From contig JBFWNL010000009.1 in NCBI GenBank assembly GCA_050251055.1, positions 32,001 to 96,000 on the forward strand: a DNA stretch of 64,000 bases. Direction: 5' to 3'. Of this stretch, positions 1 to 64,000 are shown one piece after another. Each line of letters opens with the position of its first letter. Position 1 is the stretch's first letter. A program made the translations under genes and the position numbers. The notes below the pieces were generated by a model. That model was given only the letters and a program-made list of their open reading frames with translations. It was not told where the DNA came from and did not search any database. The DNA is from Bacteriovoracia bacterium (GTDB taxonomy: Bacteria; Bdellovibrionota; UBA1018; JBFWNL01).

Positions 1-13
1 AGGGAGAATTAAT

Positions 14-334
14 TTGGGAAGAAATCAAAACCTAAAAACAGAAGGCAAAGGCTCAGAAATCAAAATCCAAAGCGAATCAAAACTCAAATTGATCAAGACC
101 GAAGTTCGTCAAAAACTGGATGCTGATCCCACATTGCTTCATAACGAATGGATGGACGCGTTCGAAGTAGCTACCTATATGGGAATTTCTTATGGCTCTG
201 TTCGAAATATGACCTACCGAAGAGAGATTCCCTTCTATCGACTTGGGCGAAGGCTCAGATTCAAAACAGAAGAGATTCGCCAGCACCTCAGCATGTCGAA
301 AGTGGGAATCAAGGAGTGGGGTCCATGCCGATAA
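14..334 (+). CDS. Excisionase-like helix-turn-helix DNA-binding protein (HTH_17 type)
   Basis: WMDAFEVATYMGISYGSVRNMTYRREIPFYRLGRRLRF matches the excisionase HTH pattern; overlaps the integrase start; start codon uncertain (TTG at 14). Confidence 0.8.
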   Translation: MGRNQNLKTEGKGSEIKIQSESKLKLIKTEVRQKLDADPTLLHNEWMDAFEVATYMGISYGSVRNMTYRREIPFYRLGRRLRFKTEEIRQHLSMSKVGIKEWGPCR

Positions 335-1428
335 AGCCAATTCGTAAAGATGGAATGGTTGCAGGCTACGAAGTAACCGTGTCCGAAAATATCGGTCGAA
401 AACGATTCCAAAAAAAGCGTCGATACAACTGCAGTCTCCCTGAGGCCAGAAAGCGGGAACTGGATTTGCTGGACGAGGTTAGACGGGACGCCAAAGAAGT
501 AGGCGTGCCGACTTTCTGGGATTGGATTGAACGATGGCTTGAGACTGCTGCGCTGACACGCAAGAAATCTACTGTTGACGCCTATCGGAGTACTCTGAAC
601 ACGCACGTTCCCCATGATCTGTGTCAGAAGCCAATTACGCGAATTTCGACGTCAGACATTCAGGGGATTGTTTTCAATCAAAAGGCAGAGATCACTCCCA
701 AAACCCGCGAGAACCTTTTGCAGTGCCTGAAGGTCATACTCAAGCACGCAATGTACGATCATCTCATTCCGTTCAATCCTGCAGATGGAGTAAAAATTTC
801 AGTCCCGGAAACAAAGCTCCAAGCGTGGACGATCAAGGAGATAAACCAGTTTCTTGAAGAAGCTTCTCGACGGCGGCATCCCTGGTATCCCATTTGGGTG
901 ACAGCAGTTCTTTCAGGGATGCGAAGTGGTGAGTTGTACGCTTTGGAATGGGTCAATGTTGATTTCGAGAATCGACGAATCTACGTAGTGGCCAATTGGA
1001 CGCTCAAAGATGGATTGCACGAGACTAAGAATCGTCGGAATCGCGTCGTTCCGATGAATAGCCAGCTATTCAAGTTTCTAGCTGAACTCAAACTAAAACG
1101 AGGTTCTGAGAAGAACGTCCTTCCGCATTTCGATGAGTGGACAAAGGGGATGCAGGCCGCAGTTTTGCGCCGATTCGCAAAACAAATCGGACTCAGGCAG
1201 ATCAATTTCCATGCACTCAGAGCGAGCTTCATCACGATTTGCATGCTTCAAAGCGTATCTACGGTAAAGGTCCAAGCTATTGTCGGCCACCAACGGCTAG
1301 ACACAACGATGCGCTACATCAGAATTATCGGTGCAGATTTGGATGACGCTACTGAGAACATCGGCATCAACATCCCTATACCAAGCCAAACTGGCAACGT
1401 GGTCCTCTTTGCTCCAAGGCAAGGTTAA
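325..1428 (+). CDS. Tyrosine recombinase/integrase
   Basis: Catalytic motifs SGMRSGEL (R), FHALRAS (HxxR), VGH and TMRY (Y); AAGGAG RBS at 311-316 supports the ATG at 325. Confidence 0.93.
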   Translation: MPIKPIRKDGMVAGYEVTVSENIGRKRFQKKRRYNCSLPEARKRELDLLDEVRRDAKEVGVPTFWDWIERWLETAALTRKKSTVDAYRSTLNTHVPHDLCQKPITRISTSDIQGIVFNQKAEITPKTRENLLQCLKVILKHAMYDHLIPFNPADGVKISVPETKLQAWTIKEINQFLEEASRRRHPWYPIWVTAVLSGMRSGELYALEWVNVDFENRRIYVVANWTLKDGLHETKNRRNRVVPMNSQLFKFLAELKLKRGSEKNVLPHFDEWTKGMQAAVLRRFAKQIGLRQINFHALRASFITICMLQSVSTVKVQAIVGHQRLDTTMRYIRIIGADLDDATENIGINIPIPSQTGNVVLFAPRQG

Positions 1429-1443
1429 TGACAATGGCAGGTA

Positions 1444-1472
1444 TTGACATGTACCCTATTTTGACGTACATT
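1444..1472 (+). promoter_or_regulatory. Sigma70 promoter of the TA operon with an overlapping palindromic operator
   Basis: TTGACA(1444-1449)-17 bp-TACATT(1467-1472); ATGTAC...GTACAT inverted repeat at 1449-1471. Confidence 0.65.
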
Positions 1473-1477
1473 GGGAG

Positions 1478-1789
1478 GTGACGATGCTTACTGACGTAAG
1501 ATCGTCTAAACGAGCACGAAAGAGCCTAAGCAAAGCGCCATTGCACGTTGTTCAGGCTTTCGGTGCTTGGTTAAGGACCGTAAGAGAGGTCGGCCTAGCA
1601 GAAGCTCAAAAAATTCCCGGCTATCACGATGAGCCATTGCAGGGAAAACTCAAGGGGTTGAGGTCATTCCGATTGTCTCTAGGCTACCGAGGATTTTATA
1701 GGATCGTAAAAGGAAGCGTTCAATTTGTACTAGTGGAGGAAGTGAATAAACATGACTACAAAAAGATCGAAAGGCTCTTCGGAGGATGA
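1478..1789 (+). CDS. higB: RelE/HigB-family mRNA interferase toxin
   Basis: YHDEPLQGKLKGLRSFRLSLGYRGFY is a RelE/HigB-type signature; lies upstream of an HTH antitoxin. Confidence 0.8.
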   Translation: MTMLTDVRSSKRARKSLSKAPLHVVQAFGAWLRTVREVGLAEAQKIPGYHDEPLQGKLKGLRSFRLSLGYRGFYRIVKGSVQFVLVEEVNKHDYKKIERLFGG

Positions 1790-2075
1790 GTTCATTGAAG
1801 GTCTGCTTGGCGGCCCGCTTACTTTTGGAATGGCCGTTGAAGCACTCCGCCTCCGTGATGAACTCTCGCAAGTTACCTTTGCAAAAAAGCTTGGAATATC
1901 TCGACAGTACCTTTGTGATGTTGAAAAAGGACGGAGACTCGTCAGCCCTGAGCAGGCCGCAAGGTTTGCAAAAGCATTTGGGCACCCACCAAGCGTCCTT
2001 GTTCAGTTAGCACTTCAAGACTCAGTAAGAGCGAGTGGACTAAAGCTCAAAGTAACTGTCGAGAATGCCGCCTAG
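1752..2075 (+). CDS. higA: XRE-family HTH antitoxin (HigA-like)
   Basis: LSQVTFAKKLGISRQYLCDVEKGRRLVS XRE HTH; toxin-first gene order. Confidence 0.8.
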   Translation: MTTKRSKGSSEDEFIEGLLGGPLTFGMAVEALRLRDELSQVTFAKKLGISRQYLCDVEKGRRLVSPEQAARFAKAFGHPPSVLVQLALQDSVRASGLKLKVTVENAA

Positions 2076-2083
2076 CGAAAGTA

Positions 2084-2293
2084 TTACTTCTGCCTTGTAA
2101 GCTCCTGTTGTCGCCTACGGAAGTCGAATAAGATCCCGACGACTTCCTCCAGAATCTGAGAGTATTCTTTGTCTGAGACACAATGGAAGAATGTTTTAAA
2201 TTCAGTTGGATTCCACTTTTTTGAGGGAGGTCTCTTCCTTGGTTTTCCATCTTTTCGGTAGCCAAAAGGTGCATCTTCATTAGCTTCGACCAT
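2084..2293 (-). CDS. Small hypothetical protein of the island
   Basis: 69-aa ORF overlapping the upstream gene end, GGAGG upstream. Confidence 0.45.
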   Translation of the reverse strand: MVEANEDAPFGYRKDGKPRKRPPSKKWNPTEFKTFFHCVSDKEYSQILEEVVGILFDFRRRQQELTRQK

Positions 2294-2786
2294 GTTTATC
2301 AGTAGCCTCCTTTGCTGTTTTTAACGGATATCTCGCGCCATGGCATGCATGATCTTTGGCCATTTCGAATGCTTGCGCCAATGTAATTCCACGATTGCGC
2401 AATTGATTGAGTATCGTCGTGGTTCCCCAGCTGAGCTCTCCAGAAGGTCGAACCGTCTTTTCGAGAAGCATCTTTGAGATGTGCCCATGCTTTCGATAGG
2501 CCTTCCGGAACTCATTGATGCAGAGATTCAGATCGAAGTTTTTGCCCAGCGCATTTTGCTTCGTCTTCTGCACTCTTTTGCCCATTTCGAGAGTCGCGTG
2601 CCTGCCGGCTTCAGAGCCTGACATAAGGGCTAAAATCCAACCTCGGATAAGCTCCTCTTCTTTGAAGCTAGTTGCATCGTCAACGCTTCCAAGTACTGCC
2701 AATTGCTCCTGGCGTTCTTCCTGCGCAACTTTGCGCATAAGGTAGTAGTAGGTTGTGTTCTTCCATTTCACTCGTTTTAGAAACAC
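2280..2786 (-). CDS. Hypothetical protein; N-terminus resembles the beta-strand DNA-binding N-terminus of IS1634-type proteins
   Basis: GAGGAGG RBS before GTG at 2786; MFLKRVKWKNTTYYYLMRK...QLAVLG. Confidence 0.55.
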   Translation of the reverse strand: MFLKRVKWKNTTYYYLMRKVAQEERQEQLAVLGSVDDATSFKEEELIRGWILALMSGSEAGRHATLEMGKRVQKTKQNALGKNFDLNLCINEFRKAYRKHGHISKMLLEKTVRPSGELSWGTTTILNQLRNRGITLAQAFEMAKDHACHGARYPLKTAKEATDKHGRS

Positions 2787-2912
2787 GGTAGTCCTCCTCG
2801 TAGGACAGCATCTTTTCACGCGTCCTAAGCAGAACCCTAATGATTGACGAGGTTTGGACAGGGACTTTGTACTGAGTTTCAAATGTCCCGTCCTAAACGT
2901 GTAGTTCGGAGT

Positions 2913-2931
2913 TGCAGCACAAATGCAGCAC
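2913..2931 (+). repeat. Tandem TGCAGCAC direct repeat, candidate integrase arm-type sites
   Basis: TGCAGCAC at 2913-2920 and 2924-2931 (11-bp period), ~135 bp inside the element from the tRNA 3' end. Confidence 0.5.
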
Positions 2932-3065
2932 GCGCGTGTGACAAGCCGTGATTTCGAATGACAACGAAAAGTCATGACGAAATCACTACCTGTGATTCTA
3001 AATACTTAGAGAAGCTCGGGTTTTTGGAAATCGACTAGAGATTCGATTTCCATTTGACTTTTAAT

Positions 3066-3141
3066 TGGCGTCCCCACACGGATTCGAACCGTGGTTACCG
3101 CCGTGAAAAGGCGGTGTCCTAGGCCTCTAGACGATGGGGAC
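3066..3141 (-). tRNA. tRNA-Glu (TTC)
   Basis: Reverse complement GTCCCCATCGTCTAGAGGCCTAGGACACCGCCTTTTCACGGCGGTAACCACGGTTCGAATCCGTGTGGGGACGCCA: 76-nt cloverleaf, TTC anticodon, GTTCGAATCC T-arm, CCA end. Confidence 0.97.
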
Positions 3142-3387
3142 GCACACCGGACCAATTGGATTGGTTTAGAGATTCCCAGCAATACCCGCAAGGTGGAGGG
3201 AATTCAAGGGGGAGCTGGGGGCGCGGGTGAAAAAACCCCGAGTCCATTGTTAGACTATTTATGTCGGATTAAACCCGTCCTTTACCCTTCGGCTGATTTT
3301 ACTGATCCCTGGCTTATTTCGAAGGAATGCAATGATCCCAAATTTTTCCGGGTCTTCCGGGATTTTTCTCGGGATAATCGATCCATC

Positions 3388-3756
3388 ATGAACCAGAAAG
3401 AATCCGCGACCCAGTTCCTCGAAAGGGTGGCCGCCGGCCAAGTGAGCGAAGCTTACGAACGTTTCATCTCTCCTGACTTCATCCACCATAACCCCTACTT
3501 CAAAGGAGATCGCGAGTCGCTGATGCTCGCGATGCAAACCGCCCATCGGATGAACCCGCAAAAGCAAATCCAGATCAAGCACGTTTACGAGGATGGAAAT
3601 ACGGTCATCACGCATTCGCACGTTCGCCAGCGTCCTGAAGACCCTGGCGCGGCGGTGGTCCATGTTTTCAAATTTCGCGACGCCAAGATCGCCGAACTCT
3701 GGGATGTGGGCCAGCCGCTCGCGGTCGACTCGCCCAACGCGAACGGACCGTTTTAG
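3388..3756 (+). CDS. SnoaL/NTF2-like family protein
   Basis: SPDFIHHNP...EDGNTVITHSHV...VVHVFKFRDAKIAELWD. Confidence 0.85.
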   Translation: MNQKESATQFLERVAAGQVSEAYERFISPDFIHHNPYFKGDRESLMLAMQTAHRMNPQKQIQIKHVYEDGNTVITHSHVRQRPEDPGAAVVHVFKFRDAKIAELWDVGQPLAVDSPNANGPF

Positions 3757-3863
3757 CGCGCCCGCTTCGCTGCCAGCCACGTGTAAAACTCGCGGCAAAA
3801 CTCAAGGTGGACATCCGGGATTTGTATCCCTATCCTAGGCCGTTCCAAACAAAAGGAGAGCCC

Positions 3864-4748
3864 ATGAAGCCCACCCCCCGCATGAGAACGTGTCTTTGGT
3901 TCAACGACCAGGCCGAAGAAGCCGCGAAATTTTACTGTTCCTTGTTTAAGAACTCCAAATTTGGCGAAGTGGTGCGCTACCCTGAAAAAGTAGCCCAGCA
4001 TGTGAAGGCAAAACCGGGTAGCGTGATGACGGTGACGTTTGAGCTGGAAGGTCACGCGATCCTGGGCCTCAACGGGGGCCCTCTCTTCCACCACACGCCT
4101 TCGCTTTCTTACTTCGTTTGGTGCGAAACAGAAGCGGAAATCAGCGAGCTGTGGAAAAAGCTACACGAAGGCGGTAAAGCGCGCATGGGTCTGGACAAGT
4201 ATCCCTGGGCCGAACGTTACGGCTGGACGACCGATCGTTTCGGGGTCGAATGGCAGCTCATGCTGAAGCAAAACCCCGTGAAGCTCGCGCCCGCGTTTCT
4301 TTTTGTCGACGAGCTTTTCGGCAAAGGCGAAGCGGCGATTTCCTTTTACCGCTCTATCTTCAAGGAATCAAAGCTCGACTTCATGGCAAAGGATGAAAAA
4401 ACGAATACCGTCATGCACGCCGTCTTCTCCCTCAATGGTCAGACCTTCGTGCTGATGGAAGGCCAGGGCCAGCACGGGTACACGTTCTCGACGGCATTTT
4501 CCATCGTTGCTCACTGCGACACCCAGGCTGAAATCGACCACTACTGGACGAAGCTGACCGCGGACGGCGGCCGCTCCAGCCAATGCGGGTGGCTGGAAGA
4601 CCGATACGGCGTCTCCTGGCAGATCGTGCCTTCGCAGCTCGACGAATGGATGCGCGAGCCAAAGAAGGCCGCGCAGGTCATGGACGTCGTCATGCAGATG
4701 CAGAAGCTCGACCTACAAAAGATGCAGCAAGCTTACGAGCAAGGCTAA
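3864..4748 (+). CDS. VOC family protein (PhnB/3-demethylubiquinone methyltransferase-like, duplicated domain)
   Basis: CLWFNDQAEEAAKFY, two DRFGVEWQ / DRYGVSWQ motifs; AAGGAG RBS. Confidence 0.9.
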   Translation: MKPTPRMRTCLWFNDQAEEAAKFYCSLFKNSKFGEVVRYPEKVAQHVKAKPGSVMTVTFELEGHAILGLNGGPLFHHTPSLSYFVWCETEAEISELWKKLHEGGKARMGLDKYPWAERYGWTTDRFGVEWQLMLKQNPVKLAPAFLFVDELFGKGEAAISFYRSIFKESKLDFMAKDEKTNTVMHAVFSLNGQTFVLMEGQGQHGYTFSTAFSIVAHCDTQAEIDHYWTKLTADGGRSSQCGWLEDRYGVSWQIVPSQLDEWMREPKKAAQVMDVVMQMQKLDLQKMQQAYEQG

Positions 4749-5824
4749 CCGCCGCGTTTGCTTTTCGACCGCTGCGCGGCTTCCTTGCTTCGTTTCTTCC
4801 AAAGCTTGCGCTGCTCGGATGCAAGGGCCTTGTCCTGCTTACGCATTTCGAAACGCACCTCGGCCGCGAGCTTCAGATAGCTCGCCCACCGATCTTCCCC
4901 AAGCTCCCCGTTCGCGCGCGCCGATTTCACCGCGCAGTCGGGTTCGGTGTCGTGCTGACAGTCGTTGAACCGGCACGACTGCGCCCACTCCTCAATGTCC
5001 GCAAACTGGGCGCTCACCCCTTCTTCGTGGTCGGCCAGCTGCAGTTCCCGCATCCCCGGCGTATCGATCACGAGCCCACCGAATCGACTGACATAGAGCG
5101 CGCGGGAAGTCGTGGTGTGCCGCCCACGCGCGTCGTCCTCGCGAATGGCCTGCGTCCGAATGCGATCGTCGTCGATAAGATAGTTCACGAGCGTGGATTT
5201 TCCCACTCCCGACGAACCCACGACCACGGCGGTCTTACCCACCTCGAGATAAGCCGCGAAGAATTCCGCCTGCGCGAAATTCGCTTGCGACAGAGCGTGC
5301 ACATCCACGCCGGGGAAGGTGCGTTGCGCGTCCCACACCGCCGCCTCCACGTCTCCCGTGTCCGCACAAAGGTCCGCTTTGGTAAGGAGGATCACGGGCG
5401 TGCAGCCCGACTCCCACGCCATCACGAGGTAACGCTCGAGCCGCCGATGATTCAGGTCTTCATTCAACGACGTGGTAATGAAGATCGTGTCGACGTTCGC
5501 CGCCAAAATCTGCATACCGCCCGCCGTACCCGCTTGCTTGCGTTGAATCACGGTCTTGCGAGGATAGACGCCATGAATTACCCCACGGTCGTGCGGATTG
5601 GGGGTATCCACCAACACCCAATCGCCCACCGCGGGATAACTTTCCCGCCCGTCGGCGTTGAATTGCATTTTTCCGCTCACACAAGCCCAACGCATGTCGG
5701 TCTCCGAGAATTGAACGCGATACAGTCCGCGCTCTTCGCAAATGACTCGGGCCGGCCTCCAAGCGGGCGAAAGCAGTCCGAGGTTTTGGCTTTCAAAGAA
5801 GCCATCCCAGCCTAAAAAGTGCAT
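4745..5824 (-). CDS. rsgA: Ribosome small subunit-dependent GTPase A
   Basis: Circularly permuted GTPase motifs TKADL, GSSGVGKST, GRHTTT, DTPGMR; Zn finger CRFNDCQHDTEPDC. Confidence 0.95.
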   Translation of the reverse strand: MHFLGWDGFFESQNLGLLSPAWRPARVICEERGLYRVQFSETDMRWACVSGKMQFNADGRESYPAVGDWVLVDTPNPHDRGVIHGVYPRKTVIQRKQAGTAGGMQILAANVDTIFITTSLNEDLNHRRLERYLVMAWESGCTPVILLTKADLCADTGDVEAAVWDAQRTFPGVDVHALSQANFAQAEFFAAYLEVGKTAVVVGSSGVGKSTLVNYLIDDDRIRTQAIREDDARGRHTTTSRALYVSRFGGLVIDTPGMRELQLADHEEGVSAQFADIEEWAQSCRFNDCQHDTEPDCAVKSARANGELGEDRWASYLKLAAEVRFEMRKQDKALASEQRKLWKKRSKEAAQRSKSKRGG

Positions 5825-5826
5825 GA

Positions 5827-5960
5827 GATCTCCCTAATTGAGTTTTACAGATTCAGGTTCGTAGGATTGAACTCAAGGAGATCGGTCGCGGTCGAAGTTG
5901 CGAGTTATTGCGAACGGAGGCCTTGAGTGGTGTGAGTGACAAACATCTTGTGGCCTCCTT
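5827..5960 (-). promoter_or_regulatory. Translational attenuator (alternative hairpins) of rsgA
   Basis: Hairpin 5827-5883 hides the rsgA GGGAG SD; leader segment 5921-5928 is complementary to its 5' arm (5871-5878). Confidence 0.65.
5905..5946 (-). CDS. Putative leader peptide MFVTHTTQGLRSQ upstream of rsgA
   Basis: Perfect AAGGAGG SD (5954-5960) 7 nt before the ATG at 5946; TAA at 5905-5907. Confidence 0.7.
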   Translation of the reverse strand: MFVTHTTQGLRSQ

Positions 5961-6127
5961 CTGGTTTGAAACGCTCCGCATAATTGCGGGTATGGAGATA
6001 GATTAGATGACGCGCGCGCTTTCGTCAATGGGCTCGAAATGGCTTAGAAATCGGAGGCATTTCGAGCCCAGACCCGAACGCTGCCCTTACACTGGGAAAA
6101 ATCCCGAATCATTTTCGCTACCGTGAC

Positions 6128-6143
6128 TGGTCCACATCCTGCT
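6128..6143 (+). promoter_or_regulatory. Candidate sigma54 promoter
   Basis: TGGTCC-N5-CTGCT (GG-N10-GC) just upstream of the secreted repeat protein. Confidence 0.4.
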
Positions 6144-6165
6144 TAAGTCGCCCCCCAAGAGGGGA

Positions 6166-6747
6166 ATGTTTATGAAAAATTCAAAATGGATCGTGGGACT
6201 CGCTGCCGTGGGGATATTCGTTTTCTCGGGCGCGGCAATGGCAAAACCAAAACTCAGCTTGCCGGAAATTCAACGGCGCGCGGCTACCTACCATCTGCAA
6301 AAAGCCGAGCAGGCGGAGCTCAGCGCGGTGGGTTTGCTGGATGTAGAAATTACGAGCGGAGATGAAGAAGAAAACGACCGCTGTCGTCCCTCTCGATCTC
6401 CATCGCCCGCGTGCATGGACTACGTGGCGGGCTCCTTCCCCACCACGGACGATCGGTTGGAAGCGGCCCGGATTTGTGCCGGCACCCGTGACTTGGTTTG
6501 CGCGGAGTACGTCGCGGGCGCCTTTCCTACGAAAGAGACGCGTATCGGGGCCGTGCAAGTTTGCCGGGGGAACCAGGGGATTGCTTGCGCCGAATTCGTC
6601 TCCGGATCATTCCCAACGAGCGGCACGCGTAAGCAAGCCGTCGAGGCCTGCCGCTGGGCGGATGTGGAATGCGTAAAAGCGGTAGCGGGAAGCTTCCCCA
6701 CCTCGGATACGCGCTTAGCCGCCGCGCGGGCCTGTGGCGGTCGCTAG
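6166..6747 (+). CDS. Secreted Cys-rich protein with four ~29-aa repeats
   Basis: Signal peptide ending AMA; four copies of C-x2-(Y/F/A)V(A/S)G(S/A)FPT-x3-R-x2-A-x3-C. Confidence 0.8.
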   Translation: MFMKNSKWIVGLAAVGIFVFSGAAMAKPKLSLPEIQRRAATYHLQKAEQAELSAVGLLDVEITSGDEEENDRCRPSRSPSPACMDYVAGSFPTTDDRLEAARICAGTRDLVCAEYVAGAFPTKETRIGAVQVCRGNQGIACAEFVSGSFPTSGTRKQAVEACRWADVECVKAVAGSFPTSDTRLAAARACGGR

Positions 6748-6764
6748 CGGCTGACCCGCGTGCC

Positions 6765-7154
6765 TTAAGCCAATCGGCTACGATGCTCTTGGTAAATGCA
6801 GTTTCCGGAAATGACCTCGAGGCCAAGCTCGCGCGCACGTGCTTCGGCCTCGGGGTTCTCGGCCCCGGGCTGCAGCCAGAACACCACCGGTTTTAGCGGG
6901 GCCACCTCTTCCACGAGCGCCGGGATGGCATCCGGCGAACGAAAGACGTCGACGATCTCCAGCGGCTGCGCCTCTTTTAAAGTTGCCACAATCCGAAGAC
7001 CTGGAATTTTAGGTAACCCAGGATTGACCCCCACCACTTCATATCCTTTTTCCTGAAGATAGCGGGCGATCCAGTGGCTGGGGCGCTCGGGGTTAGCACT
7101 GATGCCGACGACCGCCACTCGACGATGATCACGGAGCAGTTTTTCGATATCCAT
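6765..7154 (-). CDS. CoA-binding protein (YccU-like)
   Basis: VAVVGISANPERPS, IVDVFR, WLQPG, NCIYQEH. Confidence 0.9.
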   Translation of the reverse strand: MDIEKLLRDHRRVAVVGISANPERPSHWIARYLQEKGYEVVGVNPGLPKIPGLRIVATLKEAQPLEIVDVFRSPDAIPALVEEVAPLKPVVFWLQPGAENPEAEARARELGLEVISGNCIYQEHRSRLA

Positions 7155-7352
7155 CCCTCGAACTTAGCACAAAAAACCCGGTTTCAAGGTTTCTTGAGAG
7201 AGCGCCTATTTCCGCGGGAATGGGCGCATTTTTACCCCGCAAGTCACGAATGACACAGGTCCAGACTCCATTTGTAAACGGACCAAAATCTCTGGTTGAA
7301 CATTAAAAAAGACGCATCGCGCATACTGAATCCAAGCAAGACAGGAGAACCC

Positions 7353-8132
7353 ATGCTCGACCCGATCGTAAGCAAAATTCTAATCGGCGCCTTCATAGCC
7401 CTGTCGTTCTCCGGCTGCATGAAGCTGAGCGTGGAAACGGGTCAATTGAACAACTTCCGTTCGGAAATGACCATCAGCGTGGATTCATTGCAAACCTTGC
7501 CGCGGGCGAATTGGCTGCGCGATCAGCTCAGCCGAGTTTATGTGAGCGGAAAAACGGTGGAAGTCAAAGGCAGCTGCTCCCGTGGGGTCCGCACCGTGCA
7601 GGCAATCCACGGCGGAAAAAAAATCGGGACCGACGCGACTTGCCTCGGTAACGGAACCTATCTTTGGCGCGCCGAGCTGGCCGATGGAGAATACGAAATT
7701 ACATTTCAGCCCAAAGCCAGCGGCGACAGCTTGGGCGTAGGCAACTCGGTTCAAGAAGTGGTCGTGATCGATACCGTGCCACCGCCCCCCCCGGTCATCC
7801 TAACCAATGACGGAAATCCCGTGGCGATGATGAGTTCCAGCTTGCAACTCGAAGGAGAATTTTTCGCTGACGGTATCCGGGTGCAAGCCCTCGATGGCGG
7901 GAAGGTCGAAATGAACGCGGGCCTCACCCGCTTCTACTACGACGTCAAGCTGGCCGCCGGGGAAACCGCCGAGCTTGCCTTCGCGGCGGTCGACTTCGCG
8001 GGAAACCGATCGGAATACACGCGAATCCAGGTTTCCCACTTTGGCGTGCTCGACCTTTCGGTGATAGCACCAGTCGGAGTCGGCACCTGGCTGCACAATC
8101 TAACGGTCGGAAATTGGAAGAGTCTGATCTAG
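7353..8132 (+). CDS. Putative lipoprotein with Ig-like domains
   Basis: Lipobox FSGC; DTVPPPPP and AVDFAGNRS Ig-like motifs; AGGAG RBS. Confidence 0.7.
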   Translation: MLDPIVSKILIGAFIALSFSGCMKLSVETGQLNNFRSEMTISVDSLQTLPRANWLRDQLSRVYVSGKTVEVKGSCSRGVRTVQAIHGGKKIGTDATCLGNGTYLWRAELADGEYEITFQPKASGDSLGVGNSVQEVVVIDTVPPPPPVILTNDGNPVAMMSSSLQLEGEFFADGIRVQALDGGKVEMNAGLTRFYYDVKLAAGETAELAFAAVDFAGNRSEYTRIQVSHFGVLDLSVIAPVGVGTWLHNLTVGNWKSLI

Positions 8133-8161
8133 GGGCTTTATAGAGAAAATTGCTAAATGAT

Positions 8162-8845
8162 CTATTTAACGGTGCGACGCCGACGCGTGGGGCTTGGCTT
8201 CTCGTCGAGTGGATTGTCGAAAAAATCCACGAGCCCCGTCTCGAGGCAGTACTCCGCGCCCACGATCGTGAGCTTGTCTTCGCGGACCAACTCCTCGAGA
8301 AACCGGCTGCCATGACGAAGATGATCCGTCGAAGCCATGACGTTAGCGCGCACGGCATCCCGCCAGACCTGATCGCGCTTGCGCGAACGTTTTCCGCGGG
8401 CCGCCAAGCGCTCGATGTGTGGACGGATCCGGCCCACGATGGCCTGAATATTCTCCGCCGGCACGGTTTCACGCCCGGAAATGGACTCCAACGTGGCGTG
8501 AATGGCCCAACACTCGGTGTGCCCCATGACGATCACGAGCTGGGCCTGGGTGGTTGCCGCCGCGAACTCGACACTACCGACCTGGGAAGGCGCGACAATG
8601 TTTCCGGCCACGCGGATGACGAACAAATCTCCTAAGCCTTGGTCAAACAAGATCTCGGCGGGTGCGCGGGAGTCGGAGCAAGAAAGAATAATCGCAAACG
8701 GTCCTCGCGGTTTGGCCATCAGCCAACTCGCGTCGGTTTTCTCGGGTAACTTACCGGCCCGGCGTTTGCGCACGAAGCGTTTATTACCTTGCATGAGTCG
8801 TAGCAAAGCTTGTCGTGCAGGAATGGGCTTCATGTTCTTGGGCAT
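8162..8845 (-). CDS. Beta-class carbonic anhydrase
   Basis: CSDSR, GDLFVIRVAGN and GHTEC zinc-ligand motifs. Confidence 0.93.
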   Translation of the reverse strand: MPKNMKPIPARQALLRLMQGNKRFVRKRRAGKLPEKTDASWLMAKPRGPFAIILSCSDSRAPAEILFDQGLGDLFVIRVAGNIVAPSQVGSVEFAAATTQAQLVIVMGHTECWAIHATLESISGRETVPAENIQAIVGRIRPHIERLAARGKRSRKRDQVWRDAVRANVMASTDHLRHGSRFLEELVREDKLTIVGAEYCLETGLVDFFDNPLDEKPSPTRRRRTVK

Positions 8846-8914
8846 ACGCCAGGCACTATGGCACAGTTTGCCCGGAGAAACCAGCGCTCCGCGAATCTTA
8901 AATAACGATATAGT

Positions 8915-10042
8915 CTAAAAGGTTTTCTCGAACCGAATGAAGATACCGACCGGTAGCTCCCGGTCGGAGGCGGGCATGCGATCGGCGCCGTCGCGAATGA
9001 GATCTACCGAGAGCCCAGCTTGGAAGCGACAGTTCCCTCCCGCCTCGTAACGAAGACCGGCGTAGAGAGTATTGATATAATCGTCTTTTCCGAAATATTG
9101 ATGGCTCCCAACGTATCCCGCCATCTGACTGGAAATATTTTCAAATCGATGGGCTAGCTGAATTCCGAGTTCCTTGGCTCCCCCATACGGATCGCCGAGC
9201 GACATGGCTTTGCCTAAGGTAATGTCCAAAGTCGTATGTTCCCGCTCGAAAGAGAGAATCAGTTGAGGCGTAACGCCTCCTAGGCCTTCCGAATCCGATT
9301 TTCCGGACCGGGCTCCCCAACCACGAATGATGTCCGTCATTGTATATTTGGCCCGAGCGTCGAGCGGGAAAGATCCCGGTGCCCCCTGGAATCCGGCCGA
9401 TTCTTCCATCCCATCTTCCTCAGTGATGCCGAGACCGCCGCCAGCGTGGGTGGCCCGGAGTTTAAATCCGGCGACCGGCGAAATCGAAAATCCTCCACCC
9501 CCCGACACACCTAAAGCGTCTTCCGCAAAGCGATCGGAGCGCTCCTGCGCCCGCTCCGTCGAGAACCGGGACCAATCTAGGCGAGCCCCCTGGGGATCGT
9601 AGTCGGCTAGCTTAAATTCATACTTTCCAGAATCGCTCAATGCCCCGTTCACCAGCACCTCGGTCAACGCCTGCGAAAAAGTGCGGCCGCGCTCTGCCAC
9701 GGTAACTAAATCGAGCAAGTCGCCACGGTCGTTCTCCAGGCACGCCGCAAAATCGAGCTTTAGCTCGAACGGCTTCGTAAGATCGAGGGATACGGGTTTA
9801 GACAAACAGGTAATTTCGCGATCCAGGGCGAAGTCATCCGAGAGCCGACATTGATGCTCCCGAAAAAATGGCGTCAGGGTAAATCTTAGCACTGCGTCGT
9901 CTAAAACTTCTTGGACGATCGCGCGCGCGGACTCTGGAGTAACGGCGCATGCCTTGGCTGACTCGGTCCCTTTTTCCGGGGGCGCCTGCGCGGAGGCAGA
10001 GCCCGGGCCCAGAATCAAAGCAATGATCAGCATCCACGTCAT
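8915..10042 (-). CDS. Secreted protein, probable C-terminal outer-membrane beta-barrel
   Basis: Signal peptide ending ASA; alternating beta strands; C-terminal Phe (IRFEKTF). Confidence 0.6.
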   Translation of the reverse strand: MTWMLIIALILGPGSASAQAPPEKGTESAKACAVTPESARAIVQEVLDDAVLRFTLTPFFREHQCRLSDDFALDREITCLSKPVSLDLTKPFELKLDFAACLENDRGDLLDLVTVAERGRTFSQALTEVLVNGALSDSGKYEFKLADYDPQGARLDWSRFSTERAQERSDRFAEDALGVSGGGGFSISPVAGFKLRATHAGGGLGITEEDGMEESAGFQGAPGSFPLDARAKYTMTDIIRGWGARSGKSDSEGLGGVTPQLILSFEREHTTLDITLGKAMSLGDPYGGAKELGIQLAHRFENISSQMAGYVGSHQYFGKDDYINTLYAGLRYEAGGNCRFQAGLSVDLIRDGADRMPASDRELPVGIFIRFEKTF

Positions 10043-10054
10043 AAACCCTGTAAT

Positions 10055-10070
10055 TGCAAGGGGCTTGCCG
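10055..10070 (-). promoter_or_regulatory. Candidate sigma54 promoter
   Basis: CGGCAA-N5-TTGCA on the minus strand 12 nt upstream of the ATG at 10042. Confidence 0.5.
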
Positions 10071-10155
10071 AAGAAAACGGCGCTATTCTCCGCCCAGGCG
10101 AACCCTGGGGAGCAGGTCGTTTTCAGCTGACCAAAGTTTGGTCAGCCCGACGCCC

Positions 10156-11175
10156 CTAAGCTACGTGTTTGTTTTTAGAGCGGGGAATTCGGGAAACCGG
10201 GGCGTCTCCGCTGAGGGAAACCCGGTTGCGGCCCTGTCGCTTCGACTCGTACACACCTTCGTCGGCAGCCTGTAGTACCTGCTTCCAATTCCCGCCGTGT
10301 TCGGGAAAACTCGCGACGCCCAAGCTGATGGTCACCCGCCCCAGCGGCTGTTTTTCGCCGCTTGGGAACACGTGCCCCGCGATCGCCGCGCGCAGGGTCT
10401 CGGCGAGTTGGCGCGCCGCCCGCGCGTCGGTGCCGGGGCAAAGCACCACGAACTCCTCACCTCCGTAACGCGCACAGAGGTCCGTCTTGCGGGTGCGATC
10501 GCGAAGAATGTGCGCCACGCTCTTCAATACTTCATCCCCCGCGGGATGCCCCTGCGTGTCGTTATAATGTTTGAAGTGGTCGACATCACAGAAAATCACC
10601 GCATACTTGCCATCGTAACGGGCCGAGCGCTCGTGCTCGCGCTCGAGTTCGCGCATGAAATGGCGAAAATTACTCACTTGGGTCATCTCGTCAGTGATGG
10701 AAACCGCTTCTAGCTTGCGATTCATCTCCTCAAGCTCCTGCCGGGCCAATCGCATTTCGGTGACGTCCTTGGCGATGACCTGCAAGACCTCGTCGTAGTC
10801 GGCCAACCGCAAACCGCAGACCGAAAGCTCGAAAATCATGCCATTGCCCATTTCACAATCAAACGGGGTTTCTGCCCGTTTGGCGCGCGCCCCCCGCGCG
10901 AGATGGCGCTTAGCCGCATCCTGCGAAGAGGGGTGTACCCAATTCAGGAACTGGTCTCCTTCCAAGCGATCCGGCGCCGCGCCCAACAGCTGTTGTACCG
11001 ACGGATTGCATTCCAGTATCGTCAGGCCCTTCGGATCCAAAAAAAAGATCGCGTCACGCGTCCGAAGGAAGAGGTCCGAGTAGGTGGCGATTTCCGATAG
11101 CCGTCCCCCGACCAGCCGGCCGCCGGAATGGGAATGCGCCAAATCAACCTTCGCCGTTTTCTTTCCGGAGGACAT
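10156..11175 (-). CDS. PAS-GGDEF diguanylate cyclase
   Basis: PAS N-terminus; DVDHFKHYND, RKTD I-site, RYGGEEF. Confidence 0.93.
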   Translation of the reverse strand: MSSGKKTAKVDLAHSHSGGRLVGGRLSEIATYSDLFLRTRDAIFFLDPKGLTILECNPSVQQLLGAAPDRLEGDQFLNWVHPSSQDAAKRHLARGARAKRAETPFDCEMGNGMIFELSVCGLRLADYDEVLQVIAKDVTEMRLARQELEEMNRKLEAVSITDEMTQVSNFRHFMRELEREHERSARYDGKYAVIFCDVDHFKHYNDTQGHPAGDEVLKSVAHILRDRTRKTDLCARYGGEEFVVLCPGTDARAARQLAETLRAAIAGHVFPSGEKQPLGRVTISLGVASFPEHGGNWKQVLQAADEGVYESKRQGRNRVSLSGDAPVSRIPRSKNKHVA

Positions 11176-11340
11176 ACCCCCTTATCGACAGGTTCCCGTT
11201 CGGAAATAACCGCCACCCGGAAAATCCCTACCGTCAAAGTTCACGCAAGGTGGGTCGTTTGAGACCCTCCCATTTTAATTTTCCCTCCCCCGCCGTCAGT
11301 CCGCTCCCGGCCCCGGGTTAGCTACCTGGGGGATACTTTC

Positions 11341-13347
11341 ATGCAGCCTAAGCTCGATAAACAAGGCCTGACCTTGCTCGAAGTCATGGTGTCGGCCGCC
11401 ATCGGCGGATTCGTGCTCTATGCTCTATCCTCTGGCGTAGTCTATAGCCTGCAAGCCCAGAACACGGTTGCCTTGAAGAACGAAGCGTTGAGCTTCGACG
11501 CGCTTGCCCGCCTCTTGTTGCTCTCCCCGGAAAACTGTCGTTTGGTGCTCGGGGCGGGCGCGAATGGCGAACCGCGGTTCGGCCCCACCGATCTACCGGC
11601 TGCCGGAGCGGCCGAAAACACCCACTTTACGATTCCGCGGCTGACCCTGGGTCGACAGACTTTGGAAACCGGCAGCTCCTACGGACGATTGAAAGTCCGC
11701 TCAATGGCGTTGGAGATTCAACCGCCGTTGCGCCCAAACGAGTACCTGGCCAGTCTCCAGGTGAAATTCGAGCGCAACTCGAACCAATTCGGACTCGCCT
11801 CGGAAACCGCTCTACCGCTCCTCCTGAAACTTCGCCCCGATTCCGCAAGCTCGGTCATTGACTCCTGCTACGGCGCGGGCGGCGGTGACGCAGGAGATGA
11901 TCCGTTCCAACCGGCCACGGCCTGCGGAGCCCTGGGCGGCCGCTGGCTAGCGGGGCAATACATGGTAAACCCACGCTGCAATCTGACGGCCGACGTAAGG
12001 TTGCGCGAAGACGAAGGCCCAGACGGAATTTACGAACTGAACGGGCGCAGCACCCGAAACGGCGAACGCGTGACCGAGTGCTACTACCAGAAACCCAGCG
12101 AAGCGATCGTGCGGACCTATGCGTGCCGAGGTCTGACGAATAATCGCCAGGGTCCTCGCTGCGTATTCAAGACCGATATCAAGAAATGGGTCATCCAGAA
12201 TTTTTCCTCCGACGGGGTACCCGGCATCGTTAAAGAAACCTGCACCAAAGGAGTGCTTTACACGCTCAACACCGGAAGCGCGATGATCTTGGAACATGAC
12301 GAAAATCTCGATGTCGCGTACGGCCGCCCGCTATACCCCGACCAACGTATCGATCGGCTAGGGATCGTTAACCGTTGCCAATACATATCGGATGGGGACT
12401 TCTGGAAACCCTGCGGAAATCCCACCGATCCGCAACGGGCGATCGCCGGCGACAAGGAAGCTTGTATCTTTGTCACGAAAGTGAAGCTCACTGGCGACAA
12501 CACCTTAGCGCGCGTCCGAGACTACAATGAGGCCTGCGCCGCGGCTCGCGCGGCGAATCCGCCGAACCAGCCGGGAACCACGCCCGGAAACGGGGGGGGC
12601 GCGACGGCGCTTCGCGTTCCGGTCGGCGGCGGAAACTCCGGGGGCTCGTATGGAGGGACAGGGAGCGGCGCCACCCTTCCTGGTCAGTCCGACCCCGGGA
12701 CAAACTCACCCGCCGATGATCAGTACGGAATGCCGTTCAGTGGAAGCTCGGCCTGCGAACTCATTGATCCTAACCAGTACACCGGATGGGTAAACGTCAC
12801 TTCCCTCCGCAAATTCGCGGCTTCCGGATCGGCGACGAATCCCCTGGCGAAAATCACCGAAGCGACCGGATTTCCCTGCTTCCAAGTGGAAGTAAACCCG
12901 GCCATGCCGACCTTGGAAGGCATTGGCGCGATCTCCAACATGGGCCCCGACGAGGACCTTCGGCTGAATCCCACGAAAGTCGCCCAGTGTTTTCACGCCG
13001 CCCGTGACGCCAGCGATGCCGGCGAAAATCGAGACGCGCGCATCGCGTGCGACAATAGCGCGGTGGATTTAACGGGAGACCCCAGTGACCCGGACTACGC
13101 GGGCCCCGTGCTCAACAAGGGCGCCTGCTGGTACGTGCGGAACACGAAAGTTGCCGGCTATAGCCCCAGCCAAGCCTATACAGGGTGGTTGCAACTCACG
13201 AAGGATCTGCCGGAAAACAAGTTCAAGCACAAGTTGGTTGGAGGGGTATGGGCGCTGGAGCCAGTCGACAATGCGAAGATCAACGGGATTCCTTGCCGTT
13301 CTTACGTCGCGGGGGACGTCCGCGCGGGCGTGCGTAAGCACGAATAG
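11341..13347 (+). CDS. Large prepilin-type N-terminal cleavage/methylation domain protein (minor pilin/adhesin-like)
   Basis: KQG|LTLLEVMVSAAI class III signal with Glu at +5; Cys-rich C-terminal region. Confidence 0.85.
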   Translation: MQPKLDKQGLTLLEVMVSAAIGGFVLYALSSGVVYSLQAQNTVALKNEALSFDALARLLLLSPENCRLVLGAGANGEPRFGPTDLPAAGAAENTHFTIPRLTLGRQTLETGSSYGRLKVRSMALEIQPPLRPNEYLASLQVKFERNSNQFGLASETALPLLLKLRPDSASSVIDSCYGAGGGDAGDDPFQPATACGALGGRWLAGQYMVNPRCNLTADVRLREDEGPDGIYELNGRSTRNGERVTECYYQKPSEAIVRTYACRGLTNNRQGPRCVFKTDIKKWVIQNFSSDGVPGIVKETCTKGVLYTLNTGSAMILEHDENLDVAYGRPLYPDQRIDRLGIVNRCQYISDGDFWKPCGNPTDPQRAIAGDKEACIFVTKVKLTGDNTLARVRDYNEACAAARAANPPNQPGTTPGNGGGATALRVPVGGGNSGGSYGGTGSGATLPGQSDPGTNSPADDQYGMPFSGSSACELIDPNQYTGWVNVTSLRKFAASGSATNPLAKITEATGFPCFQVEVNPAMPTLEGIGAISNMGPDEDLRLNPTKVAQCFHAARDASDAGENRDARIACDNSAVDLTGDPSDPDYAGPVLNKGACWYVRNTKVAGYSPSQAYTGWLQLTKDLPENKFKHKLVGGVWALEPVDNAKINGIPCRSYVAGDVRAGVRKHE

Positions 13348-13383
13348 CTTGAAACAGCAGAATCGAATACCTATATTGCAAGG

Positions 13384-14046
13384 ATGAAGACCCAGCTCAC
13401 TTTGGTGATCGGCGATAAAAATCTTTCCTCCTGGTCGATGCGCCCCTGGCTTGCCCTCAAAGCCTCCGGTCTCCCCTTCCGCGAAGTCAGGATCGCTCTC
13501 GATACGCCGAAAACAAGAGCACGAATCGCCCACCACTCCCCTTCCGGAAAGGTACCGGTGCTTCAAATCCGTGGCGCCGGCCGACCGTCACTGCATGTCT
13601 GGGACTCGCTCGCGATTTGCGAAACCATCGCCGAGCTCGCCCCCCGGGTAAATCTATGGCCGAGCAATCCCTTGGCGCGCGCCCGCGCCCGCGCCTACGC
13701 CGCGGAGATGCACTCCGGCTTCAGCTCCCTCCGTACCCAGCTTTCTATGGACATCAAGCTGCGGATGAAGGTCAAACACCTCCTTCCCCAAACGGTGGCA
13801 GACATACGACGGGTCCACGCGATCTGGAAGGAAGCTCTCGGGCGGAGCGACGGTCCGTTTTTGTTCGGAGAGTTCGGAATCGTCGACGCTTTCTATGCGC
13901 CCGTGGTGATGCGTTTTGTTTCGTATGGAATCGAAACGCGAGACAAAACTATCGTACGCTATATGGAGGACATTCAAACTCAACCGTTTGTTAAAGCGTG
14001 GGTAAAGTCAGCGAGGCGGGAGAACCCACGTTACGCACTCTTTTAG
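13384..14046 (+). CDS. Glutathione S-transferase family protein
   Basis: NLSSWSMRPWL, SPSGKVPVL, WDSLAICE, AEMHSGF. Confidence 0.93.
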   Translation: MKTQLTLVIGDKNLSSWSMRPWLALKASGLPFREVRIALDTPKTRARIAHHSPSGKVPVLQIRGAGRPSLHVWDSLAICETIAELAPRVNLWPSNPLARARARAYAAEMHSGFSSLRTQLSMDIKLRMKVKHLLPQTVADIRRVHAIWKEALGRSDGPFLFGEFGIVDAFYAPVVMRFVSYGIETRDKTIVRYMEDIQTQPFVKAWVKSARRENPRYALF

Positions 14047-14113
14047 TGTTTGACCGACTGCGACATCGTTGCTACCTCTCGCGACGTCCGAACTTTCAAA
14101 CGGGAGGCATGAG

Positions 14114-14479
14114 ATGAAAAAACTGTTTTTACTTGGACTATTCGCCGGTGTGATCGGCGGCGGGGCGGCATACGCGGATGTGACTTCCCCCAAGGCCGTG
14201 CTGAATTGCCGTATTCATTCCCAATACTTGAAGATCACTAAAACTTTTCGGGTGGACCTCGCCGCGAAGACCATCTTGGGGAACTCGGTCGAAAACGGGC
14301 GCCGGGTGATCTCCTGGTCGCTTTCTGAATGTGAAGACAACTCTGAGTTGAGCTTCGATGAGACGGAATTTAGCGAGCTAGTTCAAGGCAAAGCGAAGTC
14401 GGTTTGGGCAGAAATCACTCATGCCGAGCCAGACTTCGAACTGAAGGGCAACGCTAAGTGCTCCTTAGCTAAAAAGTAA
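14114..14479 (+). CDS. Secreted hypothetical protein
   Basis: MKKLFLL...AYA signal peptide, GGAGG RBS. Confidence 0.7.
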   Translation: MKKLFLLGLFAGVIGGGAAYADVTSPKAVLNCRIHSQYLKITKTFRVDLAAKTILGNSVENGRRVISWSLSECEDNSELSFDETEFSELVQGKAKSVWAEITHAEPDFELKGNAKCSLAKK

Positions 14480-14622
14480 TTCGAATTCGACGGAGGGAAA
14501 AACCTTCGTCTCTTCGACACCCCTTGCCCAGCGCGTAAGATCTCTAATTCATTGCGCAAATGTTACGGTTTCGTAACTTCTTTGGCGTCACATTTCGGGC
14601 TCTATCCGCCGAAAAGAGCTTT

Positions 14623-15894
14623 ATGAAGCCCCTTTGGTTTCGGCTGATCAGGCCATCTCCCCTCGTCATCCGCGATGAAGAGCGCAGGCGCGCGCGGTTG
14701 CTGAGCGCCTTAATCCTGGGCTACATCCTGGTCTTGATCCCCCTCTTTTCGTGGTTGGCGTATCTGGCTTCGCTCCACCGAGGTGCCGGCTGGACCGGGG
14801 TCGTGATGCTCGGCACCGCCATCGTCGTATACTCAGGCGCCTATGGCTTTTCCCGCACCCGCTACTTTCGTGCCGCCGGCATCTTCTTCGTCAGTTACAT
14901 GAACTTCGCCACTTTTCTTTCCCTGGTTTGGATCGACGAAGGCCCGCATGTTCCCTTGATGGCGATGCCCTACTTCGCCATCTCTTTTTTCGTCCTCAGT
15001 CTCTTCAGTCGGCCACGCTGGCTCGCGTTGAACTTCGCATGGGTAACGCTTCTGATCGCCGTGTCGATCTACACGAGCCGTGCGCTGGATTTCGAATTCG
15101 GCGTCTTGGGTTTTTTCTTCAATGCATGCGTTTTTCTCGTGACCTGGCTCGGAGTGACGATACGGGATGCGGATCTCCGACAGATTGACTCCGAACGTCT
15201 GCGATACTTCCAATCATCGAAGCTCGCGTCGCTCGGAGAAATGGCGGCGGGGATCGCGCATGAGATCAATAATCCGTTGGCCATCATCAAGGCCCATTCG
15301 TCGAAGCTGCAGAGCGCGGGCATTCCACCGGACGCGCTGGCCTCCGCCCAGAAGATCGACGTCATCTCCGATCGTATCGCTAAGATCATTCAAGGAATGC
15401 GCGGACTGACAAGAAACTCCGATCGCGACCAGCTGGAATTGATCCAGCTGCGCACGGTTTGGGAAGACGTCCTAGCCGTTTCGCGCGAACGCTTGGCGCG
15501 AGCCGGCATCAATCTCATCGTCGGAGAAATCCCCGACTGTACCGTGCGGGGCCGCCCATCCCAGATTGGGCAGGTGTTATTAAATCTGCTCAATAACGCT
15601 TACGACGCTCAGGAAGGACAAACCGACAAGTGGATCCGCGTCGAAGGTCAGGCCACGGGCGAACGGCTCACGGTCTCCGTCACCGACAGTGGCAAAGGGA
15701 TCCCGCTGCCGGTCAGGCAACGTATTATGGAGCCCTTCTTCACGACCAAACCCCCCGGCAAAGGCACCGGCCTCGGCCTGAGTATTTCGCGAAAAATTAT
15801 CGAGGACCACGGCGGACTCTTACGTTACGATGACACGTCACCCAACACTCGTTTCGTGATCGAGCTACGACTCGCACGCCGACAAGCGGCGTGA
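14623..15894 (+). CDS. Membrane sensor histidine kinase (NtrB-like)
   Basis: About 6 TM helices; AHEINNPL H-box, NLLNNA, DSGKG, FFTTK, GTGLGL. Confidence 0.93.
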   Translation: MKPLWFRLIRPSPLVIRDEERRRARLLSALILGYILVLIPLFSWLAYLASLHRGAGWTGVVMLGTAIVVYSGAYGFSRTRYFRAAGIFFVSYMNFATFLSLVWIDEGPHVPLMAMPYFAISFFVLSLFSRPRWLALNFAWVTLLIAVSIYTSRALDFEFGVLGFFFNACVFLVTWLGVTIRDADLRQIDSERLRYFQSSKLASLGEMAAGIAHEINNPLAIIKAHSSKLQSAGIPPDALASAQKIDVISDRIAKIIQGMRGLTRNSDRDQLELIQLRTVWEDVLAVSRERLARAGINLIVGEIPDCTVRGRPSQIGQVLLNLLNNAYDAQEGQTDKWIRVEGQATGERLTVSVTDSGKGIPLPVRQRIMEPFFTTKPPGKGTGLGLSISRKIIEDHGGLLRYDDTSPNTRFVIELRLARRQAA

Positions 15895-15898
15895 GAAG

Positions 15899-17206
15899 CT
15901 AAGTAGACATACGGGTGACGGAATCTTCCGACGGTCGCAGGACAAAATACAAACCCGCGATCACCGCCAAGATAATGCCCGCTACCAGGAACTCGGATCC
16001 GCGGCCTTGGCTCAGAATGGCGAGACAGACCACTAAACCCAGGGCCGGCACCGCGGCCGGAACTTCGAAGCGGCCTTTCAAGGGATCCCGACGCTGCAGG
16101 ACGATCAGACTGAGATTGACCACGGAAAAGCAAAGCAACAAGAGTAAGCTCGTCGCCTTGGCGAGAACGGCGACATCGCCGCTCAAAGCGAGAATCAGCA
16201 AAATCACCAGCAACACACCAATCGCCCGGTGCGGAGTCGCGCGCTTTGGATGGAGCGTCCCCAGAAAACGCGGCAGCAGCCCTTGGCCCGCCATACCGTA
16301 AAGCAGCCGGGAGCCCATGACGAAGTTCAACAGCGCCGTATTAGAAACGGCGAGCATCGAAACGAAACTGTAAACCGGCGTGGGAAAACCGGGTGACGCG
16401 CGCTTCACGACGTCGACGAGCGGTTGCGATGAGGCCGCGAGCTCGGGCGCAGGCACCACCGACACGGCAATCACGCTGATCAACATATAAATAATCGAAG
16501 AGAACGCGACCGCCATGACCAGCGCCTTGGGCAGGGTACGGGGCGCGTCCTTCACCTCTTCGCTGACATTCAAGATATCCTCGAAGCCAATAAAGGAATA
16601 AAACGTCAGCACGGCGCCGCCCAGGAGCAACGAAGCCGTGATCGTGCCCTCGGGATTGGCGGTCGTCACCGCATCGAGGTAGTTCACCTGGCCAATGTAG
16701 CTCGCGCCCAAGAGAATAATCACCAATAGACCGGCGATCTCAATACCTGCAAGTACGCTGTTGACCCAAATCGTCTCGCGAATGCCGCGAAAAATCACCA
16801 CCGCGAGTACTAACGCGAATCCTACGATCACTACCGGCGCCGTAAACGAGGAAAAAAGCCCAGTAAAATAACCGGCGAACACCCGACAAGCGGCGGCCAT
16901 CGAGGTCAAGCCCGAAGCGAGCACCGCTAGGCCTACGGCATAAGCGAGGAAACTGTTGCCAAATGCCCGATGGGCGATAAACGACGCGCCTCCCGCATGC
17001 GCGTATCGCGAACCCAACGACGCATAGGAGAGCCCCGTGAACGCCGCGGCGATCATGCTAACAAAAAAAGCCATCCAAACGGCGTTACCAACTTGACCAG
17101 CGGCCTTACCCACCAAGCCATAAATTCCGGCGCCGAGGATATCGCCCATGCCGTAAAGAACGAGGGGCCATAGGGTGATGTGCTGCTTTAACACCGTTTT
17201 GGTCAT
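15899..17206 (-). CDS. APC-family amino acid permease
   Basis: GDILGAGIY, FYSFIGFEDI, SEEVK, SRLLYGM; about 12 TM helices. Confidence 0.9.
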   Translation of the reverse strand: MTKTVLKQHITLWPLVLYGMGDILGAGIYGLVGKAAGQVGNAVWMAFFVSMIAAAFTGLSYASLGSRYAHAGGASFIAHRAFGNSFLAYAVGLAVLASGLTSMAAACRVFAGYFTGLFSSFTAPVVIVGFALVLAVVIFRGIRETIWVNSVLAGIEIAGLLVIILLGASYIGQVNYLDAVTTANPEGTITASLLLGGAVLTFYSFIGFEDILNVSEEVKDAPRTLPKALVMAVAFSSIIYMLISVIAVSVVPAPELAASSQPLVDVVKRASPGFPTPVYSFVSMLAVSNTALLNFVMGSRLLYGMAGQGLLPRFLGTLHPKRATPHRAIGVLLVILLILALSGDVAVLAKATSLLLLLCFSVVNLSLIVLQRRDPLKGRFEVPAAVPALGLVVCLAILSQGRGSEFLVAGIILAVIAGLYFVLRPSEDSVTRMST

Positions 17207-17286
17207 ACCCGCTCGGTATTGAAGAAACCGTCATCTGGCAACGACTATTCATTGGTCTACGTGGACAATTTTGTTAGGTTAGCGGA

Positions 17287-18126
17287 ATGAATATTCTCGA
17301 ACAATTTTTCAGCGACGCCAAAAATCTCCAAAAATCCGTAGCGGCTGCCATTGCCATTTTTATCTGCGTCATCATCGGCGCGGCCGGGACCTTCGTCATC
17401 CCACCCGGACATCGCGGCGTGTTAGTCACGATGGGGAAGGTCTCTCCTGCTTTCGCCCCGGAAGGATTTGGCGTTAAGGCGCCCTTCGTGACGACCGTCA
17501 TGCCCATTTCGGTTCGCCAGCAGACGAAGACCACGCAAGCGGATTGCTACTCGTCCGATTTGCAGCAAATTAGCATCGAGCTGAAAGTTCTTTACCGGAT
17601 CTCCGAGAACATGGTCGTGAAAATTTTCCAGGACTACGCCGGCGATCCTTTCGACAGCCTAGTTTCCCCGCGCGTGGCCGAAGCCTTGAAGGAAGTGACG
17701 GCCCTCCAAAGCGCCGAGCAAGTTGTGAAGAAGCGCGAGGAAATCAAGACGCGAGCCTTGGCCGCGGCGCGGACCAAGGTCGGCAGCCTCTTGGTGATCG
17801 AAGACATCGTCATTCAAAACGTCGCGCTCTCCAAAGAGCTTGAATCCGCGATCGAGGCGAAAATGGTTCAAGAACAGGAAGCCGCGAAAGCCAAGTTCAT
17901 CCAGCAGAAAGCCGAAGTAGAAGCGAACACTGCGATCATCCGCGCCAAGGGCGAAGCGGAAGCGATCCGTGTGCGGGGGCGCGCGCTCCAAGACAGCCCT
18001 GGTTTGGTGCAGCTGCAAATCGTGGAAAAATGGAACGGCATCTCCCCTTTGGTCGTGGGTAGTGGCGGAGGCGGCGCGAATATCCTGCTCCCGCTCGGTA
18101 ACGTCAATCCCAAAGCCCCGAAATGA
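17287..18126 (+). CDS. SPFH/prohibitin family protein
   Basis: N-terminal TM, PGHRGV, AIEAK...QEQ coiled coil, EKWNG. Confidence 0.9.
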   Translation: MNILEQFFSDAKNLQKSVAAAIAIFICVIIGAAGTFVIPPGHRGVLVTMGKVSPAFAPEGFGVKAPFVTTVMPISVRQQTKTTQADCYSSDLQQISIELKVLYRISENMVVKIFQDYAGDPFDSLVSPRVAEALKEVTALQSAEQVVKKREEIKTRALAAARTKVGSLLVIEDIVIQNVALSKELESAIEAKMVQEQEAAKAKFIQQKAEVEANTAIIRAKGEAEAIRVRGRALQDSPGLVQLQIVEKWNGISPLVVGSGGGGANILLPLGNVNPKAPK

Positions 18127-18320
18127 AGCAACAGCTCCGAGGGATTGTCCAAGTCGTCGCCCTTTGTTTTTTCGCCTATTTTCTGGTGCGCCTCTTTCCG
18201 CTGGTCATCCGCCTCGTCGAAGCCTCCGCCATGGGAATACGGCAGCTATGGTGGGCCGTACTGATCGTCGCTTTGGGCGGCTGGCTCATCTGGGTGTTTC
18301 GGAGCCGAAATTCCGGCTAA
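18123..18320 (+). CDS. Small 2-TM membrane protein coupled to the SPFH gene
   Basis: ATGA overlap with the SPFH stop; two hydrophobic segments. Confidence 0.6.
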   Translation: MKQQLRGIVQVVALCFFAYFLVRLFPLVIRLVEASAMGIRQLWWAVLIVALGGWLIWVFRSRNSG

Positions 18321-18997
18321 ACCGCCATTTTGCGAATCACGCCAGCGAGCACGCCTTCGATCCGGAAGTCCGATTCCACCATTGACTCCACGACAATGGG
18401 TTTGAACGCCGGGTTCGCGGGGTGTAGTTCCACCCGATCGCGCATCCGGTAGAAACGTTTGATCGTGGCTTCGTTGCCGATGAGGGCAACCACGGTTTGA
18501 CCATTCTGGGCGTCGGCTTGCTTTTTGATCACGGCGAAGTCTCCATCCAATATGCCGTCCTCGATCATGGAACTGCCCGACACCTTCAGGACGAAGTGTT
18601 CACCCTGCCTGAGCATCGATGCGGGAACCTCGATTGATTCCGGAGTTTCTATTGCTTCAATGGGACGCCCGGCGGCGACCCGGCCTAAAAGTGGGATGGG
18701 AACCGTCCCGCTCCCGTCACGGCTATCGTGCCTGATGGAGGAGCCCTGCCTGGCCGCGGGGTGTGTGGTGGAGGGTGGTGTTTTCAGAAGCTGGATGCCC
18801 CTGCGGGCGTTCCAGGATTTCTGTAGAGCGCCTTGGCGCTCCAAGCGGACCAGGTAGTTCTGGACGGTTCCCAAAGATTGAAAGCCAAAGTGCTGGGCGA
18901 TTTCGTGCTGCGAAGGCGCGTATCCCTTCTCCGCCCTGAACTGTTCGATGAACTCGAGCACCTTCAGTTGTTTGGGCGTCAGCACTGCATCTGCCAT
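18317..18997 (-). CDS. lexA: SOS repressor LexA
   Basis: wHTH (GYAPSQHEIA), VAAG cleavage site, SSMI Ser and TIKR Lys catalytic motifs. Confidence 0.95.
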   Translation of the reverse strand: MADAVLTPKQLKVLEFIEQFRAEKGYAPSQHEIAQHFGFQSLGTVQNYLVRLERQGALQKSWNARRGIQLLKTPPSTTHPAARQGSSIRHDSRDGSGTVPIPLLGRVAAGRPIEAIETPESIEVPASMLRQGEHFVLKVSGSSMIEDGILDGDFAVIKKQADAQNGQTVVALIGNEATIKRFYRMRDRVELHPANPAFKPIVVESMVESDFRIEGVLAGVIRKMAV

Positions 18998-19003
18998 ACA
19001 AAT

Positions 19004-19032
19004 ACAATATGCGTAAGTTATGCGTAAGTCAA
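19004..19032 (-). promoter_or_regulatory. lexA promoter with an 11-bp tandem repeat (candidate SOS box TTAC-N7-TTAC)
   Basis: TTGACT-17-TATTGT; TATGCGTAAGT twice at 19008-19018 and 19019-19029. Confidence 0.7.
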
Positions 19033-19122
19033 TTTTAATTCAAATCCGATTGTTTTGATTGGTTATTGAGGCTATTATGGAAAGGCTGAGGGATTTGGGA
19101 GGGGTTGGTTAGGACCAACCCG

Positions 19123-19692
19123 ATGTTCGATTTCAGTTCTTGGCAAAAATTGGCGGAAGCACCCGCCACCTGGGTAATGGGCGGCTTATTGCTCACTCAA
19201 GGCCCCCACTTCATCGAAATCACGCAAAAAACAATCACCCGCTTCGAGCTGAGCGAGATCAGTAAGATGGTCACGCTCGACGAGGCGGTCGGAGAGTCTC
19301 CCCAACCTAGGAACTTCCGCGCTTACCTGCGCAATCATTTGCGCGTGCGAGACGCTAGCCGGACCGATCCATCCAAGGATGTCTGGGGAACCCCTTACCT
19401 CATGGTCGTCCGCCAGGAGGAAGAAGGCGTGACCACCCACGTAACCAGCGCAGGTCCCGATCAGCTCTTCGGCACGCAAGACGATCTCAAGGCCTGGATC
19501 CATCCCCCTGCGTTTTCAGCAGCGCGCGCGCGGACCCTGGCCGCCACCCAGTATAGTGGTTACAACGCATACATGCCCGCGTCGTGGACGGCCGCGCCGC
19601 CCGTGCCGAAGCTTCCGACGAAAGTCGCCTTGAAGCGACACCACGCAAAAAAGAAGCAGAAGTCGCTGGTCCGCCGAAGCACCCGGAGTTAA
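19123..19692 (+). CDS. Protein with a GspG (type II secretion pseudopilin)-like C-terminal motif
   Basis: DVWGTPY...SAGPDQLFGTQDDL resembles DPWGxPY...SxGPDG..GTxDDI; no prepilin peptide. Confidence 0.6.
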   Translation: MFDFSSWQKLAEAPATWVMGGLLLTQGPHFIEITQKTITRFELSEISKMVTLDEAVGESPQPRNFRAYLRNHLRVRDASRTDPSKDVWGTPYLMVVRQEEEGVTTHVTSAGPDQLFGTQDDLKAWIHPPAFSAARARTLAATQYSGYNAYMPASWTAAPPVPKLPTKVALKRHHAKKKQKSLVRRSTRS

Positions 19693-19703
19693 GCTTTCAT
19701 GAC

Positions 19704-20804
19704 ATGAAATCGGCGCTCTACCTCTCCCTGGCCGCCTTGCTCGCGGTAAACTCGGTCATGGCCGAAGAGAACGAGTTCATGCCGGACCTGGGGGTCGACG
19801 AGACCCCGGAGACTCCGGCGCCATCCCCCACCGCCGCCCCAGCCGGCGCACCGGCCGCCCCCACGCAAGAAACGGTTGAAGTAAAGTTCATCCGTCCGCT
19901 AGACGGGGACCGCTTTCTCTTCGAACTAATCGAGGACTTGGAAATTCACGCGGGAGAAAAGGCGACCCTGAAAGACGGGCCTGAATGGGTGGCCGAGATC
20001 AGAGTAATGAAGATTTCCCAGGAGGACTTCACGATGGAAGTCCAAGTGCTCAAGGAGCTTGAGCACTACGAACCGTTTGTTCCCGAGGATTTGTTCACGG
20101 CTTATTTTAGTGCGACCGTTTCGGCGCCCACCGCGCCCCCCGCGTCGCCGACGCCGTCCGTGAAAAAAACGCCGAAACGTCCGCCGCCGCCGCGCGTGCT
20201 CCGCACGAAGCGATCGATCCCGGTAGCGGATCCCGAGCTCATGCGCGACCCGCGCGAACGCCCCGAGCGCGCGGAACGCGGCTCACGCCTTTTCGCCAAC
20301 AGCAGTAACCGTACGCGCAACCGCTGGGGCGCGGACCTCACGGTGCTGGACCCGGTCGCGGCCCTGGCCGGCCTGCGCATCAACTACACCCCCTTCGACT
20401 TCATGCGGGTGGGCGCCGGGTACGGCATGATGCCCACGGGTGCGGTGACCGTGCATTCATTTTCGGCGGGCTTTCAGTTCCTGGTCCCCTCGTTTAGCGT
20501 TAGCCCATTTCTCGAGGCCGATTTCAACTATTCGATCGCGAGCTTTTCCGGCGCGGTGAACGCGACCGACACGAACGCGGTTTTATTTGGGCTAGGCGCC
20601 GCCACCCGTTCCGCCAACGCAAGCTACTTCACGTTCCCCTTCGGCGTGGACTGGCAGGCGGCCGGCGGATTCCACCTGCAAGCGGGGCTCTTGATCTCGT
20701 CTTTCAACACTTTGGGCACCCAGACCGATACGCGATTCTTCGGACGGCTGGGCTGGTACTGGGGCGGCGGTACCCGGGGCCGGCGCGGTATGTTTGATTT
20801 CTAG
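19704..20804 (+). CDS. Secreted protein with Pro-rich linkers and a C-terminal outer-membrane beta-barrel
   Basis: Signal peptide; Pro/Ala linkers; amphipathic strands; ends in Phe. Confidence 0.65.
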   Translation: MKSALYLSLAALLAVNSVMAEENEFMPDLGVDETPETPAPSPTAAPAGAPAAPTQETVEVKFIRPLDGDRFLFELIEDLEIHAGEKATLKDGPEWVAEIRVMKISQEDFTMEVQVLKELEHYEPFVPEDLFTAYFSATVSAPTAPPASPTPSVKKTPKRPPPPRVLRTKRSIPVADPELMRDPRERPERAERGSRLFANSSNRTRNRWGADLTVLDPVAALAGLRINYTPFDFMRVGAGYGMMPTGAVTVHSFSAGFQFLVPSFSVSPFLEADFNYSIASFSGAVNATDTNAVLFGLGAATRSANASYFTFPFGVDWQAAGGFHLQAGLLISSFNTLGTQTDTRFFGRLGWYWGGGTRGRRGMFDF

Positions 20805-22069
20805 GCGATCGCCAAACAGTTACGACCTTGACCCTTGGCCTGGTAAAGGGCTCGGTCAGCAGACGCAAGCACCTCGGAAGCCGAGACCTGAGTGCGCCTC
20901 TTTGCCGCCAGCCCGATGCTGATGGTGATCTTTACCTTGCGATGCACGCGGGATTTACCGCGGTCTTTCGCCGTGGTCTTGGCGCGCACCAGGGAAGACG
21001 AGCGGATACCAAACGGCCGCTCACTCATGCGCCGCCGTACGTCGTCAAGCTTTCTGGCAATCTCGGCGGATTTGGCTTCGGGAAAAAGAAGGCAGAATTC
21101 CTCGCCACCGAAACGATAGACGCGGATCTCGAGATGCTGACGCAGGAACGAAGCCACGAAGCGCAGCACGTTGTCCCCCTCTTCATGGCCGTAGGTGTCG
21201 TTGAATTCCTTAAAGCGGTCCACGTCGATCATCGCAATCGCGTAATTTCCGCCCTTTAACTTGGGCAACGCCTCGTTGAGGGCGCGGCGGTTCAAGACCT
21301 GGGTAAGATCGTCGTAGTAAATACGCTGCCAAAGAACCTTCGTCGCGCCATAAAGTAGGACCAGTCCCATAAAGTTGAACGGCAAAGCGATGTGCAGCGA
21401 CGCCGCGGGTGAATTCATCGAATCGAAGTGATTGAGTGCCCATCCGAGTGGCAACAGGCTCAGCGCTAATCCTTGCAGGAACGTGGCGGCGCTTCTTTCC
21501 TTCACGACCCGCACCAGCGACACGAACAGGATAACAGGAATAAGTACCACGAAATGCAAGAGCCAAACCCGGCTCAGCCAAGGTGCCACGTCCGAGGGAC
21601 GCCAATTTAAAAGCACATTGGCGTAAGGAAAGGCGCCCCGATAGAGGGCCACGGTACCCAGAGCCACCGCGCCTAAGCTCACGAGCATACCCACGCGCCG
21701 GAGCACGCCGCCCCTTTCTTGAAATAAAAAAAGCACGAACCATGACCCCACGGTCCACGTCCCGACGAACTCTGCCACGCGCGCGGGTGGGCCTAGGCGA
21801 TCTAGCCACTCCGGGGAAATTCCGAAGCTACGCGCAAGCAAGGCGTAACCCGTCGCCCAGACCAGAACCGCGAGCGTCATCCGCCACTGACCCATGCGTA
21901 AAGCCAACGCCGCGGTTAGTAAAAACCAAAAATAAGGAAGGTAAAACCAAAGACTATCGAGGCCAGGGTTGCCCATGAAAAATCCGGCCGCCGCTGGAAC
22001 GTATACCAGGGCGATGGGAAAGAGGCTGAGCAGCAGAAGTAGACCGGTCTCCCACCAGGATTTACGCAT
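20801..22069 (-). CDS. Membrane-bound GGDEF diguanylate cyclase
   Basis: Multiple TM helices; DVDRFKEFND, YRFGGEEF. Confidence 0.92.
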   Translation of the reverse strand: MRKSWWETGLLLLLSLFPIALVYVPAAAGFFMGNPGLDSLWFYLPYFWFLLTAALALRMGQWRMTLAVLVWATGYALLARSFGISPEWLDRLGPPARVAEFVGTWTVGSWFVLFLFQERGGVLRRVGMLVSLGAVALGTVALYRGAFPYANVLLNWRPSDVAPWLSRVWLLHFVVLIPVILFVSLVRVVKERSAATFLQGLALSLLPLGWALNHFDSMNSPAASLHIALPFNFMGLVLLYGATKVLWQRIYYDDLTQVLNRRALNEALPKLKGGNYAIAMIDVDRFKEFNDTYGHEEGDNVLRFVASFLRQHLEIRVYRFGGEEFCLLFPEAKSAEIARKLDDVRRRMSERPFGIRSSSLVRAKTTAKDRGKSRVHRKVKITISIGLAAKRRTQVSASEVLASADRALYQAKGQGRNCLAIA

Positions 22070-22089
22070 CTTAATGATTATAGGGCGAG

Positions 22090-22731
22090 TTACTCAAGAA
22101 TCAACACCGCACGCACGGGTCCTGCGTCAAACCCTTTTAACTTGAGGGGAAAAGCACTGAGCACGTAATTGCGGTCGAAATCACGAACCCCGGAGAGGTC
22201 CAGCCCCTCCAATACGGACTGATCATTGCGAAAGAGTGCCTGATGACTCTCTAAGTGCTTCGAGTCGGCGGGGTCGATGGAAGGCGTGTCGATCCCCACC
22301 AGCACGACCCCTTTTTGATGAAGCTCGTCGACGAGTTCGGGAGAAAGCGAGTTGAAATCGGTTCGCCAATTCTGCGGATCGGGGAACGAGCCCGTTCGAA
22401 AGAGCACACGCGGGGCGCGGATCGGCGTTTTCACATCTTTCGGGAGAATACGAGCTCCGGGACCGCACTTCACCTCGACGACCTGGCAAGCCCCGTAATA
22501 GTAATGAAGCGAGCGTTGATCGATCCCCTGCCCGTTTGCATGGTAGTGAATCGGAGCGTCAGCGTGCGCACCGATGTGGCCCGTTGCTTTCAGCGTGGTC
22601 AAATGCAGGTGCGCGCCCCGGTGGATGTCGAGCAAGACCTCGCGCGAGAGCGGCGTATCGCCTGGAAACACCGCGGTCGCTTCCGAGACGAGCGGAGAAA
22701 TATCGATGAATTGCCAGTGCTCCCGTTTCAC
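22090..22731 (-). CDS. kynB: Kynurenine formamidase/arylformamidase (cyclase family)
   Basis: DISP..., FPGD, HIGAHADAPIHY metal motif, GIDTPSIDP, LEGLDL. Confidence 0.88.
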   Translation of the reverse strand: MKREHWQFIDISPLVSEATAVFPGDTPLSREVLLDIHRGAHLHLTTLKATGHIGAHADAPIHYHANGQGIDQRSLHYYYGACQVVEVKCGPGARILPKDVKTPIRAPRVLFRTGSFPDPQNWRTDFNSLSPELVDELHQKGVVLVGIDTPSIDPADSKHLESHQALFRNDQSVLEGLDLSGVRDFDRNYVLSAFPLKLKGFDAGPVRAVLILE

Positions 22732-22735
22732 CCGA

Positions 22736-25022
<2,287 letters not shown>

Positions 25023-26465
25023 TCAGAGCTTCACGCATATCGTTTTGAGTTCCGTATAAAAATCCAATGAGTGCTCGCCGCCCTCGCGGCCGACGCCCGA
25101 AGCCTTCACTCCGCCGAAGGGCACGCGCAGGTCGCGCAGCATCCACGTATTCACCCAGATCGTACCCGCGTGCACCGCGCGCGCGACGCGGTGAGCGCGC
25201 TTGAGATCCGACGTCCACACGCTGCCCGAAAGCCCATACTGGGTATTATTCGCGAGCGCGATGGCTTCTTCTTCCGTATCGAACGGAGTGATCGTCACGA
25301 CGGGACCGAAGATTTCTTCCTGCATGACGCGGCACTTGGCCGGCAAGCCAATGATAACCGTGGGATTGACGAAGTAACCTTTCGCGAGCGCGCCCGCGAA
25401 CTTCGGGGCCCCGCCCCCACAGATGATTTCGCCGCCCTCCTGGCGCGCGAGTTGGATATACGAAATAACCTTGTCCCGATGGGCGGCGCTCACCAGCGGT
25501 CCCACCATCGTCTTATCGTCGGCAGGGTCGCCTACGCGCAGCGCTTGCGCCTGCTTCACGAACTCGTCGAGGAAGTTTTTGTAGATCTTACGCTGTACGA
25601 AAATCCGGGAGTTACAGAGGCAGATCTCGCCTTGATTCTGGAAGCTCGAGCGAATCGTCGTCGGCACGCACTCCGCCAGGTTCGCGTCTTCAAAAATCAG
25701 CGCCGCGTTCTTACCGCCGAGCTCGAGACTCACCTTCTTCTGGCCCGGCGCCGCCGCCTGCGTGATCGCCGTACCCGTCGCGGTCCCGCCCGTAAACGAA
25801 ATCAAAGGTACGTCCGGATGCGTGGTGAGTGGCGTGCCCGCGCGCAAGCCCAGCCCGAAAACGATGTTCGCCACTCCGGGCGGCAGACCCGCTTCGTTAT
25901 ACACCTCCCCCATGAGAGAGGCCGTCAGCGGCGTAAGCTCCGAGGGTTTGCTCACGACGGTGTTTCCCACGGCAATCGCGGGCGCGACCTTCCAGCTGTA
26001 AAGCAAAAGCGGTAAATTCCACGGGGAGATCAGCGCTGCGACTCCCATCGGGTCCCGCACGGTATAGTTCAGCGCCGTACGGTCCATGTCCATCACGCGC
26101 TCCTCGTGATGCAGGATCGCGCCGGCGAAAAAACGGAAATTCGCCACCGCGCGCGGAACCTCGACCGTACGTGCGAGCCAAATCGGCTTACCCTGATCCA
26201 GGCTCTCCGCCCGGGCAAACTCCTCCAGCCTCCGTTCGATCCCGTCCGCGATGCGATTCATAATGAGCGCACGCTCCGCTGCCGGAGTTTCCGACCACGC
26301 CGGGAAGGCGACCTTCGCGGCGGCCACCGCCGCATGCACATCCGTGGAGTCGGAGTCGGGAATCTGCGCGTAAACCTCGCCCGTGGCTGGGTTAAAGCCG
26401 TCGAGGTAGCGGCCAGCCTTTGGTTCGACGTACTCGCCATTGATGAAATTCGCGAGCTTCTTCAC
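25023..26465 (-). CDS. amnC: 2-aminomuconate 6-semialdehyde dehydrogenase (ALDH8-type)
   Basis: PWNLPL, LELGGKN, NQGEICLC, EEIFGPV, RDLRVPFGG; adjacent to amnB. Confidence 0.88.
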   Translation of the reverse strand: MKKLANFINGEYVEPKAGRYLDGFNPATGEVYAQIPDSDSTDVHAAVAAAKVAFPAWSETPAAERALIMNRIADGIERRLEEFARAESLDQGKPIWLARTVEVPRAVANFRFFAGAILHHEERVMDMDRTALNYTVRDPMGVAALISPWNLPLLLYSWKVAPAIAVGNTVVSKPSELTPLTASLMGEVYNEAGLPPGVANIVFGLGLRAGTPLTTHPDVPLISFTGGTATGTAITQAAAPGQKKVSLELGGKNAALIFEDANLAECVPTTIRSSFQNQGEICLCNSRIFVQRKIYKNFLDEFVKQAQALRVGDPADDKTMVGPLVSAAHRDKVISYIQLARQEGGEIICGGGAPKFAGALAKGYFVNPTVIIGLPAKCRVMQEEIFGPVVTITPFDTEEEAIALANNTQYGLSGSVWTSDLKRAHRVARAVHAGTIWVNTWMLRDLRVPFGGVKASGVGREGGEHSLDFYTELKTICVKL

Positions 26466-27592
26466 ATGCCTCCCACGGGAGTGCGCGCACCCGCCCCGAA
26501 AGTTCCGCCCATGAAATCGGCCGGATTAAATTCCCACTTGTCGCGATCCGGATCCCAGCTATCCCACGCCTGGATGGAGTGCATTCGATCGCGCAGATGC
26601 GGCGGGAGCGTTTCGGCCACGACGAACGGCTTCTGACGCTCAAGCGGATAAGGATTACGGAAGTTGAAACCCAGCACTCCGAGCGTCCAGCGCGCCAGGT
26701 ACCAGCTCGCGCGTGAATCCCAGCCGTGCGCGACCTTGATCACGATCCCTAGGCCCTTTGGGTAATCCGGATGAATCACGGCCAAGCCGAGCAAGCCATC
26801 TGCGCCTTCCTTTGCCAAAACCTTCCCGCCGCAGGACTTCAAGATCGTCGAATCCAGACGATTGAACCCGCCGATGAGGTCGGGATACTCCATCATGGAA
26901 TCCCAGATCCAGTCTTCTTCACGCGTAGTGGCTAAGTGGGCGTACAGGCGGGCGAGTTCGGTCACCGTCATCGAAGCGGTGGGTAGCCCGCAGCCATCTT
27001 TAGAAACGACCCGCGGTTCCCAGCGGGCGCCCAAAACCGTGCGTACGATGCGCAGATAATCCTGGAAAAATTCGTGGTGCGGCCAAACGTAGCCCACGCG
27101 CGACCACCCCTTCAGCTTACAGCCACGCAGAATCGCCGCGTGTTCGCCCGAGCACGGGTGATACCAGCGGCGCGGGCGGCGGCGCTGCTTGCCGAACTGC
27201 ATGAGCGGGAGCGCGAACGGGGTTTGCATCATCCCCAGCTCCCCTTCCGTCAAAATCGAGGTCACCGTGCGCGTGTGCTCCGTGTCGCCGTTATGGGAAG
27301 ACACCGAGATCGCCTTCTGCGGGCCGGTGAGCACCGGCGCAAGCTCCTGGGCGAAGACCTTCATCATGAAGGGTTTCATCATGGAGCGGCCGTAGCAAAG
27401 GACGTCGCCGCCATAGGAATAAATTACCTGATCGCCCGAAACCCACGAGATCGACCCGTGAATCGTGCACTCCGGCACGCCATTGCGGCGGTAATCGACG
27501 AGCGGCACCCAGCTGTTCGCGCCGATCGCATCGGAGTCCAAGATGGCTTGGGCGGAGTCGGAGGCCTTGCCGTTGCCCAGCTTCGTCATCAT
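26462..27592 (-). CDS. Divergent class-3 (Rhizobium AnsA / Asparaginase_II-type) asparaginase homologue
   Basis: RSMMKP (RSxxKP), SHNGDTEH, PCSGEH (normally NCSGKH), DGCGLP, AKEGADG. Confidence 0.8.
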   Translation of the reverse strand: MMTKLGNGKASDSAQAILDSDAIGANSWVPLVDYRRNGVPECTIHGSISWVSGDQVIYSYGGDVLCYGRSMMKPFMMKVFAQELAPVLTGPQKAISVSSHNGDTEHTRTVTSILTEGELGMMQTPFALPLMQFGKQRRRPRRWYHPCSGEHAAILRGCKLKGWSRVGYVWPHHEFFQDYLRIVRTVLGARWEPRVVSKDGCGLPTASMTVTELARLYAHLATTREEDWIWDSMMEYPDLIGGFNRLDSTILKSCGGKVLAKEGADGLLGLAVIHPDYPKGLGIVIKVAHGWDSRASWYLARWTLGVLGFNFRNPYPLERQKPFVVAETLPPHLRDRMHSIQAWDSWDPDRDKWEFNPADFMGGTFGAGARTPVGGM

Positions 27593-28830
27593 TACGCCTG
27601 ACCCCGGACCGACACTTCGGCGGCAATCTGCTCCTGAAACACGCGCATCCGATGCAAAATCTGCGCGTTGTCGTGATTATTGAAATCGAACCAGAGCATG
27701 ACCCGATCACCGGGGTTGAAGCGCGCGCGCATTTGCTCGATGATCGTGCGCGGGTTGCCCGCCAAAGCATTGCCCACCGCGCTCTTCACGCGGGCCGGAT
27801 CGAGCGTGCCTTCCATCGCGCGCCAGTAGTTTTCGATCGCCCGTTGCGCTTCGTTCAAGGCGCGCGCATTCTGCTCGGCCTCCGAAACCCCCGGGTCGTC
27901 GTTGATGAACACCAGCACCGTGCGCGGCATGTGCGCGCGCGTCCACTTCCCGCCCGCGGGGTGAAAAGCGGCTTGCATGCGCTGATGCGTAGCTTCGATT
28001 TCGTGCGCCGGCGTAATCGAGAGGTTAAAAACCCCGCAAGGCAAAATGCGATTGGCTTGAATCTGCGTCTGCGCGTCGTGGGTGCCGAGCACCAGCTTCA
28101 GACGCTCCATTGGCGCCTCGCGCGGGATCACGCCCACCTTTTCAAACGTCCAGAACGGCGGGACGGGAATCTCTGCCATCGAAGCGCCCATACCCGACCC
28201 ATGCGCGGCCTGCACCTTCGCCCAATCTTCGTCGGCACGGAAATCCGCCCGGCGTAAAACTTTGGCCGTCACATCCTCGGAGCTGAAAACCTCACCTTTT
28301 AAAAAACGCAGGAAGATCTCGGTCGCTTCTTGAAAGAGCTTATTGCGCACCACCGGCCAGGCCGCGCGCTCCAAGGCCGAGCGTGGGAGAATGCCATAAG
28401 GCGCGTTCGAAAACGGGAAGCGCCCGGCCGCGAAGCCCAGATGCAGCTCGCGTTTTTCGGCGGGATCCAGCCCATGGTAAGTCATGAACGTTCGCACGGC
28501 CTCGGCGTGCGCGATCGGCCCGCCGTTACAAAGGATGTTGCGGATCGCGGAGCCGACGTGGATCCGCTTCGTGATGCCGAAAACTTTGTGCGCGAGTTGC
28601 AAAATATCGGTGTTGAGGCCGATCTCGCCCTTGAACTGGGGAATCACCGGCGCACGATTTTCTTTTTGTACTTCGCAAGAAAGGTGCGTTTCCGCGACCC
28701 AAGCGGTACCGTAACCCAACTCGTCGGCGAGGCGAACCTGGTCGAAGAAATTACGGAACATGACTGCTTCCGACGGCATGTATCCGTCAACGTCGGTCTG
28801 GCAGATAGAGAAGAAAACGTCGAATTGCAT
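27592..28830 (-). CDS. Luciferase-like (LLM class) flavin-dependent monooxygenase
   Basis: QVRLADELGYGTAWVAETH, TKRIHVGSAI, PIAHAEAV, LHLGFAAG, MRVFQEQI. Confidence 0.88.
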   Translation of the reverse strand: MQFDVFFSICQTDVDGYMPSEAVMFRNFFDQVRLADELGYGTAWVAETHLSCEVQKENRAPVIPQFKGEIGLNTDILQLAHKVFGITKRIHVGSAIRNILCNGGPIAHAEAVRTFMTYHGLDPAEKRELHLGFAAGRFPFSNAPYGILPRSALERAAWPVVRNKLFQEATEIFLRFLKGEVFSSEDVTAKVLRRADFRADEDWAKVQAAHGSGMGASMAEIPVPPFWTFEKVGVIPREAPMERLKLVLGTHDAQTQIQANRILPCGVFNLSITPAHEIEATHQRMQAAFHPAGGKWTRAHMPRTVLVFINDDPGVSEAEQNARALNEAQRAIENYWRAMEGTLDPARVKSAVGNALAGNPRTIIEQMRARFNPGDRVMLWFDFNNHDNAQILHRMRVFQEQIAAEVSVRGQA

Positions 28831-28923
28831 GCGAATTCGACTAGTTATGTCACAAACCGGGTCGATGACAACCCCTTAATGCAGGGGCGCCCGCCTCGGG
28901 TATGTGCCGGGGTTTATTGGGCT

Positions 28924-30603
28924 TTACTTCAAAAGGCGTCCGCCCCGGAGCTCTTCCGCGTGCGCGCGCTCGATGCGTTCGACAAGCTCCCCCAAGTATT
29001 TGCGCTCTTGCCGACTCAACCCCTTGCCTCTGTCTTCGATCAGCGTGCGGAGCTGCTGTTCAAGAGCCTTCCACTGGCGCTGATCGGCGCTGATCTTGTG
29101 GGTTAAGTCACGATAGTGATGGGTGCGACTCGCGATCGAGCCGACCGCCGCTTCGATCTGCATCGTACAAATATCCAATGTCAGAAGATGGCCGGCTTTA
29201 TAAACTTTCTCTTTTAACGGCTCCGGCGCGTCTTCGATTATGGTTAGCTTGCTGATTTCAGCCTCGGTGCGTCCTTCCTTTTTCCATTCCGCGATTTTCG
29301 CGACCAGATCGTCCACGATACGAAGCGTGAGGTAAAGCGAATCCAAAACTTCCCGCAACTGCGCGCCAACCGCATCCAGCTCGTCGTGGCTCAGGAGACG
29401 CGTGAGGTCGGCGCAATACTTGGTTTCCAGGTTGGCGAGCGCCGAGGCGAGCGCGTCGAATTTCGCGCGCTCATCCGCCTCAAATCTCGGATGGGCCTGC
29501 ATCACCCGATTCAGCTCGTCAAAGTCAGCTCGGAACGATGCGAGCGGACCGCAGACCCGCACCGTGGCGGAGGGCCGAAGACGGTCCTCGATGAGGCTAC
29601 GTAGCCCCCCCGAAAAAAAATCCGGATTATCTAAGCTCTCGGGTGCATCGTCGGGGTCCACGAGCATGATGACCGCGGTAATGACGTAGAGATTGAAATC
29701 AGGCAGCCAGCTTTCATAAGCAAGCTGCACGTGCCGAAGCGCTTCGTGCACGAGCAAGCCGGCACGGCTACGCTCTCCCAATTGGTTCCAAATCGGGAGT
29801 GCGAAACGGGCGCCCACGCGCGTGTCATAAATCGCGGTGTTGGCAACCTGGGCCTCGGGCCAGCGCTGCTGAAGCTCCGTGAAAACCTCGCGATCAAACC
29901 ATGGCCAGGCTTGAGAGACCGAAGGTGCGGCCGCCAATACGGCACTCAAGGGCGCAGAAGCCGATCGCGTGCCCGGCAGAACTTCTACGGCATACGGCGT
30001 ATACAACCAATCCATCCCCTTGAGCGCGTCGGCGATCATTCCCATCAGCACGGGCGAGTGCTTACGCCACAGCTCGAGTCGCTCGCTGGCTCGTTTGTAC
30101 TCGGGCAACTCCGCGACATTCGGAATGCGATCATATCCCAAACGTTTTGCCATGAGCGAGCTCGCCAAGGGAGCGCCTGCTGGCTCTTGAAAGTCCGGAT
30201 CGTAGAGCGCGAAATCCATCAGCACGGGATGTGGCTGCAGAAGTACATTACCGCCGCCGCTGCTCCAACCGCCGCCACTCGTGCGACCTTTTTCTTGAAT
30301 GCCGGTACCGTCGGGCTTGGCTTCTACCACCGGCTTCACGGGAATGAGCTGAGGATCAATCTTCTTGGGCCAAAGTTTAGGTAAAAGTCGCGAACGCAGG
30401 TCCGTGCGAGCCGGCGCGGAGGAACCCGGGAGCTCGGGCAGAACTACGGTCGGTCCCCCCGAGGGGGACTTCGGCGAACCCGCAGGTTCCGGCGGATCGG
30501 CGCGCGCGGTCAGCAGCCCTAAGCCGAGAAAGCCGACAGAAAAAACAAATAACGGACGGGCCCAACGTCCGAAACGTTTCCAAAAATTCATATCGGGCGG
30601 CAT
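28924..30603 (-). CDS. Secreted hypothetical protein (GGGWSSGGGN motif, LLVHE motif)
   Basis: Signal peptide ending ARA; Pro-rich linker; Gly motif. Confidence 0.65.
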   Translation of the reverse strand: MPPDMNFWKRFGRWARPLFVFSVGFLGLGLLTARADPPEPAGSPKSPSGGPTVVLPELPGSSAPARTDLRSRLLPKLWPKKIDPQLIPVKPVVEAKPDGTGIQEKGRTSGGGWSSGGGNVLLQPHPVLMDFALYDPDFQEPAGAPLASSLMAKRLGYDRIPNVAELPEYKRASERLELWRKHSPVLMGMIADALKGMDWLYTPYAVEVLPGTRSASAPLSAVLAAAPSVSQAWPWFDREVFTELQQRWPEAQVANTAIYDTRVGARFALPIWNQLGERSRAGLLVHEALRHVQLAYESWLPDFNLYVITAVIMLVDPDDAPESLDNPDFFSGGLRSLIEDRLRPSATVRVCGPLASFRADFDELNRVMQAHPRFEADERAKFDALASALANLETKYCADLTRLLSHDELDAVGAQLREVLDSLYLTLRIVDDLVAKIAEWKKEGRTEAEISKLTIIEDAPEPLKEKVYKAGHLLTLDICTMQIEAAVGSIASRTHHYRDLTHKISADQRQWKALEQQLRTLIEDRGKGLSRQERKYLGELVERIERAHAEELRGGRLLK

Positions 30604-30680
30604 CTTCTATTATTTGATCTAATTAGTCAACCGATAGTGATCAACTCAAATTATCAATATAATGATATAAATTCAATGAG

Positions 30681-31502
30681 TTAAACCCACTTAAAGAGAT
30701 CGAAATTGAGCTGAAAGGTGTGCTCGGGCTCGGTTCCCTTCACCTTCCGCTCTGTAGCCTTTAAGAACTCCAGGAAGGCGGCATGCACCTGATTGCGGGT
30801 TTTCATGTCGGAAGAAAACACGACGGAGAAACTATAACTTTGTTCGTCGGTCTCGACTGCTTGTAGGCGCTGGAGACTGAGCAGCCGCAGCTGATTCCTC
30901 CACGCCGGATAGACGGGCGACTCTTTCACTAAATGGATTTCCTTCTGGATCGCTCGCCAGCTCGCGCCCTTCTTTTCCGCAAGCCCCATCTTCTCTAACT
31001 TCATGACCGTGGCGCGCACGCGGGCCAATGGACGCTCCAGATCCGTGGCTAACTTCACTAGGTCGTCTTGATAACGCTTAATCGTCAGGCAGATATGGAT
31101 GATCTGATGAAGCGGATCCAGGTAATATTCGCCGAGCGCGTCCGTCGCCAAACGAACGGGGGTCGCTTCCAGATGCTCATGGCTTTCACGATGTTGAGCT
31201 TGAATTGCCTGAATGCGGACACGCAACTGATCACGCCGGACTTTCAGCCCCGTCCGGGCGAACTCGAGCAGGAGCGAGAAATACTCGCGCTCATTCTCAT
31301 CCAGTTCCATGAAATCTGCGGCTAGGTAGAGCTGATCGGAGTTGAGCTCGGCCTTTCCTTTGATCACGCGCGATAGATAGGTCTTCTGGATCCGGCAGGC
31401 GGCCGCGAGATTCTGGAACGAATACTTGCGATCGAGCGCCTTTCGCTCAATCACGAAAGCCTCGATCACTTCCCGATAGCTCACATAGCTAAAAATATTC
31501 AC
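30681..31502 (-). CDS. TIGR02147/DUF4423-type protein with an N-terminal XRE-like HTH
   Basis: NIFSYVSYRE, YSFQNLAAACRIQKTYLSRVIKGK HTH, C-terminal FQLNFDLF. Confidence 0.8.
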   Translation of the reverse strand: MNIFSYVSYREVIEAFVIERKALDRKYSFQNLAAACRIQKTYLSRVIKGKAELNSDQLYLAADFMELDENEREYFSLLLEFARTGLKVRRDQLRVRIQAIQAQHRESHEHLEATPVRLATDALGEYYLDPLHQIIHICLTIKRYQDDLVKLATDLERPLARVRATVMKLEKMGLAEKKGASWRAIQKEIHLVKESPVYPAWRNQLRLLSLQRLQAVETDEQSYSFSVVFSSDMKTRNQVHAAFLEFLKATERKVKGTEPEHTFQLNFDLFKWV

Positions 31503-31632
31503 GTTTTTCCCAATATAAACTATTAGTTTACTTATTATAATTAATTATTTAATAATTAATACACCAATCAAACGCATTGCGTTAAGCCTCCTGACGGAAT
31601 CGATAAACACTGTCACTGAACTGGAGGCTTGA

Positions 31633-32229
31633 ATGAAAACCGTAAATTGGATCCTGATCCTATCCGCCCTTACTCTCTCGGCGAGTGCCGCCCGGGCGGA
31701 TCACCGCTACGATAAATGGAAGGGCGTCGCCGAAGACATCGTCCTGGTAACGAACAACATGCTGCAAGGCGTGAAGAACGGCATTGAACCCGGTAAGATG
31801 TGCTACTACACCGGCCAACTCCATGACCGTCTCAAGGCGCTCTGGTGGCAAGCCGAGTACGCCCGCGACGCTGAGGAAATTTTCGTGCTCTCGAAACTCG
31901 TCGGTGCGAAATTCCCCGCCGACAGCATGCCCGGCTACATGGCGGCCAGCGTCCGCGAACAACGCAAAGCCCTTTGGGACTTGTTGCTCGAGCAAGAAAA
32001 CGCCGTCGCGCTGAACCGCGAAGTCTACAAGCAGGTCGCCGGACAAAGGAAGCTCGAAGAGCAATCCAAAGCCGTTTCTGATTTAGCCGACAAGGTCGCC
32101 AAAACCACCTGCGTGGTTGGTCCCGACGCTGAAGACAAGGAACCGGCGTTGACCGTCTTACTGGAGGTCACTCAGAAGAATTCAGAGTTCTACCAAGCCA
32201 TCAAAGCCGCTTCGAAAACCAAGCTTTGA
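31633..32229 (+). CDS. Secreted helical hypothetical protein, divergent from the TIGR02147 gene
   Basis: GGAGG RBS; signal peptide ending ARA. Confidence 0.75.
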   Translation: MKTVNWILILSALTLSASAARADHRYDKWKGVAEDIVLVTNNMLQGVKNGIEPGKMCYYTGQLHDRLKALWWQAEYARDAEEIFVLSKLVGAKFPADSMPGYMAASVREQRKALWDLLLEQENAVALNREVYKQVAGQRKLEEQSKAVSDLADKVAKTTCVVGPDAEDKEPALTVLLEVTQKNSEFYQAIKAASKTKL

Positions 32230-32244
32230 TCGCAAGTGACGTGG

Positions 32245-32285
32245 AGCGGGAAGCGCGAACGTTAGCTACGGACACGCTTCCCGCT
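32245..32285 (+). terminator. Inverted repeat after 31633-32229 (possible terminator)
   Basis: AGCGGGAAGCG / CGCTTCCCGCT 11-bp arms; no long U tract. Confidence 0.4.
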
Positions 32286-32319
32286 TGACGCCCCGGCCTT
32301 TCGGGGCAAGATTGGGCGC

Positions 32320-33114
32320 ATGACCGTCCCCGCCCCAGAAAACCTCGCCCATCTGGCCGCCGCGCTCTACCGCGCCCGGCGCGAACGCAAACCCTGTCCG
32401 CCGCTCACGCAAACGGCGCCCGGCCTCACGTTAGCCGATGCGTACCGGATTTCAGAAATCAATCACTTCGAACGCCTCAAAGAGCCCGGCGTGAAGCCCG
32501 TCGGCAAAAAAATTGGTCTGACTTCGAAGGCGGTGCAAAAACAACTCAGCGTTTACGAGCCCGACTACGGATACCTTACGAGCGATATGCTCGTCATGGA
32601 CGGCGCCACCGCCCCAATCGGTGAACTCATCCAACCGCGCGCCGAAGGCGAAGTCGCGTTCGTGCTCAAAACCGATCTCATCGGCCCCGGGATCACGTCG
32701 CAGCAGGTAGCCGCCGCCATCGATCACGCGGTCGTGTGCATCGAAATCATCGATTCACGCGTCGCCGACTGGAAGATCAAGATCCAGGACACCATCGCCG
32801 ATAACGCCTCTTCGGCGATGTTCGTACTGGGTGCGCGGAAGATACCGGTGAAAGACATCGATCTGCGCCTGGCCGGGATGACCCTTTGGAAGAACGGCGA
32901 GGTCGAATCCAGTGGCTGCGGCGCTGCTTGCCTAAACCACCCGTTCAATGCGGTGGCGTGGCTCGCCAACGCCATGGCCAAGCACGCGGTCCCGCTACGC
33001 GCGGGCGACATCTTGCTCTCGGGCGCCTATGGACCCGTCGTGCCCGTCAAAGCCGGGGATCAGGTCGAAGTGGAAATCAAGGGTCTGGGGAGAGTTTCAT
33101 GTCGGTTTCAATGA
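32320..33114 (+). CDS. amnF: 2-keto-4-pentenoate hydratase (MhpD/AmnF-like)
   Basis: GKKIGLTSKAVQKQL, EPDYG, QPRAEGE, EIIDSR, DTIADNAS. Confidence 0.88.
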   Translation: MTVPAPENLAHLAAALYRARRERKPCPPLTQTAPGLTLADAYRISEINHFERLKEPGVKPVGKKIGLTSKAVQKQLSVYEPDYGYLTSDMLVMDGATAPIGELIQPRAEGEVAFVLKTDLIGPGITSQQVAAAIDHAVVCIEIIDSRVADWKIKIQDTIADNASSAMFVLGARKIPVKDIDLRLAGMTLWKNGEVESSGCGAACLNHPFNAVAWLANAMAKHAVPLRAGDILLSGAYGPVVPVKAGDQVEVEIKGLGRVSCRFQ

Positions 33115-33899
33115 ATTTAGACGGGCTGGCCGAGCGCCTGGACCAGGCGTACGTGCAGAATCGCGATCTGCCTCGCCTCACGCTGGAACATCCCGCGCTC
33201 ACGGTCGACGACGGCTACGCGATCCAAAAGAAAGTCGTGCAATACCGCCTGAATCGCGGCGACGTGACCTTCGGCATGAAGATGGGCCTTACTTCCAAGG
33301 CCAAGATGAGTCAGATGGGCGTGCAGTTTCCGATCGTGGGCGTGCTGACCGACCGCATGCGCGTGCTCCCCGGCGATGGCCTGGAGTTCAAGAAACTGAT
33401 TCACCCCCGCGTGGAGCCGGAGGTGGCGTTCGTGCTTAAACTGCCGATCCGGCGTGCGCTTTCCAGGGCCGAAGCCTTCGCCCACTGCGCCTACGTCTGC
33501 GCGGCGATCGAGATCATCGATTCGCGTTACCTGAATTTCGATTTCCGCCTACCGGATGTGCTGGCGGACAACTGCTCGGCCGCGCACTTCGTGCTCGGGC
33601 CCCTGGTGGCCCCCGAGGCCCTCAACGACGGCACGCCTGAGTTTGGCTTGGGAAATCTGGGCATGATCCTGCAGATCGACGGGGAAGGCGTGCAGTTCGG
33701 ATCTTCGAACGCGATCATGGGCCACCCGCTGGAGTCGCTCGTCGAACTTTCCCGCATGTGCGAGGCACGCGGGATCGAAGTGCCCGCCGGCCAAGTGATC
33801 CTGGCGGGATCTTCCACCGCGGCCGTCGCCGTGGAGCGCGGCAGCCGCGTCGAGGTCGAGGTTCAAAAGCTCGGCCGCGTCGCCGTGGATTTCCGCTAA
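33111..33899 (+). CDS. amnE: 4-oxalocrotonate decarboxylase (AmnE/DmpH-like)
   Basis: GMKMGLTSKAKMSQMGV, IHPRVEPE, EIIDSRY, DVLADNCS; ATGA overlap with the hydratase. Confidence 0.85.
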   Translation: MNLDGLAERLDQAYVQNRDLPRLTLEHPALTVDDGYAIQKKVVQYRLNRGDVTFGMKMGLTSKAKMSQMGVQFPIVGVLTDRMRVLPGDGLEFKKLIHPRVEPEVAFVLKLPIRRALSRAEAFAHCAYVCAAIEIIDSRYLNFDFRLPDVLADNCSAAHFVLGPLVAPEALNDGTPEFGLGNLGMILQIDGEGVQFGSSNAIMGHPLESLVELSRMCEARGIEVPAGQVILAGSSTAAVAVERGSRVEVEVQKLGRVAVDFR

Positions 33900-33909
33900 T
33901 CCAAATCGC

Positions 33910-35247
33910 TTAGTTAAAATCCCGTCCCAGCTTTTCCAGCCGGCGGCGGTAGCTGAAATGCTCCACCTCGTGGATGTGGCGTGAACTCGAAAGGTACCGG
34001 ATCCCACGACCGAGTTCGAGGGCATGCTCCCCGCCCTGAACGCGCTTGGCGCGCGCGAACTTCTTGGCGTGGGCAGCGGCCGGGGGCACGATACTGGCTC
34101 CTTGAGCTTCTCGTCGAGCCTTCGCATAGCGCACGTACGCCTGGGCTTGGCAGTCGAGCAAACCCCAAACCCCGCTATCCGGCTGGATGAGCCCGATGAT
34201 CGCCAGGTCATCGTACTCGGGGTGGAAAACGTGGAGGTGAAAGCGCGGAAAGCCCTCCCGCCGGTTCAACAACTCGTCCGACAAATAGGGAACCGTGACG
34301 TGATATCCGGTGGCATACACGACGAGGTCGATTTCTTCCCGGGTGCCGTCTTGAAAAACCACGGTCCGGCCGGCAAACTCGCGCACGTTAGGCTTGGCGT
34401 GCAGATCCCCGTGGCCGAGATAGTAGAAAATCTGGGAATTAATGATGGGGTGGCTTTCGAAGAGTCGGTGATCCGGCTTGGGGAGGCCGAACTTTTGCGG
34501 GTCTCCCTGCACCATTTTCAAGAGTATATTATTAAAAAAACGGCGAACCACCAGCGGCACGCGCAGCCGAAGCGAGATCTCGCCCAACTGATCGGCGGGC
34601 ACGCCAAAGGCGTACTTCGGAATATAGTGATACCCCCGCCGCACGCTGTGGAAGGCCGCGGTTGCGTGCTGGGCGGCCTCGACCGCGATATCGCAACCGG
34701 AATTGCCCGCCCCGATCACCAGCACGCGCTTTCCGCGCAGGAGATCCGGAGTTTTATACTGGGCCGAGTGCAGACTTTCCCCTGCGAACGACCCAGGATA
34801 GTTTGGGAGTTTTGGGTCCCAGTTGAAACCGCTCGCGACGATTAACCCTGAGTAACGACTTTCGCGAGTTTCGCCGGTGGCGAGATCGCGCGTGACCACC
34901 CGCCAGTCCCAGGCGGCTTCACGATGAGCGCTCGCCACTTCGGTTCGAAAGCGGATCTTCGAGCCCAGACGATTTTTGTCGGCGTAAGCCCGTAGATAGG
35001 CGAGCGCCTGCCGATGATTGGGATAATCCGGATACTCTTTGGGCATAGGAAAATCCGTGTACTCGGTCAGGGGCTTTGACGAGATCATGTGCACGGACTG
35101 ATAGACCGTGCTGCGGGTATTACCGATGTTCCAAACGCCGCCGAGATCGGACTCACGCTCGAAAATATCGCAATCCCAGCCATGCTCGAGTAGATTTTTC
35201 GCCGCGGCCAGGCCCGAAGGGCCGGCGCCGACCACGCAATACTTCAT
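33910..35247 (-). CDS. Flavin-containing monooxygenase (class B, FMO type)
   Basis: GAGPSG, GGVW, FAGESLHSAQYK FMO fingerprint, GAGNSG, ATGY. Confidence 0.92.
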   Translation of the reverse strand: MKYCVVGAGPSGLAAAKNLLEHGWDCDIFERESDLGGVWNIGNTRSTVYQSVHMISSKPLTEYTDFPMPKEYPDYPNHRQALAYLRAYADKNRLGSKIRFRTEVASAHREAAWDWRVVTRDLATGETRESRYSGLIVASGFNWDPKLPNYPGSFAGESLHSAQYKTPDLLRGKRVLVIGAGNSGCDIAVEAAQHATAAFHSVRRGYHYIPKYAFGVPADQLGEISLRLRVPLVVRRFFNNILLKMVQGDPQKFGLPKPDHRLFESHPIINSQIFYYLGHGDLHAKPNVREFAGRTVVFQDGTREEIDLVVYATGYHVTVPYLSDELLNRREGFPRFHLHVFHPEYDDLAIIGLIQPDSGVWGLLDCQAQAYVRYAKARREAQGASIVPPAAAHAKKFARAKRVQGGEHALELGRGIRYLSSSRHIHEVEHFSYRRRLEKLGRDFN

Positions 35248-35277
35248 TCGTCCCCGGTTTTAGGCTAGCATGGGCCA

Positions 35278-35892
35278 ATGGCCAAGGAGATTTTCATATT
35301 CCGGCATGGCGAAACGGATTGGAACCGCGAAGAGCGATTCCAAGGACATACGGATATACCCCTGAATGACACCGGAAGGGCGCAGGCGCTACGGCTGATC
35401 GGACCCCTGCGGCAACGGGGAATCGAAGCCATCTTGAGTAGTGACCTGAGCCGCGCCCGAGAAACTGCGGAAATCGTTGCCCAGGCTTTGGGGATCCCCG
35501 TACATGTTCATGCCGGATTACGGGAAGCCCACCTAGGCGTCGCCCAAGGGTTGACTCGCCAGGAAATCGAACGCCAGCTGGGCCGGGAAATCGCCGACCG
35601 TTGGCGCTCCAACCAAGTCACCGACGCCGACGTCAGCTACCCCGGCGGCGAAGCGGCGGCCGTCGTGCTCTCCCGCTCACGGGACGCGATCCGGGAGTTT
35701 GCGCGCACCCACCCCTGCCAGCGGTTTGGCGTCGCGAGCCATGGCGGGGTCATTCGGCGACTCATGCATTCGTTGCTGAATGCCCCCGGTGCCCACGTTC
35801 CCATTCCCAACGGAATCCTCTATCCGCTCTATTGGCATTCCAATGCCGATCAGCTGACGCCGGCGCCCTACACCAGCTGGCGACGCCCCTGA
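35278..35892 (+). CDS. Histidine phosphatase (phosphoglycerate mutase family)
   Basis: RHGETDWN, SSDLSRA, LRE, SHGG. Confidence 0.92.
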   Translation: MAKEIFIFRHGETDWNREERFQGHTDIPLNDTGRAQALRLIGPLRQRGIEAILSSDLSRARETAEIVAQALGIPVHVHAGLREAHLGVAQGLTRQEIERQLGREIADRWRSNQVTDADVSYPGGEAAAVVLSRSRDAIREFARTHPCQRFGVASHGGVIRRLMHSLLNAPGAHVPIPNGILYPLYWHSNADQLTPAPYTSWRRP

Positions 35893-35914
35893 AACCCGTA
35901 AAGATAGGTAGATT

Positions 35915-38110
35915 TTAGCGAGACTCGGCGGCGCCGATCCCGATGGTCACCCAGCCCGCGACGGGGTACGATTGTCCATGATAACTCACGGTCGCGCTGC
36001 CCGCGTTCACGGTCGCCGCCAAGTTCCCCGAAGCATCGGCGCTGAACTCAACCATCTCCCCCCCAAATCCGCCGGGCAGGCTAATTGAGTCGGCTCGCAC
36101 CACTTCGCCCGTATCGGGGTTCAAGAATACAAAGTAAACGTCACCGCCCGCATTCGACTCGTCAAAATCGACCGAAGCGATGGTCGAGGTAGGATTGCGG
36201 ATCGACATGTCACCTTGAAAAGTGCTCCCTACGAATAGGCGGCCGTCTCCCGTCCATTTCAGGGTGGGAACATTTCCTCCCTGATCCGTAAACACCCGAC
36301 TGAACACCACCGCGCCGTTCCCATTAAAGCGAACCAAGCCCAGCTCACCGGTTGCGCCCGCCGCCCAGCCTCCCACTACGCCAGCGAGCGCCGTTTCGTC
36401 GAAGATCTGGACATTGCCGAAGCCGGTTGTCGTGACGTATACCCCGCCTTCCCCATCGAGAAGCAAATTGTAGTTATAGTTAGCACCCGTGGTACCCAAA
36501 GAGCGTGCGAAAGTGAGCGCACCCGCCGGTGAAATTTTTGCCAAGAACACGTCGTAGTTTCCTATGTGATTCAAGTTGCCGACGGTGACGCCAGCCGTGT
36601 TCTTGATCGTTCCGGCCGCGCTAAAGATACCTCCCGCGTATGCATTTCCTTCGCTGTCGACCTTGACGTTTTGGCAACCGTCCAAACCAGCGCTCGCAAA
36701 ACCCACCTGGTAGCCGATGGCTCCGACCGCAGTCAGCTTTAGCAAGTACCCGTCCGAAAATCCCGCCGAGGCCGCGAAAGTATAAAGCGAGGCTCCGCTC
36801 ACGCCATCGACAATTGAGGGTGTGCCCGTGCGGGCGCCACAGTAGTAAGCGTTTCCGGCCGAGTCGAGGGCCATACTACTGACCGGCGTCGATATGTCGG
36901 TGTTGATGTTTCGCGCCCACTGCAAAGTTCCGTGAGCGTCGACCTTCAGGATCGTGGTTTCCGCGCCAAGGCCTTGGGATACCAGCGTCTCGACTAACCC
37001 CCCGTCATCGCTGATCGTTGGTGGTCCAGTATGACGTAGCGTGAGCCAAAAATTTCCGGAAGCGTCTATCTTGTAGTTCGCGATGTCGTCATGTCCGCCC
37101 GACTGAAACGCGCGCGAGTAAGTCAGGTCTCCATCCGCATTGAACCTGGCCCAATAGAAGTCGTTGTTGGCCGTTTGAGGAATCGTCGAGATCTCGACAT
37201 GATTGCCGCTCGCGTCTATGGCTAGGAGCGAGAGGGCTCCCGCACCCGCCGCTCCCAGAAAGACCTCGCCTTCTGGTCCCACCTCAAAATAAGGACCAAC
37301 TATACTACCGCCGGTATCCATGACCCGAGCCAAGAGAAATTCTCCGGCGGAAGAAAACTTCAGGAGGACAATCCCCGCTCCGGAGTTCGGAATAACCGTT
37401 ACCACCGGGGCGGACGGCGCCGTGGGGTCGAAAACCTCAAAACGGGCCTGGGTGTAACCGACTACCCACACGTCTCCCGACGACGTCGGTTGAATGAATA
37501 GGATATCTTGGCTGTCTCCCCCGTGCAGGCCGCGCACCCAAAGCAGATTTCCGAATCGATCGTACTTCGCCAGTGCCGTATCCGAGGTATTACCGGTATC
37601 CGCGTTCGCAATCGTCGAAATGGTCCCCGAAGCAACAGAAAATTGTAAATCGCTCGACCAGTACTTGAAGGCCTGAAACACATTTCCCTCGTGGTCAGTG
37701 ACCGACTTCAAGTTGGATTCTTCGGGCACGCCCGCCACCGATCGCACCCAATCCGGGCGTGTGCCCTGCACATCGACCGTGGCCGATGCTTCCGCCGTCT
37801 GCCCACCCGCGGCGGTGACGATCACCCGATACGAACCGTGGTCGCTAAACCGGGCCTTGGTCACCGTGTATTGGCTAGAATTGGCGCCAGCGATCGCTTG
37901 GCCGTCCAGATACCACTGATAGGTTAAATTCTTTCCGAGAGCCTCCACGGACAATGACACTTCGTCGAGATACTCTCGCACCGTCGCATCCGTCGGCGCC
38001 GTCACGATCACGGGAGTGCTGGAAGCAGCCGGATTAAAAAGCGCCGTGCGCAAGCAACCGGTCAGCGAGACCGCCATCCCGAAAATAAGGATGATGCGTC
38101 GATAAAACAC
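35915..38110 (-). CDS. Lipoprotein with an Ig domain and SBBP-like beta-propeller repeats
   Basis: Lipobox LTGC; LTYQWYLDGQAIAGA Ig motif; repeated DxxGN...D..L.K...G..W. Confidence 0.8.
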   Translation of the reverse strand: MFYRRIILIFGMAVSLTGCLRTALFNPAASSTPVIVTAPTDATVREYLDEVSLSVEALGKNLTYQWYLDGQAIAGANSSQYTVTKARFSDHGSYRVIVTAAGGQTAEASATVDVQGTRPDWVRSVAGVPEESNLKSVTDHEGNVFQAFKYWSSDLQFSVASGTISTIANADTGNTSDTALAKYDRFGNLLWVRGLHGGDSQDILFIQPTSSGDVWVVGYTQARFEVFDPTAPSAPVVTVIPNSGAGIVLLKFSSAGEFLLARVMDTGGSIVGPYFEVGPEGEVFLGAAGAGALSLLAIDASGNHVEISTIPQTANNDFYWARFNADGDLTYSRAFQSGGHDDIANYKIDASGNFWLTLRHTGPPTISDDGGLVETLVSQGLGAETTILKVDAHGTLQWARNINTDISTPVSSMALDSAGNAYYCGARTGTPSIVDGVSGASLYTFAASAGFSDGYLLKLTAVGAIGYQVGFASAGLDGCQNVKVDSEGNAYAGGIFSAAGTIKNTAGVTVGNLNHIGNYDVFLAKISPAGALTFARSLGTTGANYNYNLLLDGEGGVYVTTTGFGNVQIFDETALAGVVGGWAAGATGELGLVRFNGNGAVVFSRVFTDQGGNVPTLKWTGDGRLFVGSTFQGDMSIRNPTSTIASVDFDESNAGGDVYFVFLNPDTGEVVRADSISLPGGFGGEMVEFSADASGNLAATVNAGSATVSYHGQSYPVAGWVTIGIGAAESR

Positions 38111-38367
38111 GAGAATTCAAAACCTCCACTTACGTTCCGCCGAGTCGAAATTAACTGTAACTTAAGGATATCACGCCGCTAACCCCTTTCGGAATGTGTC
38201 ACCAGGACCCCAGTCCTGCTGCCAAAGTATGAATTCCATTCAGATAAATAGGCCACCCCGCGTAGGCTCAGTAAACGCGGGTGCACTTAAAACCTAGCTT
38301 ACGCGCCGGGAGGGTCGCTCCCCTGATCGTTTTGCGGAATACTGGAACCAAGCCACAGGGGGGCACC

Positions 38368-38718
38368 ATGAAAAAAAATTTCAAACTTCGTTTCACTACT
38401 TACACGCTTGCTCTGATTGTCATCGCCGCCGGACTAACGCCCAACGCGGACGCCACCGTCCGTCAATGCAAGTGCGCTTGCAAAGGCGAACACGGACGAG
38501 CCACCTACCTGATTGACGTCCCGGACGACGCCAACGCCGTGAAGGTCTGTCAAAACCTAGTTGCGCGCACCTGCAAACTCGACCTCACGGATGAAATCGG
38601 CACCTTTACTAGCTGCAGCGTGATCTCCGCCGCGCGCGAGATTTTTGAAGGTGATTTGGGAATTGAATCGTCAATCGACGCTTCCGCCGCCGATTTTGAG
38701 GCTTACGAAAAAAATTGA
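38368..38718 (+). CDS. Small secreted Cys-rich protein
   Basis: Signal peptide; CKCAC plus three further Cys; acidic tail. Confidence 0.65.
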   Translation: MKKNFKLRFTTYTLALIVIAAGLTPNADATVRQCKCACKGEHGRATYLIDVPDDANAVKVCQNLVARTCKLDLTDEIGTFTSCSVISAAREIFEGDLGIESSIDASAADFEAYEKN

Positions 38719-38728
38719 TTTGGTCCCC

Positions 38729-38765
38729 GCGGGCGCGCTCGGCCCCGACGCGCCCGCATTTTTTT
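38729..38765 (+). terminator. Intrinsic terminator
   Basis: GCGGGCGCG / CGCGCCCGC stem followed by T7. Confidence 0.75.
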
Positions 38766-39438
38766 AAATACCGGCAAAGCTCGTTTGGCCGGAGATTTTT
38801 TCCTTAATAAACAGAAACGACTTGCGGTGAATGGGCAGAACGCCCCGTTCATTCACGGCAAGTTTATGCTTCGGCGTCGGATAACCCTTGTGCTTGGCGA
38901 GGCCATAGCCCGGATAAATCCCATCGAACTCCGTCATCAGCCGATCGCGCCAGACTTTCGCCAAGATTGAAGCGCAAGCAATACTGAGCGACTTCGCGTC
39001 GCCCTTTACGATCGCCGTGCAACGCCCGTGGAGTTGCTTCGGCGGCGCATTGCCGTCGACGAGCACATGCTCCGGCTGTACTGACATCGTCTGTACCGCG
39101 CGGAACATTGCGAGTCTCGCGGCGTGGTAGATATTGATCTGGTCGATTTCTTCCACGCTGGCCATCGCGATCGCGTGGGAACGCACCCAGCCTTGAATCA
39201 AGGGCGCTAGTTCCTCGCGCTTTTCCTCACTGAGTTGCTTGCTATCGGTGACTTCGCGTAGCCAAGGATGAGCATCGTAGTCCACCGTGGAGGGCAGAAC
39301 CACCGCGCCGGCCACGACCGGGCCCGCAATGCACCCCAAGCCCACTTCGTCCACGCCCGCGACAATGCGCGAGGGAAAGCCCGCCGCCTGCTCGTAAGCG
39401 AGCGTCGGTCCTTCCCCCTCTGGAGCCTTTTTCATCAT
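38764..39438 (-). CDS. rnhB: Ribonuclease HII
   Basis: GVDEVG, AGPVVA, DSKQLS, LVDGN, KGDAKS, HKGYPT. Confidence 0.96.
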   Translation of the reverse strand: MMKKAPEGEGPTLAYEQAAGFPSRIVAGVDEVGLGCIAGPVVAGAVVLPSTVDYDAHPWLREVTDSKQLSEEKREELAPLIQGWVRSHAIAMASVEEIDQINIYHAARLAMFRAVQTMSVQPEHVLVDGNAPPKQLHGRCTAIVKGDAKSLSIACASILAKVWRDRLMTEFDGIYPGYGLAKHKGYPTPKHKLAVNERGVLPIHRKSFLFIKEKISGQTSFAGI

Positions 39439-39462
39439 CTAAAAAGAGTTGAATGGTTAAAC

Positions 39463-39936
39463 TTAGGCCTTGGCCGAAGCTTTAGCGGCGGCCGCAGCCT
39501 TGGCCTTCGCCGTGGCGGCGCCCGCTTCAGCTTCCGTCTCTTCGCGGTCGATCTTCGCAGCCTTGCCTTCGAGCCCACGGAGGTAATAGAGCTTCGCGCG
39601 GCGAACCTTACCGGCTTGCACGACGTCCACGCTGGCTACGGTCGGCGAGTGATCCATGAACACGCGCTCGACGCCCACGCCGTGGGACATCTTGCGGACG
39701 GTGAAGGACTTATAGCCCGCGTTGCGACGGCCGATACAAACGCCTTCGTACGCTTGGATACGCTCTTTTTCGCCTTCTTTAATGCGGACGTTCACGCGGA
39801 CGGTGTCGCCCGGCTTAAAGGGGGCAAGCTTCTTTTCCACCGATTTCGTGACGGAATTCACGACATCCATGAGGCCCGGGCCACGGGCGTTGCGGGATTT
39901 AGCGGCTTTTTTTGCCTTAACGAGTTTCTGAGTCAT
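39463..39936 (-). CDS. rplS: 50S ribosomal protein L19
   Basis: [35 protein letters not shown]; AGGAG RBS before ATG 39936. Confidence 0.96.
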
Positions 39937-40020
39937 GTCTAACTCCTGGTAACGAGGTTTACTTACATTCCTGCTTAGCCAAAACCGCGCGTGAGCCAAA
40001 ACCAAAACGGCGCGCGGTGG

Positions 40021-40602
40021 TTACAGTCCGAACAGCCGATCGAGAATGCACGCGACGGCGGATCGAACGGAGAGGTGGTTATACCCCTCGGGCGAGTTGC
40101 CTTCCGGCCCGTATATCGGAGCTAAGATCCGATGCACCTCGGGATAGAAGACTTCCGAAACTCCCCAGCCCGTACCAAAAACCACTGCGGCGGGTTTGGT
40201 ACGATTGGGGTCCGCCAACTCTTTACGCATTTGCGCGTAGCTGACGTTGTTCGGAAACGCGCTGGCGTCGGTGAGAATCACTTCGGGATCCTCCCCGCAT
40301 TCAGCGCGAATGGCGGCTTTTACCTCGTCGAAATTGCGGACCAACCGGGCCAGGGAAACCGCCTCCACGCGGTCCGGATGGTATCGTTTCGATTCTTCCG
40401 ATCGCCAGTGACTCAGGATGCGACCGATCAGCTCGTGCTGATCGTCGATCGGCGTCACCAGAAAGTATCCGCGCGCGCCATAGGTGCGAGCGGTCCTTGA
40501 GATATCGTGCACGTCCATGTTGGTCACCGCAGTGGTCACCAACTCTCCCCGGCGATTTCGAATCGGGTAGTGGAGTAGTACGACGTAAACCGGAGCTTTC
40601 AC
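40021..40602 (-). CDS. SPOUT-class RNA methyltransferase (TrmD-associated, Methyltrn_RNA_4 type)
   Basis: LLHYP, TTAVTNMDVHDISR, FGTGWG, YNHLSVRSA. Confidence 0.88.
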   Translation of the reverse strand: MKAPVYVVLLHYPIRNRRGELVTTAVTNMDVHDISRTARTYGARGYFLVTPIDDQHELIGRILSHWRSEESKRYHPDRVEAVSLARLVRNFDEVKAAIRAECGEDPEVILTDASAFPNNVSYAQMRKELADPNRTKPAAVVFGTGWGVSEVFYPEVHRILAPIYGPEGNSPEGYNHLSVRSAVACILDRLFGL

Positions 40603-40778
40603 AACGAATCGAAAGACTTAGCATTCATGGGGGGGTAGAGCAATGGCGTTAATCGTATTGAGAGCCTATTGTAAGCGATTGATATTATTAAATTTATATT
40701 AGCAGATTGGATCCAGTAAAGATTGACTAATTAAGTATGTTTTTATATACCCGCCCCGAGCCAAAAGGAACGTCCCGC

Positions 40779-42134
40779 ATGAACTCCACCTTCCCGCCCA
40801 TCCCAACGCTGATACTCGCCACCACGCTGGGCTTCGCCCCCGTGGTTTCGGCGCAGGCGTTCGAAATTTTCGCGGAGCCCTCCTCCCGCACTTTCGCGCT
40901 GGCACATTGCCGGCCAGGCCACCCCTCCGCAGAAAATCCGGCTTGCGTGCTCTTTAGAAAAGCGTGCCTGTCGGCCGGCTCCACCCGGGCCGCGGACGAC
41001 CTGGACCGCGAGATTTGCACGGCTATTGCCGTCAACGCCACCACGCCTACTTCCGAAGCCGACGCCAACATCGACTACGCGCAATCATTCTTAAATCGAT
41101 ACGTGGACTCCAAAGCTAAAGCCGGTGCGTCGGCCCTGGCCACGATCTCGGGAGTACCGAACGGGCAGCTCGCGGAACGCGCCGTCGCCGTAGATCCAAT
41201 TGGCATCGACCAAGCCATCGAAGGGTGGCGCAAACTTTGTCTCGGCGATGAAAACCCGGCCCTAGGGCTTTGGAGCCACTACGCGCGGGAAACCGCCGAT
41301 AACCTATCTCCGCAACTCTCATTCAAAGACTACGAGCGACTCCTCCAGGGTTTGTACGTGAAACTTCCCAAAGAAAAACCGGGATGGGAGCGTCACTGGG
41401 ATAACATCATCTACACGGATCCCAGCAGTCGGGAACGACTCGGGCAAATCATGCTAGACGCGGCGGCCCGAGAAAACCATGGCTACCTGCTGGCTCGGTA
41501 TCTGAAAAACCTGGAATCACGCCTTGCGGAGCTCACCGAAACGCATGCGGCTAAATTCTTGCGAGACTTGGCGGATGTTGAAGCACACTTGGAGAAAAAT
41601 CGCCCGGACCTGTGGCCCCACGGTCAACCGAGCGTAGCCTTCCTAATAATCCGGTACCGGGGAATCGCCGATGTGATCCAATCCCAAGGTCAAGCCATGC
41701 TCAAACTCTTCCCGAACGAAGATGATCGCAAGATCTTGGCGGCCGCACGCCAGATGGACGCCGCTCCGATCTCGGGCGAGCTGGTGCGGGATCGCGTGCG
41801 AATCAACCCAACGCTCTTTCGGCAGCTGGTTTTGAGCGCGACCGAATCACGGCCGCCCCGGGCGCAGTGGAGAGAAACTTTTTTAGCGCGGCAGCAAGTC
41901 ATCTACGCGAACGCCTACGTGGCACGTATGGAGGTACTGGCGCAGTCACCGGCAATGCCCGCGGGCGAGAAATACGAGGCCCTCGTGGAGCTCGACGCCG
42001 TGGCCAAGTTCTTCGACCTGACACGTCCTCAATCGGGCGATCGGGTACGGTGGTTCATTCCCTTTAATGACGCCGCCGCCATTCGACGGGTACTTTGCCA
42101 AGTGGCGGACTCCGCCACCGACGAAGAAAAATAG
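40779..42134 (+). CDS. Secreted hypothetical protein inserted antisense in the ribosomal gene cluster
   Basis: Signal-like N-terminus; AAGGA RBS; AT-rich upstream region. Confidence 0.65.
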   Translation: MNSTFPPIPTLILATTLGFAPVVSAQAFEIFAEPSSRTFALAHCRPGHPSAENPACVLFRKACLSAGSTRAADDLDREICTAIAVNATTPTSEADANIDYAQSFLNRYVDSKAKAGASALATISGVPNGQLAERAVAVDPIGIDQAIEGWRKLCLGDENPALGLWSHYARETADNLSPQLSFKDYERLLQGLYVKLPKEKPGWERHWDNIIYTDPSSRERLGQIMLDAAARENHGYLLARYLKNLESRLAELTETHAAKFLRDLADVEAHLEKNRPDLWPHGQPSVAFLIIRYRGIADVIQSQGQAMLKLFPNEDDRKILAAARQMDAAPISGELVRDRVRINPTLFRQLVLSATESRPPRAQWRETFLARQQVIYANAYVARMEVLAQSPAMPAGEKYEALVELDAVAKFFDLTRPQSGDRVRWFIPFNDAAAIRRVLCQVADSATDEEK

Positions 42135-42156
42135 CGCAAAAATTTCCTCAGGAAGC

Positions 42157-42990
42157 TCAGCGCAAACGGCGGCGTTCCCAGAGATCCGGCCGCTTGCGTT
42201 GGGTGCGCTCCTCGCGCTGCAGCTGCCGCCAGCTTGCGATCTTGCCGTGATCGCCGCTCGTTAAAACTTCGGGCACCGAACGCGAAAGAAAATCGGCGGG
42301 CCGAGTAAACTGGGGATACTTCAATAAATCGTCTTCAAATGTTTCTTCGCTAAGTGAACGGGCGTTGCCCACCACTCCGGGCTGCACGCGCGTGACCGCA
42401 TCGGCCAAGGCCATCGCGGGAATCTCGCCCCCGGTGAGCACGAAATCACCCACCGATATTTCTTCATCCACGCACTCTTCGATGAAGCGTTCATCCAGCC
42501 CTTCGTAATGTCCGCACACCACCACCAGCCGCGGCAGGCGTGCGAGCTCTTTCACGCGGGCTTGGGTCAGCGGCTTGCCCTGCGGGCTCATGAGAATCGT
42601 GTGGCAAGGTTTGGCCGGCCGCCCGAGATTCGGGACCAGGATCTCCCCCGTGGCTTCGTTCACTTCGTCGAACGCCGGCTCGAACCGGTGCACCACCGAC
42701 TGCCAAGCCCGATGCAGGACGTCAGCGCGCAGGATCATGCCCTCGCCACCGCCGTAGGGCGTGTCGTCCACGGTGCGGTGCTTATCGAGCGAGAAGTCGC
42801 GAATTTGCACGGCTTCGAAGCTCACCAGGTTTTTTTCACGGGCTTTGCCGAGCAGGCTATGCTCGAAGAACGGCGGAAAGATCTCCGGAAAAAGCGTCAA
42901 AAAAAAGAATTGCAGGGGCGCGTCGGCGTTCGGGGAACTATTCGACGATTTCGAGGACGGTGCGTTTCTTGAGTTTGGTGGATGCGCCAT
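42157..42990 (-). CDS. trmD: tRNA (guanine-N1)-methyltransferase
   Basis: [44 protein letters not shown]; start uncertain. Confidence 0.95.
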
Positions 42991-43189
42991 TGAGAATCGT
43001 TCTGACCGCCCGTGCCGTCCGTCCCTGCTTACCGATGATCTTGCCTAGATCTTCTTTGGCGACTTTTAACTCGATTACGGTTGTGTTCTCGCCGGCGATC
43101 TCGTTCACTTCCACTTGGTCGGGAACGTCCACCAGCATCTGCGCCATGTATTTAATGAGCTTGGACAGCTCGCCCAATTCTTGAGACAT
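42938..43189 (-). CDS. khpA: KH-domain RNA-binding protein
   Basis: [21 protein letters not shown]; follows rpsP. Confidence 0.92.
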
Positions 43190-43281
43190 CGCGTTGCTCC
43201 TTCAAGCTTCCACTGCTACGGCCAACTCAGCACGCTCCACGAAAGTGTGGAGGGGGCAAACTACGTTCGAGTACTCAAGAA

Positions 43282-43527
43282 TTATTTTGCAAGAGTTTTA
43301 ACTAGTTGTCCAACGGTTTCTGAAACCTGAGCGCCCTTCGCCTTCCAACGCTCAAACGCCCTCATATCGATCTTGAGCTTGGCTTCGGCCTTGTCAGCTT
43401 TCGGAAAATACTGACCGAGCTTCTCAAGATACTCGCCTTCGCGCTTCTTCATCTTGTCGATGGCGACCACGAGGTAGTTCGGCTTTTTCTTGGCGCCCTG
43501 GCGGGACAAACGGATCACAACGGACAT
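43282..43527 (-). CDS. rpsP: 30S ribosomal protein S16
   Basis: VIRLSRQGAKKKPNY, GAQVSETV. Confidence 0.95.
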   Translation of the reverse strand: MSVVIRLSRQGAKKKPNYLVVAIDKMKKREGEYLEKLGQYFPKADKAEAKLKIDMRAFERWKAKGAQVSETVGQLVKTLAK

Positions 43528-43658
43528 GAGATACCTTTCAAAAAAATGATTGAACTCGACTACTTAGCAATCAGCCGGGAGGCCGTCAACAAAAAGGTAT
43601 CCGAGCGTTTCCCTGTGCCGCGCCCTGCCACAAAAAACACCTGGATGCCTTTATATCC

Positions 43659-44219
43659 TTATTTTGAAAGGGATTTTCGGATGGCCTCGAGGAGCAACGC
43701 TCGCTCGGGGTCAGGAGACTTCCAGCCGGGCTTCATGAGGCGCCCCCCAGCCCCCGGAGGGATCTCGTGCGTGGGATTCTCCATCCCGGTCAGGAGCAAC
43801 GCGGGGATCTTGCGCGTAACCAGCTCCTTGAGAAAATCCAGACTGGATTCCCCGGGGAGTACTTCATCCAAAAGCACCAAATCCGGCCTACGACGCTCGA
43901 GTTCCATGCGCGCCTCCCAAATATTTGCCGCCATCGACTGCACGACGACTTCGCCGCTCTCCTCCAAGACCAGCTTTAGAAACTGGCGCATGGAATCGAT
44001 GTCTTCGACGATCATCAACTTATGCTTGCGTACGGGAGACGATACCGGAATCCCGGCCGAAGACGCACTCGATATTTTTTTGACAGCCGTGGTGGACCGG
44101 CGGACGCGCTTGGATTTTGACGGGGGCCGACTCCGCGCGACCTTCTCATTTCTCATAGGCTTCGCGCCAACCTTGGCCTGCTTCTTCGCCTTGCTTCGCT
44201 TCTTTTTCGCCGCCGCCAT
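43659..44219 (-). CDS. Response regulator receiver protein with a basic N-terminal extension
   Basis: IVEDIDSMR, PDLVLLD, LLTG, MKP. Confidence 0.75.
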   Translation of the reverse strand: MAAAKKKRSKAKKQAKVGAKPMRNEKVARSRPPSKSKRVRRSTTAVKKISSASSAGIPVSSPVRKHKLMIVEDIDSMRQFLKLVLEESGEVVVQSMAANIWEARMELERRRPDLVLLDEVLPGESSLDFLKELVTRKIPALLLTGMENPTHEIPPGAGGRLMKPGWKSPDPERALLLEAIRKSLSK

Positions 44220-44276
44220 CGTTCCCGCCGTGATGCCTAGAAGTTAAGTTATTCCGATATTTTACCGAACCAAAGG

Positions 44277-44828
44277 GTGAGTATGGCTGCGCATCCGCAC
44301 TTCCTTTGGACCGATCTCTTTCGCCGGCAAAAGTCCGAGCAAAGCTCCCTCATCGAGGCGCTTAAAGACAACGTTCTCTTCAGCACCTTAAACGCCCGGG
44401 AGCTCTCTTATCTCGCGCGCATGGTTTACGAGAGAGTGTATCAGCAGGACGAGAACATCTTCCACCAAAATGATCGTGGCTTCGGAATGTACCTCATTGT
44501 GAAGGGACGCGTGGCGATCAAAACCATGCGCCATGATGGCGAAGTACTCGTTACCACGCTGGGCAAAGGCAGTTTCTTCGGTGAACTCTCGCTGGTGGAT
44601 CCAGAAAACATCCGCACCGCCACCGCCGCCGCTTCCGAGCGCACCGTGCTGGCCGGGTTCTTCAAACCCGACCTCTTGGAAATCCTGGAGCGCAAACCGG
44701 CGATGGGCGTGAAGATCCTCCACCAGCTTTCGACCGTGCTCGGTCGCCGCCTGCTCGAAACCACCGAAAAGATCACGCTGCTGACCCAGGCGCGCGGAAT
44801 CGAGAAGGTCCATGGTCAAGTCTTCTGA
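44277..44828 (+). CDS. Cyclic nucleotide-binding domain protein
   Basis: IFHQND, MYLIVKG, FFGELSL, RTATA. Confidence 0.9.
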   Translation: MSMAAHPHFLWTDLFRRQKSEQSSLIEALKDNVLFSTLNARELSYLARMVYERVYQQDENIFHQNDRGFGMYLIVKGRVAIKTMRHDGEVLVTTLGKGSFFGELSLVDPENIRTATAAASERTVLAGFFKPDLLEILERKPAMGVKILHQLSTVLGRRLLETTEKITLLTQARGIEKVHGQVF

Positions 44829-45900
44829 TTTCCAGCTGCGCCGAGATATCATCAAGCTGCTCTGCGTGTTCGGGGTCCTGGCCGGAATCGCCGGAATTTT
44901 CCTCGTTACGCCCGCGCTTTCCTCGCCCACGCTGATTTCCATCATTCTCACGATGCTGCTCTCGCCGCTCGTTACGTCGCTCCAACGCCGGGGATTCAGT
45001 CGCTCGCTCGCGATCGGGCTGATCTTCCTCGTCGCCACGGTGCTTTTCGGCATTGCCAGCATCAAAGCCACGCGATCCATCGGCGCCCAGTGGGAATCGT
45101 TCCAACAAAAAGCCCCGGAGTACTTCGATCTCACCGTGATCCGCCTGAAAACCTTCGAGCAGGGCTGGAAAGCGAAACTTCCGTTCCTAGAGGGTTTTCA
45201 CGCAACCGACACCCTCATTGGCTGGGGCGAAAAGAACGGGGCGTGGTTTCTAAGTCACGGAGCCGACTTTCTGAGTTGGATTTTCCTCGTACCCATCCTG
45301 ACCTTCTTCCTGTTGAAGGATGGATATGCGCTCCGCAAGTGGCTGATTGATCTTGTGCCTAATCGCTTCTTCGAGTCTTCGTTCATGATCAGCAGCCAGG
45401 TTTTCGAATGCCTTTCAGACTATATCCGCGCCAAGCTAATCGAGGCATTTCTGGTGGGCGCGATGGTGACCGTGGGACTGATGGCGGTGAAAGCTCCCTA
45501 CCCCGTCGTGTTCGGCGTGATTGCCGGTGTGACGAACATCATTCCCTATCTGGGACCGTTCCTGGGCGCAATTCCGGGGGTGCTCGTCATGACCTTCGAT
45601 GCGAGCCAGGCCGAACTGATCTGGCCGGTCGTGATGGTTTACTTGGTTGCGAACATCATCGATACGGTGCTGATATTCCCAGTAATCGTCGCGAAGCTCG
45701 TGGATCTGCACCCCTTGCTGCTTTTAGCGGCGGTGATCGTGGGTCAGCATTACTACGGACTCGTGGGCATGCTCATCAGCGTCCCGGTGGCCACCGTCTT
45801 GAAGGTAATGCTGCAGGAAATTTACTTTGTCGTCTATGAACGCTCCAAGCAGCGCGTGAACTCCCTGGCCGGGGATGCGGACGAGTCCGCCGCGGCCTAA
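44812..45900 (+). CDS. AI-2E family transporter
   Basis: FFLLKDG, NIIPYLGPF, LHPL, GLVGMLISVP. Confidence 0.9.
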   Translation: MVKSSDFQLRRDIIKLLCVFGVLAGIAGIFLVTPALSSPTLISIILTMLLSPLVTSLQRRGFSRSLAIGLIFLVATVLFGIASIKATRSIGAQWESFQQKAPEYFDLTVIRLKTFEQGWKAKLPFLEGFHATDTLIGWGEKNGAWFLSHGADFLSWIFLVPILTFFLLKDGYALRKWLIDLVPNRFFESSFMISSQVFECLSDYIRAKLIEAFLVGAMVTVGLMAVKAPYPVVFGVIAGVTNIIPYLGPFLGAIPGVLVMTFDASQAELIWPVVMVYLVANIIDTVLIFPVIVAKLVDLHPLLLLAAVIVGQHYYGLVGMLISVPVATVLKVMLQEIYFVVYERSKQRVNSLAGDADESAAA

Positions 45901-47057
45901 AGCTCGCTACCGATCCAGGTCTGCCAGTCGGTGAAAAAAGCCGGATTCCCCGAAACCCCGCCTACGTTCGGATGCCCGCCAAGCGGTCCCAGCGGCGTTA
46001 CGATGAGCTGGGAGGCCGGCGGATTGGCTGGATTAGTTTTCATCCGGGTGAGCAGGCACTTCGTCTGATCCGGAGTGGTCGTATTTGCGCCCAGGTTGAA
46101 AGCGCCTACACCTTGACCGGTGCCGGTGTGACAGCTAAAGCAATTCGTCCTCAGCGGCGGGAATACGTTCGCGGAGAAGCCCGCGAAATTCTTACAGCCT
46201 TGGGCCGCCTCAATCACCACGAAGGCAAAACCCACGGTATCAACGCCCGGGCCTTGGGCCTGTGCGACGTTGAGCATGAGTGTGCTCACGTTCTGGGTCG
46301 TGGGCGGCATCACCGTGGTGTCCACTGTCGTGTAGGTAGACGCGCTGAAAATTTCGAGATTATTGATGACTGGAATGAAATCAGCCACGCGTACGCCGTT
46401 CGTCGCCCCACCCGGGAAAGTGATGCGTGGGTTGCGGAAAAGATAGGCGTTAGTGGGATTGCTCGTGCCGGGCACATTCGGCCGACTCACTTCGATGGTA
46501 AAGGTGTATCCCGCTAGCTGCGGGCTGACTTCGGAAAGGTTCCAGGCCGGCAGCACCTGGAAGGTCGCGTTTAGACCCGCGGGAATCTGTTTCTGGGAAA
46601 GCCGGATACGGGAACTCGGCGCCGGGGCACCCCCGTCGCAAGCTCCCTGAACCACGCATTCTCCGTCTTCCCACCAGTGAGTAACCGCGTCCTGCATTTG
46701 CTGGCGACGCGCGGGGGTACCACAAAGCTCTACGCTGCCACAGTGATTATCCCCGGATTTTACGACGATCTTGGAACCCGGGATGTTCCCGAAGTTAACG
46801 ATGCTGCTCGAGAGCACGACGCTGTAAGCCTGTTCCGCGCTCGCCACCGCGAACTGAGGTGACTGGATGGTACCGTGGCACTGGGAACAGTTGGCGGTGA
46901 TGATGGGGAATACGGATGTCTTGAAAGCTCCGAGACTGTCGCCACTGCGGGAGACTCGGCTGGCCAGCACGGCGTCCTTCTGCTTGAAGAGCGAACAACC
47001 GGAGGCAGCGAAACCCACCGTTAGCATCAACAGGCTAATTAATCCCTGAATACGCAT
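45897..47057 (-). CDS. Di-heme c-type cytochrome lipoprotein
   Basis: Lipobox ASGC; CSQCH and CFSCH. Confidence 0.75.
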   Translation of the reverse strand: MRIQGLISLLMLTVGFAASGCSLFKQKDAVLASRVSRSGDSLGAFKTSVFPIITANCSQCHGTIQSPQFAVASAEQAYSVVLSSSIVNFGNIPGSKIVVKSGDNHCGSVELCGTPARRQQMQDAVTHWWEDGECVVQGACDGGAPAPSSRIRLSQKQIPAGLNATFQVLPAWNLSEVSPQLAGYTFTIEVSRPNVPGTSNPTNAYLFRNPRITFPGGATNGVRVADFIPVINNLEIFSASTYTTVDTTVMPPTTQNVSTLMLNVAQAQGPGVDTVGFAFVVIEAAQGCKNFAGFSANVFPPLRTNCFSCHTGTGQGVGAFNLGANTTTPDQTKCLLTRMKTNPANPPASQLIVTPLGPLGGHPNVGGVSGNPAFFTDWQTWIGSEL

Positions 47058-47116
47058 CCGCTCTACTATCCCCTTCCCCTGCCGAACTACCGTCCTAAAT
47101 GATACCCGATCCGCGG

Positions 47117-48583
47117 CTATCCGCGCGCGAAAACCACGCCTTTACCCAAGTCAGTGCCGTTGAGAATCGGCGTGCGGCCCGCCGGCAATTTGGCGACGTA
47201 CTCGTCCGGAGCCCGGCGATTGAACGACAACCAATTGGCGACTAGGAGCTCGCAAGCCCCGCCCGGGTTACCCGAAAAGGTGGCGTAGTTGTTGAGCACG
47301 CCGCCATTGTCGGCGTTGAGCACGCCGACTTGCGGCTTGGAAACGACCGGACGATTGACCGGATCGTAGGCGAAAAGCGAAACCGCGCCAGCCTCCCCGC
47401 GGTCGGAAGCCCAGCCGAAGAAGCTCACGCCGCCTGAGTTGGGCTGACTGCCCGCATCTACGGTACCGTTCGAGGAGACCGAACCATCGGAGATCAAGCC
47501 GATCATCAGCGGCTTGCCCGCGCGAGCTGCCGCCTCCAGCGCCTTGCGGATCACGAGCGCCGTCTTGCGGTTGCGTGTCGTACCGGCGTTGCGGTTGTTG
47601 TTGTGATAATCGAAGCCGCCCAATTCGGCGGTCGCAAATCCAGCATAGCCACTGAGCAGGAGGTGCACGAGCGTAGCGACCCGCGCTTCTTCGTTATCGC
47701 CCAGGTTGAAAGCGCCGGCCGTGACGGCGCCGTCGACGATCGAATTACCCGTCGGGTTCGGCGAGGCCGCACCACCGCCTAGCTCCGCGCCGCCTTTGTA
47801 TCCGCAGTACACCAGATCCTGCACTTGCTTAGGCAAAGACTGGGCGCTGTAGTTGCGCACTTGGCTGTCGGTCATGCTGGCGATACCGCGCAACACCCGG
47901 CTCACGAGGTTGTTATCGTTATTCAGCCGCGTACGCAGCTGTCCCAAACTGATGAGCGCTCCTGCGTCGTTCGGTGAACTCACACGCACAGAGGTAAAGG
48001 CCGCATCGGCAAATAAACTGACGGAGTTACCACCGGACGGGCTACCTTGGGTACCCACGACCTTGGCAATGATGCCGTTGGCCCCGCAACGACCCATGGT
48101 CGTGCCGGGATTAAAGGGATTGTTGCTTTGATCGTCCCCGCTTTGCACGGCGATGATGGTGCTATTCACCTTGGCCTTCACGTTAGCCGGCATCGCGGCG
48201 AACTCCTGCGAAAAAGGCAGGCCTTGAATATAACGAATCCCGATACTGTTATCGAGCAATCCGGTAGGGTCGCCATTCGTACCAAGGCTTCCGTACCCGC
48301 CCGCGTTGAGGGGTTGATCGCCCGAAGTAAGCGCAACGGTTTCGTGGATCATGGCCATGCCGCCGGAGCAATCGATCAAGAGAAAGGGGACGTTTGGCGA
48401 AGCCGCCAAGGGAGGGCACGCGACGTCCGCGCGGGCGCGGGCGGCGAGGGCCATGCCCAACACCGACGGAGCCATCGCCATGCCGACGCCGCTGATGAGG
48501 CCGTGACCCAAGAAGTCGCGGCGGGTAACCAGCTTAGGATGGCCTTCCGGCAATACGATCTTTTTTCCTTTATTATCTTCCAT
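47117..48583 (-). CDS. Tat-exported protein (DUF1501-like)
   Basis: TRRDFL twin-arginine motif; GGFDYH, SDGS motifs. Confidence 0.7.
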   Translation of the reverse strand: MEDNKGKKIVLPEGHPKLVTRRDFLGHGLISGVGMAMAPSVLGMALAARARADVACPPLAASPNVPFLLIDCSGGMAMIHETVALTSGDQPLNAGGYGSLGTNGDPTGLLDNSIGIRYIQGLPFSQEFAAMPANVKAKVNSTIIAVQSGDDQSNNPFNPGTTMGRCGANGIIAKVVGTQGSPSGGNSVSLFADAAFTSVRVSSPNDAGALISLGQLRTRLNNDNNLVSRVLRGIASMTDSQVRNYSAQSLPKQVQDLVYCGYKGGAELGGGAASPNPTGNSIVDGAVTAGAFNLGDNEEARVATLVHLLLSGYAGFATAELGGFDYHNNNRNAGTTRNRKTALVIRKALEAAARAGKPLMIGLISDGSVSSNGTVDAGSQPNSGGVSFFGWASDRGEAGAVSLFAYDPVNRPVVSKPQVGVLNADNGGVLNNYATFSGNPGGACELLVANWLSFNRRAPDEYVAKLPAGRTPILNGTDLGKGVVFARG

Positions 48584-48622
48584 AACTCTCTCTATCCTTC
48601 CCCTAAATACGAAACGAAAAAA

Positions 48623-49216
48623 TTAGTTCAAAACCGTCGACTTCGCCGAAGCGAGCACGGCCGTGCAAAGCGCCACGTTCAAGCCCTGGCCGTTCGCTCC
48701 CCCCGCCTTCAAATCCGAGTGCAGGGAACGCAGGACTTCCACCTGCTCCGCCGCCGGCGACGGTTCGAGCAGAAATTTCTGAAGGAGCGCCGTGATCACG
48801 CCATCCCGAGCCGCGTCCGGAAAGCTGGTGTTAGTCGTGCCCGGAAAGTAATCCAGGCGATTGGCGGCGCCATTCAGGATGTCGCAGAAACGCGAAGCCA
48901 GACGCGCTTGCGCCACCGTTACCGTGGCCGAAAGCGTTCGCGGATCGTTCACGGAGGTCATCAGGTTGTTGCGCACGCTATTGTATTCGTTGTTGGCCGG
49001 GCCGGCGGTCGAAGTGTCGATGCCGGTGAGCACGCCCATGGTCTTGTAAGTCTGCACGAAATCACGGGATCCCGTACCCAAGATCAGACTATTGATATCG
49101 AATTCACTCGGCCGGGCGTAGTTGACCAGGTCTTTCTTAGGGGTCAAGGAACACGCCGTAGCCAGAAGCAGCATCGAAGCGAGGGAAACTTTTTGCATCA
49201 TATAATTCGTCTTCAT
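48623..49216 (-). CDS. Lipoprotein of the cytochrome/Tat cluster
   Basis: Lipobox ATAC; C-terminal CTAVLAS. Confidence 0.7.
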   Translation of the reverse strand: MKTNYMMQKVSLASMLLLATACSLTPKKDLVNYARPSEFDINSLILGTGSRDFVQTYKTMGVLTGIDTSTAGPANNEYNSVRNNLMTSVNDPRTLSATVTVAQARLASRFCDILNGAANRLDYFPGTTNTSFPDAARDGVITALLQKFLLEPSPAAEQVEVLRSLHSDLKAGGANGQGLNVALCTAVLASAKSTVLN

Positions 49217-49227
49217 GGGCTACTCCT

Positions 49228-50415
49228 TTACTGCATCATGCACTGAGGAAGGATGGACGCGTCCTCAATGAGTTCCCGTAAGTTATAGTTGTCCGCTTCG
49301 AAGCTGGTCGCGAGCTGGACGATGGTTCCGGACTCATCTCCGCTTGGTTCACGCAAGCAAACCAGGCGAAACGCGCGCTTGGCCATGCATTTTGAAAAAG
49401 CTTCCGTCTTCTGGAGCGCTTCCCCCAACGCGCGCACGCCGTTGCCGCCCGAAGTAGCCGGGCCGCGCCAGCCGAGACCTACGTTGTTATTCTCATCCCA
49501 GTAGTTGAGCCAGGAGTTGTTCGATGTTTGGAACCCGGAAGGATAAACGCCGCCGTTTTGGTTCATCTTGTTCTGGACGCCGCCTTGGGTGATCTGATCC
49601 GAGAAGTTGAAGAAAGCCCAAGCGCCGGACATCGCATCCAAGCCTTTGTGACAGCCGCTGCACTGAGTTTGATAGATCGTGTGATCTCCCGTAGGATACC
49701 GGCTCACGTCGCGCCGCACGCGATCATCGCTGATGTTAGTATCAGCAACTTCGGGAATGTCCTTACAAAGGAAGTCTATGAACGCGAACCGGGTGGCGCG
49801 CCGGTTGGTGCCGGCGCTCAAGAATGCAGATCCGAAAGCGCGGGTGGTGAGCAAACCGGCCGTGTCCGTGATCTGTGGCTGCGCCGCACTTTGCGCGACC
49901 ATCTCGAGGGTTGCCGACGCGCGCAGGTCCAGTCCGCCGGCGGCCGTGGTCAAACGGCCTTCCAGCTGTTGATAGTGGTTATTGCTATTCACCGCGTAGG
50001 CCGCGACGCCGGTGAGGCCCGCTACCCCACGGTAAAGGCGGTCGACCGAGAGCGATTGGTCAAACGGGAAGTCGTCCCGGACCATGCCGACGAACGTGGC
50101 CACGAAGTCGTTCATATCCACGTAGGAGTTGATGTCTACGTTGGTCAGCGGCTTCGCCATGCGCGGAAGGTTGAGATTGTAGAAGTAAAAACTATCGTTC
50201 GCCGGCAAGGTCGCGATCTGAGCCGCGCCCTTCAGGTTGCCGACATCGATCAAGTTTTTCATCTGGATGATAGTCGATTCGCTGGGCACGACGCCCGTCA
50301 AACGACTAAAAAGAAGAATCGCTTTTTCACGAGATCCACCCTGGGCCGTCGCTGCCGAAAGAAGCACGGCGCTCCCGAGTACGATACCACCGAAAATACC
50401 ACCACTAATCTTCAC
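49228..50415 (-). CDS. Secreted CxxCH protein with DUF1588/DUF1585-like C-terminal elements
   Basis: Signal peptide; GLLTTRAF, AGTNRR, CSGCH, FSKCMAKRAF. Confidence 0.7.
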   Translation of the reverse strand: MKISGGIFGGIVLGSAVLLSAATAQGGSREKAILLFSRLTGVVPSESTIIQMKNLIDVGNLKGAAQIATLPANDSFYFYNLNLPRMAKPLTNVDINSYVDMNDFVATFVGMVRDDFPFDQSLSVDRLYRGVAGLTGVAAYAVNSNNHYQQLEGRLTTAAGGLDLRASATLEMVAQSAAQPQITDTAGLLTTRAFGSAFLSAGTNRRATRFAFIDFLCKDIPEVADTNISDDRVRRDVSRYPTGDHTIYQTQCSGCHKGLDAMSGAWAFFNFSDQITQGGVQNKMNQNGGVYPSGFQTSNNSWLNYWDENNNVGLGWRGPATSGGNGVRALGEALQKTEAFSKCMAKRAFRLVCLREPSGDESGTIVQLATSFEADNYNLRELIEDASILPQCMMQ

Positions 50416-50532
50416 TCTGCCTCCTCAGCTCTCACCGGCGTGCATTGCCGTTACCGGTTTCTCTCTAAAACCGGCGTGAGACGATCCGTTCTCTTGAGCT
50501 GACCCCTAGTACCTATTGCAGAGTCTAAACAG

Positions 50533-50549
50533 AGCAAGCGTGGTGCCAA
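50533..50549 (-). promoter_or_regulatory. Sigma54 promoter of the 45897-50415 cluster
   Basis: Exact consensus TTGGCAC-CACGC-TTGCT on the minus strand. Confidence 0.7.
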
Positions 50550-50730
50550 AGCGGAGTCCTTTGATTTCAACTCCTTGGCTGCCTCGCGCGCTGTCGATTT
50601 TCTAGGAAGTTGTTTGGGTATTAGACGACCGTCTAGAAGTTCGAAATGTGTCCCCGGAAACGCAGGTCATTTCTCTCATGTTTTCAAGGAAAAGCCGGGC
50701 AGAAGCAGGTAAACCCGCGGGGCCCAGACG

Positions 50731-52107
50731 TTACCCTACGACCGACACGTCGTTTAGGAGCGCGAACTCGGGGCCGTAGTAGCCCACGCCGTGCGGACGA
50801 TCGTTCGCCATAAAAGTAGAAAACTCCGCGCTCTTCACGCACCGATTGGAAAGCCGCACGTTCGAAAAGTTTTCGAAGATCGATCCAGCTAACGAACCGC
50901 CTTTCAGGTACGTCACCGTACCCGCCACGTTATCGAACAGGCGAGCAAGACGAATCTCGCTGCCGAACGTACCGGTGGTCGGATTGGTGAAAAGGGCCGA
51001 GAACTGGAGAATCTCGAGCACCTTGGGGGCGGCCTTCGTCAGCTCTTCGTAGGTGGACTTACCCGGTTCAATGACCACGCTCCCGCGCGTAGTCGTGGGC
51101 CGAATCTTGAGGTAATCCGAGTACTGCTTGTCGGCGATGGTCGTGATGATCCTATTTTCGCGGACCAGCTCAAGCGGACGCTGTTCTACCCCCTGGTCGG
51201 AGATCGAGGTGGATCCCGCCGCGAGCTCGAACTGCGGATCCAGCTTCAACGTGAGCAAGTCGCCCTTCGCGTCCGGAATAAGCGCGTCACCCGGCTTTTT
51301 GAAGGGCAGACCTAAATAGGAGCTCGTCGCCGAAAGATACGGGATGTAATCGTTGCAGAGCGAAAGCAACACGTCCGCGCCGACGATCACCGGATAACTG
51401 CCGGTCTCGGGCTTTGCCACCTCGATCGTGCGTTCGGCCAGCATGGCCGTTTCATCGAAGAGCTTTTCAATGGAAAGGTCGTTCAAACCCACCGACCAAA
51501 CGCGCGTGTTGAACTCGTCGGAAACCTTCTCGGCTCCGCTTCCCTTTTCAGCCGAGAACGCCGCTTCAGAATAAATGCGCGAAGAACTTTGGCGACGCAC
51601 GAGCCCGTTGCTCAGATGCAACTCGCGATCGTGCACGGAAAGGAAGAGCTCAGCGGAGTTGAAGATAGCCCGACGCTTGGCGGAGGCGAAGCGCACAACA
51701 TCACGGGTCAAGTCATTCACGACCCGATTCAGGTCTTCGGACATCCGGGGGTCCGCCGTGCGTACCTCGGGCAACTTTTGCGGGACCTCTGCGGGCAAAT
51801 CCCACGCTTCCATATCGGTTTGCTGGGCGGCCGCCACGGCTGAATCGAGCTGGGGCCCGAGCGGCAAGAGCGGAAATAGGTTTTTAGCAATCTCGCCCTG
51901 GCGTCCCGGTTTTGGGAGCTTCACGAACAAGCGCACGGAGATGCTCTGCGATTCCGTGTCACGGTCTTGATCCACCGCCACGTGCCCGTCTTTCTCGGCC
52001 AGGAAGTATCGCTCTCGGCGATGGACATTCTCCTGGGTCACGACCCAAGCCTTCAGCTCGGGACGGCGGCTCAGCTCCGATTTCAACTGCGCGAGCGTCC
52101 ACTTCAT
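50731..52107 (-). CDS. TldE/PmbA-family protein
   Basis: TldD/PmbA-like C-terminal region, no HExxGH; coupled to tldD. Confidence 0.8.
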   Translation of the reverse strand: MKWTLAQLKSELSRRPELKAWVVTQENVHRRERYFLAEKDGHVAVDQDRDTESQSISVRLFVKLPKPGRQGEIAKNLFPLLPLGPQLDSAVAAAQQTDMEAWDLPAEVPQKLPEVRTADPRMSEDLNRVVNDLTRDVVRFASAKRRAIFNSAELFLSVHDRELHLSNGLVRRQSSSRIYSEAAFSAEKGSGAEKVSDEFNTRVWSVGLNDLSIEKLFDETAMLAERTIEVAKPETGSYPVIVGADVLLSLCNDYIPYLSATSSYLGLPFKKPGDALIPDAKGDLLTLKLDPQFELAAGSTSISDQGVEQRPLELVRENRIITTIADKQYSDYLKIRPTTTRGSVVIEPGKSTYEELTKAAPKVLEILQFSALFTNPTTGTFGSEIRLARLFDNVAGTVTYLKGGSLAGSIFENFSNVRLSNRCVKSAEFSTFMANDRPHGVGYYGPEFALLNDVSVVG

Positions 52108-53696
52108 CCGAGCACGACCTGGTCCATGAGCATGTAAGGCCCGCCCGATCCGGCGAATACGAGCTCTTTGTGGTATTTGCCGCAGCCGCCGGCATCATTA
52201 TAAGGGAAGCGTGCTTGGTCCGGGCCCGCGCGCTCGGCTTCGATCTTCGACTTGCCTAGGATGGAGTTCAGCACTTCGGGCGTATAACCCGTCATTTGAA
52301 TCTCCCCTCCCGTCGGCCCCTTGAAGAAACGACCGGTAAGCTTGCCGCCTTTTACTTCCTTCACGTAGGCCATGCCGACTTGGATACCCATGCCCTTGGG
52401 GTCTTCCATGCCGCCGGCCGGTCGCACGGCCAAGAAGCCATCTTCGATTTGCGCGAGCAGCTGCCCGTAAGTTTCCTCACCGGGGCTGAAATAGGTATTG
52501 GTCTGACGCGTATAAACGCCGCTCGCCCAGCTCTCGCGCTTGCCATTGGCCGTGCGCGGGACGCCCAAACGTACGGCCGAAGTCAGGTTCGTCATCGGCG
52601 GCTTGAGTTTACCCGATTCGAGCAGAACCTGTTCCTGCGCGAACCAGCCTTCCTCGTCGAAGAAGTAACTACCCCAGGCGGCGTATTTCTGATCGCCGTT
52701 CTCGTACATCGCGGGGTTATTCAAAATCGTGGCGTGCCGGTTTCCCACCAGCTCGCCTGAATGATAGAGATCCCACGCCTTGCTGCGACCGCGGACGCAC
52801 GTATCGCCTTCTTGCGAATGCCCAAACGCCTCGTGCGCGAGCACGCCGGATATACAAGGCGCGAAAAGCACGCGGTACTTACCCGGCTTCAGGCGCTCGG
52901 CGTGCTTCAGCCCATGTAGGTCACGGAGGACGTTCTCTAACTCCACCTCGGGTACTTCGATCACTTCGCGACCGCCGAGACCTCCGACGTAGAAGTAGCT
53001 ACGTTCTCCCCCCGAGCGTAAGGTCACGTTCGCGGCGAAACGGTACAACGTTTGGGAAAGGTTCACTTCGCGATCGATGAAGACCGTTTCTTCGAGATGG
53101 AACCGCTCCAAAGCGGAGCCGTAGGTGATGTCCTCGGCCTTAAGACCGAAACGCGGCGCCAACTCCTGGCAACGCGCGAGCAGCTGTTTCAACCGCGCCA
53201 AGCGGGCCTCGCCCGCGACGGCGTCCGGCGCGACGTCGAAGCGAATTCCGAAATGCACGGGAGTGGAAGCCTTCACGTCGGCGGGGACCTGCACGCGAAT
53301 CTCTTCCTCGAGAGGAAGGGCAAGGCGTTCGCGCCAGCTCGCGGGCCGATAGGGACGCCGCGGAAGTCCGCGGTAAGTCTCGTCCCCTTGGGCCGCGCGC
53401 ACGCGCGCGACCAGCTCATCGACGGCCTTGCGAAGCGCCGGGGCCTCGAGTTCGTCGGTGGCCTTTTCGTACATCGTGACGCCGTCGAAAATCCGCAGCA
53501 CTACGCCCATCGTGACGTTTTCGCTGACGTTGGTTTTCTTCAAATCGGCTTGAAAATAATTTGACGATTTGCATTCAAAATAGACGGAGCCGTACCAGTC
53601 GGGAGCAGCTTCTAGAGCCGAGACCAGGGGCGTTAAAGTCTCCCGAATTTTGACGGTTTCCGGGGAAAGCGGGGCGCGTTTAGTCTGCGAAGTCAT
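52104..53696 (-). CDS. tldD: TldD-family metalloprotease
   Basis: HEAFGH, FDEEG, NGKRES, RQTNT, GGCGK. Confidence 0.9.
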   Translation of the reverse strand: MTSQTKRAPLSPETVKIRETLTPLVSALEAAPDWYGSVYFECKSSNYFQADLKKTNVSENVTMGVVLRIFDGVTMYEKATDELEAPALRKAVDELVARVRAAQGDETYRGLPRRPYRPASWRERLALPLEEEIRVQVPADVKASTPVHFGIRFDVAPDAVAGEARLARLKQLLARCQELAPRFGLKAEDITYGSALERFHLEETVFIDREVNLSQTLYRFAANVTLRSGGERSYFYVGGLGGREVIEVPEVELENVLRDLHGLKHAERLKPGKYRVLFAPCISGVLAHEAFGHSQEGDTCVRGRSKAWDLYHSGELVGNRHATILNNPAMYENGDQKYAAWGSYFFDEEGWFAQEQVLLESGKLKPPMTNLTSAVRLGVPRTANGKRESWASGVYTRQTNTYFSPGEETYGQLLAQIEDGFLAVRPAGGMEDPKGMGIQVGMAYVKEVKGGKLTGRFFKGPTGGEIQMTGYTPEVLNSILGKSKIEAERAGPDQARFPYNDAGGCGKYHKELVFAGSGGPYMLMDQVVLG

Positions 53697-53815
53697 AGAC
53701 TAATGGAGGTAGCCCAAATCCCCGCGAATATCAAAAGCAGACTTTTGACGCCCTTAGCAGACTGCTTTAGTCCGCTTAGATCAAGGTGTTGGCAGATTCC
53801 GTCGAGAAGAAAGGT

Positions 53816-54901
53816 ATGGAACGGTCCATTTCCCTCATTGCTTTCGCGGGGATGCTCACGGCGTGGGGCATGAGCGGCTGTGCGAAGCCGGGCGATGAAG
53901 ATCTCTTGCGGCTCACTCGGCGCTCAAGCCATCTCTACCTGGTAAGTGGCGCCTGCTACGGCGGAACCGCGTCCGTCGCGAGCGGATCATCCACCGTCGC
54001 CCGCTACAGCATGTTTACCGGTACTTTCCAAGACGTGGTCTGGGACTACGCAACAGAGTCCCCGGGCGACGTTCCCGTCGGCATCGCCGAGCTCAACGAA
54101 GACGAGCTGCTGGTCACTGTTCATAGCTCCTGGGGCAACCGCATCGATCGCGTGGCAAAAGACGGCAGCTCGGCCACGCCGTGGCTAGCCAATGCGGCGT
54201 ACTTGACCGGAGATTTTCACGCGTTCAGCTTAATGGCCGACGGATCGCCGATTCTCACCCGGGGAAACGTCGGTGGCGTCGTGGAAAAGCTGACGACGGC
54301 CGGCGCTCGACTCGCGCCCACCGGACTAAGCAACAAGGCGTTCGTCGAAGGCCCCGTCGGCGCCGGCGGCTGCGGAGCCACGACCACGCTTTCGCGCGTG
54401 ACGGGCGCGGTCGCGCTGGATGACGGCAAGCTCATTCTGACCAACGCCGGAAATTCGCCGAACAACCGCTTGTTGATGGTTTCCGCCACGGGTTACGGCG
54501 CGAGCGCGAACTGCCTGGCCGCGACCCAAGTCGGGGCGTCCGCGAGCTCAAACCCCACGGCCTTGCTCCTTCACTCGAGCGGAAAAGTCGTGGTTGCCTC
54601 CGCCGGCACCCTGGGCGCGAACAACTATCTCCACACCTACGACGTCGATCCGGCTTCGCCCGCTTTCACGCAAGGCACGCGTGCATACCAAGACCCCGCG
54701 GTAGTGAATGGCGTGACGGCGCTGGCGGAAAGCCCCGTCTCCGGCGAGATTCTGGTAGCCAACGGCCAGCAAGATCTCAACACGATCGAAAAGTTTTCCT
54801 TTGACCCCACCACGCGCACCGCGACCCGCGTAGGCGCTCAGCCCTTCATTCCCGCCAGCGTCTTCACCCGCTGCGTGAGTGGGATGATCGTCGGCTATTG
54901 A
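53816..54901 (+). CDS. Beta-propeller lipoprotein
   Basis: Lipobox MSGC; repeated beta blades with paired Cys. Confidence 0.7.
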   Translation: MERSISLIAFAGMLTAWGMSGCAKPGDEDLLRLTRRSSHLYLVSGACYGGTASVASGSSTVARYSMFTGTFQDVVWDYATESPGDVPVGIAELNEDELLVTVHSSWGNRIDRVAKDGSSATPWLANAAYLTGDFHAFSLMADGSPILTRGNVGGVVEKLTTAGARLAPTGLSNKAFVEGPVGAGGCGATTTLSRVTGAVALDDGKLILTNAGNSPNNRLLMVSATGYGASANCLAATQVGASASSNPTALLLHSSGKVVVASAGTLGANNYLHTYDVDPASPAFTQGTRAYQDPAVVNGVTALAESPVSGEILVANGQQDLNTIEKFSFDPTTRTATRVGAQPFIPASVFTRCVSGMIVGY

Positions 54902-54913
54902 AAACCCCGCGCG

Positions 54914-55576
54914 CTACTCGGTTTCTTTCGTCTCTTCTTTCACCGGTAGAATCATCCCGGCTAGGTCTATCCGGATATCGCACAAGGTGACGAGCGGGCG
55001 ATAAACGCTGATACCGCCCCCGCGGCTCCGACGGGCCACGCGCTTTTTGAAACATTGCACATGGGTACCTCGGTAAGAGGGATGCCCCCAATTTCCGGGA
55101 TACTCCACGCCGTGCTTGGCAAGATGCTCATACAGGAACGTGGCCACATCCCCCTTGAGCTGCAGGAAAAAATCAGGGTCGGCGGCGTTCGGCGAGCAAA
55201 CCACGCCTTGGAACCGGATCTCCCGTTTCGGGTCGGTTAAGTCGCCGCGCATGCGAACATCATCGCGCTTCAGCAGGGTCGGAGCGCCCTGACGATCCAG
55301 AATCATCATCGCATAGGGCCGTGGGCCGTACTGGGTTTCCAAATCCGTCCACACGAGATTCGCCATCTCACCTAGCTGCAGTCCTTCCTTGAAGGATTTA
55401 GCGCCGCCCCAGCCCAGCTCGATGCGGATCGCACTTTGCTCGGAATCTTCCCAGTAAATCGCCGCCTCGGTGGCGATTCCTTCGCGACCCGCTTCCGCGG
55501 ACGTGGCCCGCACGCCCATCCCGGCACTCAAAGCCAAGCAAGCCATCACCACATTTAATAAGAGAGATTTTTTCAT
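54914..55576 (-). CDS. Secreted hypothetical protein
   Basis: MKKSLLL signal peptide. Confidence 0.65.
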   Translation of the reverse strand: MKKSLLLNVVMACLALSAGMGVRATSAEAGREGIATEAAIYWEDSEQSAIRIELGWGGAKSFKEGLQLGEMANLVWTDLETQYGPRPYAMMILDRQGAPTLLKRDDVRMRGDLTDPKREIRFQGVVCSPNAADPDFFLQLKGDVATFLYEHLAKHGVEYPGNWGHPSYRGTHVQCFKKRVARRSRGGGISVYRPLVTLCDIRIDLAGMILPVKEETKETE

Positions 55577-55684
55577 CGGCTACCCCTACGACTCATCCAG
55601 ACCGAAGTCAGTCGGGGCTACCTAGCAATTTCATTGCGCCGAGTCAACACCCGCGGCCGTCACCGCAAGGACTAGCGCCATGCA

Positions 55685-55942
55685 TTACTTTTGTTCCGTC
55701 TTCGGAAAACGCCCGTAGATGACGTTACCGGCGGAATCCACCGTGGCCTGTTCAGGCGCCTGAATACGCTTGCGGATTTCTTGCGAAAGTTCCGCCATCG
55801 TTTCGGCCACGGCGACGAACGCTTCTTGAGACACGTTGATCACGCTAGGGCCAAAGCTCAGATGCACTACTCCGCACCCACAAGCACGAACATAGAATTG
55901 ATCTGTATTCGTCATTACGCATGGACCACCGTGATTGCTCAT
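55685..55942 (-). CDS. Small CxC-His protein, possibly metal-binding, under a Fur-type box
   Basis: AAGGAG RBS before ATG 55942; RACGCGVVHLSFG. Confidence 0.65.
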   Translation of the reverse strand: MSNHGGPCVMTNTDQFYVRACGCGVVHLSFGPSVINVSQEAFVAVAETMAELSQEIRKRIQAPEQATVDSAGNVIYGRFPKTEQK

Positions 55943-55984
55943 GAGAAACACTCCTTAAATGTAGCTTTACAAGCAGCACCAAAG

Positions 55985-56001
55985 ATGAGAATGATTCTCA
56001 T
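55985..56001. promoter_or_regulatory. Fur-type box
   Basis: Perfect palindrome ATGAGAAT-G-ATTCTCAT between divergent genes. Confidence 0.75.
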
Positions 56002-56083
56002 TATTAATGAAAGCCGTTTCGAGGTCAAGGATATTCCTCCGGGTTGTCTTGGCTGACGGCGAGTTTATAAAGAAGAGGAGCCT

Positions 56084-57061
56084 ATGAATTATCTGCCTAC
56101 TCTAATGATGGCTTTCGCCGCCGTCGTTTCCGTCAACCATGCAAACGCGGCCGACACGCAACTCGAACGCGGCCTGAGCGCCCTCAAGAGCATGACCGGC
56201 TGTTACCTCGTGGACTACAGCTACACCGAAACCGAGTCCCTCAAGGAAGGTTACGAGCGCGACAAACGTGTTTACGACGTCAATCAGGACAAGTCGGTAA
56301 AGGAATGGGTCTTCGCCGATAGGGTTTCCGACACCCGTGTGCGCATGCAGCACGTGCTGTTCGCGACCGACCTGAACGGAAAAATTTTCGACGGCGCGTT
56401 TCTGCGCCACACCGGCGAAGACTGGGAATACGATGCACCTTTCTTATATGATTACCAAGGCCCGCTCGTTTGGAACGTGAAGGACCTTAAGGAAAGCAAA
56501 GGTAAATGGACCCGCCGCGTGACGAACCTCGACGACGGCCTACGTTACCAGTGCGCCGCCGCCTGGGAAATGGGCACGGCGTACCCGGAGTGGACATGCG
56601 ACGGTTACGCGCCCATTCCCGGCCGCGAAACCCGCGACATGGGCCGCAAAGACTACAACACGCTTCAACGCTCCACCCGCATCGTCGCTTATGGCACGAA
56701 CTGGCTCGAGCGCCAGGCCAACACGAAGATCATCCACGGCAAGGACAACTCCCGCACGCCGCTCGCCAAAGAACTGGGGAAGAACTGGTACGTTCGCCTG
56801 CCTGACTCCGAATGCGCGCCGGCCGTGAAATTCATCGAACCGCAGCTTCCCTTCTGGACGCTCGTGCGCGAAACCTGGGATGAAGTATTCACCGGAGATC
56901 GCCCATTCATCGAAAAGGTGCCACAAGCCGCGCCCCCTCGCTTCATCCGCGTGATGGAACTCGAGGAAGAATACGCAGCGAAGGACCTGAAAAACCCCGA
57001 CGTGCGCAAAGCCGCGCGGGCGGAGCTGCTGAAGATCATCGCCGATTACCGTAGCAACTGA
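56084..57061 (+). CDS. Secreted DUF6607-like protein
   Basis: Signal peptide; ALKSMTGCYLVDYSYTET, MQHVL, DDGLRY, PGRE...RKDYN. Confidence 0.75.
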   Translation: MNYLPTLMMAFAAVVSVNHANAADTQLERGLSALKSMTGCYLVDYSYTETESLKEGYERDKRVYDVNQDKSVKEWVFADRVSDTRVRMQHVLFATDLNGKIFDGAFLRHTGEDWEYDAPFLYDYQGPLVWNVKDLKESKGKWTRRVTNLDDGLRYQCAAAWEMGTAYPEWTCDGYAPIPGRETRDMGRKDYNTLQRSTRIVAYGTNWLERQANTKIIHGKDNSRTPLAKELGKNWYVRLPDSECAPAVKFIEPQLPFWTLVRETWDEVFTGDRPFIEKVPQAAPPRFIRVMELEEEYAAKDLKNPDVRKAARAELLKIIADYRSN

Positions 57062-58689
57062 GGCAGCGGCTGCATGCGGTCGCCCAGCACGGCTGCCGTG
57101 AAGGTCCCTGTACGCGGGCTGACATAGTTGGGGTCGATTCCTGAACGGAAAACGTTGTTGCCGTTCGCGTCCACTGGGATCACTAGATTCGCGTAGCCGT
57201 TCGCTACGCCGCCGGGGTTGGCATAGTCTTCCGGCGCCAGGCCCATCGCCCGCATCACGCTCACCCACCAGCGCTGCAGCGGCAGCCCCGGGAAGGAACG
57301 AGCCCAACTGACGTCCGCCTCATTTTCCACCACGTGGTTATCGAGGTTGCGAAAGTCGTGGTATTGGCCCGTGTTCAGGCGACCACCGGCGCTGCCAAAG
57401 GACATGAGGAAAGCTTCGCGCTGAAGGTGGGTCGTAGGCCCCGCCTCGTTTTGATAGACCACGAGCGATTGATCAAGTAGCGAGCCTCCCGCACCCGACG
57501 GCATGCTGTCGAGGGTCTGCAGCAAGGGTTTGAGCAGATACTCGAACACTCGCCGCTGACTCCGCACGTAGATGCGTTGACGTTCGGGATTCGTGTGGGC
57601 ATGAGCGATGTGGTTATGGAAATCGGAAGAACCGATTTCCGAATTCGTGCTCATCGTGTCAGGGATGCCGATCGTGGCGATGCGGGTCGCCCCGCAGCTG
57701 AGGGCGATCGTGATGATCTCGATCATGTGCTGCCAATAAAGCGCCGTGTAGGTCGGATCATAGTACGCTTCGTTCGGATCGTAGTTGACGCGCTGATAGC
57801 GGGAGCGCGGCATGGGCTGACACGTGAAGGTCGTTGGCGCCAGGCGGCGCTGCAGGTCCGTAAGGAGCGAAACGAACTGGTCGATGCGGTTACGATCTTG
57901 GCCGCTCATGCGCGCCGCGGGACCATACGCGCTGCGGGTTACCCGCCGATAATCCTCGAGCACCCGGTCGATCAAGAAAGTCCGGTTCGGCGCGGCTTGC
58001 CCCGAGGTATCCGGAAAGAGCGCATCAAACAGCTCGTTCGGCCAGTAATACTGCCCGGCGCGGGTGGAGGGGTTGGCCGGCGCGAAGGACATACTCCAAC
58101 GTCCCAACCCTACCGTCCGTAGCCGAGGATTTTGCGGATAGAATCCAGGCGCGGCGGCGATCGTGTGGTCGAGCGACTGCACAAACGGGCCGATACCCGG
58201 CATGCGATTGGGCTCTCCGTTCGTGTAGGTCTGGTTGCCCAAGAACTGTCCCACCGAGTGCTCCGGGTTAAACAGCTGGTCCACGCCGCGATACATATTC
58301 ATGCGCGTGAGATAAGGATTCATGAAACTGCCCAACATCCGCGATAGGCGCGCCTGGCCCGCGTCGGGGTCCGCCTCCGGATTTCCGAGGGGGCTATTAT
58401 CCACGGTTTTCAGATTGTTCAGCTCACCTTTGCGCACGTAATAGTTCGGATAGAGGAGACTCTCGGAAATGCCCCCGATCGCTCCGCGCGTGTACTGGGT
58501 GGCCACCGCGTTGGGATAAAAATTCACGGGATGGAAACCGCCGTGCCCCTGCGCGGTGTAAATGAGTGCACGGGGAGGGCCGTCCGCTGCCTCCGCTCGA
58601 GTCAGGAGCGAGGGTAGAAACGGGAGGGCTAGGGTCGCCCCGCCCACTCCCTGCAAAAAATGCCGCCGAGAAAGCTTCGTTTGCTTCAT
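57046..58689 (-). CDS. Tat-exported DUF1552-type protein
   Basis: SRRHFLQGVGGATLALPFLPS; SLDH, ALSCGATRIAT, FHNHIAH, SLLDQSLV, GSAGG. Confidence 0.85.
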   Translation of the reverse strand: MKQTKLSRRHFLQGVGGATLALPFLPSLLTRAEAADGPPRALIYTAQGHGGFHPVNFYPNAVATQYTRGAIGGISESLLYPNYYVRKGELNNLKTVDNSPLGNPEADPDAGQARLSRMLGSFMNPYLTRMNMYRGVDQLFNPEHSVGQFLGNQTYTNGEPNRMPGIGPFVQSLDHTIAAAPGFYPQNPRLRTVGLGRWSMSFAPANPSTRAGQYYWPNELFDALFPDTSGQAAPNRTFLIDRVLEDYRRVTRSAYGPAARMSGQDRNRIDQFVSLLTDLQRRLAPTTFTCQPMPRSRYQRVNYDPNEAYYDPTYTALYWQHMIEIITIALSCGATRIATIGIPDTMSTNSEIGSSDFHNHIAHAHTNPERQRIYVRSQRRVFEYLLKPLLQTLDSMPSGAGGSLLDQSLVVYQNEAGPTTHLQREAFLMSFGSAGGRLNTGQYHDFRNLDNHVVENEADVSWARSFPGLPLQRWWVSVMRAMGLAPEDYANPGGVANGYANLVIPVDANGNNVFRSGIDPNYVSPRTGTFTAAVLGDRMQPLPQLLR

Positions 58690-58690
58690 A

Positions 58691-61600
58691 TTAAGGAGCC
58701 CCACCTTTTCGAAGTTTGAAGTGCGGATGCGTGGCGATCGCCCGCATCACCGACTTGATGTCGCGCTGGCCGCCCTGGGTCGCCTGTTGAAACATCTGCT
58801 GTACCATGCAGGCATCCCCGCCCGTCAGGTCTTCCGACTTGCGGAAGCTGTAGCGAAACCACTGACGCGAGAAGCACGCCTCGCCCTTGAGCGAATCGGC
58901 GATCATCCGTGAAAGCGTGACCCCATCCATTGAGGTTCGACTATCCTGGCTGAAGATCAGTGGAATCGTGGCCGAGTCCACTGTCGCCCGGCGCAGCTCC
59001 ATCCCCGCTTGCCCACTTGTATCCGAGTAATAAACTATTTCCTGCTCCCGGTCGCGTCCGAAAGAATCGTAATTCTCCAGTGCAAATCCGAGCGGGTTGA
59101 TCTGCGTCGTGTGACAGCCGGCGCAAGCGGTACCAGGAATCTGCGTAATCGCCTCGACGTACTGACGGGTGGTTTGATCCGGCGTGATCATCGCGGTCGC
59201 CGGAGTATTGTTATCCGCGGGCGGAAGCAGCGTATCGCAAAGAATGCGACGGCGAATGTCAGCGCCTCGGATAATTGGCCGGGTCTTGGCCGAACCCGTG
59301 AACGAGGTCTGCGCACGCGTAAGGATGCCCGCGCGAGTGCCGGCGGGGAACCTAACGAGGTTGGTCGGCGACCCACCCCACGGAGCGACGTTATAGATCG
59401 CCGAGGCGAGGTTTCCGGCGCGGGCGAACGAGGCATCCGAAAGCAGGAGGTCGCGATAAGTGCCTTGGTTCGCGAAGTAGTGGCCGGTCAGACTGTACAT
59501 CTCGTCGATCATCTCCTGGCGAACGGACGCCATGTTAATGCCGCTCACCTGCAGGGTCGCAATGAAGGATTGAGTGGAGGGAAGATTGTTGATTGCCGGG
59601 GTATCTTCCAACTTCAGCCATTCATTAAAGAATGTACGCACGCCAGTCACGGTCTTCGCGGAGCCGACCACCCGATCCAGCTGGGCGGCAAAGCCCGCGG
59701 TGGTCAAAAGGCTGCCGTCCGCCGCCGCGGCGAAAAGCGCGGAATCCGGCATGCTCTGCCAGAACGTGTACGAGAGACGCGCAGCGATCTCGTAACCCGT
59801 CAACGGATAGAGATAGCTCGTTCCCGCCTGAGCGTTGGCGCCATTTTCGAAGTGATGCAGGAAATAGGGTGTCGTCAGCATTACGACGAGCGTATTGCGA
59901 AACCCACCATTGCTCGCGTCGTTGAAGATGCCTTGCAGGTAACTAAGATCATCTGGCTCAAGCAGCGGCCGACGATACGTAAGGCGGCCCACCTCGCGCA
60001 AGAAGGCGTCCCGGCAAGTCGCGGAAACCGGGATCGTCGTGGCGCAGGCGCCGCCGATCTTTTGGAGCTTGGCGGCGGTGTTTGTGAGTTCGGTCGCGAT
60101 GATCTCCGCCGCTTCGAAATACTTATCCACGTGGAGCGCGGTCAAGGACTCATCCATGCCGGCCATGGTCGAATGCGCATCTTTGGGGATAGATCCGATC
60201 GGCGCTCCCGCGGCGTTCATGGCGGCCGCTATCTCCGTCTCGGTATAGGCTTTCGTCCGCATGAGATCTTGGAGCGAGTTCACGTATTCCACTTTCTTCA
60301 GTCGCTTGAGTACGCTCACCGACGGCTCCGCCGTAGCGTTACAAGAAAACCCTTGGTGCGTCGGGAAATCCCCCATATCTGGGCTCGCAGTCATGCCGTT
60401 GATCCAATTACTGAGCTTCGCCGCCTCCACCTCATTGAAGGTGCCCAGCGCGGGCGGCATATTCGCGGCTCCGGAAGTGCCGACAAAGCGCGTGCGCTGC
60501 ACGAGGCGCGAGCCCGCGGCGTTGCCCGCTACCACGAGGCCAGAAGCGACAAACTCCGCCTCGGTCGCGTAGTCCAGACGCGCGGAAGGCACACTGCCCG
60601 CGGGATTGTGACAACTCGTGCAGTACGTCTGCAAAACCATGCGGGCCGCCTCGAACCGATCCACCGGCAGCGTGATCGTGACGTTCACGGTGGCGGTAGC
60701 GGTCAATCCACCCGAATCGCGAATCGTATACTGGAAAGAGTCCGCCCCGCTCGCGGACGCGCCCGCCGTGTAAGTAACGGTCGAAGCGCTGATCACGGTC
60801 GTGCCCTTGGTGGCGCCCGTGGCGCTCACCACCTGAATGGCTTGACCGTCCGGGTCGGAGTCATTTGTCAGCACGTTCACGGTAACACTCTGCCCCTGCT
60901 CCACGGCCGTGGCGTCATTCAGGGCGATCGGCGCGCGATTGGGCGGGAGGGTCACCACGACCGAGACCGTCGCCGTCGCGGTTAACCCTAGCGGATCACG
61001 CACGGTGTAGGTGAAGGCGTCCGTGCTCGCGAAGTTCCCGCTCGGCGTGTAGACGATATTCATGCCGGAGATCGAGATCGTGCCGCGACTAGGGTTCGTT
61101 GCCGAGCTGATCGTCAGCGAATCGCCGTCGGGATCCGAGTCGTTCGCCAACACCTGGACAGAAACGCTTTGGCCGTACACCACCGTCGAAGCGTCGTTCT
61201 GGGCGACGGGCGGCCGATTCGGATTCGCGGAAATATTTACCGTCACCGTACCCGTAGCGGTACCGCCGCGGCCGTCGGAGGCCACATACGTGAACGTGGT
61301 GCTGACATTGGGAGTGGCGGGCGCCAGGTAGCTCACTTGCGAGCCCGAAATCGCCGCCGTACCCCGGCCTGGCGCGGTGATACTCATTAACGTCAGGGCG
61401 TCGCCGTCAGGATCCGAGTCGTTCGCCAATACGGAAATCAGGATGGCTTGCGAGGGCAGCACGGTGACCGTGTCATTTACCGCGACGGGGGCGCGATTAG
61501 GTAGCGGAAGAATGGAAACTGTGACCGAAGACGTGGCGATTTCTCCGCGGCCGTCGGAAATCGTGTAGCCGAATACGTCTTCTACATTGGCGAGACTGCC

Positions 61601-61906
61601 GGCCACGTAGCGAATCTGGCCATCAAGAATCTCCGTGGTGCCGTAAGTGGCCTCCCCCACATTCAAGATGGTCAGGGCATCGCCATCCGGGTCGGAGTCG
61701 TTCGCCAACACGGGAATCACCAAAGTCGCGCCAACGATGACCGAAGCCGTGTCCGGCCGGGCCAGCGGAGCCGCGTCCTCCGGGGCCGCCTGCTGCGCTT
61801 GGCCTGGACGACGCGCTTCCGAGTAAAGCTTGGGCTGAAAAAAACAGCCCGAGGCGCTAAGTGCGAATATTCCCAAAGCGATTCTGAATGAAAGCATCGT
61901 CTTCAC
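58691..61906 (-). CDS. Lipoprotein: 4 cadherin-like Ig (Big_9) repeats + c-type cytochrome + DUF1587/1595/1592/1588/1585 module
   Basis: Lipobox ASGC; 4x VL(A/T)NDSDPDG; CTSCH...MPP; LKRLKKVEYVN, EIAARLSYTFWQSMPD, RPIIRG, CAGCH, NPLGFALENYD. Confidence 0.88.
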   Translation of the reverse strand: MKTMLSFRIALGIFALSASGCFFQPKLYSEARRPGQAQQAAPEDAAPLARPDTASVIVGATLVIPVLANDSDPDGDALTILNVGEATYGTTEILDGQIRYVAGSLANVEDVFGYTISDGRGEIATSSVTVSILPLPNRAPVAVNDTVTVLPSQAILISVLANDSDPDGDALTLMSITAPGRGTAAISGSQVSYLAPATPNVSTTFTYVASDGRGGTATGTVTVNISANPNRPPVAQNDASTVVYGQSVSVQVLANDSDPDGDSLTISSATNPSRGTISISGMNIVYTPSGNFASTDAFTYTVRDPLGLTATATVSVVVTLPPNRAPIALNDATAVEQGQSVTVNVLTNDSDPDGQAIQVVSATGATKGTTVISASTVTYTAGASASGADSFQYTIRDSGGLTATATVNVTITLPVDRFEAARMVLQTYCTSCHNPAGSVPSARLDYATEAEFVASGLVVAGNAAGSRLVQRTRFVGTSGAANMPPALGTFNEVEAAKLSNWINGMTASPDMGDFPTHQGFSCNATAEPSVSVLKRLKKVEYVNSLQDLMRTKAYTETEIAAAMNAAGAPIGSIPKDAHSTMAGMDESLTALHVDKYFEAAEIIATELTNTAAKLQKIGGACATTIPVSATCRDAFLREVGRLTYRRPLLEPDDLSYLQGIFNDASNGGFRNTLVVMLTTPYFLHHFENGANAQAGTSYLYPLTGYEIAARLSYTFWQSMPDSALFAAAADGSLLTTAGFAAQLDRVVGSAKTVTGVRTFFNEWLKLEDTPAINNLPSTQSFIATLQVSGINMASVRQEMIDEMYSLTGHYFANQGTYRDLLLSDASFARAGNLASAIYNVAPWGGSPTNLVRFPAGTRAGILTRAQTSFTGSAKTRPIIRGADIRRRILCDTLLPPADNNTPATAMITPDQTTRQYVEAITQIPGTACAGCHTTQINPLGFALENYDSFGRDREQEIVYYSDTSGQAGMELRRATVDSATIPLIFSQDSRTSMDGVTLSRMIADSLKGEACFSRQWFRYSFRKSEDLTGGDACMVQQMFQQATQGGQRDIKSVMRAIATHPHFKLRKGGAP
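60673..61771 (-). repeat. Four tandem ~93-aa Ig/cadherin-like repeats
   Basis: PxAxxD...NDSDPDG units; boundaries approximate. Confidence 0.8.
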
Positions 61907-62129
61907 GTTCGAACCTCATCGAGTTACATGCGTAGATTCGATATGCATCCAGTCGTGAAGGAACGTACGGTAGACGCGGACTGCCTGCTCACTTAGGATA
62001 ATCCCGGCCGGCCCCGCCCCTCCACGATCCCGCGCCGCCTTAACCACTTCGTGTTTCCCCGTGTTGACGCGGTTTGGGGTGCTTACGACACACTACCTCG
62101 AGAGGAATTCGCCTTTACAAGGTCTCATA

Positions 62130-62152
62130 ATAATGAGAACGCTTCTCATTAT
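62130..62152. promoter_or_regulatory. Fur-type box overlapping a start codon
   Basis: ATAATGAGAA-CGC-TTCTCATTAT inverted repeat. Confidence 0.75.
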
Positions 62153-62702
62153 GACAAAACGAAGACAACAGATCGCTTGGGCACCCTATATTGGGCTCCT
62201 CGTGATGTCCTTCATCGGTTTCGGAATACCTAGCTTGGCGCACGAAGGCGGACACGGCGTGAAGGTCCCCGGCCAAGGCCCGCACGGCGGCAAAATGTCC
62301 GCGGTGATATCAGCGGCCGATTCCGAAAAGGGTTCCGCCGCCCCGACCCAAGGCGTGGCCGAGTGGAAACAGCAGGGTCCAGAGATCGAAGTTCACCTCT
62401 GGGATAAGTCACCGATGGCGGGCAAACCCGCCGCCGTGAGCGTTCCGGTGGCGGATGGCGCGAAGTCCGAGTTAAAGTGGATCGTGCTTTACGGAAACCA
62501 CGGAGAAAAAAAACCGGCACGCAAGCCGTTAGTGGTGAAGTCGGAACTTGTCGCGACTGCCGCGACCTTTAAGCACGCGTTCACCCCCGAAGAGCTAACG
62601 GGCGCCCAGACGATCGAAGTGATCTTGCCGGCCTTCGGCTCGATCACCCAAAAGCACGTTTTCGAAATGAGTTTAGGCATCCCCAAAGGATCGAGAAAGT
62701 GA
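62151..62702 (+). CDS. Secreted His-rich protein (AHEGGH...GPHGG), putative metal-binding
   Basis: Signal peptide followed by His motifs. Confidence 0.7.
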   Translation: MTKRRQQIAWAPYIGLLVMSFIGFGIPSLAHEGGHGVKVPGQGPHGGKMSAVISAADSEKGSAAPTQGVAEWKQQGPEIEVHLWDKSPMAGKPAAVSVPVADGAKSELKWIVLYGNHGEKKPARKPLVVKSELVATAATFKHAFTPEELTGAQTIEVILPAFGSITQKHVFEMSLGIPKGSRK

Positions 62703-62716
62703 AAGGAAAAATAAAA

Positions 62717-63301
62717 ATGAACCCACTGAAAGCTCTCTCCTCATCTTTATGTTTGGCCGCGGTTTTGACGTTTTCGAGCGCCGCTTACGCGCATGACGAA
62801 CACAAGGCCGGCACCATTACCGGCGCTGGCATCCAGCTTTTTGAACGCGACCACGGCTTCGCCGGCCACGTCCTGGATCGCCCCGTCTTCGGCGCGTTCG
62901 AGCACGAACCCTTCGGCGCGAAGGTGCAAATCCGCAAAGGCGAGAAAATCATCGCCCTGGAACTCGTCTCCAACGACAGCCAATATGCGGGCGTTTTGAG
63001 CGAAGTCCGGGAAGACGAAAAGACCGGCGGCAAGCTCACCGTGGAAACCAAGGTTGAGTTCGTCAAGGTAAAGAAAACCGGCGAAGCCGAGGGCATGATC
63101 ACGCTGAAGCTCGACGGCGCCGAAGTCACCGTGCAAGTCACTGGTAAAACCTTCGCCAATGGCCACTTCCAAGCCCCGAGCTTCAAGACCACGCTGAACG
63201 GCAAGGAAGTCTCCTTCGCTTTCACCGGCGAAGCGTGCTTCGGCTACTCATCGAACCTCTCCATGATGATCCTGGGCGCCTACGCCCACCTGCAGAAGTA
63301 A
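62717..63301 (+). CDS. Secreted protein with a mature N-terminal HDEH, putative metal-binding
   Basis: AYA|HDEH; AAGGA upstream. Confidence 0.72.
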   Translation: MNPLKALSSSLCLAAVLTFSSAAYAHDEHKAGTITGAGIQLFERDHGFAGHVLDRPVFGAFEHEPFGAKVQIRKGEKIIALELVSNDSQYAGVLSEVREDEKTGGKLTVETKVEFVKVKKTGEAEGMITLKLDGAEVTVQVTGKTFANGHFQAPSFKTTLNGKEVSFAFTGEACFGYSSNLSMMILGAYAHLQK

Positions 63302-63321
63302 TTTAGGTCCATATAAAACGG

Positions 63322-63357
63322 CGAAGGCCGCGACTGAGAACTCAGTCGCGGCCTTCG
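63322..63357. terminator. Long perfect hairpin between convergent genes (likely bidirectional terminator)
   Basis: CGAAGGCCGCGACTGAG-AA-CTCAGTCGCGGCCTTCG, 17-bp arms. Confidence 0.75.
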
Positions 63358-63398
63358 TGCTTCTAACCCCACCTTATACTAGGTAAATCTGCTTAATC

Positions 63399-63668
63399 TT
63401 ATTGCTTCAAATCGGAGAGCTCCTGGCTCTTATAGAGAAGTTGTTGGGCCTCTACGAATTTGCCGGCCATCACGGCCTCGACGGCTTCCTGAGAGTAGCC
63501 TTGCTCCATTAGGAAGGCGGCCATGTTCTGGACGGCTTCGGCTTCCGCTTCGCTGCCATCTAAAATCATTCCACGGGGGCCGCCACCATGCCCGGTTCCT
63601 TCCGCACCAAACGCAGACACGGAAAGCATCAAGAAACCCAGGGCTAAAAATGAGGACACGTACTTCAT
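63399..63668 (-). CDS. Small secreted hypothetical protein (GTGHGGG motif)
   Basis: Signal peptide ending AFG; AGGA RBS. Confidence 0.65.
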   Translation of the reverse strand: MKYVSSFLALGFLMLSVSAFGAEGTGHGGGPRGMILDGSEAEAEAVQNMAAFLMEQGYSQEAVEAVMAGKFVEAQQLLYKSQELSDLKQ

Positions 63669-63797
63669 TCAATCCTGCCTTGTTTGAGTTTCTTAAATTT
63701 TAACGAGTATTTGACTATTTTTATATGTTAATAAATCATGACCTTTCAAAAAAAAATCATTTAATTTCAATTAGTTAAAAACAGAGAATGTTAATAG

Positions 63798-64000
63798 TTA
63801 AATATTATGAACGATTTTATAGTGAGTATTGCGACCTCGGCCAATCGGCGCGATCAGCCTCATTGAAACTAATGAACGCAACTCACGCTTGCATAGCGTC
63901 GGGCTGACTTTGAGTGCCTGTTCGATGGTGGCCCGGTGAATCCGTCCGTTGTTTTCCAAATACTTGATGATCCAATCCTGCCGCTCCGTCAGCACGCTGG
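63798..64000 (-). CDS. C-terminal winged-HTH (DeoR-like) of a gene truncated by the window edge
   Basis: LTERQDWIIKYLENNGRI...TLCKRELRSLV...GRGRNTHY. Confidence 0.65.
   Translation of the reverse strand, partial: SVLTERQDWIIKYLENNGRIHRATIEQALKVSPTLCKRELRSLVSMRLIAPIGRGRNTHYKIVHNI

Follow-up and report, generated by a model that had tools for sequence, protein, structure and literature searches.

In annotations, RsgA is invariably described as an ordinary 30S assembly factor, and the locus described here raises the question of why the gene for such a GTPase lies behind a short leader ORF (uORF) and a set of complementary RNA segments that involve its own Shine-Dalgarno (SD) sequence. The gene was found in a window of 64,000 nucleotides from a Bacteriovoracia bacterium, the whole stretch of DNA that was analysed. 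A sequence-only reading had proposed that a leader peptide and three mutually exclusive helices control rsgA translation by the logic of erm/cat-type attenuation, and that a ribosome stalled at the first leader codons switches on a paralogue inducible by antibiotics or ribosome stress, analogous to hflXr. We consider it very likely that the switch is driven by a ribosome, and probable that the leader as a whole works as a ribosome-mediated translational attenuator of an accessory RsgA, for which arrest at the start of the uORF is the likeliest trigger.

Leader layout and the predicted ribosome switch

All elements of the leader lie on the minus strand, upstream of the rsgA ATG at 5824. The uORF SD, AAGGAGG (5960-5954), precedes a predicted 13-codon leader ORF (MFVTHTTQGLRSQ and a stop codon; 5946-5905), and a spacer of 80 nt follows before the rsgA ATG; the three are located exactly where the sequence-only reading had placed them, and so are the pairings of its three helices. 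The uORF SD and ATG together score -11.7 kcal/mol, the strongest value for any GGAGG-bearing site on either strand of the window, versus a median SD of -3.1 kcal/mol for the 51 listed gene starts in the window; an SD as strong appeared in none of 5000 dinucleotide shuffles. Helix 1 (H1) pairs GGAGGCC (5958-5952) with GGCCTCC (5922-5916). Helix 2 (H2) pairs the anti-SD strand, GATCTCCTTGAGTT (5883-5870), with AACTCAA (5844-5838) and GGAGATC (5833-5827), and its 3' arm (5844-5827) contains the rsgA SD, AGGGAG (5835-5830). Besides this form of 7+7 bp, which had been described, an 11-bp form (5883-5873/5837-5827) has about equal weight, and the SD is buried in both. Helix 3 (H3) pairs ACTCAAGG (5928-5921) with CCTTGAGT (5878-5871), the latter being part of the anti-SD strand. 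The switch element within the uORF (5928-5916) serves as the 5' arm of H3 (5928-5921, an anti-anti-SD) and as the 3' arm of H1 (5922-5916), and GG 5922-5921 is common to the two arms.

Further upstream, MFE folds contain a 5'-end hairpin of 5 bp with a 4-nt loop (5989-5976), and a putative sigma70-type promoter, TTGACG-17 nt-TAATCT, is located at 6028-6000; it is the top intergenic site by our own rough weights, and a stricter consensus scan found no site there. We infer that transcription starts near 5993, 5' of the uORF. Terminator scans detected no intrinsic terminator on the minus strand of the leader; terminator-based control at this locus was thus rejected, and with it a transcription attenuator of the hflXr/vmlR type. 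Rfam covariance models gave no match over this leader or over 12 homologous leaders. Two minor features were also seen on the minus strand. A second ATG, located in the 5' hairpin and lacking an SD, starts an ORF of 42 codons in a different frame (5981-5853), which crosses the anti-SD strand and would melt helix 2 if translated. Codons 22-24 of rsgA (about 5760-5750) repeat GGAGGCC and could pair with the GGCCUCC of the uORF once H1 is open, although this may be chance.

In folding models of the ribosome-free transcript, H1 and H2 both have P=1.00 and form the OFF state, in which the rsgA SD is fully open with a probability of 1e-8 to 3e-5. The claim of three mutually exclusive helices thus stands for H3, which excludes the other two, but not for H1 and H2, which coexist. 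Masking codons 1-2(3) raises the open-SD probability from 1e-8 to 2-3e-4 with a transcript end at 5812 and from 1e-5 to 3-4e-3 with an end at 5780, codon 3 counting as switching only with a shorter ribosome footprint. With a footprint on codons 1-2, H1 is lost and the chance of an open SD rises 14-fold to more than 10,000-fold across the folding models; footprints on codons 4-14 raise it at most 100-fold, with an H3 probability of 0.00. Expressed by P-site codon, the cost of opening the rsgA SD is 5, 5, 9, 11, 11 kcal/mol and upward, versus 11 kcal/mol without a ribosome. A ribosome on the first leader codons is therefore predicted to open the rsgA SD, as had been supposed, with the effect confined to codons 1-2(3).

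The predicted ON state is less firmly set than the OFF state. With a ribosome on the first codons, H3 reaches a P of only 0.08-0.77, which varies with the 3' end chosen, and so with the length of coding sequence in the fold. In folds of the growing transcript with a stalled ribosome, H3 is the MFE structure from 5870 to 5826; in longer transcripts the MFE structure returns to H2, which partly wins back at equilibrium. Since H3 is finished before the 3' arm of H2 has been transcribed, kinetics would favour the ON state while a ribosome is parked; by the same token, the ON state leans partly on kinetics, which is a weakness of the model. In addition, H1 hides the uORF SD (probability open 2e-10 in the folding model), thus requiring a kinetic window or a helper for ribosome loading.

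We propose the following course of events. On a transcript begun 5' of the uORF, H2 would bury the rsgA SD whenever the leader carries no ribosome, or one that is traversing or finishing the uORF, and the switch element would be held off the anti-SD strand by H1 or by the ribosome itself. A ribosome would load on the strong uORF SD, probably co-transcriptionally and ahead of H1 formation. Its arrest at codons 1-2(3) is predicted to mask the 5' arm of H1 and to leave 5928-5921 free, and H3 would form prior to transcription of the H2 3' arm, making the rsgA SD accessible. Judging from this geometry and from the literature, the likeliest trigger would be arrest at or just after initiation, as by lincosamides, pleuromutilins and tetracycline. 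The induced GTPase, in view of the known activities of RsgA, would probably assist the maturation or recycling of 30S subunits or of stalled ribosomes in translation stress.

Leaders of homologous rsgA genes

A scan of a genome collection gave at least 80 homologous loci at 40-48% identity, with one Bdellovibrio among the matches listed. A start call was lacking in two of 80 (L020, L069), and fewer than 100 nt were available upstream in 14 of the other 78, so that 64 loci were kept; a uORF was absent by one rule in 17 of these, and leaving out L001, L009 and L070 from the remaining 47 gave 44 leaders. The loci are not independent, L022 and L038 being near copies. Among the matches listed, a uORF with an SD of -8 or lower precedes 34 of the 64 rsgA genes and 17 of the 335 genes nearby that served as controls (p = 3e-19), and by a second rule the counts are 46 of 64 versus 29 of 335. 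The control genes, which were predicted by simple ORF calling, are preceded by less upstream sequence (a median of 278 against 350 nt) and include two rsgA genes (L064, L069), whose presence biases against the enrichment.

In 23 of the 44 leaders, the native uORF beats at least 19 of 20 shuffles at opening the rsgA SD, and the same holds for 3 of 28 control uORFs. When a ddG of at least 2.5 kcal/mol is required in addition, the SD switch is present in 20 of 44 leaders versus one of 28 controls, among the matches listed, and these 20 loci belong to Bacillota, Cyanobacteriota, Acidobacteriota, Pseudomonadota and Bdellovibrionota. In roughly half of the homologues tested, an SD switch is missing (rank above 1 in 21/44, rank of at least 16 in 6/44). 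The sole Bdellovibrio among the matches listed (L034; 43% identity) repeats the arrangement of three helices with a different sequence, and its uORF starts with MIVT, that of the window with MFVT.

Two leader designs can be distinguished. In one, the uORF hides its own SD in a significant H1-type duplex (13 of 44, among the matches listed); the present leader follows this design, as do those of Bdellovibrio HCB337 and several Bacillales. The second design has its switch strand in the later part of the uORF; the RNA is open when free, and folding predicts that a ribosome passing about codons 10-16 closes it, so that a stall anywhere earlier would turn the gene on. Most switch-positive homologues have an open fold when no ribosome is present, which a ribosome moving along the uORF shuts. 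Terminators occur in 8 of 46 leaders, all from Bacillales (among the matches listed), and equilibrium antitermination is clear in only two of these eight by a test that is mostly uninformative. By our own weights, the best promoter-like site lies 5' of the uORF in 36 of 44 leaders among the matches listed, inside it in 3, and is tied in 5. In a Listeria clade member located next to pnp (L081), the uORF (2396-2452) has 18 codons and a weak SD (-5.4), and folding predicts a switch around codons 10-11.

Pair counts were limited to the nine cyanobacterial leaders, as the Bacillota alignments are too poor and leaders cannot be aligned between phyla. In this set the H3 positions are 87.8% paired (14 of 500 shuffles as high), with double changes within the range of the shuffles (119/500), and H2 is not above the shuffles (192/500); helix pairing is kept at 88% and 91%, and covariation is weak. 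No residue dominates in the uORF peptides (n=49; Val 9.6%, Ala 9.3%, Thr 8.9%), and the macrolide motif R/K-x-R/K is absent from the window uORF and found in five of the 49 peptides overall. As far as sequence comparison can tell, it is the RNA logic that is conserved across the homologues, and not the peptides; a conserved functional leader peptide was rejected because the 49 homologous peptides are not conserved. TQG is present in the leader peptides of four cyanobacterial loci (L013, L048, L050, L052), as in the window peptide, probably owing to the CAAGG needed for anti-SD pairing rather than to the peptide.

No leader of such kind was seen in the Rhizobium and Vibrio members of the clade, and the uORF of the Streptomyces rimosus member showed no switch in folding. 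Among ten upstream regions of housekeeping-type rsgA genes, none has a free-standing leader like the one described here, and candidates appear in three of ten when 300 nt are scanned irrespective of upstream genes.

The accessory RsgA clade

The rsgA gene (4745-5824, minus strand) encodes 359 aa and matches TIGR00157 (164 bits, cutoff 100) and PF03193. The alignment shows intact G4/G1/G2/G3 motifs in circularly permuted order, a zinc finger and an N-terminal beta domain; the structural model (pLDDT 78.7) has an extra N-terminal helix and a basic C-terminal helix at residues 332-356, and its top Foldseek matches are all RsgA. The protein falls below the cutoffs of PRK12288 and PRK12289, and its closest relatives in the protein search are 55-66% identical and are Bdellovibrionota where named, Bdellovibrio sp. 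KM01, HCB185ZH and qaytius among them. In a tree of 113 rows, which was built by a quick method with a midpoint root from two sets of different queries and is without Bdellovibrio, cyanobacterial or actinobacterial housekeeping copies, the protein lies within a 101-row clade of many phyla, split from the other 12 rows with an SH-aLRT of 100. Housekeeping-type is the label of 11 of those 12 rows, six of which have an annotated orn-rsgA-psd or pknB-rsgA context. Judged by its sequence, the RsgA here is a member of an accessory clade separate from housekeeping YjeQ/CpgA. The word paralogue, which the sequence-only reading had used, fits in part, in that the clade is separate and both types coexist in at least two other genomes, one Listeria and one Bacillus chromosome record having a copy of each type; the 64-kb window itself holds one rsgA copy.

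Members of the clade retain all GTPase motifs and the zinc finger and have an additional N-terminal helix and a basic C-terminal one; the stretch that follows the zinc finger has a median length of 61 residues, against 32-48 in the housekeeping proteins. Their genes are usually stand-alone with variable neighbours, unlike the conserved orn-rsgA-psd or pknB-rsgA-rpe arrangements, and no recurring or resistance-gene neighbour was found among 76 downstream genes of the matches listed. The clade is patchy in distribution, and 93 plasmid-collection records match at E <= 1e-40.

Several individual neighbourhoods may be mentioned. In the window, rsgA converges with a glyoxalase-like (VOC) gene (3864-4748), with a 4-nt overlap at 4745-4748. 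In Leptolyngbya JSC-1 (L076, 7128-8336), the next gene after rsgA, with the same orientation, encodes an RtcB RNA ligase, a possible ribosome-repair pairing found in one of 76 cases. In Bdellovibrio sp. HCB337 (L034, 7329-11024), a fused two-module ABC transporter gene comes directly after rsgA; it has a 24-codon uORF with a strong SD (-12.0), and a predicted SD switch is absent. L085 (CP031730.1) bears the label of a Stenotrophomonas plasmid; at 2486-4001 it has an rsgA with a predicted fosB gene 3' of it, and the encoded RsgA groups with Bacillales (Metasolibacillus), making the origin or label of the record doubtful.

An RsgA that responds to translation inhibitors has been recorded in Streptomyces coelicolor. 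The rsgA gene SCO6149 is raised 68.4-fold in tetracycline in a WblC-dependent manner (PMC7157823, Table S2). In a second data set, the WblC-flagged RsgA Q9ZBT9 has log2 values of 4.3 with lincomycin and 4.7 with tiamulin, that is, a rise of about 20-fold with both, and of -0.27 with erythromycin; no such rise is seen for the other RsgA, Q9K4A8 (PMC12421871, Data S2). Q9ZBT9 presumably corresponds to SCO6149, which would belong to the accessory clade, although the protein search that started from the S. rimosus member did not extend as far as S. coelicolor. The likeness to the case proposed here is that a second RsgA is induced by translation inhibitors and the other copy is not; the difference is that induction runs through the transcription factor WblC, the cited parts of the two studies reporting no leader mechanism or function (PMC7157823, PMC12421871). 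Being driven by a transcription factor, the induction in S. coelicolor backs the purpose of the switch, not the leader.

Known attenuators, rival explanations and the inducing signal

In ermC and cat, a leader ORF is combined with an SD-sequestering hairpin that is rearranged by a stalled ribosome, and the stall occurs several codons into the leader with a specific nascent peptide. The comparison with erm/cat made by the sequence-only reading holds for the SD-sequestering and stall logic but not for the stall itself, as the stalling-peptide motif is absent and arrest is predicted to act at codons 1-2(3); an ermC/cat-like stall several codons in would leave the rsgA switch OFF. With the motif lacking and the SD kept closed by a stall past codon 3, the leader does not qualify as a peptide sensor of the erm/cat or hflXr type, and stalling at the start codon, as in vmlR, cplR and toiL, fits better. 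In Bacillus subtilis vmlR and Clostridioides difficile cplR, the uORF lies in the first hairpin, which acts as an anti-antiterminator, a start-stalled ribosome releases a strand by which the repressing hairpin is undone, and the main gene is under an SD-sequestering hairpin (PMC9226507, PMC10201436). Their products are 50S-acting ARE-ABCF ATPases, and their leaders have 3-codon uORFs and an intrinsic terminator (PMC9226507, PMC10201436), whereas the rsgA leader has a 13-codon uORF, no terminator that we could find and a 30S GTPase as its target. In Escherichia coli toiL-topAI, occlusion of the ribosome binding site is purely translational and is relieved by a start-codon stall in tetracycline or retapamulin; the target there is a toxin-antitoxin system and stalls at several codons induce (PMC12121999), whereas only codons 1-2(3) are predicted to induce rsgA. 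Listeria rli80-hflXr is similar in that a ribosome GTPase is present twice, the second copy accompanying a housekeeping one, and in its short uORF and alternative structures; it differs by transcription attenuation, an RLR macrolide motif, the 50S-binding HflX and proven resistance (PMC6310831).

Taken together, the class of attenuator is a known one (vmlR, cplR, toiL, erm), and its placement on rsgA may be new. The supplement of the HflXr study has no match for rsgA, engC or lmo1332, the last of which we take, from its neighbouring pnp gene, to be the Listeria rsgA locus tag. Our literature search, the scope of which ended short of subscription papers and of the Dar et al. 2016 Term-seq tables and the PASIFIC supplement (PMC5314783), two places where such a leader could be listed, found no report of an rsgA leader.

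Chance complementarity, or a static hairpin that merely lowers expression, would be the simplest explanation, and SD-like purine runs do inevitably pair with anti-SD sequences. Indeed, an SD helix of at least 7 bp arises in 234 of 5000 shuffles, and H2 by itself is thus only mildly unusual. The remaining tests speak differently: the rsgA SD is closed as tightly in 3 of 300 shuffles, the leader MFE has z = -2.36 and -2.80 in two computations, the H1 and H3 duplexes are each stronger than in 100 of 100 shuffles, and none of 300 shuffles has a stall-dependent opening as large. Together with the enrichment over control genes and the repetition of the layout in five phyla, these computations have largely refuted chance or a static hairpin, which we regard as very unlikely. 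We give a similarly low standing to the possibility that the structure is opened by an RNA or protein acting in trans, with only an incidental uORF. The hidden uORF SD, with its need for a kinetic window or helper, would suit such a factor, but a significant H1-type duplex is found in only 13 of the 44 homologues among the matches listed, and the closure by a moving ribosome in most switch-positive homologues needs translation. An attenuator of the biosynthetic-operon type, sensing starvation for Thr or His, is suggested by the three Thr and one His in uORF codons 4-7; it is extremely improbable, because a ribosome that has reached codon 4 or gone beyond it sits on the H3 arm, leaving the SD closed, and because the 49 homologous peptides have no dominant residue. 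On these two grounds the amino-acid attenuator was rejected.

The same RNA switch might alternatively answer an internal signal, namely slow conversion from initiation to elongation through immature 30S subunits, a shortage of 50S subunits, cold or recovery from starvation, and would then form a feedback loop that supplies more 30S-maturation factor when needed. RsgA is a late 30S maturation factor that monitors the decoding centre of the 30S subunit and can split 70S ribosomes (PMC6912228), and these activities would permit a drug rescue role or a ribosome-quality feedback alike. The opening of the SD solely by a ribosome parked on codons 1-2, and the absence of both a peptide motif and a resistance-gene context, fit this reading. 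Against it stand the accessory and patchy nature of the clade, which is often on plasmids, the lack of a free-standing leader in the ten housekeeping-type upstream regions, and the S. coelicolor paralogue, which answers lincomycin and tiamulin but not erythromycin. We consider an internal signal in place of antibiotics improbable; the internal and antibiotic readings can be compatible with each other.

Returning to the attenuator triggered by start arrest, lincosamides, pleuromutilins and streptogramin A stall ribosomes at uORF start codons (PMC12421871, PMC9226507), and tetracycline and retapamulin stall them at start codons as well (PMC12121999). We lean towards translation-inhibiting antibiotics being a main natural inducer. 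Whether this rsgA copy gives measurable resistance is a different matter, which we think doubtful; the literature search found no antibiotic-susceptibility data on a resistance role of such an RsgA. Leaders that sense ribosome stalling mark intrinsic resistance or rescue factors, hflXr, vmlR and cplR among them, and the recurrence of the same logic in unrelated sequences of five phyla hints at an unstudied stress role of the accessory RsgA, which may be an overlooked ribosome-stress or drug-tolerance factor. The accessory clade may also explain why some genomes have two rsgA genes. As a tentative extension, which we hold to be rather unlikely in full, the clade would be a widespread, unrecognised inducible factor for ribosome rescue or protection acting from the 30S subunit, a counterpart of HflXr and the ARE-ABCFs, whose basic C-terminal helix recycles drug-arrested initiation complexes and for which lineages keep or re-invent leaders that respond to first-codon arrest. 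The model predicts induction by start-arresting drugs and not by macrolides, and the leader could act as a reporter of initiation-stage arrest.

Two other regions of the window were noted. On the plus strand, a 19-codon Leu/Ile-rich ORF (MALIVLRAYCKRLILLNLY; 40644-40703) follows a G-run that scores as a strong SD and precedes an unknown 465-aa ORF in an AT-rich patch; it may be an artefact of the G-run. Window positions 1-3141 have a GC content of about 47%, lower than the rest, and end at a tRNA-Glu (3066-3141); they contain an excisionase-like HTH ORF (14-334), a tyrosine integrase (ORF 148-1428) and a possible toxin-antitoxin pair (1484-1789, no Pfam match; 1752-2075, HTH), and this segment is probably the end of an integrated element.
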